A stretch of DNA of 64,000 nucleotides from Selaginella moellendorffii (Eukaryota; Plantae; Lycopodiophyta), in assembly GCF_000143415.4 (NCBI RefSeq), contig NW_003314349.1, forward strand, positions 750,214 through 814,213. Reading direction: 5' to 3'. Below, piece after piece: positions 1 through 64,000 of the stretch (its first letter is position 1; each line of letters starts with the position of its first letter). The notes beneath the pieces were generated by a model. The model was not told the origin of the DNA. It worked only from the letters and a program-made list of their open reading frames with translations, and made no database searches. Position numbers and translations under genes: made by a program.

Positions 1-415
1 GATAAATAGGGATAAAATAGCCACTAAGGGGTGAGTGTAGCGCATGTGATCATGGGATGAGATTTGGATATACTGTCACCGTGGATCCTTAGAACTTTAA
101 ACCAAGGGTTGTTAGTTAATAGTCAATAAGGACATTGACATCTCTCAAGGATGAGATTTGGATATACTGTCACCGTGGATCCTTGGAACTTTAAACCAAG
201 GGTTGTTAGTCAATAGTCAATAAGGACATTGACATCTCTCAAGGGGGGGTGAGTGTAGCGCATATGATCATGGGATGAGATTTGGATATACTGTCACCGT
301 GGATCCTTGGAACCTTGGGGGATAAATGGGGATAAAATAGCCACTAAGGGCTCTCTCATCAAGCAATTGCCCCTTTTCCAGTTGGCTTAAGGGGAGAGAG
401 ATAAGGTGTGCTACA
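1..415 (+). mobile_element. 3' end of an LTR element/TRIM: PPT plus 162-bp LTR (254-415), preceded by rearranged partial duplicates
   Basis: Purine tract AAGGGGGGGTGAG (241-253), then TGTAGCGCA...TGTGCTACA inverted termini. The block GGATGAGATTTGGATATACTGTCACCGTGGATCCTT occurs 3 times in 1-310. Confidence 0.6.
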
Positions 416-735
416 GGGGTCCATCTTAAGTCTATCTCGGGTTTATCTCGGACTTCATCTTAGACTTCATCTCAGGTTTATCTCAAATTCCATCTTAAAC
501 TCCATCTCAAGTCCATCTTAGACTCCATTTAGGGTCCATCTCGAATTCCATCCCAAACTCCATCTGCGGTCCATCTTGGACTCCATCTGGAGTCCATCTC
601 AAGTCCATCTTGTGTCCATCTTGGACTTCATCTCGAACTCCATCTGGGGTCCATCTTGGACTACATCTAGGGTCCATATCAAGTCCATCTCGGGTCCATC
701 TTGGACTCAACCTTAGACTCCATCTTAGACTATTT
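416..735. repeat. Degenerate 12-bp tandem repeat (approx. CTCCATCTTGGA/GTCCATCTCGAA)
   Basis: CCATCT core recurs with ~12-bp period; explains spurious ORF 507-710. Confidence 0.85.
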
Positions 736-954
736 CATGTGTTATGTGTTAGTCTTCTTGTATCCCTTTTCTAGAGACTCACTTATTGCTCGCTTTGTGC
801 TTATTTCTCGAGCACTTTGGTGGAAGTTCCATTCCCACTCTTGGATTTTCAAGTTGAAGCTTTTAATCCAAATGTGTTATGCTTGGTTAGCTTTGCTTCA
901 GCCACTACCACGTGGCACCTTTTCGGCTCTATTTTGGGGCTTAGGGGTTTGTGT

Positions 955-1472
955 CTTACAAAAATGACTTGAAAGATGATCCATAAGAGTTCAAATATAA
1001 AGGGAAAGGGTCTATGAATAATAATACACCCCTTTTTTTAATTAGTTAAAGGTACTAGAAGATTTGGGGTTAAGTGTCTTTGGGTTTGAGTAATACTGGG
1101 CTAAGTGACCTCCTGAAAAATTCAAATTCAGGAGTTTACATTTGATATCAAAAGAGTGTTCAGGTTGATTCTAGGTTGGCTAAAGGAATCACACTACATG
1201 TTGAGATTAATATTTAGTGGTCTAATTTGGTTTGGTTGGATGTCCTTCCATTCATAAGGGCTTTAAAAGGAAACATGGTGGATCATAAGTAACCAAAGAC
1301 AATAATTCAAAAGATGATCCATCGAAATTCAAATATAAAGAAAAAATACCCATAAACAAAAATGCACCCTTTTTTTTAATTAGTTAAGGGTTTTGGGATA
1401 TTTTAAATTAAGTGTCCTTGGGTTTGAGTAATATTTTGGGTGAGCTCCCAGGAAGTTTAGGGTTTATCTTAC
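955..1472 (+). mobile_element. Decayed Cassandra-type TRIM
   Basis: Two degenerate LTRs with 5S-like GTTAAGTGTCTTTGGGTTTGAGTAATACTGGGCTAAGTGACCTCC; decayed PBS after 1140; homologous to 3142-3734 in the opposite orientation. Confidence 0.75.
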
Positions 1473-2704
1473 AAACCTCAAAACAGTTAACAATAGTTAT
1501 TATAACACAGTTCAATAAGTTGTAGATATAATGGGTTTTTAGTTGATGATACCGAATGGAAAAAATGTTTATAAAATCCTTGCTTTTTTAGAATGCCCTC
1601 ACAATTAAGATAATTATTTGTATTACTTTTTTTCTTATACACTCTAAAAGATCTTTACTTCTTATGAGATAAATATTAAAACTTCCTCTCTAAGGATTTC
1701 ATGCAAATAAATCTATTTTTTCATTATTAATATGCTTTACATAATATAAATATTAAAATGACAAATGCATGGCAAAACTAATCAAAACTACTATTTACTT
1801 CTACCGTCTAAAATAGTGTTGATGAAAATATTATCAACTTAACACAAATATATAAAAATGTTGAATAAAATATTCCTCTATCCAATGAAGAATAGTTAAA
1901 TATTTTTAATGATATCATTAATGTTATTAATCACCTAAATGAGTATAATCAATACAGTTTTATTGATGGCCCTAGTGGTTCTAGTAAAACATTTCTTCTT
2001 AACACTCTTATAAATATTTTATAACTAAAATAAATAAATGTTATTAATATATCTTGGATAGGAATTGCAAGTATTTTATTCTATAATAGGCACAATTCAC
2101 ACATTACTTTTAAACTTGCTATTCTAATAAATGAAACATCAATTTCTATTATAATTATTAATAGTAAAGCAGGTAAAAGAATCAAAAGTGCTAAGACATT
2201 ACTATGGGATGAAGTAAGTATAATTCATACTCATGCACTCATTGATGTTGATTGAGTGTTGCGAGACTTAAATAATACACCATTACATTTTGGTAGCATA
2301 ACTATTGTTACTAATGGTGACTTTAGATAGACACTTATAGTCATTCCATATGGATATAGGGTATAAATTGTTTCAAGTTCTGTAAAAATGAATAAATTAT
2401 GAATAAATTATGGTAATTCTTTAAAAAACTATCTTTGAAAATAAATATGCAACTTGCTAAAAGTGATAAATCATGGGGTGATTGACTTCTCCAAGTTGGA
2501 AATGATGAAATTTTTTAAAATTTACCATATTTACTTTTTAATTCCATTTTATTAACTCATACACAACTAATTTATTCATCTATTATCAATTTTTTCTACC
2601 CTTCAATACTTGATATTTCAAACCATTATATTACAACCAATATTACACCACTTAACGATGACACATTTCCAATTAACAACATTGTTGCTCTAGATTACAA
2701 GGTG

Positions 2705-2770
<66 letters not shown>

Positions 2771-2836
2771 CTGTTGTGTGTGTGTGTGTGTGTATGTGTA
2801 TATAAATATGTGTATATGTATATGTATATATATTTA
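2705..2836. repeat. Compound (TA)n/(TG)n microsatellite
   Basis: Directly visible. Confidence 0.95.
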
Positions 2837-3141
2837 TGAAAGTGTTAATTTTGTTGACACTGAATATCCTAAAACCTTTTCAACAAAATTCCTAAATTCT
2901 ATCACACCTTCCAGTCTCCCACCACATAAACTCTTTCATATAAGATGCCATATTTATCTTGCTAAGGAATATGTCTCCATCCATTTCATCCTAAAAAATG
3001 CACTACCAAATGTTTTAGATTATGAAATTATGATGTGGCAATTTAAAGAGACAAGAGTTTTTATCCCATATATCACACTAATGCCATTAAATGTAAAAAT
3101 TCCATTCAAATATCCGAAAGGCAGTTTCAAATCCATTTGAG

Positions 3142-3734
3142 TGTAAGCTCCTGAGTTTGGACTTCCCGGGAGGTCACCCAGCCCAGTACTATTCAAACCC
3201 AAGGACGCTTAACCCCAAATATCCCAAGACCCTTAACCGATTGGAAAAGGGGGTGCACTCTTGTTCATGGGCCCTTTCCCTCTATATTTGAACCCCATGG
3301 ATCGTCTCTCAAGTCGTTCCCTTTGGTTGCTTACAATCCACCACGCTTCCCTGCAAGTTCACGCCCTCGTGAACGGAAGCTGAGAGCTGCAGCTCTCCCG
3401 AGAGCCTCGCTCTCTTGACACCCTACCCCTCGGGTCGAGCCCAGCGGGAGCAAACTGGACCAGCCAGATGTCAATCAACATGTGGTGTGATTCCCTTAGC
3501 CAACCAACAGAGTCGGACCCGAGACCGCTCTGATACCAAATGTAAGCTCCTGAGTTTGGACTTCCCGGGAGGTCACCCAGCCTAGTACTATTCAAACCCA
3601 AGGACGCTTAACCCCAAATATCCCAAGACCCTTAACCGATTGGAAAAGGGGGTGCACTCTTGTTCATGGGCCCTTTCCCTCTATATTTGAACCCCATGGA
3701 TCGTCTCTCAAGTCGTTCCCTTTGGTTGCTTACA
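3142..3734 (-). mobile_element. Intact Cassandra-type TRIM with a 5S rRNA-derived domain in its LTRs
   Basis: 194-bp LTRs at 3142-3335 and 3541-3734 (one visible mismatch); TGTAAGC...GCTTACA termini; 5-bp TSD TTGAG (3137-3141 and 3735-3739); tRNA-iMet PBS TGGTATCAGAGC on the minus strand (~3527-3538). Minus-strand GTTAAGCGTCCTTGGGTTTGAATAGTACTGGGCTGGGTGACCTCCCGGGAAGTCC resembles the 5S internal control region. Confidence 0.95.
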
Positions 3735-4329
3735 TTGAGTTACTACTTAACAATCTTTAAATGCCAAAGATAAACATTTGACTGAAGTTTCCCCATATAG
3801 TTTTCACTCATGGACAGTTTTATATGGCTTTATCAAGATGCACAACACACCATAGATTTAGAATTAAAGTTCAAAACACCACACATTAGGGTTGCCTCTT
3901 TTCTCTGTTTTTACAATCAACAGTCTATAAAGAGGTTTTATATAAAACTTCTTTCTAAACCACCCAGCATTTCTTGGGCAATATTTAATGCATATATGGT
4001 GCGCTAATGCATGCCAATGTGTAAGAAAAAAGTTCTGCTCAAAATATTATTTTATGAGTTAAACATGTATATTACAATAATTTAAGCATACATGTGTTTT
4101 TTTTTTCATATATTTTGCAGGTTTGCAAATTGTTTTGCCAAGCCACCCACCCTATATACACTACCTCCCCCCCCAAAGTGCAATCACAAATTGCTTGCTA
4201 TACTATATCCAAAATTATAAGTAGAAAGAGGTAAAAGATTTGGCTCATTTTAAATAGATTGATTTTGTTAAAATCTTCAATTATTTTTTGATTTGTTATA
4301 ATCTCTATAACTTTTATATTAGTAGAAAT

Positions 4330-5220
4330 CTAACAAAGTGTATTTGAATCCCAAACTTTTCTTTTTACTGATTTAGTGCTAAATGTCCTTTGATATGAGA
4401 AATATAAAACTAAATTACAATTATTTTGTAATTCTAAGTGTGAATTTTCATAGCAATTATAATACTTACAATAAGTACCAGAAGCCCAAATACTTTTTTT
4501 ATTAGAAGAATATAAAACTAAATTTCCATCTTCTTGTAATCTTAATACACAATTATTGCCTTTATTTGTTATTTTTGCAAACCATAAACTTATATTTTTA
4601 GTATATAATATTAGAGTACAATCACTACTTAAGTATAAATATGCTTTATGATTTAAAGAAACTAGGAAATATGCTGATAATAAATGCTGGTTTGGCATAT
4701 TAGTATACCCACTTATTAACATATTTATTAAAATGTTACACCTAAAATTTCTCATTGCAAGTATTTGATGACTACGAGGTGTATAGTTTCTAATGTAATA
4801 AAATATAACAAAATGTTCAGTAGTTATAGTTATAGAAGAAGCAGCAAAATTTATGAAATCATTATAGGATTGTTCTAAAATATTTGTCAATGTGTTTCAA
4901 ATGATAGAGCCTACATCTTCTCCACCACCTTCATTATTTGAACCACAAAGTTGTGCAACTGTTTCTAAAATAAAAACACCATATTCAATGTTTGTGTTAG
5001 TTAAATTTGGATTTGTAATAGCTAAAGATCCATATACCCATTGATCTCTTGGAAGTATACCATTTGGTATAGAATTAATTGCAGCACGAATAACTTGGAA
5101 AATAGTATTCAATACTTCTTCACTTAAAACATCAAGATCACCTGTTTCAAAATTAGTATCTTGAGAAACTCCTATTTTGAATAAAATGATTATAAATGAA
5201 ATTGATATTAACCTACTCAT
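4330..5220 (-). pseudogene. Secreted bulb-type (GNA) mannose-binding lectin-domain gene with one in-frame TGA
   Basis: ORFs 4897-5220 and 4330-4890 are in the same frame, separated only by TGA at 4897-4899. Hydrophobic N-terminal signal; QxDxNxVxY motifs LQEDGNLVLY and LQNNCNLVLY; IWASGT. Confidence 0.75.
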
Positions 5221-5865
5221 TATTTCACCATCGAATATACATTTAAAAAAAATTCTTGAGTCTTATAAGTACTCAATTTTAAATGGCATTGGGCAAAAAT
5301 ATTTTGGCCAGAACTTTGAAGTTCGTTTTTATTTGACAATAAAGCAAAGGTATCTAATTCAAAAATATGTTGTTTATTAGTAAATTATTCTTAGTGTTTG
5401 GATTTTGTTTCAAGTTTATTATCTCCAAAATTTCTGGTGGTTCTAAAGAAACCTAGAATATATTTGTATATTCTAGAATCTAATTGTTGATTTATATTCT
5501 ACTATAAACCATATATATATGTATGTATTTATATATGTGTAAAACCTTAAACCGATGTTTAACTTCTGACGTACCATGTTGGACGAGGAGAAACGTCACT
5601 AGTCTATGATATTGTGTCTTCCAAACAAAGACACAAAGACATGAACTGAAGTCACTCTTGAGATGGTGTTTTAGGGACTGTAATCAAGGTAATTATACTA
5701 ATTAACTATTAATCAGTTAGATTGTGTAAAATTATTTTAAAACCAGAAACATTCTCAAAAGAAAATGAAACGAGAAAAAGATGGCGAAACCAAAAACCTC
5801 ACTTACCAAGCTTACTTTCGTGTAGTATTGAAGTTTAGATCGACAGAGAGGATGAGAGCTCTTCT

Positions 5866-7893
5866 TTAAAACTTGAACGACCTCCGCATTTCAGTAGATC
5901 TCCTCACAGCGCCACCATCGCGACCATCACCAGCTTTTGCCTTGCCAATCGAAGCGCGCGGCTGTGGCGAGCGAACCATCTCTGGAAGCCGGCCATTGGA
6001 AAGAGAGTGCCTTCTCGGGCTAGTGTCGTTGCCATTGGGACCTCCTGGAAGTGAAAGCCTCCGTGGAGGAGCTTCGCCATAGCTCGCCTTGGTGCTATTC
6101 GGTCCAGGGATGGAGAACCTCCTCTTCCCCGTCTCCGTCGGTGACGCGCTCTTGGGACTCTGGCCGCGGACCTTGGCCTTGGCCGATTGCGTCGCTGCCA
6201 TGTATGACGGAACGCGCGTTCGGTGAGGAGTAGTAGCGTTGTCTATGTTGTTCTCAACTTTCGTTGAAAAGTATCCCTGCTTGGTCGAATCCTCGGCCCG
6301 AGCAATGCGAGCTGTGCCTTCCTCTTCTTCTTCTTCCTCCTCTTCTTCTTCGTTGTCATCCTCGTCCTGATGGTGGTGGTGGCGGCCATTGTCCTGATCC
6401 AACGCTTCCTCTTCTTCTCCAAAAGCTTGGTCTTCGTCCGGGTACTCGTCATGTCCGTTACCGTGGTCGACCTCGTGGCCGTTGGTGTGGTCATTCTCAG
6501 CTGGCGGAGAGAGCGTCTCGGTGGCGTCGTAGAGCTCTGGTGAGTCTTCGTCGATATGAGGAGCGTCGGAGGTTCTTGGTTCGGTGTATTCCGCAGTGGG
6601 AACTTCTTTCGCTGGCTCGTCGTGTACCACCTCCTGGGCCGCCGGGTGTGGGTGTTGGTGTGAGTTTAGTTCTGGCGTTGGATACGTCTCGCTTTTCTCT
6701 GCGATCGTGTCAGGCGGATACGAAGGCGAAGATTTGACTTGCGTTGGAAGCTCCTGTTTGTGCTGTCTTGGGCTTTGTTCCGGGATGTCCACGCCGTCGG
6801 TCATTGCCCATGGCCGAGCGAGTGTCCAACGCTGCAGCCATCCCCATCCGGAGCCAGACTCCAGCGCCGAGTCGATGTACAATGGTTGCTTCCTCGACTT
6901 TTTCCATTCCCGCTGCATTCAAAACAATTAGCTTCCGGTATCTATAGGAAAACATGCTCACCTGTCGTTGCATTGCTTGATCTGCATTCTTTGTGTTGCT
7001 GCTGACGCGGTAAATCCCCTTGTATGGCTTGTGGTCCTGAAATGCTGGAAAATTCAGGAAAACCATTAACTGTGTAGGAATAACTCACCGCTAATTGCCA
7101 GGAGTCTTCTGTGAGCTGCCTGTAACGTTGGAGAAGATACTTGATTGCCTGGCCTTCCTCCGATAGTCGAACCTGCCGGCCTCGGAAAATGGCTTGGACG
7201 CGAACAATCGCTTGCACGCATTTTAAAGCTGCCGCAGCCTCTCTACGCACAGCATGACCGCGAGCCAAAGCCTGTAGCCTGATCAGACCTCTTAAAGCAT
7301 GAAGTGCCCGCCGAGCCTACGAGAAACAAACGTTGAAACAAATAGGAACAAGAAAATGGACGTAACGTACCAGATAGCTTCGAAAAGCCTTTTGGACTTT
7401 CACAGCCGCGAGATCCTCCTTGCTGATAACTTTCTGGAAGATATCATCGTCCACGACATCGAGCTCCGGGTCCTCGCGAGATGCATGATTGAGTTCTTCG
7501 GCAGACTCCTCAACGGATTCATCCGTGCACTGTATCTGCCGATCCAGTTTCACTGGTGGGCATATGCATAGATCAGCACGGGGAGGAGGCGGATCTTCCT
7601 TCTTCGCATGAACGGGCTCAATTGGAGATGGTGGCTGCGCAGGAACCACTTGCGGAATTTCGTTAAAGATGGGCTTCGTTGGGACAACCTGGAAAACCAA
7701 AGAGAAAAACAAAGAGCATTAATCCAAGTGCTAGAACGATGATCGAAGAGAGAGACTAACGAGGACGTACAAACTCACTATCCGATGGCTTTGCCGGTGT
7801 TTTCTCTGACGACTTCGAGGGCGTCTTCTCCTTGGACGAGGATTTCTTCTTGAGGCCGAGAACTTTCTTGATCCATCTCGCGGACTTCCCCAT
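5866..7893 (-). CDS. IQD: IQ67-domain calmodulin-binding protein (multi-exon)
   Basis: MGKSARWIKKVLG N-terminus; IQ67 AAVKVQKAFRSYL/ARRALHALRGLIRLQALARGHAVRRE split by the conserved intron; WGWLQRW; DUF4005-type PSYMAATQSAKAKVR. Confidence 0.92.
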
Positions 7894-8393
7894 CGCAAAC
7901 CCGCACTGAAGAACACAGGAATTAGGTCTGTGCCGTGACAAAAACACGACAAAACAAGCGATGGTTGATCGATCCTGTCACTCCGGATGCATGAGAAGCG
8001 AAATGCGGGCAGATCTGCAAGTACCTGGCGCCTTGGATGCGATAATCCGCCTCCTCAAGCCCCGAGAACCTCCAATCCCTTCATCTGCGACACCAAAACC
8101 CTGTAGAGATTTTCGAGACGGCATGGATCCGAGAGCTGTGTACCTGGCGACGCCGAGAGAATGCCGATTCAAGCCCGCATTGACGCGATACCTGGAGATT
8201 ACGCGAGAATGCCGGCGGCGGATGCTCCTGATCGGCGCCTAGAGCTCCAGCGGCAGCAGCGGCAGGAGATAGAACTGGAAGATCTCCGGTCGCATTCACG
8301 CCTCCTCGCAGGCGCCGCGACAGTGAGAGAAGACAAGAGCTATGGCGCTCCCCAAAAGGATTAGCGGCGAAGAACACACACTGCTAGGTAGCG

Positions 8394-8680
8394 AGAGAGA
8401 GAAAGAGAGAGAGCACAGCGCGGCCACTCTGTAAGCAAATAGCGACGGGCGCCCGTCAAAGTAGTAATATTTAATAGCCCCTTAAAAACTACTGGCCCCA
8501 CTCTCTGTAAGCTCCGGTAAATATCCAGCCTATAATTGGTTAAAACAGGCGCCTGCTTATACCGCCGGTAAACTCTTCACGGATGGGCGCGTTCCGTACG
8601 CCGGGCCAAAAATCCCAAAAGCCTCGGAGGCGGAATCTCACCGTACGTCTGCCACGTGGCACCTGCGCCCGACACGTGGC
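8394..8680. promoter_or_regulatory. IQD upstream region: GA repeat and paired G-box/ABRE elements
   Basis: (GA)n at ~8394-8412; GCCACGTGGC at 8651-8660; GACACGTGGC at 8671-8680. Confidence 0.5.
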
Positions 8681-9476
8681 GTTTATATTAAGCAAGCGAC
8701 CAACGGCGGTGATTGCGTCATAGGATATGCGGATAATATATTTTCATGTGGTTTGCATGATTGGCATTCACATGGTTGGGCCTGGGTAAATGTCATGCAA
8801 GTTTTTCTACTTTTGTGTCTATATTTCTTTTGGTGGTCAGTTTTTTTCAAGAAGAGGGTGTGAAGTTGCTAGCTATTTTCTACGTCAATGTGTGGGTGGC
8901 ACAAAAACAAGCCTACCATCACCATCATTTGGTGTTGTCCATTTATTTCTCTCATACTTTTTGGCTTTGCTTTTGCTTTGCTCGATCGCTCGCTCCATCG
9001 ATCGATCGATCTAAACCTGTGACGTGATTGAGATTTACAACTCACTCACTCGCGAGCGAGCGAGCGAAGGGTCCGTTACCTGGAGCCTTCAAAGTCTATA
9101 AAGACTTTTTCTTGCTCGAGCCATCACAGGAGTCAGTCGTTGTCCATGCGATATAGATGATGCCGTTGAGCCCGTTTTTGTTCTTCAGTACTGGTACTTT
9201 CCATAGATCTGGAATGGCCAAGAGTTAGAACTATAGGCTCGTAGGTAGGCAGATACTCACAGTGGCATCGCATAACTTACATTCCCGCGAGACAATCTTG
9301 TTGACTTCTCTCTTGAAACGATCTCGAGTGAGTGATGTAACTCGCGACCATCGTAATCGTTGCGTAACTTTCTTGCTTGGAAGGATCATCCATCCACCTG
9401 ATATGACGCTTAACTTCTTCCAATTCACCTATCCGAAAGTGATTAGTTTGGATGAGACGAAAAGGCTGCTTATAGC

Positions 9477-12400
9477 TTACGTCTTTCTGTAGTCGATGCG
9501 TTTCCTCTTCTTCTGTGCGCCTCTCTTCTGGCCCAGCTTGATCTTTTTCCTGGCGGTTTTCTCGGGGTCTACCAATGCCGCGATGGATTTTGCACGCTTG
9601 CGGTTATCCTTGCGTTGCATTACGTCAAGAGAGACTTGATTGTAGGCCGTCGCAAAACTCTCGGGTCCTACAAGCTCCCGAATCTCCTCCCGAACTCCCT
9701 CGGCGAATGCTCTCAGGTCCGCTGTAGCACAGAGCAGAATTTAGAAACCAAAGCTAGATCAAGTAACTAGATAACCTGGAGCAGTCGAACGTTCCACTTT
9801 CAGCAAGGGACTAAGTATATTTGGCAAATAAGCGGCTGACGCTTCTCTTCCAAGTCGACTCACTAAAGATGTGTACCACGTTAACACACACTTCGCCTGC
9901 ATCAAACATCCAATAGTCAAGCAACAGCTCCTGGAGAGAAACAATAGCATACCTGTGAGCCCTCGAAAGAAACTCTCTCAAGCCTCCGAAGAAAGAGAGT
10001 AAGAGGATCGTTTTTGGTCAGTGTCTTACTGAGCTGGTCCATCGTTCCCGATTTCTGTCTTAACATTGTCAATGCCTTGGTCACTCTTTCGTCCTGCATG
10101 TCATCCAGCTTCAGGGAGGGGACGCTTAAGGACGCAGCCACTGTTGTCAAGTTCTTCACAACATGACCACCTAGCTCTTCGTCGAAGACATCCGACGCCA
10201 TTTGCTCACAGCATATGGCCCCAAAAAGAAACAGCCATCTCAAATCGTTGAGCAAGGAGGCGTCATCGTTTTCGAAATAAGAACCAAATAATCGTGCGGA
10301 CACGGTTCGCACTGAGACATGTCCGTGCAGTAAGAAATCTTGGATTGTTGTCCATGTTTCCTAAAAGAACTTGGTAAGCATAAAAACGATAGGGAACAAA
10401 CCATCTACCTGTGATAAACGACTGGGAAATCGTTGGAATACTTTCTCAATCAATAGTAGTATGTGAAAGCTTTCTTTCCAATGAGCCTCCGCCGACTGCT
10501 CCAATATCGTTATAATCGCAGGCCAGAAATCGTTTAAGTGACGTTCAAAATTCTTGCCCATAACATCCACAAGTATCCCGGTGGCCTGAAAGAAACTGAA
10601 GGTTTAGACCACAAGCCCTTCACGATATGCTTTACCTGTGTAGCCGGCAACCAAAGGCCTTGTTTTTCACTTTTCATCCAAGACAGCAAGTATCCTTTCA
10701 TTTGCTCGAGCATTTGCGCTCCTACGCGTTCCATGAGGATTCTTAAAACTGTCTGCAATAGAACCTGAACGTTGTCGTCTTTGTCATTGGCTAGCCTGGT
10801 GATCAGCGTCAGGAAAAAGCTTTCAGCTTGCTCCATCAAAACTGGGTCAGGAAACTTCACGATGATTGTATGTAGCATCTCGAGTGCTGCTTCCCTACCA
10901 GTGACATGTTCATACCTGATTTAAATACAGAAAAGAAAACATGAATCACCAACTTGAAACAAGGACAAAGCAAGTTTACCCGAGATTTCCCAGCAAAAAA
11001 TCAATATGACGTTGTAAGCGCTTCGCAGCGAGTGGATAGTCGAGCAAGAACTGTAGGAGAATCTCACTGCACCGCTGTCGAGTGGACGGATACTGACTGG
11101 TAATCATCAGCTTCTGAACTCTTGTCATCAAGTCATAAATCTCGGGTACTACAAGCTTCCTTGCGACCACTGCCTTCAGTAACGATAAACACTGGGCACT
11201 CTGTTTCTCAATCTCCACGAAGATGTTCAAACGCAGAAGATCGTGTACTTGAGCCTTCGACAAGGTTACGCTCTTGCAGTGCCGTAAGATAACAGATAAA
11301 AGCTTCATGCAGGCTTGCATGAGCGGGTTGTCAGTAGTCGAGGAACTGCCAGCGAGTGAAAAAACTGAGCTTACGATCGCTCCTCCAGCCGAAGTGATAG
11401 TTGATAGCGGCAGCTTTAGCAGAATGCTCAAGCATCTCATAGACTCGGATATGACGCCGGTGTACTTCACGGATAGGCACTTCGCGAGTAGCGGAACAAA
11501 AGAATCGAGCGTAGACACTTCCTCTGGCGTTGGCTGGATGCGCCTTAACCGGTCGTGCAATAAGTTTAACGCGAACTCAGCGAGTATATGCAAAGAGTTG
11601 CCATCGTCACCGGTCGTAGTCACGTCAGGCTTCGGCCTAAACAACTCCTCTACAAGCTCGCGTACAAAGACTAAAATCTGTCGATCAGTAGCCGACGAGT
11701 TTTCCTGAATCCCTGCTGTGACATTCTTAAGAACCAACTGAACCTTCGCAAGAACCTTGAGAGAAGAGCTGGTTTTTTCTCTGATAGATTGTAGAAGCCG
11801 ATGGATGTGAGCGTCGAATGTCATCACCTGAGCTATAAGCCGGAAGCTGTCATACGAGCGTGCCTGCTTCCTTTCCTTCATTTTTCTTGCTAGAGCTTCC
11901 ACCTCCTTCTCTGCGGCCACCTCGCCAAAAACCTCTTCCTCCAGAATTTTCAGCATGTCTTCCAAGCAGTAATCGATGTCCCCCACCCGAAGCGTCGGAA
12001 TAAGTCTGATCAGGATGGTGTTTAAGGTGTATCCCAGGACGTGCTTCTCATAGCCGCGTTTCAAAGAAGAGTGGAGCATTTTCACTGTAAATTGGAGGTA
12101 CTTGGCTCCCAGTACTTCAACCATGCCGACAATAGAAGATCTGGCTGCGTCGCGAATTTCCTGACTCCTGCTCTTTAAAAAATTTGTTATAGTCTGGAAA
12201 AGCTGAGGAAGATGTTTTCTAATTGCTTGCTCGGGCAGCAGCTTGAGTACTTTGATGGCCACGACACTCACAGGAACGTTCACCGACTCGTTAGTAAGCA
12301 TGAGCTTCGAGAGCTGGGGAAGGACTTTATCCTCCAAAAACTTGCTTTCTTCGTCCCCGATTTGAGAAAATTGTGTCCGCTCTAACAGCAAACATATCAG

Positions 12401-15400
12401 CCGCACCAAGACCTTTTGGTGCTCGTTTTTCGTCCTGAGAAGGCGAAAGGAGTCGGTCACAAGGTTGACAGCTTGAGACCATTGCAACTGTGTAGCAATA
12501 CATCCCAAGGTCTCGAGAGTTGCAGCTACAAGGCCTTCATCCTTGCTTTCGAATAGGAAGTGCGAAAATAACGGCGCAAATATTTTACTTAACGACCGCT
12601 GTAGAATAGTTTGTCAAATTTCTGGTTTATGAAAAAGAAAGATACTCACTTGGGAAAACTGGGAATAAGTACAACCGGCTCTAAACTTTGCCATAGCCTT
12701 AATCCGTCTATGAAGCTGTAAGGCACAAAAGTTAGTAGAGAAAGTAGTGGGAAGCCACAGAATCAACCTGAATATGAATAATATTGCTGAAGAAGTCCCC
12801 TTCCACATCGGAACTACACAAGCACCGATACTCGGAAAACGTTGGAACTTCTGGGAGGATTACTAGCTCTCGAAATACAATCAGCCATTCCTGAGAGACA
12901 GAAGGAGTCGTCAGAAAAACATGTAACCAGTAACATTTCATATATTACCCGTCGTGTCGCCGCATTTTCCGACTTGATCGATTCTGTAATGCGGGAGAAA
13001 AGAAACTCGTGAACAACGTGACCGATGGTGTCTTTGAAGATTCCTTCCCCAGTAGCCTTCACAAACATAACCAGGCAGCTCGATGCGTTGTACCGCATAT
13101 CTTCTGATTCCAAATCGAAAACAAGGTGGGACAGAAGTAGCAAGGCTTGGCGAGAATCGACTTGAGACAAAAATTCCCTGTTCAATTTCCCATAGCCCGC
13201 TTGTCTGCGTTCATAATCGCATTCATCAAGTCTGCTAGTTGACATAGAGTTCAGGTCCACCAATATTTCAGCCTACGCAGTGAACTATATCAATGATGGC
13301 CAAAAATTAGAACAAACGTACCATCAAAGCGAAAGAAGGCTCTCCTGCCGCAAGTTTCTCAAGGCATTCACATAAAATAATCCGGGACGTTTTACAGGCG
13401 ACTGATGACAGTAAAGGTGTCAATGCCTCAACACATTTTGAGGCGCAAGAATGGTCGAAAAGATGCGCTAACTCTCTGACAATCTTCAGCACTTCAAGCC
13501 TTACTTCTGCAAAGGACATACTTGAATTAATATCGACAGCTTTATGAATTCCTTACCTGGATCAGGCTTCTTTGTTTTCAGAAATGGTAACAATGTATCC
13601 AGAAACTCGGAGGCCCGTAGAGGATCATTTATGTACGGGCTTACACTGAATATGATCTGCAGCTGCTCCTTCAAGTGTTTTGCTTTCCAATCCTTGCTGT
13701 AGCAAATATAAGTCGGAATCTATAAAGAGATTAAAAGAAACACTCACCTCGTAGATTGTTTGACTAGTTGCTGTGTAAGGCCTTGCAATAACACTGTCAG
13801 ATGAGGTAAGACACTAAGTTCCACTGTTTTCCCTTTCCTCCCGAGTAAGTTTTGAATAAAGCTCAGAACAGCCATGTGTACTGGTGACGATAAGTTTTTC
13901 ACGAGCAGAATGGAAAAGATATTAGGCACCACCAACTTGTTCGTCATCAAAAGAGAAGCGTAATCCTCATTCGTACTCATTGCTAAAAAGCACGATAATA
14001 ATGCTGTTGGCTTATCTCCAGTATTTTCGTCCTTCAATAAAGCGATTGAGCGTTCAGTTGCTTGAAAGAACAGCTTCCAATACTTGGGCTCAAGGCTGAC
14101 GTTGCTAAAGTTGTTGAGCAGCAGAGAAACGACCTTGAGACAAAGGGTTCTCAAATCTTTGCCCGAAGAGACCGGTTTCTCATCGGCAGAGATATCTTCC
14201 TCCGCCGTGCTGAGAGAGGCGGCTTCCAAAAGCCGAAAAACAATCCCCATCAGTGCAGGAAGATATGGTTCGATGCGTTCTCCGTCGAAAACTTGTAATA
14301 TGTCTTTCACCAAATGCAGAAAGCCGACCTTTGTTTTGTGTGGCAACCCTGCAACCCCCTTCTTGTCCACCAAGTCAATCGGACTTTTGATTTCATTTTG
14401 GTCGACCGCCAACACGTTTGAAGAGGCCGCTTCTAGTGGACGAGTAATTAGCGAAAAGAAAGTCTCCAGCTCCTTAACTTCAAGGCAGGATAAGAAGGTG
14501 AGTATGCTAGAACGCATATGACTTGCTGACTGAATAAACAGTAAAGACAGTAGTCAGTAAGAACTTCAAGAGAAATTTTGCAACGGTTACCTTTCCCAGC
14601 TTAGCATTTCGTTTGGACAGCTTAGGATAGAGAATTCTAACCAGGACAGGCATCAATTCTGTTCTGTCCTCATTCGCCACCTGATGATCTTCTTTTGAAA
14701 TGCTCCAAGATCCAAGTTCATCGCGTATGGTGTCCACAGACATAAGTTTATACAAATGGTCTTTATATGTAGTCAAGCACGAGCCCTTCCACTTCAATAA
14801 GCAGTCTAAAGTTTTCTTTTGAATATCAGCATCATTGAAAACCAGAAACCTGCCAATGGAAGCCGTTAGGCACTGAATTTCAACGTGTGAGGTGCTCACC
14901 TCTCCTCCAATATTTGCTTCAGAAGCACACCATTTGAAAGATCTGTGAAGTTCTTCAGTTGAACAAGAAGCTGCAGCCACTCTTTCAATATAGTCTTCCA
15001 GTCATTCTTGCTCAGAGAATGACTACGTGAAAATAGAAGTTTAGAAAAAATCAAGGAAAAAGAAAATTTCATACCTCTCCTCTCCATTCTTGTGATTTAA
15101 AAACACAAGAAAAAGAGAAATCATCTCGTTGGATACTGATACGAAATTTGACGACGTTCTTTGCGCAATCCGCAAAAGCAAACCCACCAAATTCGATGGC
15201 ATCTGAGACTCCGGTACATTAGATGGTTCTGAAATGCAAGGTTTAGAAAACGGAAAACGACGTTGAACATGCAAACCGTTGGAGTCTTGCAAACACTGAT
15301 TTTGTATCGCGGAAATGTACGACGTAAAATCACCCCGAACATTGTCACCCCTTGCCTCCATAATTTCAGCCACACAGCTAATGACAGGCTCCCACAATGG

Positions 15401-18219
15401 TGTAAACCGATTGTGCAATACTCCTATCACAGCATGAAAAGCCAAACGAACAAGTTCAACGGGCTTTCCAACCAAGCTCAATTTAACTTGCAAGATGAGG
15501 GAAGAAAGGCGACGAGAGTGCTCAATATCCAGTGGTGTGGCTTCTATTGCTAGCAAGTCGTCAAGGAGCTGTAAGGGAAAACATTGGTTTCGGGTGCAAT
15601 AAAGAAAGAAAAGGAGGAAAACCTGAGCACTCTCACGTGACTGTTCGAACACGCTTAGAATCTCCAAGGTTGCCATCCTTATCCTCTTACTCGGGTTCCA
15701 AAGGTTTTTCTCCAATAATTTACAAGTTTTCAGAAAAGCCTGATGATTGAGTTCCACGGAGGCTTTGACTACGTCCGTCCCCAACCTGAAAAAAAAACAA
15801 GAAAAAGTCAAAAGACAAGAAAGACAATCCTTCAAAAGACAGACCTTCGAAGTCCTAACCCGCACTTGGATACAGCTTCCAGAACGTCAGGATATCCGAG
15901 GTATTTCAAACCGAAATTTAAGAAGGAAAGAAACACTTCTACAGTGAGTTTCTTCTGCGCTTCCAAAACTTTCAGATAAGATAATAAAGCGGCTCCTAGC
16001 AATTCCTTCCAGGTACCAGCGTCCGGCTTCTCATTTTCTTTTACAGCCTGATCAATAGCGGTTGCAAAATCCAGGCAAAAGGACTCCGGCTTACTACTGG
16101 TGGCCAAGTATGGGAAACACCGTAAAGCTGTCAAGACCAGAGCAGCCTCTTCTGACGTTTGATGATGACTCGTAAATTTCTCCAAAGAAGAGTCGACAAG
16201 GCCAGTGACAGCGGCGGAAAGTTTCTCGCTTTTGATGGATGGAAATTCCCAGTGTTGAATAAAACTTAACAGCAATGGCAAAACGCACGCTTGATGAGCC
16301 TCAACATGTTTTTCAAGCACTCTGGCACAAGGAACAAGCGTTAGCATAGCTTGAAAACAACCAGAGCTACCTTAAAATTAAGTGCTCAAAATATTTTACG
16401 GTCCCAACATCTTGCTCAAGCAGTCCTTTAATGAAAGGCAATAGGCTGTAAGAAAGAAAAAATAAAATTATGAAACGAAAATGAGGGGTTAGAAAACCTC
16501 TTAGCTGATGCGCTTTCAAATGCTGAGGTCCATGCAACAGCAGCTACATCTGGCTTTATGTTTTCATCTGCCTTCTTCACGATTGCATTAAGAAGAACTG
16601 CAAGGGCTTGAGATAGCAAGCCCTCGTGTGCCTCTCCTGTCAACTTTGGAACAAGGTCTAGCAGCCTTGGACCAACAGAGTTAAACAGCCACTGACCTGC
16701 AGGTACAAAATTGCTAAAAAGATTTTTCGAATATATTATAGCGCACTCACCATTCATATACCTTCCCTTTTTATACTCAGAGACGTGGTTAAGAACCAAG
16801 AAAAGTTGTTCCATTCTAGCGTCTGACCTGTCTGGCCAGTTAGATTCCTTCTCAAGTAAAAGGAGAAGCGAAAGTATTTCATCTAGTAAGCAGGACCATA
16901 GCAGCTCCAGCTTATTGGGATCAATTTCTTCGCAAAGGTCAGTCAAAGTTTTCTTCAATATTTCTAGAACGATGTCACCTACAGCAGAACCAAATGTAAG
17001 GTAATCACACAAAGAAAAAGAAAATTAACGACCTTTCGACCCTTCGCGAACTCCACATATTACTGCTGGACTGAAAAGGAGCTTTAACAGCTCTTCAGCG
17101 CGAGAATGGAAGCCAGAAGACGGCCCCTTTAGCGTGCAAGTTAGCAACGCACTGCAGCCAAAAGTCTTTTCGTCGGTAGGATCTTTCTCCGTTTCCGAGA
17201 TAAGCCGTCGAACACCTGAATAAGAGCACAACAGTCAGATATTTGAGAGCAAAGAATCAAGTGTACCTTTTATAACTTGGGTTAGAGGAGCAACCCTGAA
17301 AACGAACGAGACAGCCTCTGCCGCAAAAACGCGAACATAATTTTGGTGATAAAGACGAAAACACCTCGTTACTCTAAATCAAACGGGAATTATATCAATC
17401 ATAACCTTGAAAACATTAACACTTACTTTAGAACAAAAGCCAAATCCTTCGATAAGTACTTGGACATGTACTTAAAAATATATGCCACTAAAGTAAAACC
17501 CTGGAGAATGAAAATGTAAGTTCTGGACCAGCAACACAGATGAAGCTCACCTGCAACGTGACAGGATCCCTATCCCCACCCGATTGAAGAAGCTTATAAT
17601 ATCCATCAAAGATTTCTGGAATGTATCTGGAAGAAGAAAATAAAACCGGAACGACGAAGGCTTGAAGAAGACTTACTGCAAAAAATCTTCAGACAAATCT
17701 CTCGAGAGAACTGCTAAGAGGCTGTCAAGAAAAAGATATTAGAAGGAACATCGTCGCAAGTTTCACAAACCTGAAAACTGGCTCCAATGAAAGCGATGAC
17801 GCTTTCAAGGACGAGACAAGACGATTGATCACGGTGGCCTTGTGAAGGAGTAGCTGCGGTAAAGTTTGCACCAAAGGCAGCAACTCCCCATAGAGCTCAA
17901 TAAAATCGGCAGCAGCATTCAATTCCTACAACAAAGTTTTTTAACAAATGGACGCAAGATAGAGCACGAAAAACTCACCCGCCACTGGATCAAGCTCTCG
18001 TAGAAAAAAGACGCTCCTTCCGCTGTAGGCTGGGCCTTCACAGCGTCTAGACAGTGGAAAACATCGATATCAATGTCCTCGATGCGCTCGGCGAAGGATT
18101 TAAACTGCGAGAATTCTCACAAATTTGAGAAGAATGCGAGAGGCAAAAGAGATCTCCCCTACCTTGAATCGCTTCCTCCTCTTCTCCGGCGACTTACTGC
18201 GCTTCCGGCGCCCCGCCAT
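9477..18219 (-). CDS. UTP20: Small-subunit processome component UTP20 (DRIM), many short introns
   Basis: N-terminal FKSFAERIEDIDIDVF and ELNAAADFIELYGELLPLVQTLPQLLLHK; LKSRSQEIRDAAR; LKRGYEKHVLGYTL; LLQFLLDYPL; basic C-terminus VDPEKTARKKIK...RKT*. Confidence 0.93.
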
Positions 18220-18329
18220 AGTTTCCCCCAAATTCCTAAAACCCTAAAATCCCCCTGGCATATTCTCCAAATAGGCGTGCATTAGGGTTCTTGGGTGTGG
18301 CATTCTAAAAGAAGGGTTTTTCGCTCGCT
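18220..18329. promoter_or_regulatory. 110-bp bidirectional promoter with two opposed telo-box motifs
   Basis: AAACCCTAA at 18239-18247 and TTAGGGTT at 18282-18289, between divergent ATGs. Confidence 0.65.
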
Positions 18330-20872
18330 ATGGCTGCCCAGGAGGGGGGAGAAGAAGCACCGCCCATGGCGCCGGACGCTCCCGAGCAGCAGGACGAGCA
18401 AGAGGATCGCGGAGGTGAGCTTCTTTACTGTGGCACTACATCCTGGGACACTGTGGGCCGCAAGCAAGCCGATTCTGGGAGCTTGCCCGCGCCGACGCGC
18501 CTCAGCCCTCTCAAGGGCGTCCAGATTGCTTTCGTCGCCTCCGGCTCAGGTGCGTCGAAAATCTTGTGCGCGATTGTTCTATCTTGAAAATTTCGAATTG
18601 GATTGTTCCAGCTTCCACTCACTGTATTGCGATCGGTGCTGATGGGCGGTGCTTTACCTGGGGCCGAAACGAGGTAAGAGCTTCTCCTGGGTTTCTTTCT
18701 TCTTTTCTTTCCTTCCTTTGGACGTTTTTATGCTACATTGTTTTTCCATAGAAAGGTCAGCTGGGTCACGGAGACACATCAAATAGAGACGCCCCCACGC
18801 CGGTGCTAGCTTTGTCACAGTACGTATAGATTCGCTAGTCCGAGAAGAAAAACTTGAAATCTATGTCTTGTTTTATAGATACAAGGTCGTTAAAGCTGGA
18901 TCAGGGAGACAGCACACAGTTGTGATCACGGATGACGGGAACTCTTTTGCTTTTGGATTCAACAAACATGGCCAGCTGGGTAGCGGTCATGTCAAAGATG
19001 GTGAGACTGCATCTTCTTAAAGGAAAAAGATTCGGTTCTCGATCATGGAGATTATTGGCAGAGGTGGAGAAGCTCCCACTGAAGTGTCTGGTATCGGAAG
19101 CAACTCATGTATCTTGCGGAGCAGATTTTACTGTGTGGTTGTCTTCTGTTGAAGGGGCGTCAATCTTGTAAGTCTCTTTCGTCCCGTACAGTCGCGGTTT
19201 GACAATATCATCTTTTCAGAACCGCAGGATTGCCTCAGTATGGTCAGCTTGGCCATGGAACAGACAACGAGGTAAGATTTGTTATCCGTTGTTTTTTCTT
19301 TTCCGGTTTCTTGAGTAGTATTGCTGTTTTTCCAGTATAATATGAAGGAAGGATCTGTAAAACTCGCATATGAAGCACAATCGAGACCAAGGCCAGTTGC
19401 AGCATTCTCGGAAAAAATGGTCACAAAAGTTGCTTGTGGACACAATCATACAGGTGAGGCCATTTCATTTTCCTCGTGGTCTTTGCTTTCGGTCCTGACT
19501 GACATAATATTCATTTCAGTGGCTTCGGATTCCAATGGATTTGTCTACACGTACAGTAGTCTTTAATTCTAGAATTTTCTACTTCTGCGAGTAACTGACT
19601 ATTTTCTCTGCAGATGGGGCTATGGGGGCTATGGAAGGTAAAGGTTAATGGTTTTTGCGTCGGATGTTTACCTTGTGACTTTCAGGCTCGGTCACAAGGA
19701 ACAGAAGGATGAGTGGACTCCGAGATTAGTAGAAGTCTTCCAGCGTCAGAATGTGCTTCCCCCAACCGCTGTTGTTGCCGCAGGTGCTGCATTTTCAGCC
19801 TGTACTGCAGGTAATACTCGATCAAAGTTTATTTTTCCGACGACACTCAGTGGTATTGTTGATCAATCTAGGTGGTGGCCAGCTGTATATGTGGGGTCGT
19901 GTAAAAGCTACCGGTGACAATTGGATGTACCCAAAGCCTCTTACGGATCTCAAGTACCAAGCAACTTTGGCTCCTTTAAAATCGTGTTCTGACCAAACTT
20001 CTTTTGTGTCTGCTCAGTGGCTGGACCATCCGTAGCATGGATTCCGGCAATACAATAAGCATGGTGGCCGCGGAGACGTCGTGCATAAGCTGGGGGACAG
20101 CATTTTCTGGCGAACTTGGATATGGTCCATCTGGCCCAAAGTAAGTTTTCCAACTTCGCCGTTAAGTCATCGTGCAAGACTGTTGGTTCCAGATCGTCTG
20201 CCAACCCGAAAAAAATCGACTCTCTCGAAGGCATGCACGTGATAAGGTAGCTGCTTCGCCCGCCGTAATGCTGTTTTATTGTTCCAGTGCTTACGGTTTT
20301 TTCTTTGTCCTGCGTTTCCAGTGTTGCGTGTGGCCTTGCACATTCGATGATGATAGTTTCCAGGTCCAAGGATGGCGCCGAGCGACTGGAAGAGGTAAGC
20401 TTTTTGGATTGCTGGGAGCACCGTTTCTAACACCTTCTGGCGTGCAGTTCGACGTTTATGAAGCCAGCAGCGCTGAAAACGGTATGTTATAAACCTTGGC
20501 TTAATCCACTGTCGGTGACCTGCCGAGATCGCAGACAATGACAACGAAGAAGCCGAGGCCGAGGAAGCAGAGCCAGAGCCCAGAGGAGGAGGAGGAGGAG
20601 GAGGACGGAAGCGAAATCCTCCTCCGAGCAGGAAGGAAACGCCGGCAAAGAGACCTCAGAGGAAAGCCAAGAAGAAATACTCGTCGGACGAGGATGACGA
20701 CGACGAGGACGTGGAGGAGGAGACCGAGGACGACGAGGAGTTCGACTCGGAGACGGAAGAGTCCGAGGAGGACTATGTCTCGGACGAGAGCGACTCTCCT
20801 CGAGCAGCCAAGGGTGGAGGGCGAGGTGGAAGAGGTCGGGGGCGGGGCCGAGGCCGTGGTAGAGCTCGTTGA
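18330..20872 (+). CDS. RCC1-repeat protein of the RCC2/TD-60-like type, with acidic and RG-rich C-terminus
   Basis: GGELLYCGTTSWD; FTWGRNEKGQLGHGD; FGFNKHGQLG; VSCGADFTV; GLPQYGQLGHGTDNE; VACGHNHT; ends ...GRGRGRGRAR*. Confidence 0.88.
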
Positions 20873-21314
20873 TGAATATATACTACGCAAAGATTCGACA
20901 CCAAAGCAGAAGCAGCACCAGCAGCAATTTTAGCAATGACTGTGTGTACTATAGAAGCTGACAGAAGATGGAAGTCACATAGGCTAGCTTAGCTTGCCTT
21001 CATTGATGTGTAATGCTTTGTTAATTTTATTAGCTAAAAGTTATGACCAAAAGAGCAATAGTAACCAAGCATTTGGTTTGTTGTGTATGATCGCTCAATT
21101 GAAACCCATCAAGAAATAGTTTAGTAAGTAAAATATTTCCCACTACAACCTTCTTGGAAACACAAAAATATAATTTTTTTCACATTGAACGAAATCGATC
21201 TGGAGAATCTGGATGGAGCCAAAAATCATGAAAATTCAAGATTCCAGTGAAAATTCAATAGTAGGTATTGGCATACCATAATCCTTCAGCCAATAACATA
21301 AAAATGATCTAGAT

Positions 21315-21341
21315 TTATATATATATATATATATATATATA
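21315..21341. repeat. (TA)n microsatellite
   Basis: Directly visible. Confidence 0.9.
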
Positions 21342-21566
21342 GAGTTGTGTGTTCTTTGGCACACAGTGAAAGAAAGAGAACGAATATTATTATTCGTGTG
21401 GCATCATTCCAAGGATATTCGCGTCGGATTTAAATCTAGTGGTCGCTGATTGAGTGAACCATGGACACACAAATGCAGGGGACTCACCAGAGGGAAACAA
21501 GGCGCCAGCGCGCTACCAAAATGTACTAGGGTTTTGCCGATCGACTCGCAGGGCGAGGATCGATCT

Positions 21567-23893
21567 ATGGCGCCCGAGGGATCGGCTCTAGTCGCAATGT
21601 CGGCCGCGATGTCGTGCGGCCAGCTCCATCGCCTCAAAGGTACGTCACGAATCTCGTTGAGTCGGTCTAGGACGAGAGTAGGCGCGAGCGAAGACTTTCA
21701 TTTCCTTTTTCCGACACCTACATTCGTTTCCATCCGGCTTATGGGAGAGAATTTCGATTCCAGGGATGCAACAAAGGAGGAAACCAGCTGGGAAACAAAT
21801 TCCATTCTTCCATGGCAATGTTTGCTCCAAGAGTTTTCTTCTAGGCAGCAGAGGTCTAGAAGGAAAACTCGTTCTTTGGACGAATCCAAGGCTAAGGCCG
21901 AGCAGGAGAAAAATGGTGACATACTGCTGGGGGACTTCTTCGCCTGGTTCCGAGAGTATAGATCAGTTGGAGAGCGAGAAAAAATCCAACGAGGAGCCTG
22001 CCGTGGAAATCAATTCCAGTAAAGGAACTTCCAGCGATGAAAGCCACTCGTTCACCACTACTGCTAGCGTGGAGGACGACAAACCAAAGTCCTGGTTCGA
22101 CAGGATACCAAAGCGATGGCAGATTGTAGCCTTGTGCTTCTTTGCATTCCTCCTGTGCAACATGGATCGGGTATGGCTTTTGCACTTCCGTTTCTCTTTC
22201 TGGATGGAAACTTAACTGGCTCGCTTGACTAGAAAATCTTTGTGGTGTTATAGGTGAATATGAGCATTGCTATTCTCCCAATGGCTTCCGAGTTCCATTG
22301 GAACTCCACCACAGTCGGTTTAGTGCAATCGTCATTCTTTTGGGGATATCTTCTCACACAGGTACTGTTCTCGAGCGGAGAATAAGTTTTAGAAGTTTGA
22401 CGCTTCTTTCTTGCAGATTGCTGGAGGTGTGTGGGCAGACAGCATTGGAGGGAAGAAAGTTTTAGGATTCGGAGTGATATGGTGGTCAGTAGCAACAGTT
22501 TTGACTCCTCTAGCAGCAAAACTTGGCCTGCCAGTGCTATTCGCGGTCCGAGCTTGCATGGGAATTGGCGAGGTATAATTGGTGAATTTACTTTCTATGC
22601 ACTCTTACGATCCTTCATTTCTATCACAGGGCGTTGCAATGCCTGCAATGAATAATCTTCTCTCTCGTTGGATTCCGGTGACCGAACGCAGTAGATCGCT
22701 TGCCTTGGTGTACAGTGGAATGTATCTTGGATCGGTGACAGGACTTGCGTTTTCTCCCGCCTTGATTCACAAGTATAACTGGCCCTCAGTTTTCTTCACG
22801 TTTGGTTCGTTGGGAGCGGTCTGGTTTACATTCTGGCAGAAAAACGTAAATTTGCTCATGCTTTGCATTACTTCTCATTGTCAGTTTTGTTTTTCAGGCA
22901 TATAGCTCGCCTGCGGAAGATATCACGCTTTCGGAGGAAGAGAAGAATTACATACTCGGAGATAGCGCCCAAGAGAAAGTAGCTATAGGCGAGATACCCT
23001 GGGGTCAGCTTCTATCTGAACCATCTGTGTGGGCGCTAATAGTTTGTCACTTTTGCCACAACTGGGGGACTTTCATTCTCTTGACATGGATGCCGACGTA
23101 CTACAACCAGGTTGACACTTCTCTTGATTTCTAAGTTCATTATGAAAGTATTTGTATGCAGGTTTTGGGATTCAATCTGATGGAATCCGGAATGTTTTCA
23201 GTCCTTCCTTGGTTGACAATGGCGTTGTCCTCTAATCTTGGGGGATGGATAGCTGACAATCTTGTAAAGAGGGGAGTTTCGGTCACACTTGTTCGGAAGG
23301 TATGTTTTAGCTCTTCGTTGTTGGTTAAGCTTGCAGCATTGTTTTACTATGTACAGGTGATGCAATCCATTGGTTTTCTTGGCCCGGCTTTTTTCCTTAC
23401 GCAGCTTAGCCATATCCGTTCGCCTTCTGGTGCTGTTCTGTGTATGATGGCTTCCCAGGTAAAATCCTCTCTATATCTCGCTTTAAGTGGAATTTTGGTT
23501 TGATATCTGGTCTCTTGCAGGGTTTGGATGCTTTCTCGCAGTCGGGATTGTATTCCAACCATCAAGATATTGGCCCTCGCTATGCGGTAATAAACTAGTC
23601 TGGCATATCCTACTTCTGGCCAGAACTGATACTGAGCTTGTAACAGGGAGTATTGCTCGGACTCTCCAATACTGCGGGAGTTCTTGCTGGTGTCATAGGA
23701 ACTGCTGCAACAGGATACATCTTGCAGCATGGTTTACCTCTAGTCTTTGTGCTCTTCCTCGTTTAACTAACTCGTGGTTTTTGTTGTGGGCACAGGGACA
23801 TGGGATGACGTCTTCAAAGTAGCAGTCGCATTGTATTTAGTGGGAACAGTTGTTTGGAACCTTTTCTCAACAGGAGAGCGAGTTATCGACTGA
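21567..23893 (+). CDS. PHT4: Plastid anion/phosphate transporter, PHT4/ANTR (SLC17) family
   Basis: IPKRWQIVALCFFAFLLCNMDRVNMSIAILPM; GLVQSSFFWGYLLTQ; GEGVAMPAMNNLLSRWIP; HFCHNWGTFILLTWMPTYYNQ; GLYSNHQDIGPRYAG; transit-peptide-like N-terminus. Confidence 0.9.
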
Positions 23894-24013
23894 CAAAAAA
23901 TGTTTTTCCCGATTAGTAAATCAATAACGTAAATTGCGGGGAGTTTTAATGCGAGTTCTGTCTTATAGAATGCTGGACCGGGCCTGCTGTAAGAAATCCA
24001 GGTACAGAGGTTC

Positions 24014-26071
24014 TTACTTGATCAGCGATAGCTCTCTCACTCTCGTTTGATCTCGCAGTTTGATCAGATGCTTTCTCCACGATCCAACACGAGCTGCTGA
24101 ATTAAGATCGGCATCATCAGTCGAACACATGTTCGCAAGCACAACGTAGAGCGATGGATCGCCAGGATGCAACTCAAGGACACACTGTGCGAGCCGAGCT
24201 CCCCTCTCGACGTCCTTGTGACTCTTGCACGACCCGAGCAAGCACGTCCAGTCCAAGATATTCGGAACAAACGGCATCGTAAAGACGAGCTCCTCCGCCT
24301 CGTGCAGGTACCCGGACCGTCCCAGAAGATCCAGAACGCAGAAGAAATGCTGCTTGGTGGTCTCGAGACCAAAGTCGAGCTTCATCGAAACAAAGCAGCA
24401 CCTTCCATCGTAAACTTTGCCGGCATGGCTGCAAGCGATGATGATCGACACGAAAGAAGATTCATCCGGCTGGTGGAGGGACTTTAAGCTGTCAAACACT
24501 TCTTTAGCGTCGTGGTAATCTCCCCTATGAGCATACGCATGAAGAAGAGTGCTCCACGAAACGATGTCAAGCTCAGGCATGATATTGAGAAGATTCCTAG
24601 CCATTTGGATATGCCCGTTCCTGGTATATGCTGCTAGCATGGCATTGCCGGACACCAAGTTTTGTTCCGGCAAGCTATCAAAAACTGACTTTGCTTCGTT
24701 GAGATGCCCGTCTTGGGCATATGCGAAAAGCATTATCGTTAACGCAACCATGTTTTGCTGCGGCATAGAGTTGAGTATAGTTTTTGTTTCTTCGAGGTGG
24801 CCGCATTGGGCATACGCTGCTAGCATGGAAGTCCACGAGAACAAATCCTTCTGTGGCATCTCCTCAAAGAGGCATTTAGCCGACTCGAGCTGGCCGGTTT
24901 GGCTCAACCCCGCGAGGACTGTGTTGAAAGAGGCTAAGTCCCTGTGAGGCATCGAGAGAAACATCTTCTTGGCGTTGATGGTGAGACCATTCAACACGTA
25001 GCACGACATCATCGCGTTCCAGACCTCGAGATTCTGCTGCGGCACTTGGTGAAACAGGATCTTGGCTGCGTCAACCCGGCCGTGTTGAGCAAAGCCAGTG
25101 AGCAGCGCCGTCCAGGAGAGAAGATTTCTCCGTGGCATTCCGTCGAACATCCGCTTTGCCTCGTCAAGATGCCCGTTTTGGGAATATGCGCTGAGCATCG
25201 CCGTCCACGAGACGAGATCCTGCTGTGGGATGCGACTGAACATCGCTTTTGCTTCATCAAGGCGACCATTCTGTCCGTACGCGGACAGCATCGCCGTCCA
25301 TGACAAAAGATCCTGGTACGGCATCTCTGTAAACATTCGTCTTGATTCCTCCAAATGCCCGTTCTGGGCATATGCTCCAAGCATCGCGGTCCACGACAAA
25401 AGATTCCTCTCAGGCATTTGATCAAAGTAGTACTTGGCTTTCTCAAGATCCCCCTTTTGAGCATATGCCGTTACTAAAGCCGTCCATGTGACAAGATTCC
25501 TCTGTGGCATTTGCTCAAAGACTTGCCTAACCTCGTTAAGATGCCCGCATTGAGCATATGCCGTGAGCATCGCGGACCAGGAGAGCATATTCACCTCTGG
25601 CATTGCGTTAAAGATTCCTCGCGCACCCTCGAGATGCCCGACCTGGGCATATGCCGTTAGCATCGCGTTCCAGGAGACTAGCTCCAAGAGTGGCATTCGA
25701 TCGAATAGCTCCCGCGCCTCATCGAGATGCCCGTTCTGGGCATAGGCGGACACCATCGCATTCCACGCCACCAGCGTTTGATCCGCCATTGCGTCAAAGA
25801 GCCGCTTGGCGTCGTCCAGGAGCCCATTCCTGGAGCACGCCAAGATCATCGCAATCCAGGAAAAGGAGTTCCTTCCGCCAGCGCCAAGCTCCTGAAAGAT
25901 CTGCCGGGCCTCCCTCACACCACCACATTTGCCATACATTTCGATGAGTTTATTATGGAGGAAGGGATCGGAGGAGGATGAGAAGAGTGGGCGCGTGCGG
26001 TCGTGAATCTCTCGTGCCCTAGATAGTGTTCTACATGAATCGATGAGCCTGAGGCATTCGTATCTATCCAT
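24014..26071 (-). CDS. PLS-class PPR protein with 14 tandem 31-aa SS-type motifs and an E domain, no DYW (RNA-editing factor)
   Basis: Intronless; repeats like NLLSWTAMLGAYAQNGHLEESRRMFTEMPYQ; ACSHAG, HFFCVLDLLGRSG, WTCLLGSC, YVVLAN. First ATG at 26071. Confidence 0.92.
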   Translation of the reverse strand: MDRYECLRLIDSCRTLSRAREIHDRTRPLFSSSSDPFLHNKLIEMYGKCGGVREARQIFQELGAGGRNSFSWIAMILACSRNGLLDDAKRLFDAMADQTLVAWNAMVSAYAQNGHLDEARELFDRMPLLELVSWNAMLTAYAQVGHLEGARGIFNAMPEVNMLSWSAMLTAYAQCGHLNEVRQVFEQMPQRNLVTWTALVTAYAQKGDLEKAKYYFDQMPERNLLSWTAMLGAYAQNGHLEESRRMFTEMPYQDLLSWTAMLSAYGQNGRLDEAKAMFSRIPQQDLVSWTAMLSAYSQNGHLDEAKRMFDGMPRRNLLSWTALLTGFAQHGRVDAAKILFHQVPQQNLEVWNAMMSCYVLNGLTINAKKMFLSMPHRDLASFNTVLAGLSQTGQLESAKCLFEEMPQKDLFSWTSMLAAYAQCGHLEETKTILNSMPQQNMVALTIMLFAYAQDGHLNEAKSVFDSLPEQNLVSGNAMLAAYTRNGHIQMARNLLNIMPELDIVSWSTLLHAYAHRGDYHDAKEVFDSLKSLHQPDESSFVSIIIACSHAGKVYDGRCCFVSMKLDFGLETTKQHFFCVLDLLGRSGYLHEAEELVFTMPFVPNILDWTCLLGSCKSHKDVERGARLAQCVLELHPGDPSLYVVLANMCSTDDADLNSAARVGSWRKHLIKLRDQTRVRELSLIK

Positions 26072-26912
26072 CAAACCATGTTTACTTCGCGCCAAACGTT
26101 CCAGACCGTTATATGATGATATGTGATTTTCTTCAAACTTATAGTAAGGAATTTGCAGCCAATTCCTAATAAAATTGATTGCTAAATTCGTTTAGACGCT
26201 AACGAAGAAGAGCTAATGTTATGGGGAAATGTGAGGCTGTTTGATTTGTTTTTTGTTTTGATTTTAGAGATTTTTATAAACAGAGATTAAAATTGTCTTA
26301 CTGAGGAATTGCCTTCTTGGAATACAAGGACCCTACCAAAGGATTAGTCTTGGTAGTGCCCCAACTTATTGAATTGGCTGCTTGTTATTTGGTGCTCCCT
26401 TTAATTGGTAAAAGTATGGGATTGAGCTATTTATGTTCAACATTGATCATCAAAGGAGATTAATTTTATAGGTCAATTTCAAGAAGATGTTAGAAATGGG
26501 TGTTCATAAAAAATCCCAATGTCCCTAAGCATATAATCTTATATATCATGTGTGTGGATGCTTTCAGAGGTGTGTCAATGCAAGAGAGTACATCATGAGT
26601 TATATATACAAGTGAAGAAAAAAATAAAGAAATTTAGCAAATTCAGTATGACTTCAATATTGGATTCAATAGTGTACTAAAGTTTATATAAAATATGGGA
26701 GATTAGGTCAATAAAAAGAAATTTATCATCTTCAAAAAAGTGTGAGACAATATTTTTTAAACCTCAACTTTTTATGTTTTTGAAATAACGAACTAAGCAA
26801 CAAAGTTAACAAACGTAAGCAAAATTTATTAGTTGAGAACCAAAGAATAACAATCAATATCATTTTCTAAATTTCCAAAAAATCTGCCATACAAGATTTA
26901 TTCTTACTCTAT

Positions 26913-27554
26913 TTAAGAGAACGTAGCCTTGAGCTGCCGAACCGCGTTCTCATCAATAAAGAAGGTCTTGACGAGCACCTCGTCCAGGATGTCCGATCCA
27001 AACATGGAGCTTGCGATAAGCTGGAAGCCCGGTGACTGCGAATCCAGTGTCACGATGGCCATGGCGGTGGTGTTACCGACGTTGAGCTGCCAGTGGATCA
27101 AACCCCGCGGGAAGATCATCACATCGCCTTTGGAGATGACCCGAGCAAAGAGCTGGTTCTGGGTGGTGACGAATCCGGCGTACAAGCTCCCTTCCACGAC
27201 GTAGATGATCTCCGAGCCTCGCGGATGCGTGTGTGGAGGGATGAGACCGCCGGGAGCAAAGTCGAGCCTGGCAATGGCGAGGCCGAGAGAGTTGAGCCCA
27301 GGAAAATCGTGGACGAAGCCAAACACCGCGTCGGCTCTCGATGGGCCGCTGGTGTTTGCAGAGTTTCGAAGGCCTGAGAAGATGAAATCCTCGGTGGTGG
27401 TGTTGGCTGCTCGCTTGCAAGGGTAGCCATTGAGAGTGAGGTCCTTTGCGAGGTCGGCCACGCAAAAGTCCTGGAGGGGATCGGCGTCGGAGGCTGTGAT
27501 CACCTGGAAGATTGGTGCCGCAATGACGAGAAGTTGGAGGAGTGTGATCATCAT
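26913..27554 (-). CDS. GLP: Germin-like protein (cupin), secreted
   Basis: Signal peptide; DADPLQDFCVAD; GLIPPHTHPRGSE; FPRGLIHWQLNVG. Confidence 0.95.
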   Translation of the reverse strand: MMITLLQLLVIAAPIFQVITASDADPLQDFCVADLAKDLTLNGYPCKRAANTTTEDFIFSGLRNSANTSGPSRADAVFGFVHDFPGLNSLGLAIARLDFAPGGLIPPHTHPRGSEIIYVVEGSLYAGFVTTQNQLFARVISKGDVMIFPRGLIHWQLNVGNTTAMAIVTLDSQSPGFQLIASSMFGSDILDEVLVKTFFIDENAVRQLKATFS

Positions 27555-28102
27555 CGTGTTCTTGAGTGATCCCTGGAACTTGAGAAAACAAACGAGAAAG
27601 CGATGGCTAGGAATTAGAAGAGTGACCTCTTTCTTTCCTTGATTTGTGAGATGGTTGTGAAGGTATTTAAAGGATGAAAAGGCTTGGAGAAGGTTCCATG
27701 AAACACAGCAGTTGCGATGTGACCCGTCACTTTGTGTTGACAATGTGGGAGTTCTTGCTTCGCCCACGTTTTAAATATTTCTCCATTGAAGGTTTCTTGT
27801 ACGCGTCAGTTGACAAAATCTTACTAGAATAACCCACAAGAAATCTAATATCAATAAAAAAAATTAAAATCCTCAAATATGTAATGTAATATTTTTTTTT
27901 AATAATACAATTCTAATTAATTTATGATCATAAGTATACATATAAACCAACTCATGTTACAAATTGCAAAGCCTTAAACAAACTGTAAGATCCTTGTAGC
28001 TTATCAAACTTTGCCTTTTATCCTTTTTACATAAGCTAGAGAAAAATTGTCTGGTGTCCTTTGGTCATGTTTTTGTACACAAAATTCAGTCAGGTTGATC
28101 CG

Positions 28103-31100
28103 CTAGAACTTTTCCTTGTGGAAAATGAACTTGGTATTCGATTTCTCCGAGTAAGACCGCGAGAGAAGGTCGAGCTCCTTTCCTGCTGCCGAGTTTCCGC
28201 AGTAAAACACACCTATTCTGGCACCTGGATGAATCGATGCAAGCCTCGCAAACACTTTCCTCCAGTTTGGACGAGCAAAATGCGTTCGAACCTGGGGAAG
28301 AAATCGAAAGAACAAATAAGAAGAAAGAACATTAACTAGAAAGGAACTTACCCGAGTGCCAGAGACAATATCAACACCGCTTCGTGCGTGATGCAACGCT
28401 TGGACCAAACCGATAAGCGTGGAGCGAGCGTCTCCTTCTTCGTAAACACTCGTTAGATAGTTATGCATCTCGATCACGGCCTGCAAAGAAGCACCAAAAC
28501 GATTTGTAAAAGGAGGAGATAGAAATCACAAACGTTTTCCTGACCTTGTGATCAAGCTGAGAGACTTCGTTCATGACTCCCTTGAACCATTCAAAGGAGC
28601 TTTGCTCTCTGGTGACCCAGTAGAAGTAAGCGTTCGTGGGGCCTCTATTTTTCTTGGCTTTTTTTCTGGCAGCATCGAACATCTTGCTGAATGGACTTTG
28701 AGATCCCTGGAAGATAATGTGTGTAAGTTCATTGCTTCTGGAGGAAAAAAGAAAAGAAGATAAAATACTTACAGGAAGCTGCTCGGCTGACTTTAAATGA
28801 TTCAACATGTCTCTCAGGATGCTTATAAATGGTGTTGCTCCAATTCCAAGTCCCACCAGCAATAGGATATCGTACTTTTTGAAATCCTGGGATGGTGCTC
28901 CATATGGTCCATCAACACAGAGCTTGGGATATCTACACGAGACAAAGATTAAAAAAAAGGAAAACACTTTAGAGATCATACGAAAAGCTAAGAAAACTTA
29001 CTTGAGCTGCTCGTTTGGCTGATCTACAACCTGCAAGAAAAGCACTTAAGCCCTGAAATCTTTCTCCCGGAAAACTTACTTGAGAAAAGATCTTCATTAG
29101 CTCTTGCGTCCAATCCCCGAGGCTGCGTATGTGTACACTTACATATTCATCTCCCGGTGCCGAAGTTATGGAGAATGGATGCCTGTAACACAGACAAATC
29201 CTTAAGAAGCGAACCACACATACACAAATCTAGCTTACCATTCGAAAGGCGACACTGCGGGGCATTGCAAGAAGAGATACATTCCACTTTGATATCTAAA
29301 ACCCGGAGGCTTAGTCATGTATAAAGCAAGAACGTTTCCTGAATAAATGGATGCCTGAAAGATCGCAAATCGTGAGCAAAACTGGACAAAAATTCCATCT
29401 TTGTTTACCTTTACAATGCTAACTTTGTAAGTACAAGCTCTCAGCGTTCGTAGAGTCCTCTCGCCAGTGTACAAGAGCGCGGGTATAGCTATATACATCC
29501 AAGCCTGTGAAGGAAAAGCTTTAGAACAACGAGACACAAAGAAGAAAATAAAAGTGATTTACCGTTTTTTCTCTCCAGTCCCGAGCGAGGAACAAGAAAA
29601 AGGAGTGAACGATGAGAAGACCGTAGACGAGGACGAACAAGTGGTGCGAGTACCAAAAGGCATTGAAGCCCGTCAACCTGTGGAATGGCCAGTGGAGCTT
29701 GACGAGATTTCTCCTGGACCAGTGCGTGGCCAGCAAAAACGCGATGATCATGAGCAGCACCATGATAATCCCGGTCATTCCCTCGATCGAAAGCACCAAA
29801 TCCAGGTACGTCGGCTGGGCAAACTTGAAGTTCACGCCTAGTGTCTGTATGAACTTGATGTAGTCCGCGCTGGAAATCCGGTAAAAATCGCAGGTTAAGT
29901 GAACTCCCCCGTGGAGGAAAACTCCAATCACGATTGCTGCTGCAACCAGCTGATCTCCAGAAAAAAAGAAGAAGAAGAAGAAACATGTAAGAAGCTCAGA
30001 TTCTTCAATGCAAAAAAGACGACAATGGCGATGACGATGAAGCAACGAAAAGTATAAAGAAAGGCATATACAACAAAGCACCCATTACCCAAGCCAAGTA
30101 CCAGAGACGGTCGAAACAATACTTTAGCTTTCCACTGTCAGGATCACACGAAGAACAATCAATCAGTCAAGGGAGAACATTATGATCAACTGGTTGATTG
30201 AAACTAGAGAAAATAAAAGCATAAAGGCACAAGGGAAAGAAACACCAGGGACCAGCAAGCAACAGGCAGCCAGCTGGAGAGAATCAACCAGAAGAGTGAA
30301 AACAAAAAGCCAGGGAGTAGTGAAAAAAAATTCATGGCAGTAGCACAGTGAAGATTTAGCGAAGAACTTGTACGAAGAAATTGTAACAAAAAAACTCAAA
30401 CCACTGCAAAAGATGGACGCAGCGAAGCAGCAGGAACAAAAGGAGAGACGCATCGCGGTGACGAAGAACCAAACAAAAAACAGGCAGCCATGGAAGAAAA
30501 ACTTGGCTTACATGATCAGGGAGATGTGCGTGGGAGTAACTCAGTTAGCAGCGTTCGCGAAGGAGAAAGACAAAAAAACTTTGCAGAAGACAAGGAGGGA
30601 AAACAAAGTTGCAAAACATTAATCCAATCCAGCCAGCAAAAATGTGAATCAAGAACAAAAACGTGATGGAGAGAACCAGAAAACAAAATATGATCCATCT
30701 AGACAAGAGTGCAGCACAGAGAAAGAATTCTCACACAAAAACACTGCAAACCCAAGGAAAAACTGGTAGAACGAGAAAGAACAAAAAAAAAAAGAGCCCA
30801 AAGAAGAAGCAAAAAAAAGAGAGAGAAAAGCTAGTAGGACAAACATGCTCAGCTATGGCGAAGATCAAAGAAGCAAAAGAGAAGAGAGAAGACTAACCTT
30901 GTGAAAGTTGATGTTATCGTCAAAGGGAACGATGGTGGCGAGCGCGGTGGATCTGAGCCAAGTGATGGTATTCCGGCAAACCGGGAGAAGGATGAGCGCC
31001 ATGTTGAGCTTGAGCGTCTCGGCGGCGCCCTTGGCAGTGCACAGGCAGTAGCCCATCACTGGAAACCCCGAGCGGTAGCTATACTGGATGAACTTCCAGC

Positions 31101-32023
31101 TAAAGAGCACCGCCATCACCGCGAACCACAGCGCGATCATCCACACGCGCTGCCAGTCGTCCAGGAGCACCACCCTCGCGCGCCGCCGCAGCGATTCCAT
31201 CCTCCCGATAGCGCTCTTGGGCAGCGTCGCCGAGGAGCTTATCATCTGGCTCTGGTGGTCGCAGGCGCTGGGGCTTCGCAGCAGTCCCTCGAGCTGGAGC
31301 AACTGGAGATCCAAGAGATTCACGTAAGCTTGGATGGGTGAAAGAGTGATGATCTTACGCCAATGTAGCCGTTCTTCTCGCGATCAAGCTCCTCCATGAT
31401 GAGTGCCGCGTACTCCTCCGCCTGCTCCTCGAGGATCGAGAGCCGATTCGCGGACGCACTGAGCAAGATCACCTGGAATCACTCGCTCAGTCCAAGATAC
31501 CCAGACACGGCATTTGCTGGGATAGAAAGGTTCTTACCTCTTTTACCTCGTCCTCGAAGATTCGCCCGTCCAGATCCTTGTCGCAGCTGCGTGGCAGCAC
31601 GATCGCATCAGCGACAGGAAGAAATCGCAAGAAATCAGCGCCTTACAGGTCGAAGAAGATGCGCATTCGCGAATCGAAGCGCTTGTCCGTCATGTCGAGC
31701 CAGTAATCGCTCAGCTCTTCTCGCCCAATGCTCGTCAATCCCTCCTTGCCTCGCCGCCGCGACAATGCATCGAAGAGCTGCCCGGCAAACTCCTTGGTTT
31801 TCATCCCTGGAGCGAGCGCGCGATCAGAGAGTTTCCAGCCAAGAACAGAGAGAACTCACCGATGCACGCCCCAAAATCCGATCTCGCCAGCCTCCCATCG
31901 GGCCTGCCAGCGCTAAGCTTCCGGAATCGCGCATCCACCGTCTCCCAATTCGTGTCGCGGTTGGACTTGTCGATGAAGCGAAGCCCCTCGATCGCGCGAC
32001 TGGTTGTGGCGATCGCGGGTGGA

Positions 32024-32055
<32 letters not shown>

Positions 32056-32457
32056 TGGGGGCTCTCGATCGGGCGAGAAATCCACTGGCATGATCCGCGC
32101 GTCATGCTTCCCCTTGGAATTGGATGGCGGCAGTGGCGCTGCTGCTCTCACCGGGATGGTGATCGCGACGCCGCCTCCTCCCTGGCGATTTTGCGCGGTG
32201 GTAGCGGTGGTGGTACTATCGTCGATGATGATCCTCGAGGAGATTGTCGTGGGCGATGGATCAACGACTGGAGAAACGCTCCTCAGCGTTACAGAGTCCC
32301 TGTGAACATCCAGAGTCACTTCCAAAACTATGTGATCCTGGTGATGATGTTCCACCAGCTGTTGGCGATGACGATCCTGCCCATGATGATCATGGCGATC
32401 CACATTCGTGCTACTGCCAGTGCGACCCATCTGTTCTTCGCCGTCGCGAACCGGCAT
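28103..32457 (-). CDS. RBOH: Respiratory burst oxidase homolog (NADPH oxidase)
   Basis: AIEGLRFI; [27 protein letters not shown]; [12 protein letters not shown]; [13 protein letters not shown]; [10 protein letters not shown]; [14 protein letters not shown]; GVFYCG; FHKEKF*. Start codon approximate. Confidence 0.95.
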
Positions 32458-35106
32458 TTCCTTTTTTTTTTTTCTCACCTCCCCTGTTCTTGGCAGCTCG
32501 GCTCTCCTCGGATCGATGCTCCGGGCGCGATCGGCGATGATGGGCGATCGATTCGACGCCGCAGAAGCCGACCCAGGTGCTCAAAATCGCGACTTGCGTG
32601 GTTGCGCCGCGGATCTTCCAGGAGATGATGATCCCGCCTGGAAGAAGATAGGGAAATCTTTCAATCGCAGCAGCAGCATCTTGTACTCCTGCTGCTGCTT
32701 CGCTTGACGACCTACCTCAGCTCCCGAATTGATCAGAGCCCAGCATTAATTGGGCTCGCAAACCAGGAGAAAAAGAAGAAAAATTTCTGGCAAGACAAAA
32801 CTAGGTGGCAAAAAAAAAGAGAGAGAGAGAGAATCCTCTGCTCGGCTCTGTGCCTGCTTGCTCTGTGTCGCTCGCGAATTGAAGGAGATGGATATGTCGA
32901 TATATCGATTTCGCGGGTAATCAATGATAAATCATTTAAGTGCAGCACAGCGCAGCCACCACTTCACCTTTTTCTTTGGCCTCCTTTCTCGGCTCTGCCA
33001 GTGCACTGAAACCCTCACTCTCCTTTTCGTGCCTTTGCGCTTGCTTTGCTTTGACGGTGGTAGCGGTGGATTTCAATGAGCAAAGCGATGGCTCCGCTCG
33101 TAGAGCAGCGTGCGCAGCTTTGGATGATCAATGCAATGCAGGAGGAAAGAGGAGAATTTGGAGTGGCACAAGATCGATCGATGGAGCGCCTTTTCTTGCT
33201 TTTCGGTTTGATGATCCTGGATGAATCCCTGCCGCTTTGGTTGGCTTGCGGTGAAATCCTTTCTTGGCTGCTACTCTACTGCTTGCTGCTGGCTCTGGAT
33301 GGATGGACCAGTGGCTCTCTCTAGAAGGAAGGCGAGATCAAGTTAGGTGGAGAGAAGGATCGATCGAAACTCTACTAAAAGGATTGTTTTTTATGTTTCG
33401 CTTGGGCGAATGATCCTCCTCCTGGTAACAACACACAAGAAGAGTATGACGAAAGTGAGGAAACCAAGTAAAATATAGAAACTAAAGAAGAATGGGGATG
33501 GATGAAATTTTATATCCTACAAGAGTGGATTCGATCGACACCCCCCAAAAATGCCGGAAAAAGAAGGCGGCAAGAGGAAAAAAAGAGGAGGGATTAACAA
33601 AAAATAAAAGAGAACACCCCGTGAAAAGATCGAAACCACCAACTTGGGAGCGATTCGATCGCTGCTGCAAGCTCTACATGCATTCGATCTCGATTCTCGA
33701 TCGATCGGCAACTCACAAGAAAAAAACAATCTTACCTCGATCGCTTGCCAGCGAGTTGAGCAGTTTTAAGATCACTTCCCTTGCATGGAAATTTGAGTTC
33801 TTCACGGATCAAAAGCAATGCATGGGTTGCTGTTTATAGGGAGATCATGAAATACAATACGTGTAAGCATACGACTAGAGTAAGCTCTATGGCGTGTTTT
33901 TTATTTTATGTTTTTTGGTTTCTCATACAGGTTTTTGGTATTGGCGCAAGTCAGTGGCGAAACGAAAGACAAAGACAAGAGCGTGTGTACAAAATGCCCC
34001 CACAGTGTAGGTACATACATGAGCGTTAGCTTCTTCTTTTCTTCTTCCAGACTTTCCACAATGGCGTCCATGCATTGTGGATGAACTTGGCAGGACAATT
34101 CTTCCAAGTCTTAACACTTGAAAGAAAGATTAAGCCAAAAGTTTCGATCAGTCGGTCGTCGTCGTCGTTCTAGAAAGGAATCCACCATTAAGTTTTAACT
34201 ATATCATATGTGGTTCTTACTGCCCGTGTATCGGATGGCGGCTGGTCACCAAAAACTTAGATCCAAACGAAGATTGGCCCCCCCAGTTACCCTTGATCTC
34301 TTGTCCTCCACGATGAATTCAATCGACCCAGGGAAAAAGAAAGAGGACCACATCGACAGTGATCTCGTCCGTACAAGCCCAGGAAGATCTCGAGCAAGAA
34401 CAGCATAGTGGAGGCTGTACAAGTGAAAAGTGTATAGGCTCAGGATAGATAGAGACGAGACATTCCTCACACTGGCCAGGGTTGTCAGGTAACTTACAAT
34501 TTTCTCTCATGAACAATGGTATTCCACTCCAACTTACAATGGATTGTTTTTTTGCTCGCGTTACTTCTTGTGTGTGGGATACGTAATGATCTTCTAGACT
34601 GTGGATCTTGTCGAGGACTATTAAGATTCTCACCACCTAAACACACCAAGTTTGTGTGGGATATCTCCTAGATTTTTTGTTTGCTATAAACTTTAGTCTC
34701 CAGCGACGCGTAGGTAGTCGCCAAAGAAATTCTGCGTGAACAAAGAATGGTTTTCAGTACAGTAGCCACACTTTTGCATGATTCAACCAACCTTTTCCTT
34801 TGGATGGATCATCGAGCAGCGAACGGACCAGATGAAACCATCTGTGCGAGATGACTTGCGATTGTGTCGCCTAGGCAGGGGTGCCAACTCAAGCAGCTGG
34901 GACATTGGGATCTAGCTGTGCTCACGCGATATAAATAATGGAACTCTTGCGATATTGGTGGTACCATTCCTCATTATTCTTTGGCAGATCTCTGGAAAGC
35001 GCTCAAACATACACAAGCAAATGAGAAACGAACCTTGCTTTTCTTTTCTGGAAGCCGATCGATCGAGAGCCCGCGACCAGAACTTTAGCGAGGTGGAGCA
35101 ACGGCC

Positions 35107-37044
35107 CTACAGCTCTAATGAGAGCTCCAGAGCTTCCATTGAAGCAAGCTTGGATCCGAGCTGACAAGTGTTTGGCTCCAGCGCAAGCAATCTTGGGTTC
35201 TCGCCTGGCAAAAGCGTTAGTGGAGTGGAAAGCTTGAAACTACAAGTATCATCACCAGTACCTGGCTCGTCAAAACGATCCTTCTCCTTTTCCTCACACG
35301 TAAGGGGTCATTGATAAGCATATGACTCCCAAAGTCCAGATCAACGTCCGTACACTGCTCAGCTTTTACGAGCTCTACGCGTCGAAAACTGCACAAAGCA
35401 AATCCAAACTTTAGCTCGGAAACTTACAAATCCTGGAAACAAATTTCTAGTCAGACCTTGTGAACACAAGGAACACCTGTCGACTTCTGCATAGAAAAGA
35501 GTCAGCAAAACCATTAAGATGTTAGAACAAAAACCTCCAGTGCTTGAGATCCCGCTGCGAGATTTTCTACAGCGCCCGAGATTAGTAGAAAGGATGTAAC
35601 AGAGAAAGAACTTTCAGAATTCATTGAATAGTACAAATGGCGCCATGAACATTCGTGCATTCACTTTGCACCCGCCAGCAGCAGCGTCACCGGGGAAAAA
35701 AAAAATTAAAAAGAAGCCGTACCTCGCGGTCAAAATTTTTTAGCCCCCACCCCCACGTCTATTGTTGCTTGCTCACCCGTCCTCGTGCCCGGGTTTACAC
35801 TCGGTATTCTCAGTGTTCTCAGTATTCACGTTTTCCTGGGACTGTGATTGCGGTTGAGTATCGGCCGTGCCCGGAACTGGATCCCTGTCCTCCGTTTTCT
35901 CCGAATCTACAACACAGAGTTACTCTCAATGAACAAGAAAAACTGAACTTACCATCTTCGTTGTCCTGTCCAGCTTGTTCCAAGGCTTCCAAAAGCTTCG
36001 TCTTGTATTCCTACAAGCATAAACTCCGTGTGAGTTTCTGAAACACATCCCAGAGCTCACGTACATATGCTGCCTTTTTCGCCCTGGCCAGCCGAGTTGC
36101 ATCCAGCTCCACCTCTAGCAGTCCCACCTGCATTACAAATATCAAAAAGCAAATGAAAAAGCAAAGTACAGCAAGTAGCTGGTACCTCATGTTGAAGGGC
36201 GTCTATTGTCAGTAGCTCGGGCTCCTCCGGTTTCAGAGCATCGACCCTTGACTTTTTTCCTTTCGGAAACCTCTTTAGCACACCGGTAGCGTTGCTCTGC
36301 AAGTCCGAAAGGATTTAATCAGTACACAGAAAACCCACCAGCAAAATGGAAAGCACACACCTTCCTCTTTTTACCCGTTTGTTCCTGGCCAGCTCTTCTA
36401 CAGTCCCTGTGGAACATTTATAAGCGCTCTCCACCTCAAAAAATTCTGATCGAAAATACCTGATTTGCATCACAGTTTTATCTTCGGGCATTCTACTCAG
36501 AAACTCTCGGTGGAGTTCGTCGGACACTCTGAGCTCTTTGCGCAGATCAGACATCAGCCTTTCTCTACCCTGCAAACAGAGAGAGAAAAAAAAATCAAAG
36601 CAAGTGAGACGAGCTAAACGCAAGTAGAATTCAGCGTACCCAAGAGAGGCCATCGGATTGAGCATTGAAAGCTCTCATCACAGCCTTGTAAGCCTCCTGC
36701 TCTAGCTCCTGGAGTTTCTTCATCTGGAGCTTCCTGCTATCGTACCTCCGAAGAACTCCCTTGCGAGGAGCCATGTCATAATCGTCTGCGCGGGCAGTCC
36801 ACCGTTAGCGTGCGCTCGCTGGAAGGAGAGGAAGCTCTCTAAACCCTAAGCCCGAGAATTCGATCGCCACACACTAGGGCTTGCCGGAGACGCTACTGCC
36901 GCTGCCGCTCGCAATCGAACTCCCTAGCTGCTAGAGGAGGAGCGCGAGGAGAGATTGGGGATTGTCGCGAGAAGGACTTCTACGAGCTACGCGCCGGTAG
37001 GGCACTGGAATCTCACCTGCAGTGCCGCTGCGCTGATATTCCAT
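35107..37044 (-). CDS. EMSY-like ENT-domain protein (multi-exon, divergent C-terminus)
   Basis: LQELEQEAYKAVMRAFNAQSDGLSW/GRERLMSDLRKELRVSDELHREFL is an ENT domain. Candidate first exon MEYQRSGTA|DDYDMAPRK. 3' end uncertain. Confidence 0.75.
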
Positions 37045-37472
37045 GAAAATCTGCCCAGCGCCGAGCTCCTCAGCATGGTCGAGCCGATGAAAACCCGTCC
37101 AGCGCTCGCCTTTGTGTTCCTCCCTCCCACACAAAAAAAAAAGATTCTCTAGAGCATGTCTTCTATATATACATCCCAAGCCCTTAAGCCGCCACGTCAG
37201 CAGGAGTTCTAGGGTTCTTCCTAGAGATTGGGAGAAAATGCTCGTTCCCGCGATGGATTCTGGGGATTCCGCGATGGGTCGGCATCCAGAGGTTTGTCAC
37301 CGAGCTCCATAATCCTGGAATGTCGCTCTTTTGATCGCAGATGGAAGCTCGCCAACGCGATCGAGGACGAAGGCTTCCTTCCAGCGCCAACAAACGCGCG
37401 CTGCAAGAGCTGCCGGAGAATCTCACCGATTGAGGGATTCTTAGTGAGTATTTCTAGATCTTCCCCGCTACA

Positions 37473-40400
37473 TTGTTGGATTTGATTGATTGTCTCCTCG
37501 ATATTGCAGTGAGCGCTTCCAAAAATGCCAGGAGAAATCTTCCCAGCCTTCTCGCTGCGCTCAAGTCGTGCGCGAGCTCCGGGGATGTCAAGCGCGTCAA
37601 GAGCATCCACGCAGACGCCATGGAAAGAGGTGAAGTGTCCAGCGTTTATGCAGCCAGCGCTTTGGTTAACGCATACGCCAAGTGTGGGAGCATGGCCGAC
37701 GCTCACAGTGTCTTTGACAGGATGCCTTGCCACAACGCCATTGCTCTCACGTCATTGATGCTGGGCCACGCCGAGGATGGAAATGGAGAGCTCGCGCTGG
37801 AGCTTTTCTCTCGCATGGAAGACGCTGGGTGTCCACCGGATGCTCGGACTCTCGTAGCCGCTACCAAAGCTTGCGGCCGCCTGGCTCTCAGGGAGGAGTT
37901 CACACATGTTGAGGGCAGGTTTGTGAGGGTGGCTTCGCTGGAAAGAGGGATTTCTCTGCACGATCAAGCTGCGAGGCTTGGTTTCGACTCGGACAGGTTC
38001 CTGGCAAGCAGCATGATCGAGATGTATGCGAAGTGTGGAAGCATGGAGGATGCTAAGCAGGTGTTTGACAAGCTGGATTCCCACGACGACGTGATACTCT
38101 GGAACGCGCTGATGCTTGGATACGCAGAGAATGGGGAAGGGGAGCTGGCTATGGATCTGTTCGAGCTCATGCGGACTAAAGGCTGCTCGCCGAATGCTCG
38201 GACTGTCGTTGCCGGTTGCAAAGCCTGCGCGGACATGGGATTGAAAGAAGAAGGAAAAGTGGTGCTGGATGGCAAGCTTGTGAGCTTGGAGTCCCTGGAG
38301 AAGAGTCTGGCTCTACATTCAGAGGCTGCAAAACGCGGATACGACTCGGACATTTTTGTGTCGAGCACTGTCATCGACATGTACGCGAAGTGTGGAAGCA
38401 TGCGAGACTCGCGTCTCGTCTTCGACAGGATGGTTGGTCACAACGTCGTGGCTTGGAACTCTTTGATCCTCGGCTATGCGGAAAACGGGGAACCCGAGCT
38501 TTCTTTGGAACTGTTTCGACACATGAGACCTCGAGGCTGTCTTCCCGACGCGTGCAGCTTCGTGGCTGCCACAAAGGCGTGCTCTTATTTGGCAGTAGCA
38601 GAAGAAGGCAAGCAGGTTGACGGAATGGTGGTGAAACTGGAGTCTTTAGAGAAGGGGATGGGAATTCACTTGAAAGCTGCGCAATCTGGCTACGATTTGG
38701 AGATAGTCGTCACCAACACTTTGCTGGATATGTACGCAAAGTGTGGGAGCCTGGTTGATTCTCGAAGAATTTTCGACAGGATGTGTTTTCACAGCGTTGT
38801 GTCCTGGAACGCGCTGTTGCTGGGATATGTCGAGAACAGGAAAGCAGAGCTCGCCTTGGAGATGTTTGAATGGATCAGTGAGGACGGCTGCCAACCAAAT
38901 GCCTCAACTTTGGTCGCTGCTCTGAAAGCTTGTACCACCTTTGCAGCCGACGAAGAAAAGAAGGAAATCCACGGACTGGTCGTCAAGTTACAGGCTTTAG
39001 AGAAGGGACTGGCCATTCACTCGCAGGCAGCAGAGATCGGTTGTGTCTCGGAGGCTTTCGTGGCGACCACACTCGTCGACATGTATGCCAAATGTGGGAG
39101 TTTGCTCGATTCCCGCAAAGTTTTCGACACGATCCGGGAGCACAGTGTGGTCTCGTGGAACGCGTTGATGCTTGGATACGCAGAAAACAGCGAGGGTGAT
39201 ACGGCTTTGGAGTTACTAGCGGAAATACTAGCAGCAAAGGTCTGTGCTCCAAACTCTTCGACATTTGTTGGAGCTCTCAAAGCGTGTGTTGATCTTGCAG
39301 CTAAAGAGGAGGGGACTGACGTGGAGGGGAAGCTTGTCAAGCTGGAATCTCTTGAGAAGGCTATGGAAGTCCATTTGCAAGCTGCGGGACACGGTTTTGA
39401 GAATGGAATTCTCTTCGCCAATGCTCTACTAGATACGTTCTCAAGGTGTGGAAGTTTGATGGACGCCCGGATAGTCTTTGACAAGATGCCACAGCGCAGT
39501 GTGGTATCATGGACTGCCTTGGTCATGGCATATGTCGACTGCGGAGAACCGAAGCTCGCTCTGGAAGTTTTCTCGTGCATGGAACCGGAGGGACTTCTAC
39601 CAAATGCGTACAGTTTTGCCGCTGCCATCAGGGCCTGCAGTGTATTGGGAGCAACAGAGGAAGCCAAGGAAGTGGAAGGCAGGATGGTGAAGGCTGAGTC
39701 GCTGGGAACAGGCGCAGCTTTGCACTCTCAAGCATTCAAGAGTGGCTACGACATGGACGTCAGTGTGGCGAACGCACTGGTGGACATGTACGTGAAGTGT
39801 GGGAGTTTGGCCGACGCTCGGAAAGTTTTTGATGGGATGACGCCTCAGGATCCCGTCTCTTGGAACGCTTTGATCCTGGGATATGTCACAAACGGGGAAG
39901 CAGAAGTGGCCTTGAGTATCTTCGAGACGAACAGCAGCTGCGTTCCAACCTCTCGAACGTTTTGTGCGGCACTCAAAGCTTGCAGCAGTCTAGCAGGGAA
40001 GACAGATGGGGATGGAAGGCTCGTGAAAGTAGAGGAGGCACTCGAGAAAGCCGTGGGGATTCACGCTCGGGCGGCCAGCTTTGAATTCGACTCGGACACT
40101 TTTCTAGCCAGCGCGCTCGTCAGCTTCTACGCCAAGTGTGGAAGTATCCGGGACGCCTGGAAAGTGTTCCAAAAGGTGCGCCTTCACGACGCGGTGTCCT
40201 GGACTGTGATGATACTCGGGCTCGCCGAAAGTGGTCAGGGGGAGCTTTCTCTGCAACTCTTCCATCGAATGCGAGCACAGGGATACAAAACCGACGCGCC
40301 AACTTTTGTGGCTGCTCTCAAAGCTAGCAGCAGCGTGGGAGCCTTGGAGCCTCTGAAGGGAATTCACGCAGATATCTCCAGGTGTGGACTCGAGGACGAT

Positions 40401-41018
40401 CCCGTTGTAGCGAACGGCGTTGTTGATGGCTATGGCAAAGCCGGGGACGCAGCGAAGGCACAGCAGGTCTTCGAGGCACTGGAGAAACCAGACGCGGTTG
40501 CCTGGACGTCCGTGATAGCAGCACACAGCCGCGACGGGGACACGCGAATGGTTTTCAAGCTCTTCGACGAGATGCAAGACGAAGGCTTGCAACCAGATGG
40601 GATCGCACTTCTTTGCGTGCTCACGGCGTGCAGCCATGCCGGGCTTGTCCACCACGCGAAGCGCTACTTCAAGGAGATGGAAGCGAAGTATGGAGTTCGT
40701 CCCGGGGCCGAGCATTACCACTGCATGGTGGACGCTCTCGGCCGTGCAAACGAGCTGGAGGAAGCGGTGGAGATGGTGGAAGCCATGCCTTGCGAGGCGA
40801 GTGGTGTTGCTTGGAGAACGGTGCTGGGCGCTTGCAAGAAGTGGAAGCATGCGGCGGTCGGGAGGCTTGCTTTCGATCGGCTGGTTGAAGTGGAGGCGAG
40901 GGACGAGGCGGGGTATTTGTTGATGGAGGCGATCTACGCGAGCAGTGGCATGAGGGAGGAGCAAGCTCAAGTCCAGGAGTTGAGAAGGAAGAACATACCA
41001 AAGAATATCCAGGTATAG
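37473..41018 (+). CDS. Large PLS-class PPR-E protein (~1180 aa) with extended L motifs; possible short upstream exons from ~37238
   Basis: Repeated MYAKCGS...VF / VSWNALMLGY triplets; ACSHAGLV, HYHCMVDALGRA, WRTVLGAC, YLLMEAIY; no DYW. Confidence 0.92.
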   Translation: MLDLIDCLLDIAVSASKNARRNLPSLLAALKSCASSGDVKRVKSIHADAMERGEVSSVYAASALVNAYAKCGSMADAHSVFDRMPCHNAIALTSLMLGHAEDGNGELALELFSRMEDAGCPPDARTLVAATKACGRLALREEFTHVEGRFVRVASLERGISLHDQAARLGFDSDRFLASSMIEMYAKCGSMEDAKQVFDKLDSHDDVILWNALMLGYAENGEGELAMDLFELMRTKGCSPNARTVVAGCKACADMGLKEEGKVVLDGKLVSLESLEKSLALHSEAAKRGYDSDIFVSSTVIDMYAKCGSMRDSRLVFDRMVGHNVVAWNSLILGYAENGEPELSLELFRHMRPRGCLPDACSFVAATKACSYLAVAEEGKQVDGMVVKLESLEKGMGIHLKAAQSGYDLEIVVTNTLLDMYAKCGSLVDSRRIFDRMCFHSVVSWNALLLGYVENRKAELALEMFEWISEDGCQPNASTLVAALKACTTFAADEEKKEIHGLVVKLQALEKGLAIHSQAAEIGCVSEAFVATTLVDMYAKCGSLLDSRKVFDTIREHSVVSWNALMLGYAENSEGDTALELLAEILAAKVCAPNSSTFVGALKACVDLAAKEEGTDVEGKLVKLESLEKAMEVHLQAAGHGFENGILFANALLDTFSRCGSLMDARIVFDKMPQRSVVSWTALVMAYVDCGEPKLALEVFSCMEPEGLLPNAYSFAAAIRACSVLGATEEAKEVEGRMVKAESLGTGAALHSQAFKSGYDMDVSVANALVDMYVKCGSLADARKVFDGMTPQDPVSWNALILGYVTNGEAEVALSIFETNSSCVPTSRTFCAALKACSSLAGKTDGDGRLVKVEEALEKAVGIHARAASFEFDSDTFLASALVSFYAKCGSIRDAWKVFQKVRLHDAVSWTVMILGLAESGQGELSLQLFHRMRAQGYKTDAPTFVAALKASSSVGALEPLKGIHADISRCGLEDDPVVANGVVDGYGKAGDAAKAQQVFEALEKPDAVAWTSVIAAHSRDGDTRMVFKLFDEMQDEGLQPDGIALLCVLTACSHAGLVHHAKRYFKEMEAKYGVRPGAEHYHCMVDALGRANELEEAVEMVEAMPCEASGVAWRTVLGACKKWKHAAVGRLAFDRLVEVEARDEAGYLLMEAIYASSGMREEQAQVQELRRKNIPKNIQV

Positions 41019-41039
41019 ATAGAGCAAAAAATTTAAGGT

Positions 41040-41107
41040 TGGGGATGCCAGGAGTCGAACCCGGGAATTCTTTTCAGGCTTGAAAATTTGGAAACCACTA
41101 CACCCCC
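41040..41107 (-). ncRNA. 68-nt non-canonical tRNA-like unit with Pol III-type flanks (copy 1)
   Basis: GGGGGTG/CATCCCC-A acceptor stem; CCGGG-TTCGACT-CCTGG T-arm (B box); TTTTCA-AGCC-TGAAAA stem; TATATAAG ~31 nt upstream of a CAA; T6 run at 41026-41031. Confidence 0.6.
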
Positions 41108-41439
41108 TTTAAGAGCTTGTGAAAGACAAGCGCTTTAGATTTCTTATATATGGCAAATATTAAAGAGAAAAATAAGAGGCCGCGAGAAATTTTAAAAAGA
41201 TGCCAGAATTATGCTATTTTGACACGTGGTCGTCTTCTATTTGCTGTTGGGAGAGGCTGTGAAGGTTTAAGCTCGGGAAGAAGAGCCCCTTGCTTGCTAG
41301 GTTATCGCATTCTCTGTATGCGCTCTTCGCCTCCAACAGCTAGGGCGTCGAAATCCATCACATTTGTGCGCGTCCGGGCCTCGCGCTCTTATAATCCGGC
41401 TTCCGGCCGCCAGCAGGTACTGTGATCGCGCTCGATCGA

Positions 41440-42120
41440 TCCTTTCTCCGATGTCAAGCATTTCTAATCTTTCTACGGTTCTATGTTATAATCCCTTTGC
41501 CGGCAGCGCTGTAGTGGATCTGTTCCACAGAACGATGAGCCACGACTAGCCGCGCAACCTCTCGAGGAGTTTCCTGTACAATGCAAATTTCTTTCCTAGG
41601 ACTTATCTCGAAATCTGGCAATATTCTTTCACGCAGGGAAATGAGAGCCCAGCGCTCGAGCAACCGGTATGCTTTGACTCGATCTTCTTTTTAAAAGTCG
41701 TTAAAAGTTTCTTGTGCTAAATTCCAGGCCCCGCGAGCTCACGGCAAATTGGTACAAGCGTTGTTCTTGCCAAAAATGAGTCCGAGCGATATGTGTTTTG
41801 TAGCAAGGATTGGCGAGTATATGTTGCTGGGCCTTATCATCTCTGGTAGCCCTCTGTGCTTCTGCGTGCTCTCGACAGTCCAAGGAAAAGGTTCGTTCAC
41901 AGCTTTAGCTTACTTTGCTGATAGAAAGTTTTCTAATGCAGAATCTCCAAGACGACCAAGCTCACCAAGCTGACATTGATGACGACGACGCACTTGAATT
42001 GGTATGCTATTTTCCTAGTCCGGATCTTTAAGCTTTGAAATCGTGCTCAGGACATGCAGCCTCTCCGAGGGCTACCCTACATCGTGTCATGGTCGTTTAT
42101 CCAGAAACTGGTCAACAGCA
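41440..42120 (+). pseudogene. Truncated copy of the micro-exon PARP-like gene (first exon deleted, 3' end replaced by AT-rich repeat)
   Basis: Near-identical to 45460-46250 but lacks ~86 bp containing the MEPGSGG exon. Confidence 0.65.
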
Positions 42121-42436
42121 TGTTTAAGTTGAAAGTGTATAATTTATAAATACAAGATTAATCTTACCACATATCAACCATTACATGGTATAAAGTAAAA
42201 GTTTATAAACTACAAATATAAAATTAATCTAAATGAATAACAACTACTAGATTGTAAAATATTCTAGAATATCCAAGCATATTAAAATATATTTACTCTC
42301 TTAAAAATTTGCTTAAGCAAACAAAAAATTCAAAAGCAATTAGTTTAACTTTTTACCCTAAACCCTAAACTTCCATTTTCTTGGTTGTCATACTCTAAAC
42401 TTCAAACCCAAGACTAAGTGTAAACCCAAGGTTAAG

Positions 42437-43173
42437 TGTAAGCTTTTGAATTTGAACTTCCAAAGAGGCCACCAACTCAATACTATTCAAACTTAAAAAT
42501 ATTTAACCCCAAATATCTTAAGACCCTTAATCGATTGAAAAAAAAGGTGCACTTTTATTTATAAACTTTTTCCTTCTATATTTAAACTCCTATGAATTGT
42601 CTTTTAAATTATTCTTTTTGGTTGCTTATAATTTACCACCCTTCCTTACAAATTCATGCCCTCGTGAATTGAAGTTAAAAACTATAGCTTTCTCGAGAGC
42701 CCTACTCTCTTAACACTCTACCCCTCGAGTCGAGCCCAGCTAAACCTATTAAATATGAATTAACATGTGGTGTGATTCCTTTATTGAACCAATAAAGTCA
42801 AATTCAAGACTGCTCTAATATAAAATGTTAACTTTTGAATTTGGACTTCTCAAGAAGCCACCTAACTCAATACTATTCAAATCCAAAGACATTAAACCTC
42901 AATTTAGTACTATTCAAACCCAAGAACATTTAACCCCAACCCAATACTATTTAAACCCCCCAAGAACATTTAACCCCAACCCAATACTATTTAAACCCAA
43001 CAACATTTAACCCTAACCTAGTACTATTCAAACCTAAAGACGTTTAACCTTAAGTATCCCAAAACCCTTAATTGATTAAAAAAAGGGGTGTACTTTTATT
43101 CATGGATCTTTTCGGCCTTTAAGAAAAAACCTTTATAAACTTTTTGTTGAGTTGTTCTTTTTGGTTACTTACA
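42437..43173 (-). mobile_element. Decayed Cassandra-type TRIM with tandem amplification of part of the 5S domain
   Basis: TGTAAGC...TTACA termini; decayed TSD TTAAG/TTAAA; alignable to 3142-3734; ~38-bp unit repeated at ~42868-43050. Confidence 0.85.
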
Positions 43174-43569
43174 TTAAATTTCATTTTTTTGGGCTTTTGT
43201 CATTGTCATACCCTAAACTTCAAACCCAAGATTAAACTTTATATTCTTGAGCTTTTGTCATTGTCATAATTTATATATATGAATATTGATATCTTCAAAA
43301 AAATTAACTTGTGAAGGCATCAACACCTTTTTTTCACTTTCAGAGCTTCTAATGGATGATTTGGACTTGTTTGCTATTAGATGAAGTTGGTTGGCCTTCT
43401 TCTAAATAATAATACTACTTGTGTACTTACACCTCTTATTTATTTTTTGTGTGTTGTGTGTCCTTACTTACACCTATAGCATAACTACAAAGGCTAATTT
43501 ATTTTTATTAAAATGTATCCTTGAATAACATAAAATGAAACACTTTGAAGTATATGACCTTTTTATTAA

Positions 43570-44582
43570 CCTAATTAATCAAATAGAAGTTTATAAATAT
43601 AAACATAAGATTAAATGATTAGATGGTAAAATAAACTAGAATATACTAGGAAGTGTTTAGGAAAGTTTATACAATATAAAAAAGTTTAAAAATAATTAAT
43701 AAAAATTAATATAAAAATAATAAAATGTTTATAAATTATAAATAATGAATAACAACCATTGGATGGTAGAATATCCTTAAATATCTAAGAATATTCTAAG
43801 TATTTCCACCCCTACAGGTTAACCATTAATCACTAAAATTAATTATTATTATAACTATTGAAGATTAGCTTTATATAAGAATTTTCCTAAGCTGGAATTA
43901 TAATGACAAAACACATGGGAATCTTCACATAGTGCTTAAACATCCTTTTATGTTTAATATTAAATATGGTAACAACATTTTAAAAACACCAACGATTCCT
44001 CTTCGTGCTGGGCTCTTCATCAAAACTGCCATCTTGCTCGTTACTAGGTTTGTACACAAGATCAAAACACACAGCCCTACAAATAAAGCATAAAAAAAAC
44101 TAATAATAAGAGCTTTAAAAAAACTTGGACTCTTACCCATATAAACATTGATGAACCTTTGGCACAAGCACCACCATCCTTTCAGATTTTTTGACTTTGG
44201 AAATCAAGTTACCCAATGCTTGATCGGTCATAAAGCCCAGAAAAGGCACACAATTAACCTCCCACAACTAGAAAATAAATACCTTCATTCATCCATTGCT
44301 TTATTGTCCATATTTTTTTCTCAAAGTTTTCTTCTCAATTGGCTTGCTGTCCTTTATAAACATTTTTGTTACTGTACATTATATTGAGCTTTATAAAGAT
44401 TTTTTATACCTGTGTTTGCTCTCAATAAGTAAAAAGAAGTCCTACAGCTTGTTCTCAGCATCCACCAGCTGGAGATGGATGATGCTATTAGGTCTGTGGT
44501 TGCCAAACACCAACCCAATAAAACTGCTGACTGTTGTCTCTTAGGAAGGCCTGAAATACATCTGCTGTATGTATCTGATGAG
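43570..44582 (-). pseudogene. Duplicated 3' fragment of the Crinkler-like gene (diverged copy of ~50960-51978)
   Basis: Shares IHTADVFQAFLRDNSQQFYWVGV and the downstream non-coding sequence. Confidence 0.8.
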
Positions 44583-44583
44583 T

Positions 44584-45075
44584 AGCACACAGCCGCGACG
44601 GGGACACGCGAATGGTTTTCAAGCTCTTCGACGAGATGCAAGATGAAGGCCTGCAACCAGACGGGATCGCACTTCTTTGCGTGCTCACGGCGTGCAGCCA
44701 TGCGGGGCTTGTCCACCAAGCAAAGCGCTACTTCAAGGAGATGGAAGCGAGTATGGAGTTCGTCCCGGGGCCGAGCACTACCACTGCATGGTGGACGCTC
44801 TCGGCCGCGCAAACGAGCTGGAGGAAGCGGTGGAGATGGTGGAAGCCAGGCCTTGCGAGGCGAGTGGTGTTGCTTGGAGAACGGTGCTGGGCGCTTGCAA
44901 GAAGTGGAAGAATGCGGCGGTCGGGAGGCTTGCTTTCGATCGGCTGGTTGAAGTGGAGGCGAGGGACGAGGCGGGGTATTTGTTGATGGAGGCGATCTAC
45001 GCGAGCAGTGGCATGAGGGAGGAGCAAGCTCAAGTCCAGGAGTTGAGAAGGAAGAACATACCAAAGAATATCCAG
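44584..45075 (+). pseudogene. Duplicated 3' fragment of the 37.5-41 kb PPR gene, with a 1-bp frameshift
   Basis: Near-identical to 40520-41018; GAAGCGAAGTAT has become GAAGCGAGTAT. Confidence 0.9.
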
Positions 45076-45092
45076 AGCAAAAACTTTAAGGT

Positions 45093-45160
45093 TGGGGATG
45101 CCAGGAGTCGAACCCGGGAATTCTTTTCAGGCTTGAAAATTTGGAAACCACTACACCCCC
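45093..45160 (-). ncRNA. 68-nt tRNA-like unit (copy 2)
   Basis: Identical to 41040-41107; TATA and T-run retained despite flank substitutions. Confidence 0.6.
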
Positions 45161-45547
45161 TTTAAGAGCTTGTGAAAGACAAACGCTTTCGGTTTTTTAT
45201 ATATGGCAAATATTAAAGAGAAAAATAAGAGACCGCGAGAAATTTTAAAAAGATGCCAGAATTATGCTATTTTGACACGTGGTCGTCTTCTATTTGCTGT
45301 TGGGAGAGGCTTTAAGCTCGTAGAGGGAAGAAGAGCCCCTTGCTTGCTAGGTTATCGCATTCTCTGTATGCGCTCTTCGCCTCCAACAGCTAGGGCGTCG
45401 AAATCCATCACCTTTGGCTCGCGCTCTTATAATCCGGCTTCCGGCCGCCAGCAGGTACTGTGATCGCGCTCGATCGATCCTTTCTCCGATGTCAAGCATT
45501 TCTAATCTTTCTGCTGCTGGTGCCAATGCAAAGATTTCGAGCGTGCG

Positions 45548-47847
45548 ATGGAGCCTGGCAGTGGAGGAGACGAAGAAATTCTAGAAATCTCGGCAATGGT
45601 ACGGTTCTATGTTATAATCCCTTTGCCGGCAGCGCTGTAGTGGATCTGTTCCACAGAACGATGAGCCACGACTAGCCGCGCAACCTCTCGAGGAGTTTCC
45701 TGTACAATGCAAATTTCTTTCCTAGGACTTATCTCGAAATCTGGCAATATTCTTTCACGCAGGGAAATGAGAGCCCAGCGCTCGAGCAACCGGTATGCTT
45801 TGACTCGATCTTCTTTTTAAAAGTCGTTAAAAGTTTCTTGTGCTAAATTCCAGGCCCCGCGAGCTCACAGCAAATTGGTACAAGCGTTGTTCTTGCCAAA
45901 AATGAGTCCGAGCGATATGTGTTTTGTAGCAAGGATTGGCGAGTCTATGTTGCTGGGCCTTATCATCTCTGGTAGCCCTCTGTGCTTCTGCGTGCTCTCG
46001 ACAGTCCAAGGAAAAGGTTCGTTCACAGCTTTAGCTTACTTTGCTGATAGAAAGTTTTCTAATGCAGAATCTCCAAGACGACCAAGCTCACCAAGCTGAC
46101 ATTGATGACGACGACGCACTTGAATTGGTATGCTATTTTCCTAGTCCGGATCTTTAAGCTTTGAAATCGTGCTCAGGACATGCAGCCTCTCCGAGGGCTA
46201 CCCTACATCGTGTCATGGTCGTTTATCCAGAAACTGGTCAACAGCACGTTTAAGTTGAAAGTGTATAATTTATAAATACAAGATTAATCTTACCACATAT
46301 CAATCGTTAGATGGTATAAAGTAAAAGTTTATAAACTACAAATATAAAATTAATCTAAATGAATAACAACTACTAGATGGTAAAATATTCCAGAATATCC
46401 AAGCATATTAAAATATATTTACTCTCTTAAAAATTTGCTTAAGCAAACAAAAAATTTCAAAAGCAATTAGTTTAACTTTTTACCCTAAACCCTAAACTTC
46501 CATTTTCTTGGTTGTCATACTCTAAACTTCAAACCCAAGACTAAGTGTAAACCCAAGATTAAGTGTAAGTTTTTGAATTTGAACTTCCAAATTCAAACTT
46601 AAAAATATTTAACCCCAAATATCTTAAGACCCTTAATCAATTGAAAAAAAAAAAGTGCACTCTTATTTATAAACTTTTTCCCTCTATATTTAAACTTCTA
46701 TGAATTGTCTTTTAAATTATTCTTTTTGGTTGCTTATAATCTACCACCCTTCCTTACAAATTCATGCCCTCATGAATTGAAGTTAAAAACTGTAGCTTTC
46801 TTGAAAGCCCTACTCTCTTAACACTCTACCCCTTGGGTCGAGCCCAACTAAACCTATTAAATATGAATTAACATGTGAGAACCCAGTGCTCGAGCAACCG
46901 GTATACTTTCAAAGATTTGACTCGATCTTCTCTTTAAGAGTCGTTAAAAGTTCCTTCTACAGAATTCCAGGCCCCGCGAGCTCACGACAAATTGGTACAA
47001 GCGTTGTTCTTGCAAAAAAATGAGTCCGAGCGATATGTGTTTTGTAGCAAGGATTGGCGAGTCTATGTTGCTGGGCGTTATCATCTCTGGTAACCTTGTG
47101 TGCTTCTGCGTGCTCTCGACAGTCCAAGGAAAAGGTTCGTTCACAGCTTTAGCTTACTTTGCTGATAGAAAGTTTTCTAATGCAGAATCTCCAAGACAAC
47201 CAAGCTGACATTGAGGATGACGACGACGCACTTGAATTGGTATGCTATTTTGCTAGTCCGGATCTTTGCCTGCATTTAAGCTTTGAAATCGTGCTCAGGA
47301 TATGCAGCCTCTCTGCATCGTGTCATGTTCGTTCATCCAGAAACTGGTCAACAGCACGGAGTGCACCGATGTGCCCATCTCGCTCAAGCGGAATCATTTC
47401 CTCACGGTGCAGAATCGCGGGACATACGCTCCCTACACCCGGTTTGCGGAAGCATATGAATGGTTGCGAATGTATCGTCCCGATCTCGGTAAGAGCTCAC
47501 TGTTTCTTATGGAATTCTTTTCAGCTTGAGCATGATCACCAGGTAACATCAGTGACGAATTCGAACCAGCTGACGACCCAGCGGTGTGGAAGTTCCTGTG
47601 GCACGGCACCGAAACGAGGAACGTTGCTTCGATCATGGCGAACGGAATGCAGTCAACGCCCAGTTATGCGAGGCTCCACGCTAGCAATGACTCCAAGGAC
47701 CACACGCTTGTGCTGTGTGCTACACTCTTCGCGCATAAGGTGGACGATGATCGTTTCACGGTGGACAGCGAGCGCCCATATCTCGTTCTTCCGCTAGCGG
47801 AGTGGCATCTTCGCCGCCAAGAGCTCCTGCCCTGCCAAATGTGCTAG
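45548..47847 (+). CDS. Micro-exon gene with a C-terminal PARP/ADP-ribosyltransferase-like domain (internally duplicated; intactness uncertain)
   Basis: GT-AG micro-exons lead to ...RFAEAYEWL...WKFLWHGTETRNVASIMANG...HTLVLCATL...RFTV...YLVLPLAEW, which resembles the PARP catalytic LWHG(S/T)xxxNxxxIxxxG motif. Confidence 0.55.
46564..46877 (-). mobile_element. Truncated decayed Cassandra copy (duplicate of 42437-42768)
   Basis: Colinear with the 42.4-kb copy; cut at the duplication breakpoint. Confidence 0.8.
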
Positions 47848-49369
47848 CGGCAGAAAACATTAGAAAGAAGATAGACAAAGAAAAAAAGACAAGACCGATA
47901 GCCCAGAAAGAATTTTCTTTTCCTCGCTACTTCACCGGATTTCCGCGGACAAGCGCCATAAAAAAATCACTGTTGCAGAAGAAAGCTTTACTAACGAATC
48001 GCGGATCCCGACAACGATTCTTTGACCAATAAAAGTCAATGTAAGTCAACGGCTCTTTCTCGGGCTTGCTTATTCAGGAGTAATAAGTAATTTCCCCTTT
48101 TCGTCTCGACTCTGGCCGAGCTAGGGACCTGAGAGAAATGCGATGGAACGCGACAAGATCGGGCCATGGAGCAAGATCATTCTCATGCCAAGGTTGGTTT
48201 GTCAACTTTGGGTTGGGTTTGCTATTCCATCACCTTTCCTGATTGAAAGAAGAAAGAAATATTGGTGTAAGGCTAGCCTGCGGTTTTAATGTACACAAAG
48301 CCTTAAAAAAAAGATCAAGTTTGATTTATCAGTGTGCAAGCTTTTTCCGAATGGCTCAGAACCAAGTTAAAAATCCAGCGTTTGCATGCAGCAACAATTG
48401 CGAGATGTTGGAGATGAAGATTGTGACAACTAGAGTTTGTCAATCAGGACCAATGCTTATGGAATGTGGTCACCATTCTTGGCTGGAGGTAGCACTTACT
48501 CTTTTCAGCTTGCAAGGAATTGACAAGTTTTATAAGAGCTGGACAGTTTGGAAATTTAATTACAAATTTGACAATACTTAATAATAATTTTACTTTAATT
48601 TGACAACCAAAACAGTTTACTTGTAATAGTGCTATTCTTGTTTATCAAGTTGCTCAATGTATAGTTCATTAAAAATTCTCAAATTTTTGCAAAGAAGAAA
48701 AGTTTATATGAAGATGAATGAGTATTATGGCCATAAAAGATAAACCACATTTTTATCCAATGATCATATGCCAAAAATAATTTTTTTTAAAGAATTCTAA
48801 ATTTATATTTAACTAGTGATTTTGTATTATACTCCACAATAAACTATTTGAGTAAACATCTCTTTAAATAACAAAATAACTTTAAAGTAACCATATTATA
48901 ATATTTAGGATGAGATCAATGTGATAAATCTCAAATGGTAGCTCTTAGGAGTTAATGGGTCAATAAGACAAATCTCAACTTTGATGGTTTTATTAGCTAT
49001 CATAAAGCTCAACTCATTGTACAAGGCTATGAACAAACAATATGGTGTGGATTATCTTAATGGGAACCATGGGAAAGAATCCAAAAGGTAAAATTAGGCT
49101 AAGAACACTAATGTGTTGAGGGCTAACGAATTGTGGGAAAGACAAGGTGTTTCCAAGGATGGATTCCCAATTGCTACTTATGAAGATGATAAGTGTTAAA
49201 ATTTTGTTTAGAATCACTTTAAAAAATAAACATACATGATAGACATGATTTCTTTGTCCATTGCTTGCTTCCATTGAAATAGACAAGGATTGGAGAATTT
49301 TCAATAGGTTATGAATGAAATACTTCAGTATATCAAATTTTCCAGATATAATTAAGTGTTGTTCTTAAT

Positions 49370-49740
49370 GCCAAAATATGAGCAGCAAAGCAACCTATTG
49401 GCAAGTCTATGTTGCTTTATCATCTCTGGTACAACCTTTAGCTTACATTGCTGATAGAAAGTTTGTAGACTCTACAAAACAAAAGCTTATGAAGCTGACA
49501 CATTTGAATTGGTATGGTATTTTCTTAGTATGTCTCCTTCATTTCCAGCTCAGGAAATGCCTCTAAGTCTTCTGTACATCATGCTTTCTCATTTTTCCAG
49601 AACAACATGATATGCATGGCTTGCTCAAGAAGAATCCTTTGCTCATAGTGCAAATGCATCTAGTTTGCATATGAATCGATGTGAAAGGATCATCCCAATC
49701 TCGGTAAGAGAAGTCAATGCTTCTCATGAATTACAAGGGA
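49370..49740 (+). pseudogene. Older diverged remnant of the PARP-like micro-exon gene
   Basis: Shares GTCTATGTTGC...TCATCTCTGGT, TTGCTGATAGAAAGTTT, TTGAATTGGTATG and ATCTCGGTAAGAG with 47060-47500. Confidence 0.6.
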
Positions 49741-50070
49741 GCTCTCAAAGTTTCCAGGCTCATAGTATCAAGCTCAATGATTTTGGCTATTATCAATTAT
49801 TGATACTTGTGTTATTATAGGGGATTTGCTACAAGCCAAGTCTCTTAGATTGTGGGAGATGCTAGCAAGCAAGAACACCATAGAAACCCATTAATCTCCA
49901 TATATGTCCAGTATAGAGACTCCATACTAGTGTTCCAAGATCCATGGGTGAAGCCATCATAATATTGTATCCTAGAACTTGATCCTCTCTTACTATGCTC
50001 AGAATGAAAAAAGTAAAGTGTCTTTGGAAATGTTTTGGGAGATAAGGTTAAATGGATTTTGTTAACCAAA

Positions 50071-50596
50071 TGTAAATAACTAAAGGGATGAAATACGATC
50101 CATAAGGGTTTAAATATAAAAGGAAAAGACCCATGAATAAGAGTGCACCCTTTTTTCAAATCAGTTAAGGGTCTTGGGATATTTGGGGTTAAATATCTTT
50201 AGGTTTGAATAATATTAGGTTGGGTGACTTCCTAGGAAGTTTAAATTTAGGAGTTTACATTTGGTATAAAAAAAAAGTCTTGAGTCTGACTCTATTGGTT
50301 AGGTAAGGGAATCACATTATATGTTGATTTGACATTTAGCAAACCTGAGGGGTAGGGTGTCAAGAGAGTGAGGCTCTTAGAAGAGTTGCAGCTTTTAGTT
50401 TCCAAAACAACCAAAAAGAACAACTCGAAAGAAGTTCTATAAAAGTTCAAATATAAAGAGAAAGGGCCCATGAATAAAAATGCACCTTCTTTTTCAATCA
50501 ATTAAGAGTCTTGGGATACTTGGGGTTAAATATCCTTGAGTTTGAATAGTACTAGGCTGGATGACCTCCTGGGCAGTCCAAATTTAAAAGTTTACA
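50071..50596 (+). mobile_element. Decayed Cassandra-type TRIM with internal deletion
   Basis: TGTA...TACA termini; 5-bp TSD CCAAA (50066-50070 and 50597-50601); 5S-like domain in both LTRs; TTTGGTAT PBS remnant. Confidence 0.85.
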
Positions 50597-51689
50597 CCAA
50601 ACACCATCACCTTTAGCACTTTATATCTCAAGTGGCTATATTTCATCTCAATAGGGTGCATTATTCCATGAGACTAACATATTCTTCGCTCGCATTTAAA
50701 GCTCTAGGTGTTCCATTCCATTCTTTAGTGTCCTATTTCCTTTTCTCTTCCCATTCACCACACGTGAACATGGTACCCTAACCCTAAGTTTGGCAAGTTT
50801 TTGGCTAATATAAATTAACTACAGGTGATTTTGTTTAATCAATCACATAAATATGTCAGATTTGGATTGTGCTATGGATATTGTTCAGTTGTCAATTACG
50901 TTTTGCATGCAGCAACACTTAGTTTTCTTAATAGTAGTGTTATTCTTATTTATTAATCCAATTAATCAAATGGAAGTTTATAATTATAAACATATTTATA
51001 ATTTACACAAGATTAATGTTATCAAATATCAATGATTAGATGGTAGAACAAACTAGAATATACTAGGAAGTGTTTAGGAAAGTTTATAAATTAAAAAATG
51101 TTTATAAATTATAAATATAAGATTAATCTAAATTGGATGGTAGAATATCTTTGAATATCCTTAAATATTTTAACTTTTCTTGAGAAAACTAATAATTACT
51201 GGAACTAATTATTATTATAGCGATAAAAAAAATTTAAGCTGGAATTATAATTACAAAACACAAGAGTAGTGTTTAACAATGTCAAAACATCCTTTTATGT
51301 TTAATATTATTGGTAAACGAGTAAATATGGAAACAGCATTTTAAAAACACCAACGACTCCTCTTAGTGCTGGGCTCTTCATCAAAACTGTCATCTTGCTC
51401 ATTACTAGGTTTGTACATGAGATCAAAACACACAGCACCTAATAAACCTACAAATAAAACATAAAATACTAATAATAAAAGCATTAAAATAACTTACCAA
51501 ATGGACTTTGCATTGGATACCCATATAAACATTGATGAACCTTTGGCACAAGCACCACCATCCTTTCAGATTTTTTGACTTTGGAAATCAAGTTACCCAA
51601 TGCTCGGTCATAAAGACCATGGCGTAATTCTCACCTGAAAAGACACACAATTAACCTCCCACAACTAGAAAATAAATACCTTCATTCAT

Positions 51690-54231
51690 CCATTGCTTTA
51701 TTGTCCATATTTTTTTCTCAAAGTTTTCTTCCCAATTGGCTTGCTGCCCTTCATAAACATCCCTATTACAGTACATTATAGTGAGCTTTATAAAGATTTT
51801 TTATACCTGTGTTTGCTCTCAATAAATAAAAAGAAGTCCTGCAGCATGTCCTCAGCATCCACCAGCTGTAGATGGATGAAGCTATCAGGTCCGTGGTTGC
51901 CAACACCAACCCAATAAAACTGCTGACTGTTGTCTCTTAGGAAGGCCTGAAATACATCTGCTGTATGTATCTGATGAGGCTGATGTGTCAGATGTCCAAA
52001 CTTTGCACCAGCTGGCAGCTGGAACTTCAAAGCTTGCATAGTTGCAGGAATGCAGAAATTGGAGGGAAGAATTTCTTCAAGTCTAAACTCAAATACTATT
52101 CCCTTCCCCTCACAATCATGAAAAAGCCACAACATATAGATCATCAACACAATGGACATCAGATCAGATACCTCCTTGTTTTTGGGATTAGAGATTAGTT
52201 TAGGTAGACACAAATCCTGGAGCTCTGCCACATGTAGGTTCTCGACGAGATGGTAAATGAGGAGTGGAGAGAACATGATGGAGAAAGCAGCATCTTCATC
52301 TCTTGATAATTTAATCTTCTCGTTAGATGGCAGCTCCTGTAATTGACAACCATAAGTTCTGACATAAACTCTGAAATATCAAAATAGTACCTCGTTGTGT
52401 AAGAGTCCAACTAAACCGCAAGACTCTAAAGACCCCCAGTTATCTTTATATCTGCTACCTGGCCAGACTAGTTCTTCCCGACGGATCAGGGTCCCCAGCA
52501 GCGCAACATAAAAAGCTCGTAACACCAACAAATACTTCTCGTCCTTAAGGTACTGATAATAAAAACCACGTTTGATATTACCCCAGGCAGTCGTTATTGT
52601 GTTACGGAGATCGATTTGAGTGAGATCTTGATTCACCTGTAACAAACATAGAAATTTTCTCGTCACATCAAGATAAAAGACAAGGAAACCTTTTCATAGA
52701 ACTTCGAAGCATCCAAATAAAGGTGGTCAGGCATCAACCCTCTCAAAAGGTGATCAAGCATGCGAGGATTCCCTCCTGATAACTTTATCAGGTTCCTTAG
52801 TCCGTCCTTGAGCTCAAATGGTTTCTCCATGTCCAGAGTATTTCCTAGTCTTGTAAGGAAGATTTTTGTAACTCTGACCACCTCGTGCTCTTTCAAAGGC
52901 CTGATAGGTATAAAAATACTTAGAGCCTTCTCCGTTGATGTGTAGCGCATTGTGGCCCCGGCAAATTCGGTCGTTGCTGCTGTAAGTATAGGAAACGTCA
53001 GGCCACCTCGGTTATCTTTGATATGTTGAACGTAGGCCGAGAAAGCATCATGAATCCAGGACAATGCGGGTGGGCAGCCGGGCTCAGGTTGGGCCTTGTT
53101 GACGTCATCAAAAAACCAAGATAGGAAAATTCGCTTATCCGCAGGAATCTTAAGACCAGTTCGAATGAAGTCGATCACATTTCCCAAAGTCAGCACATTC
53201 CTCAGGCCTGGAAATTTGTCATCCAACTGCCTGAGAAAGCGGCCATAACTAGTAGTGTTCATTGGACAAAGAGCTGCATGAAAGCACCGAAGGGCCAAAA
53301 CCTGTTCTGGTGCCAGGCCGTCCTCCAGGAAAGTTACATCCCCTGCCCTCGTAGTTTCAACCGAATGATACATTGTAAGATCTTTGCCGGTCTCCAACAC
53401 GTTGTTCACCATTTCTTTGAACTGCTTCACAAACCCTTTGTGGCCTAGCTGATCCTCTAGAAGGCCATCTATATCCCCTGTTTTTGTGTCCCTCTCCCAC
53501 GCTTCTCTGAGAAGAGCTGAGAGGCATGTCCCGACAGTTGTTTTACCTGCGCCAGGAAATCCGATGAGCATCAACAAGAAATCTTTTCGTTCAATATCCG
53601 AGGTATTGGCCGTCGTGTTCATGAAAGTTCCAAACACCCGTGCAGCGGCTGCCATGAGATGCTGAATCGTCTCCTCCCTTCCGACCAAAGTAAAATAATC
53701 TCCCAAATCCGTACGTAAACACGGCTGCCCACCGTTGTCCAGAAGAGGCAACTTGCAGGTTGGCACCCTCGTCTCAGGCATCCGGTGAAAACACCTTGCG
53801 CGCTGCAGTTTTTCTCCGTATACATCCAGCAACTTCGACACTACTACAACACAAACCGATCCAAAACGAACTAGCAAGCCAGACAGTCGCCAGACAGACA
53901 AGAGCAAGTGCTTACCTGCCGCAGTTTGAAGTGCCATCGCCAGGGTCGCTGAAACAGAAATATGAACTTGTCAAGCCACAAAACAGCCAGACAATCCTAG
54001 AGGAGGCAAAAGCAGCCAGCCCACAAAGGTCAACCACTTACTCTTAATATCCCACGGCTTTACATCCTGCAACTGCTCCTCTTCGTTTCGCAGGCGCTTC
54101 TTTTCCTCCCGCAGCTGCTTCTTTTCCTCCCACAGCCGCTTCCTCTTCTCGGTATCTTTTTCCTTTTCGATTTGTTTCTGGACTGCTTCGATTTTCTCCT
54201 CGACGCTCGCAATCGCCATGCCGGATGCCAT
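51690..54231 (-). pseudogene. Crinkler/RHS-type gene: coiled-coil header, P-loop NTPase and PD-(D/E)xK nuclease; premature TGA at 52379-52381
   Basis: Header VEEKIEAVQKQIEKE...LREEKKRLRNEEEQL; LVGREE; Walker A GFPGAGKTT; Walker B WFFDD; SGGNPRML; GPDSF...FIESKH. ORFs 52379-52666 and 51788-52276 are in frame across a TGA. Confidence 0.72.
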
Positions 54232-55316
54232 GCCTACCAAAAACCCTAATTGGCTCCTTGGAAAGTCATTTTTGTGACCTAAGTAATTAGTTCTTGATCA
54301 AATAAATTGTCCTCTTTGAAACTAAACAGATCTAATAAGGATTCTGAGTCATATTCAACAATTTTGAAAACTTGATTTATAATGAAGTACCAAGCCAATC
54401 AACCTGAACCATGTAATTGGATCAAGTGATTTATACTTTTGTAATGCTATTGTCAGAGGCCAAAGATTTAAGAATTTTTTAAATAAATGTTAGGGATCTT
54501 TGTTGATCGCAAACAAGCTGAGAAATTTAACTTTGTAAAAGAAATAAAAGAAGAAACTTTCCAGATAATAGATAAAAAATAGAGTGCAAGCATGGGAGTT
54601 GAATTCAACAAGCACTATTATAAGCACAAAGCCATGAACACTTGAAGATAATAAAATATTTATTTCCTATTGAATGCTTAGCTAAAAGATGTGAACCTTA
54701 TGTTGATCAAACAGAAGCTCCAAGAGCACACTAGCTTATCTTGTTCTCTTGAAATTGATATATTTACCAAGTTATTTAACATTTGCAATTAGTCCACAAA
54801 GTTTAGCAATTACTCTGTGATTTTGTGGATGGATGGATGGTGTTACAATGAATTTCCAAAGGTTACTATTCCTACCTAACCTTATAAGTGTCCCTCAATT
54901 TTATTTATTTCAAGTGAACCAAATGGATTCACACCTCTTAGTGATAGTGAATGCAAATTTGCCCCACACTAAATATCAATATGGGACATATAGAGCATTC
55001 GGAATATTTTGATTTCTAGAATATTCTTTTTTCTTTATATAAAAGCTCTGCAAGTGAGCAAGGGCAAAAGAAAGGCAATTGGAAAGAGCTTGAGTTTGTG
55101 ATGGAGGCATGAAAAACTTATGTTAGAGAGATAAAGACCCTCATCTCCTAACAAATGGTGAACCTAACATAACAAACTAGTGTAGCTTTTTTTTTGGAGA
55201 TTGATATAAATTACTTGATGGGTAAAGAGATTTTTTGGGGTTCTAGTGGCTAATTCATGTTTGAGGGATCATTGAGATTAATAAGAGCTCCCTCTTGCAC
55301 AAATTTGAAGCACAAA

Positions 55317-57640
55317 ATTATAAATCTAAAGCTTTTTTTTATTTCACTCAGTTTCAAAAAAATTTATGGTGATAGAAGCATTCATTTTGATTGTGCCTTA
55401 TTTAGTTTGAAGTGGTTTCTAAGAATCAAACCGCATATAAACATTTTTCTTTTGTATTCTCCTCTATCTTCACCACTTATTTTTGGAGGTTACAGATTTG
55501 AAGAATTGCTTGTATGGGTATTTAGATTTGGTCATAAAGATTCCAAAGAGTGCTTTTTTGATGAGCAGAGTGTAAAAAGTTGAAAGATCTTTCACTTTTT
55601 TTCACTCTTTTCTCTTTTATTTTCACAATTGAGTTTTATAGCTTTAAGAGTGAAATTTCTTAAGCATTCTTTGAAATTTTTTTGTGAGTCTCTCCTTTGC
55701 TTGTTAGCATTCATAGGAGTCCTTTCTTGCAAGGGAATTCACATAGAATTGTGTGTTTTGGTGTTATTTATGTCATACACTCCACAACTACAAATTTGAG
55801 GGGTTTGTTCTTTTTTGTTTCATCACCATTTCCATCTTTCTTGAGCATCTTAGATAGATATCCTCCAAAACTTTCTACCATATGCTTGCATATGAGATTT
55901 GACGCCAATTTAAGGAGTTTGGCTTGTGTTTATCTATTTTAAGTATATAAAGTGGTTTTGGCCATTTTCACTCTTTTTCACAGATGTCTCTTTTTGTGGT
56001 CATAGTTGGGCTTTCTGACGCATTCATACTCAAAATTTTTGGTGCTGCAGAGCTTGAGATATTCATGTTTTTATCTCTACAAGCTTGTGGACATAAGCAC
56101 CACTTTGGGCCTTTCAAACATCTTTCAATTTATGTGACTCTCTTCTCCTTAGTCTATAAGATTGTTCTAGTGGAGCTCCATCACTTGCACTATCTTTGTG
56201 CCATGCTATAGACTTCCAACTTTCCAACACAGCCAAGCTTCATGCTTATGACATGGAGATCCTTGCCCTTGACAAGCAGTGTAGGGCCGTAGTTAAGCAT
56301 CTTTTTGCTACAAAGCACAAGCTCATGGTGACCATTAACTCCAAAGTTTCTAGTTCAATCTTCTTTTCTCCTAGGAAGCTCATTTTTCTCAAAGAGCTCA
56401 CTCCCTTCTCTAAGTTCTTTCCATGGTGGCTTGGCCTCTACTTCATCCAATGCCAGGTGGAGGGTGGTTCCTACATGCTCACAGATGAGACTAGTTGTGA
56501 GCTTCCATATGCTCACAATTATCACCACCTCAAAGCAATCATGTGGAGATTTCTTTCCTTTTTCTTTCTCTTTCCTTTTCTCCACTTTTTTCACCTCTCC
56601 TCTTCTATTTTCAAGCTTTGTTACCTTAGACTATGAGTTCCAGATTGGGTTTTAGCCATGAGGTTGCATCAACTCATTTTGTATGTGAGCTCTACAGTTT
56701 CTTGGTGAGTCCTCACCTGTTTTTGGGATCCATCACCTTTGCTTCATTTAACTATTCATCACCACAACCACTCAAAATTGAGTGAAAACAACTGAAACCA
56801 CTCTTTGTACTCAAATAAATGAGTATAAGTGGTGAATTGCTCCAAAATCCACAAACTTGCATCAAATCTTGCATGCAAACACATGGTAGAAAGCTTTAGA
56901 AAATATCCTTGCAATACACTCAAAAACAAATGATGAAACTTTTCATAAGTGTATAATATATAAGATAAGCAGCACCAAAACTCACAATTCTTTATGAATT
57001 CCTTTGCAAATAAAGCATGTCCTTGTGTTAGGCCATCAGTATGCCGAAATAGCGCCAGACTCCGTTTGGCTCCGTTTTGCATACTGGTCCTAGCATTGGG
57101 ATGCTAGTTGTTTTAGGACTGTTCCAAGTCGCTCTAGGCTCCTGTCCCTTCACTCCTTGGGCTGTATGCTCGGGAGTTGCTCCGTGGTTCGGTTCTGTCA
57201 TTCTTTGGCTCCATGCTTGGGAGGACTCCTATGAAAGCTAGGAAGCAAAGGAAAGACCCACAAAAGAAATTTCAAAGAATACTCAGAAACTTTCACTTTC
57301 AAAACTCTAGAACTGAATCATGAAAAAAGGTGAAAGATCTCTCAACTTCTTTCATCAAAAAGCATTCTTTAGAATCCTCATGACCAAATCTAAACACCTA
57401 CACAAGCAATTCTTCAAATCCATGCCAAAATCTTAAACCTCCAAATTTAATTGGTGAAAATAGAGGAGAATGCAAAAGAAAAATGTTTGTATGCAACTTG
57501 ATTCTTTATGAAATCAGCTCATTTTAAATAGGAGGAGAAGCCACTTTGACCCAAATAAAGTGCAATCAAAATGGATGCTTTTATCACCATAAATCTGTTT
57601 AAAACTGAGCGAAATATAATAAGAACACTAGATGTATGAT
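55317..57640. repeat. Long diverged inverted repeat (arms ~55317-56000 and ~56760-57640)
   Basis: ATTTATGGTGATAGAAGCATTCATTTTGATTG (~55361) pairs with CAATCAAAATGGATGCTTTTATCACCATAAAT (~57563); CTTTCTACCATATGCTTGCAT pairs with ATGCAAACACATGGTAGAAAG. Confidence 0.75.
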
Positions 57641-58634
57641 CCTAAGAGTTCCTACAAAGTTAGATGAATCCACATTGTAGCCACCTTTAAAGTAAGGTTG
57701 TAGGGTTGTGATTACGTGAAGGGGAGGTCCTCAGTTACAATATTTAAGGATCGATGACTTGTTGTGACAAGTAAGTTGAGTGTCTCTCTAGCTGTAGCAC
57801 AAGTTGCTAGCTAGGCTCCTAGAAACTAACTACTTGAAACTGGTGTAGTGGAAACCTGAGTAGGAGAACTCATATTGAGATAAAGGTGGGTGACACCCAG
57901 GTGTCCAAGTATGGCCCCTCTCATGTTGTACATGCCTGTGTTTGCTTGGTAGATGGGACGAAGGAAAGGTAAGACACTTTGTTTGGAAATGCAACTTGTG
58001 TGGCATGGAAGTCATGGCAGACCCAATGGCAACTTGGGTGTGGTCCAAAGGAGGACACACTATGGAAGTTTAAATTTCATTGATCTCAATAGGGAAAAAT
58101 AGTTTAGTCTTGTAAAGTTTGGTTGGCTTCATCCAAAGTTGGTTTTGTAGAGACTCAAACTGAGTGGAAGGGTGGTGTTGTCACATTAAACTTTCTCAAC
58201 TTTTGCTCAAGCTTGCAAGAGCTAGCAAATACAAGTTTAGAAGTCAGAGTAGTTAGAGTCGACACAGTTATTACTTACAAGATTATTCACTTCAGTTTGC
58301 ACATTATTCTTTGATCGCTCCATTCTTTTCTAAGCTTTTTCTATTTCATGTAAGGTAGGGGTCCTATTAAGGGCCAATTATGTACCAATTAGATCTTTTT
58401 CCATTTCTAGTTGTAATGGAATCACTCAAGTCTCAATGGGACTTATCACTAGATCTCGAGGCACCTATTCTTGTCCAATGATCTCTCTCTTAGTTGCTTA
58501 GAGCTAGTGTAGTTGTGTCAGACTAAGACTTAAGGTTGGCTAGTAACCTCCGCATGGCCTTAAGACTTGGCAAGATTTGGCCAAGTCAGAACAAGGCATT
58601 TGCTACGAGGGCATTTGCTGAAGAGGTCTTAAAC

Positions 58635-59197
58635 CATGAGTGCATGAGCCTTTGGCATGACTCGAACCTTGAACCGGGATTTATTCTATAATTTAGGGCA
58701 TGTAAGTGCTTATAGAATAAATCCCGGAGGAGCAAGAAATGCTCTTGGTCACTTTCTTGTAGAATGTAATGATGGAGTTCTCCACGAACAAAAGAAAGCT
58801 TTTGATGCCGTGGGTGAATTGAAGACCAGGGTAAATACTGGTACTAATTAAGGGCTTTCTGGAGGCACACAATGTGTGACAAGCTCAGTAGACTTGCATT
58901 GGATCAATCGAAGCTGATAGTCACCCTCACACACTTGCAAACCCAAACATGGGGATTAGGCTTGCTAATGCAACCCTAACAAAACTGACTTGATCATGGT
59001 ATAGCATGGTTTACCATACTCAACTCAGTCACATGATCAATGGGAGTGATCCCGCCACTCTATGATGGACTACAATCTTCAAGTGGGACTAGGATGGTTC
59101 CATCACAACCACCTGGTAAGTGGTTTTGTGGTTAGTGTATAGAATCTGATAAAAAAGGTCTAAGGTTCAAGTCATGCCAAAGGCTTGTGCACCCATG
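58635..59197. mobile_element. Possible MITE bounded by ~36-bp imperfect inverted repeats
   Basis: CATGAGTGCATGAGCCTTTGGCATGACTCGAACCTT matches the reverse complement of 59162-59197; no clear TSD. Confidence 0.4.
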
Positions 59198-59244
59198 TGG
59201 TAATGTTCTTACTAAACAAACAAACTCAGTAGACTTGTAGTAGA

Positions 59245-59855
59245 GTCACCCACATTTGTAAACCCTAAACTCTAAAGCCCACTAGGGGTTATATCATAAC
59301 TTCCAAGTCAAGTGCTTCAAAATCTTGATGACAATAAAGGTTATATCATAACTTCCAAGTCAAGTGCTTCAAAATCTTGATGACAATAATCAAGTGCTTC
59401 AAAATCTTGATGACAATAAAGGTTATATCATAACTTCCAAGTCAAGTGCTTCATCTTGATGACAATAAAATAAGTCATCTAACCGAGGTTGTAAACCCTA
59501 AACTCTAAAGCCCACTAGGGGTTATATCATAACTTCCAAGTCAAGTGCTTCAAAATCTTGATGACAATAAAATAAGTCATCTAACCGAGGTTTTAAGATT
59601 GCATGTGATTGTGATGGTTGAACCTCATAATTAATTATAGTCCGGTTATTTTTTCTCCTTGTTTTGAGAGTCACCCACATTTGTAAACCCTAAACTCTAA
59701 AGCCCACTAGGGGTTATATCATAACTTCCAAGTCAAGTGCTTCAAAATCTTGATGACAATAAAATAAGTCATCTAACCGAGGTTTTAAGATTGCATGTGA
59801 TTGTGATGGTTGAACCTCATAATTAATTATAGTCCGGTTATTTTTTCTCCTTATT
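59245..59855. repeat. Nested near-perfect tandem duplications (~52-bp core within ~185-bp units)
   Basis: GGTTATATCATAACTTCCAAGTCAAGTGCTTCAAAATCTTGATGACAATAAA repeated about 5 times with variable extensions. Confidence 0.9.
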
Positions 59856-59899
59856 TTAACATAATAATAATTACACCAAGTTAAAAAAAGCCCAATCAC

Positions 59900-61850
59900 T
59901 ATGTCCTTCATCTCTGACAACAAAATACTATATAGCTGGATTTAAAGAGGATTGTATTAAAATTTGCAAGTATTGTCCTTATCAAATTTTATTTGAAAGT
60001 TGTTAATATTTCTTGATTTAACAATCGCACCATTGATTAGCTTTTTGTATGCATGGTTTCGAATAAAACCATGATATTTGCAATAACTAATAAACCAGTA
60101 CCTTCCATAAACCTTAGTAATAAATTGATGAATTGCCTAATCCATCATTTAATTATGAGTATGTATTTTTTTCAGATGAGAGTATAGCTTTTATATTTGC
60201 ATGGAATACCTCAATTGAACTATTTGTCTCCTTGGTAGCATGAGGGAAATTTTGAGTAGCAACAACCCACATTTCTATCAAATATAAATTAAAATAAATT
60301 ATTAAAATCAAAATATTAATTCACTTATCAACTTTGTCCTTCCATTCATCTTGAAAATACTTGATAAAAGCTACTTCTTTTTGAAAATCCATTTCAAAAT
60401 ATTCAATAAGTTGTTTAATCTCAGCTTGTATAATATTATCATTGTGAAAAGCTGCGTGAATTAAATAATACATAATATCTCCAAGACATTTTTATATTTC
60501 TATCCTAATATCCCAAGATTTCACCTTATGAATAATATGTTTGAGCCAATTCATCCTTACATGCTAAATACATAATAAAATTTGACAATCAACTGTATCT
60601 TTATTAAAAAAAAGTTGTGATAATGATTGATGGTGTTAAAGTAGAGATTAATGCTATAAGGTAATTAATTTGATATGATATAATTTAATCTAGCATGTGT
60701 TCTAAAACTCGTTTTTAAAGAGCTATTATCCAATTCTTTATATGTTTTCCTTTCTCACTAAAAGTTAAAATTCATACAATTGAAATACCATTTCTATAAT
60801 AACAAAAAACAAGCATAGTGTATAATGGGAACTGTAAACTATTAAATATTATTCACTTAAAAATAAATGAAAATTTTACCTTATAGCAATTAGTTGCAAA
60901 AGTTGTATCAAGACTCAACAAATTATTATTTGCAAAATCCACCATCTTTTGTAGTTGCCAAGTTGTGTGAATTTCTATGGTAAAATAGGAAAAATACTTT
61001 CTCAGGATTTGTGTTCTTCCAAATACATACACTCTATACATCATTCTTATGTAGTCAATAAATTGAAAGCAAATACTTTCTATACAGATTGTTGATATCT
61101 TACATAGTTAGAAAATCATCTTGACAAGGAGGTTCACGAGCTGATTTATTTCTTCCCACAATTTGTATATGCTTATTATAAATTTGATTTGATATGAAAT
61201 CCTGCTAGATCATATGAATCACCTAATGTCGAATATTTGCTGGAAGCTTCTAAAAAAGTAATGACTTTCCTCCACTTAGTTCAAGTTGACCATGATAAGG
61301 AATCCCATTCTTATCACAATGCTCTCTATGATAATACATAATCTGCACATAATCAAGCCATTGTAAAACTGTTTGACCAAAAAATTGCAAAGGCAACCTT
61401 GCTTGTTAGAACTTTGACTTGGTCTACTTCCAAGTCCTGACTTTAGTGTAGATTCAGCAATTGTAGAGGATGTTTCACAAGCATCTTGTTTTCCATATTC
61501 ACACCAATATCTATGTCAAGAAGTTAGTAATTATATTCTGTTAAGAAAATATACTTGATTAATGATAAAAAGCTTGTGTTTTTGTAAATGTCCAGATCAC
61601 AATTTTTGTTGGAAAATCACCAAAAATACACTCTATCACCCCTTCTCCTTTCACCATTTAAAAACTTATTCACATCCTTCTATAATATATACAACGAAAA
61701 ATAAATGAAAGTGAAAAAAGAAAACTAATAGGAGTTATAATTTCATTTGATTTAATCTAAATCATCTGCACAAAAATAATCTTTTTCATGGAATTCTTAC
61801 ACCTCATCAAGCCATAGGGGATCTTGAATGATTTTGAATCAATATGAAGT
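59900..61850 (-). mobile_element. Decayed Mutator (MULE) transposase
   Basis: LLSLDTTFATNCYK (first catalytic D, ~60900); ILLCI*HVRMNW (CxxH, ~60560); TKETNSSIEVFHANIK (catalytic E, ~60200). Confidence 0.7.
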
Positions 61851-62089
61851 TGAATTGATTATTTACCTCTAGAAATTGGGAACAAAGCAAGTGTGAATGG
61901 AAACATTTTTAGGTCAATTATGGCTAGTTGTGCCCACCAGGGTCATAGGCGCCATTGCGAGTCATAGTGGGGTTGTGGGCAAGGATTGCCAAGGTACAAC
62001 TAGGAGTTGAATTTGCAGAAGAAGATTTGCAGAACCCTAAAACGTGGTTTAGCCTTTAACCCACATTAGACTGTATCCGTACTTGTGTG

Positions 62090-62345
62090 AGGTGGATTGT
62101 CAGAGTCTCATCATGAGACTCCAGTTGCTGGGCACTTTGGCATTATGAAAACAGTGGAATTGGTCGGTGGCCTCATCTTTGTCAGTCTATGGAAGAGTTT
62201 ATCCACACCTGCGACATTTGCGCCTGGTCCGAGTTTCCTCAACACCATCTGTATGGTCTTCTTCAACCACTTCCAGCTCCAACTATGCCCTGGTCTTGCA
62301 TCTCAATGGACTTTGTGACTGATCTTCCACCAGTTCAAGGAGTTG
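62090..62345 (+). mobile_element. Ty3/Gypsy integrase fragment (HHCC zinc finger to first catalytic D)
   Basis: HETPVAGHFGIMKT...CDICA...GLLQPLPAPTMPWSCISMDFVTDLP, frameshifted. Confidence 0.85.
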
Positions 62346-62654
62346 TTGGTACTCCAAATCTAATGTTGAACTATGAATTTGCCAGATCTTCAAAGTTACA
62401 TCATTGGCTGAAAGAGGTACGCATGTGAACAGAGCAAAATTCAATTGACCTCCTTACCTTGGTCTAGCTTGGAAGGAACAACATATATGCCCAGCAATTT
62501 TAGCACATGGATTTGCTTAAGGCAACGATTGGGGACAATCGTGGCAGCGAACCAAAGTAGCCGCTGAAGCAAGTCACAGTACCTGTCACTGAAGCGAGTT
62601 GTACCTGTCAATCATATCCATGAGTATATAGGCCGAATTAGGTCAACAAACCTT

Positions 62655-64000
62655 ATGGTCCTGGGCCGCGACTTGGTCCCGATGGCGGCGACAATGGAGG
62701 TGGGGAGCTGGTTCAATACCCCTGCTATGTCCAACAAGGATAGAGTGTGGATTCGTGAGTGCTATAGCGACGTCTACACCGACATCAGGGAGCTCGCGAG
62801 CGTGGGCAAGCGCTACATCCACATCTCGGGGGACCCCGGAATCGGCAAGTCGTGTTTTCTGTGGTACGTTCTCAGGAGGCTCCTCGACGATGGAGAGACG
62901 GCCGTCATAGTAGAGCTCCTCGTAGGAATCACCGTGAATACTTTCGTCTTCAAGCAGGATGGGAGTTGCGACGCGGAAGATTCACCGGATTACAACCGCC
63001 CGGGGGTCTGGCTTCTTACTGATGAGGCATTTGTTGGGCACAGGGTTTGGAACGGAACCACGGTCTTGTTCGCGTCACCCGAGAAAGATAAGTGGATACA
63101 AGCAGAAAAGACTATGCAGGAACGCAAGTTCACGACGCTTTACATGCCGCCTTGGTCTGTCGACGAGTTGCAGGCCGTCTATTTTTCAGATCCCGAGAAT
63201 GAAGGCGAATACATGGAGTTCTGGGCGAAGTATTACGTTGCCGGGCCAATCATAAGGCACTACGTCACGCCTTTGATAAAGGTCCTCAGCGAGAAACTCA
63301 CGGCCGTCGAGAAAGTTGTGGATGGCGGGGTGCTGAACGCGACATTATTGAAGGCACACGAGATCTTCGTTTCCTGGCCAACTCTCGACTTCACCCGCGT
63401 GGACCATTTCTCCTTTGCTTCGGAGTGGGCAGCGGATTGTTTTGCAATCGCATGCTTCAATGGTCAGATCAAGAACTGGATCGCGTCCACTTTATTTTTG
63501 GCAGCGAACCGTTCATTGCGGAGTGCAGCTGGAGTTCTGTTCGAACGTGTTGCTCATTATCGACTCTCGATGGGTGGTGACTTTTGTAGCATTGACGATC
63601 CGACCAGAAAGCTTCATTTGGAGAAGCAGGAAGTGAAGTATTTCTCCGGTAACAGTCTTGATCTGCAAATACCTGGCCTCTACTACTTACAACCCAGCAG
63701 CACGTCATTCCCTGTGATAGACTCAGTGTATCCTCCACTCGTCCTTTTCCAGATCTCTATTGCCACGAAGCAGAGACCAATGAAGAAGTGTGACTACGAT
63801 GCCTTGTGCTCTTCTTTGATGGCATTCAGAAACGAGCACTCTGATATTCCGTCGGGCCTGGAAGGTGTGCCGGAGCCGAACCGAGTGCACGCTATTCTAG
63901 TGAAGATGGAGGGTGACAATGCAAAGCATTCGCAACGCCTGTGCATGGTGGAAGACGCTCCGGAAGACGCTCCAGCGAATGAAACGGCTCCTCGCCGGTC
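62655..64000 (+). CDS. Crinkler/RHS-type NTPase plus restriction-endonuclease-fold protein, open to the window end (not in ORF track)
   Basis: Uninterrupted frame: VWIRECY; ISGDPGIGKSCFLWYVL (Walker A); WLLTD; VLFASP; LYMPPWSVDEL; GPIIRH; GVLFERVAH; YLQPSSTSFPVIDSV; LFQISIA. Confidence 0.85.
   Translation, partial: MVLGRDLVPMAATMEVGSWFNTPAMSNKDRVWIRECYSDVYTDIRELASVGKRYIHISGDPGIGKSCFLWYVLRRLLDDGETAVIVELLVGITVNTFVFKQDGSCDAEDSPDYNRPGVWLLTDEAFVGHRVWNGTTVLFASPEKDKWIQAEKTMQERKFTTLYMPPWSVDELQAVYFSDPENEGEYMEFWAKYYVAGPIIRHYVTPLIKVLSEKLTAVEKVVDGGVLNATLLKAHEIFVSWPTLDFTRVDHFSFASEWAADCFAIACFNGQIKNWIASTLFLAANRSLRSAAGVLFERVAHYRLSMGGDFCSIDDPTRKLHLEKQEVKYFSGNSLDLQIPGLYYLQPSSTSFPVIDSVYPPLVLFQISIATKQRPMKKCDYDALCSSLMAFRNEHSDIPSGLEGVPEPNRVHAILVKMEGDNAKHSQRLCMVEDAPEDAPANETAPRR

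Follow-up and report, generated by a model that had tools for sequence, protein, structure and literature searches.

We identified in Selaginella moellendorffii a 68-nt tRNA-like element that is probably a derivative or relic of a nuclear tRNA-Ala gene, non-decoding and possibly still transcribed. The element appears to have kept the 5' acceptor strand of tRNA-Ala, a paired acceptor stem, the T arm with its B box and flanks like those of a tRNA gene, and it has lost decoding, with six D-arm bases missing and the anticodon arm replaced. As such, it likely belongs among the loci catalogued in plants as 'tRNA-like / tRNA pseudogene', a kind already known. The element is present twice only through the local copying of a ~2.3-kb block of DNA. 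Both copies lie in the window, by which we mean the whole 64-kb stretch that was analyzed, an ordinary gene-rich nuclear region that carries UTP20, a germin-like cupin gene and a further PPR gene.

The 68-nt string was recovered on the minus strand exactly as first quoted, and its second copy matched it with 0 mismatches, where shuffled sequences would be expected to give none (Table 1). The minimum-energy fold of the minus strand comprises the acceptor stem, a 3-bp mini D hairpin (UGG/CCA), a 6-bp hairpin with the loop AGCC and the T arm. The acceptor stem pairs element positions 1-7 with 61-67 through six Watson-Crick pairs and one G.U pair (G5.U68, counted as in a tRNA), and the discriminator A at element position 68 remains unpaired. 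The T arm (positions 44-60) has a 5-bp stem that includes one G.U pair and a UUCGACU loop. Thus, the element has the 7-bp acceptor stem, the discriminator, the 5-bp T stem and the T-loop consensus UUCRANY of a tRNA. It does not have the rest of the canonical cloverleaf (a 5-bp anticodon stem, a 7-nt loop with U33 and a purine at 37, and a D arm of 14-18 nt). The 5' strand of the acceptor stem is 36 nt away from the T stem, a distance too short to fit a D arm, an anticodon arm and a variable loop, as these need at least 38. The earlier note on this DNA had described the same string, acceptor stem with discriminator A, T arm and B box, collapsed D region and 6-bp/4-nt hairpin, all of which we found again. 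Further, the minus strand folds at -21.1 kcal/mol compared to -14.5 for the complementary strand, which forms no cloverleaf, showing that it is the minus strand that is structured. Its fold energy does not stand out (z = -0.92), which is normal for tRNAs.

Table 1. Positions in the window of the tRNA-like element, its structural parts, the flanking signals and the surrounding features.
Feature	Position	Strand	Basis or remark
68-nt element, probably tRNA-Ala-derived, copy 1	41040..41107	-	exact string, fold, 5' match to tRNA-Ala(CGC)
Element copy 2, identical	45093..45160	-	within duplicated block B
Copy 1 acceptor stem	41107-41101 with 41047-41041	-	discriminator at 41040
Copy 1 mini D hairpin	41097-41089	-	minimum-energy fold
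Copy 1 6-bp/4-nt hairpin	41086-41071	-	minimum-energy fold
Copy 1 T arm	41064-41048	-	minimum-energy fold
B box GGTTCGACTCC, exact	41051..41061	-	pattern scan; copy 2: 45104-45114
TATA TATATAAG at -43..-36	41143..41150	-	copy 2: TATATAAA at 45196-45203
CAA at -12..-10, possible Pol III start region	41117..41119	-	CAA base rate 26%
T6 run, 8 nt past the discriminator	41026..41031	-	copy 2: T5 at 45079-45083
Intact PLS/E-type PPR gene P0001, 1098 aa	37722..41018	+	predicted 3' UTR antisense to the element
Duplicated block A: PPR 3' end, element and 1.7 kb non-coding	40513..42769		alignment
Duplicated block B: PPR 3' fragment only (44585-45075), element and 1.7 kb non-coding	44576..46877		alignment

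The first 10 nt of the element (GGGGGUGUAG) are identical to the start of plant tRNA-Ala(CGC) in the sequence given by PMC4887504. In the tRNA these nucleotides are followed by CUCAUAUGGU (PMC4887504), whereas the element goes on directly with UGGU, leaving a 6-nt gap. The likeness to tRNA-Ala was seen in the first 10 nt and in UGGU only, the comparison being with the printed 5' part of tRNA-Ala(CGC), and within these bounds the element resembles a tRNA-Ala gene that has lost 6 nt from its D arm. Descent from a normal tRNA gene by one simple deletion, which the earlier note had weighed against its own reading, accounts for the D arm (6 nt) and leaves the middle unexplained, where an unrelated, A/U-rich 6-bp/4-nt hairpin replaces the anticodon arm. 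Position 3:70 is a G:C pair, and the only G.U pair of the acceptor stem is that at 5:68. The G3:U70 wobble pair is an established identity determinant for AlaRS. Given the G3:C70 pair in its place, no alanylation of the element would be expected.

Signals for transcription by Pol III were found both inside and around the element. In both copies the B box is an exact match to the type-2 internal consensus (GGTTCGANNCC), and the upstream TATA and CAA motifs and the T6 run lie where the earlier note had placed them. TATA, CAA and T5 occur jointly at 0.02-0.04% of the positions in the window and at 0.2% in its AT-rich spacer, a coincidence rare enough to make the flanks look like those of a real tRNA gene. 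That these flanking signals are kept in both copies is a counterpoint to the reading of the element as a relic. The internal A box, which has the consensus TRGCY...YGG (PMC10886601) and covers tRNA positions 8-19, is truncated by the loss of the six D-arm bases, so that TAG is followed directly by TGG. In plant tRNA genes the upstream TATA is reported at -35 to -20 and CAA at -10 to -3, and the coordinated enrichment of these motifs is reportedly angiosperm-specific (PMC13437025); the motifs of the element fall slightly outside both windows. Hence, of the plant Pol III signature proposed earlier, the TATA, CAA, exact B box and oligo-T are present, whereas the A box is incomplete and the spacing of the flanking motifs departs from the usual. 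A precedent is the GUT15 tRNA-like gene of Arabidopsis, in whose A box two bases are altered and which cannot drive its own transcription by Pol III (PMC6152437). With this precedent, the truncated A box, and off-window motifs belonging to an angiosperm-specific signature, autonomous transcription of the element is plausible, not assured.

Should the B box and the upstream TATA still support transcription by Pol III, the product would be an acceptor/T-arm minihelix cut by RNase P and RNase Z. By the established substrate rules, as with mascRNA and the t-elements, the trimmed RNA would then be CCA-tailed, and it would be neither alanylated nor used in translation. We consider it most likely that the element has no dedicated function. 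A transcript, if made, would be antisense to the 3' UTR of the neighboring PPR gene, most likely by an accident of position only.

The stop codon of this PPR gene (P0001) is at 41016-41018, 21 nt from the element, in good agreement with the ~22 nt reported before. The nearest named relatives of P0001 are S. moellendorffii proteins, and its 90% cluster includes two RefSeq entries from this species. A 97% identical copy of the gene region 37473-41018 (+), P0121 (XP_024539821.1), is found on another scaffold and probably represents the other haplotype. Elsewhere on the same 814-kb scaffold lies P0122 (XP_024517982.1), a C-terminal copy of 408 aa with 95% identity. By its sequences, the PPR family of P0001 is one that is recently duplicating. 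Another PPR gene of the PLS type that carries an E motif (24014-26095, minus strand) is not followed by a tRNA-like element.

In the main rival to a tRNA-Ala relic, the element would be a non-decoding tRNA mimic that is being maintained and belongs to a Selaginella family of Pol III RNAs with a tRNA-Ala body; its transcript would be trimmed by RNase P/Z and CCA-tailed. As part of this joint reading, which we regard as unlikely though deserving of serious weight, the RNA might serve as a decoy for the machineries of tRNA handling or organelle import, as a source of small fragments, or as an antisense partner of the PPR 3' UTR. Its best argument is the contrast between a flawless acceptor stem and T arm and a wholly remodeled, still-paired middle. 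Uniform neutral decay would not produce such a pattern, which requires that one event replaced the middle or that the ends were under selection. Good folding in the minus strand only, owing to the G.U pairs, and the rarity by chance of the TATA, CAA and T-run combination also speak for a mimic, and the tRNA-like RNA of GUT15 in plants and mascRNA in animals provide precedents. However, when the central 36 nt were shuffled, a perfect 6-bp hairpin arose in 5% of cases, and the 'stems that stay paired' on which the earlier note had relied are therefore marginal evidence. The ordinary fold z-score, the A box truncated in a manner that recalls the transcriptionally inactive GUT15 box, and the lost G3:U70 pair weigh against a mimic as well. 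What stands of the 'processed, non-decoding tRNA mimic' proposed earlier is an element that is tRNA-derived, non-decoding and structured in the minus strand, with its B box and flanks kept; the preference for a mimic over a decayed tRNA found no support, the paired hairpin being only marginally unusual.

The second copy had been the only comparative argument for a mimic, and its flanks had been thought to differ from those of the first. We found instead that the flanks are shared, both copies being parts of one ~2.26-kb local duplication with about 92-96% identity. The alignment of the two blocks has 60 mutational events in 2349 columns, and its blastn pieces are 94.7-96.4% identical. Among all 68-column windows of this alignment, 29% are without any difference, and identical runs extend up to 301 nt; that the two element copies do not differ is thus uninformative about selection. 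The second copy arose by segmental duplication and carries no signal of constraint, and the comparative argument fails with it, leaving the mimic reading with no independent copy in the window. Scans of the 64-kb window for further or decayed copies (B-box, 5'-half, blastn-short and nhmmer) found none, and the sole match in a metagenome pattern scan was to an unrelated prokaryotic tRNA-His. What had seemed special about the locus, an independent identical copy, is an artefact of local duplication, and taken alone the locus matters little: it would be one more plant tRNA-like locus of a kind that catalogues have already set aside.

Several other repeats surround the duplicated blocks. A ~0.95-kb repeat (43614-44582 and 51031-51978, 80-100% identical) ends exactly at the start of block B, and the junction carries a TGAT(G)AG microhomology and looks like that of a pasted fragment. 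Directly behind block B, at 46916-47356, is a third copy of 41673-42120 with 88.7% identity. The AT-rich spacer between blocks A and B (GC ~29%) contains a tandem array of 37-40-nt units at 42861-43049. Closer to the element, the hexamer CTTAAA adjoins it upstream (41108-41113) and recurs 2 nt downstream on the minus strand (41032-41037), as a target-site duplication or by chance.

Some of this architecture could point to a mobile element, with the tRNA-like sequence as the cargo or head of a tRNA-derived SINE or TRIM, or as a fragment captured and spread by transposition together with a scrap of PPR gene, an origin that we consider improbable. Block B does resemble a pasted fragment that abuts another repeat via short microhomology, the CTTAAA direct repeat flanks the element, and the genome of S. 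moellendorffii has a tRNA-bearing TRIM, Helenus-1_SMo. In this TRIM, an internal part of 85 bp lies between two 120-bp LTRs that carry the tRNA-like sequence, and the target-site duplications measure 5 bp. Helenus-1_SMo and tRNA-derived SINEs resemble the element in their tRNA origin and conserved B box and have spread through the S. moellendorffii genome, yet the element has neither a pair of 120-bp LTRs nor a primer-binding site, and it also lacks the body and tail of a SINE. Identity with Helenus-1_SMo was rejected after a by-eye comparison with the published supplement, as the LTR is unrelated in sequence and no such repeat pair surrounds the element. A T-run terminator at +9 and a count of no more than two copies in 64 kb, which share a single duplication, also argue against a mobile element, as do the PPR part of block A, which is the native end of an intact gene (that of block B being a 3' fragment with the E motif only), and the window's ORFs of at least 150 aa, which include no transposase, Helitron or LINE. 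For a SINE, the alternative that the earlier note had raised itself, the missing body and tail, the terminator at +9 and the two copies in 64 kb are unfavorable signs, and the 6-nt CTTAAA repeat is a favorable one.

Standard detectors did not recognize the element. ARAGORN with default settings called no tRNA and no tmRNA in the whole window, and neither the mitochondrial and intron modes nor the tmRNA mode (-m), the latter even at a 70% threshold, returned anything; Rfam gave no match at gathering scores. At a 60% threshold ARAGORN forced a tRNA-Ala(AGC), which we rejected as mis-registered (shifted and mismatched acceptor stem, A33/C37). In the E-value mode of Rfam, the two ends of the tmRNA model (RF00023) aligned to the element at 31.9 bits, short of the gathering score of 47, and the remaining matches were noise; the alignment deletes 303 model positions and covers the tRNA-Ala-like ends only. 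The ARAGORN and Rfam runs suggested earlier thus yielded no call at normal thresholds, and the tmRNA ends and the forced tRNA-Ala(AGC) below them. A reduced tmRNA-like tRNA domain for the rescue of organelle ribosomes (cf. mitochondrial tmRNAs without a message part) is barely conceivable: the acceptor stem with its alanine-tRNA-like end, the reduced D region with a UGG.UUC D-loop analogue, the single helix and the T arm resemble the tRNA-like domain of tmRNA, and Selaginella organelles import nuclear tRNAs (PMC11573648), but tmRNA membership was rejected on the sub-threshold score drawn from the ends, the G3:C70 pair in place of the G3:U70 needed for alanylation and the missing message domain with its tag reading frame, and a link between SmpB and Selaginella was not found in the literature. 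Both this role and a mobile-element origin are less likely than a maintained mimic.

Several known kinds of tRNA-like loci resemble the element in part. The 'tRNA-like' group of PlantRNA 2.0 contains both true pseudogenes and divergent molecules whose function is unknown. Like its members, the element is nuclear, derives from a tRNA and does not qualify as a canonical one; it differs in having diverged so far that neither ARAGORN nor Rfam picks it up at normal thresholds. mascRNA and the t-elements of plant mitochondria are processed, CCA-tailed and uncharged (PMC11658184). In mascRNA, which is cut by RNase P/Z and not aminoacylated (PMC11658184), the acceptor stem and T arm are likewise kept and the D stem and anticodon region diverged. 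However, mascRNA is cut from a Pol II lncRNA and has no sequence relation to the element, which is apparently a stand-alone Pol III gene known from its sequence. The t-elements, which are modified as well as processed (PMC11658184), are also tRNA-homologous structures beside mRNA ends, but they are organellar and on the same strand as the mRNA that they delimit, whereas the element is nuclear and antisense to the PPR mRNA. A further plant parallel is the tRNA-like RNA of Arabidopsis GUT15, which is stable and CCA-tailed (PMC6152437). It too is nuclear, with a T loop that is conserved and an A box that is altered, and it lacks a canonical anticodon stem-loop. In contrast to the element, which is intergenic and has a collapsed D arm, it has a D arm of normal size, is intronic and depends on Pol II, its own boxes being insufficient.

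At the level of a family, Selaginella might keep a dispersed set of tRNA-Ala minihelix RNAs, 66-68 nt long and lacking an anticodon, that are transcribed by Pol III, with acceptor and T arms under selection and a middle free to vary; this locus would be one member, without G3:U70. We think this rather doubtful. If true, the RNAs of the family could act outside translation, as substrates or decoys for the machinery that processes tRNAs, adds CCA or imports them into organelles. All mitochondrial tRNAs of Selaginella are imported, as are most of those in its plastids. Non-decoding, tRNA-shaped RNAs from one expressed and conserved family would then be a new player in tRNA processing and import in this plant.

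One further stretch of the window resembles the middle of the element. The 19 nt at 47511-47529 (minus strand) are element positions 25-44 minus one base, a score reached in 3 of 400 shuffles. The stretch may match by chance, be left over from a further copy, or have served as a template for filler DNA. The stretch lies 33 nt downstream of a B-box-like GGTTCGAATTC (47511-47567, minus strand).
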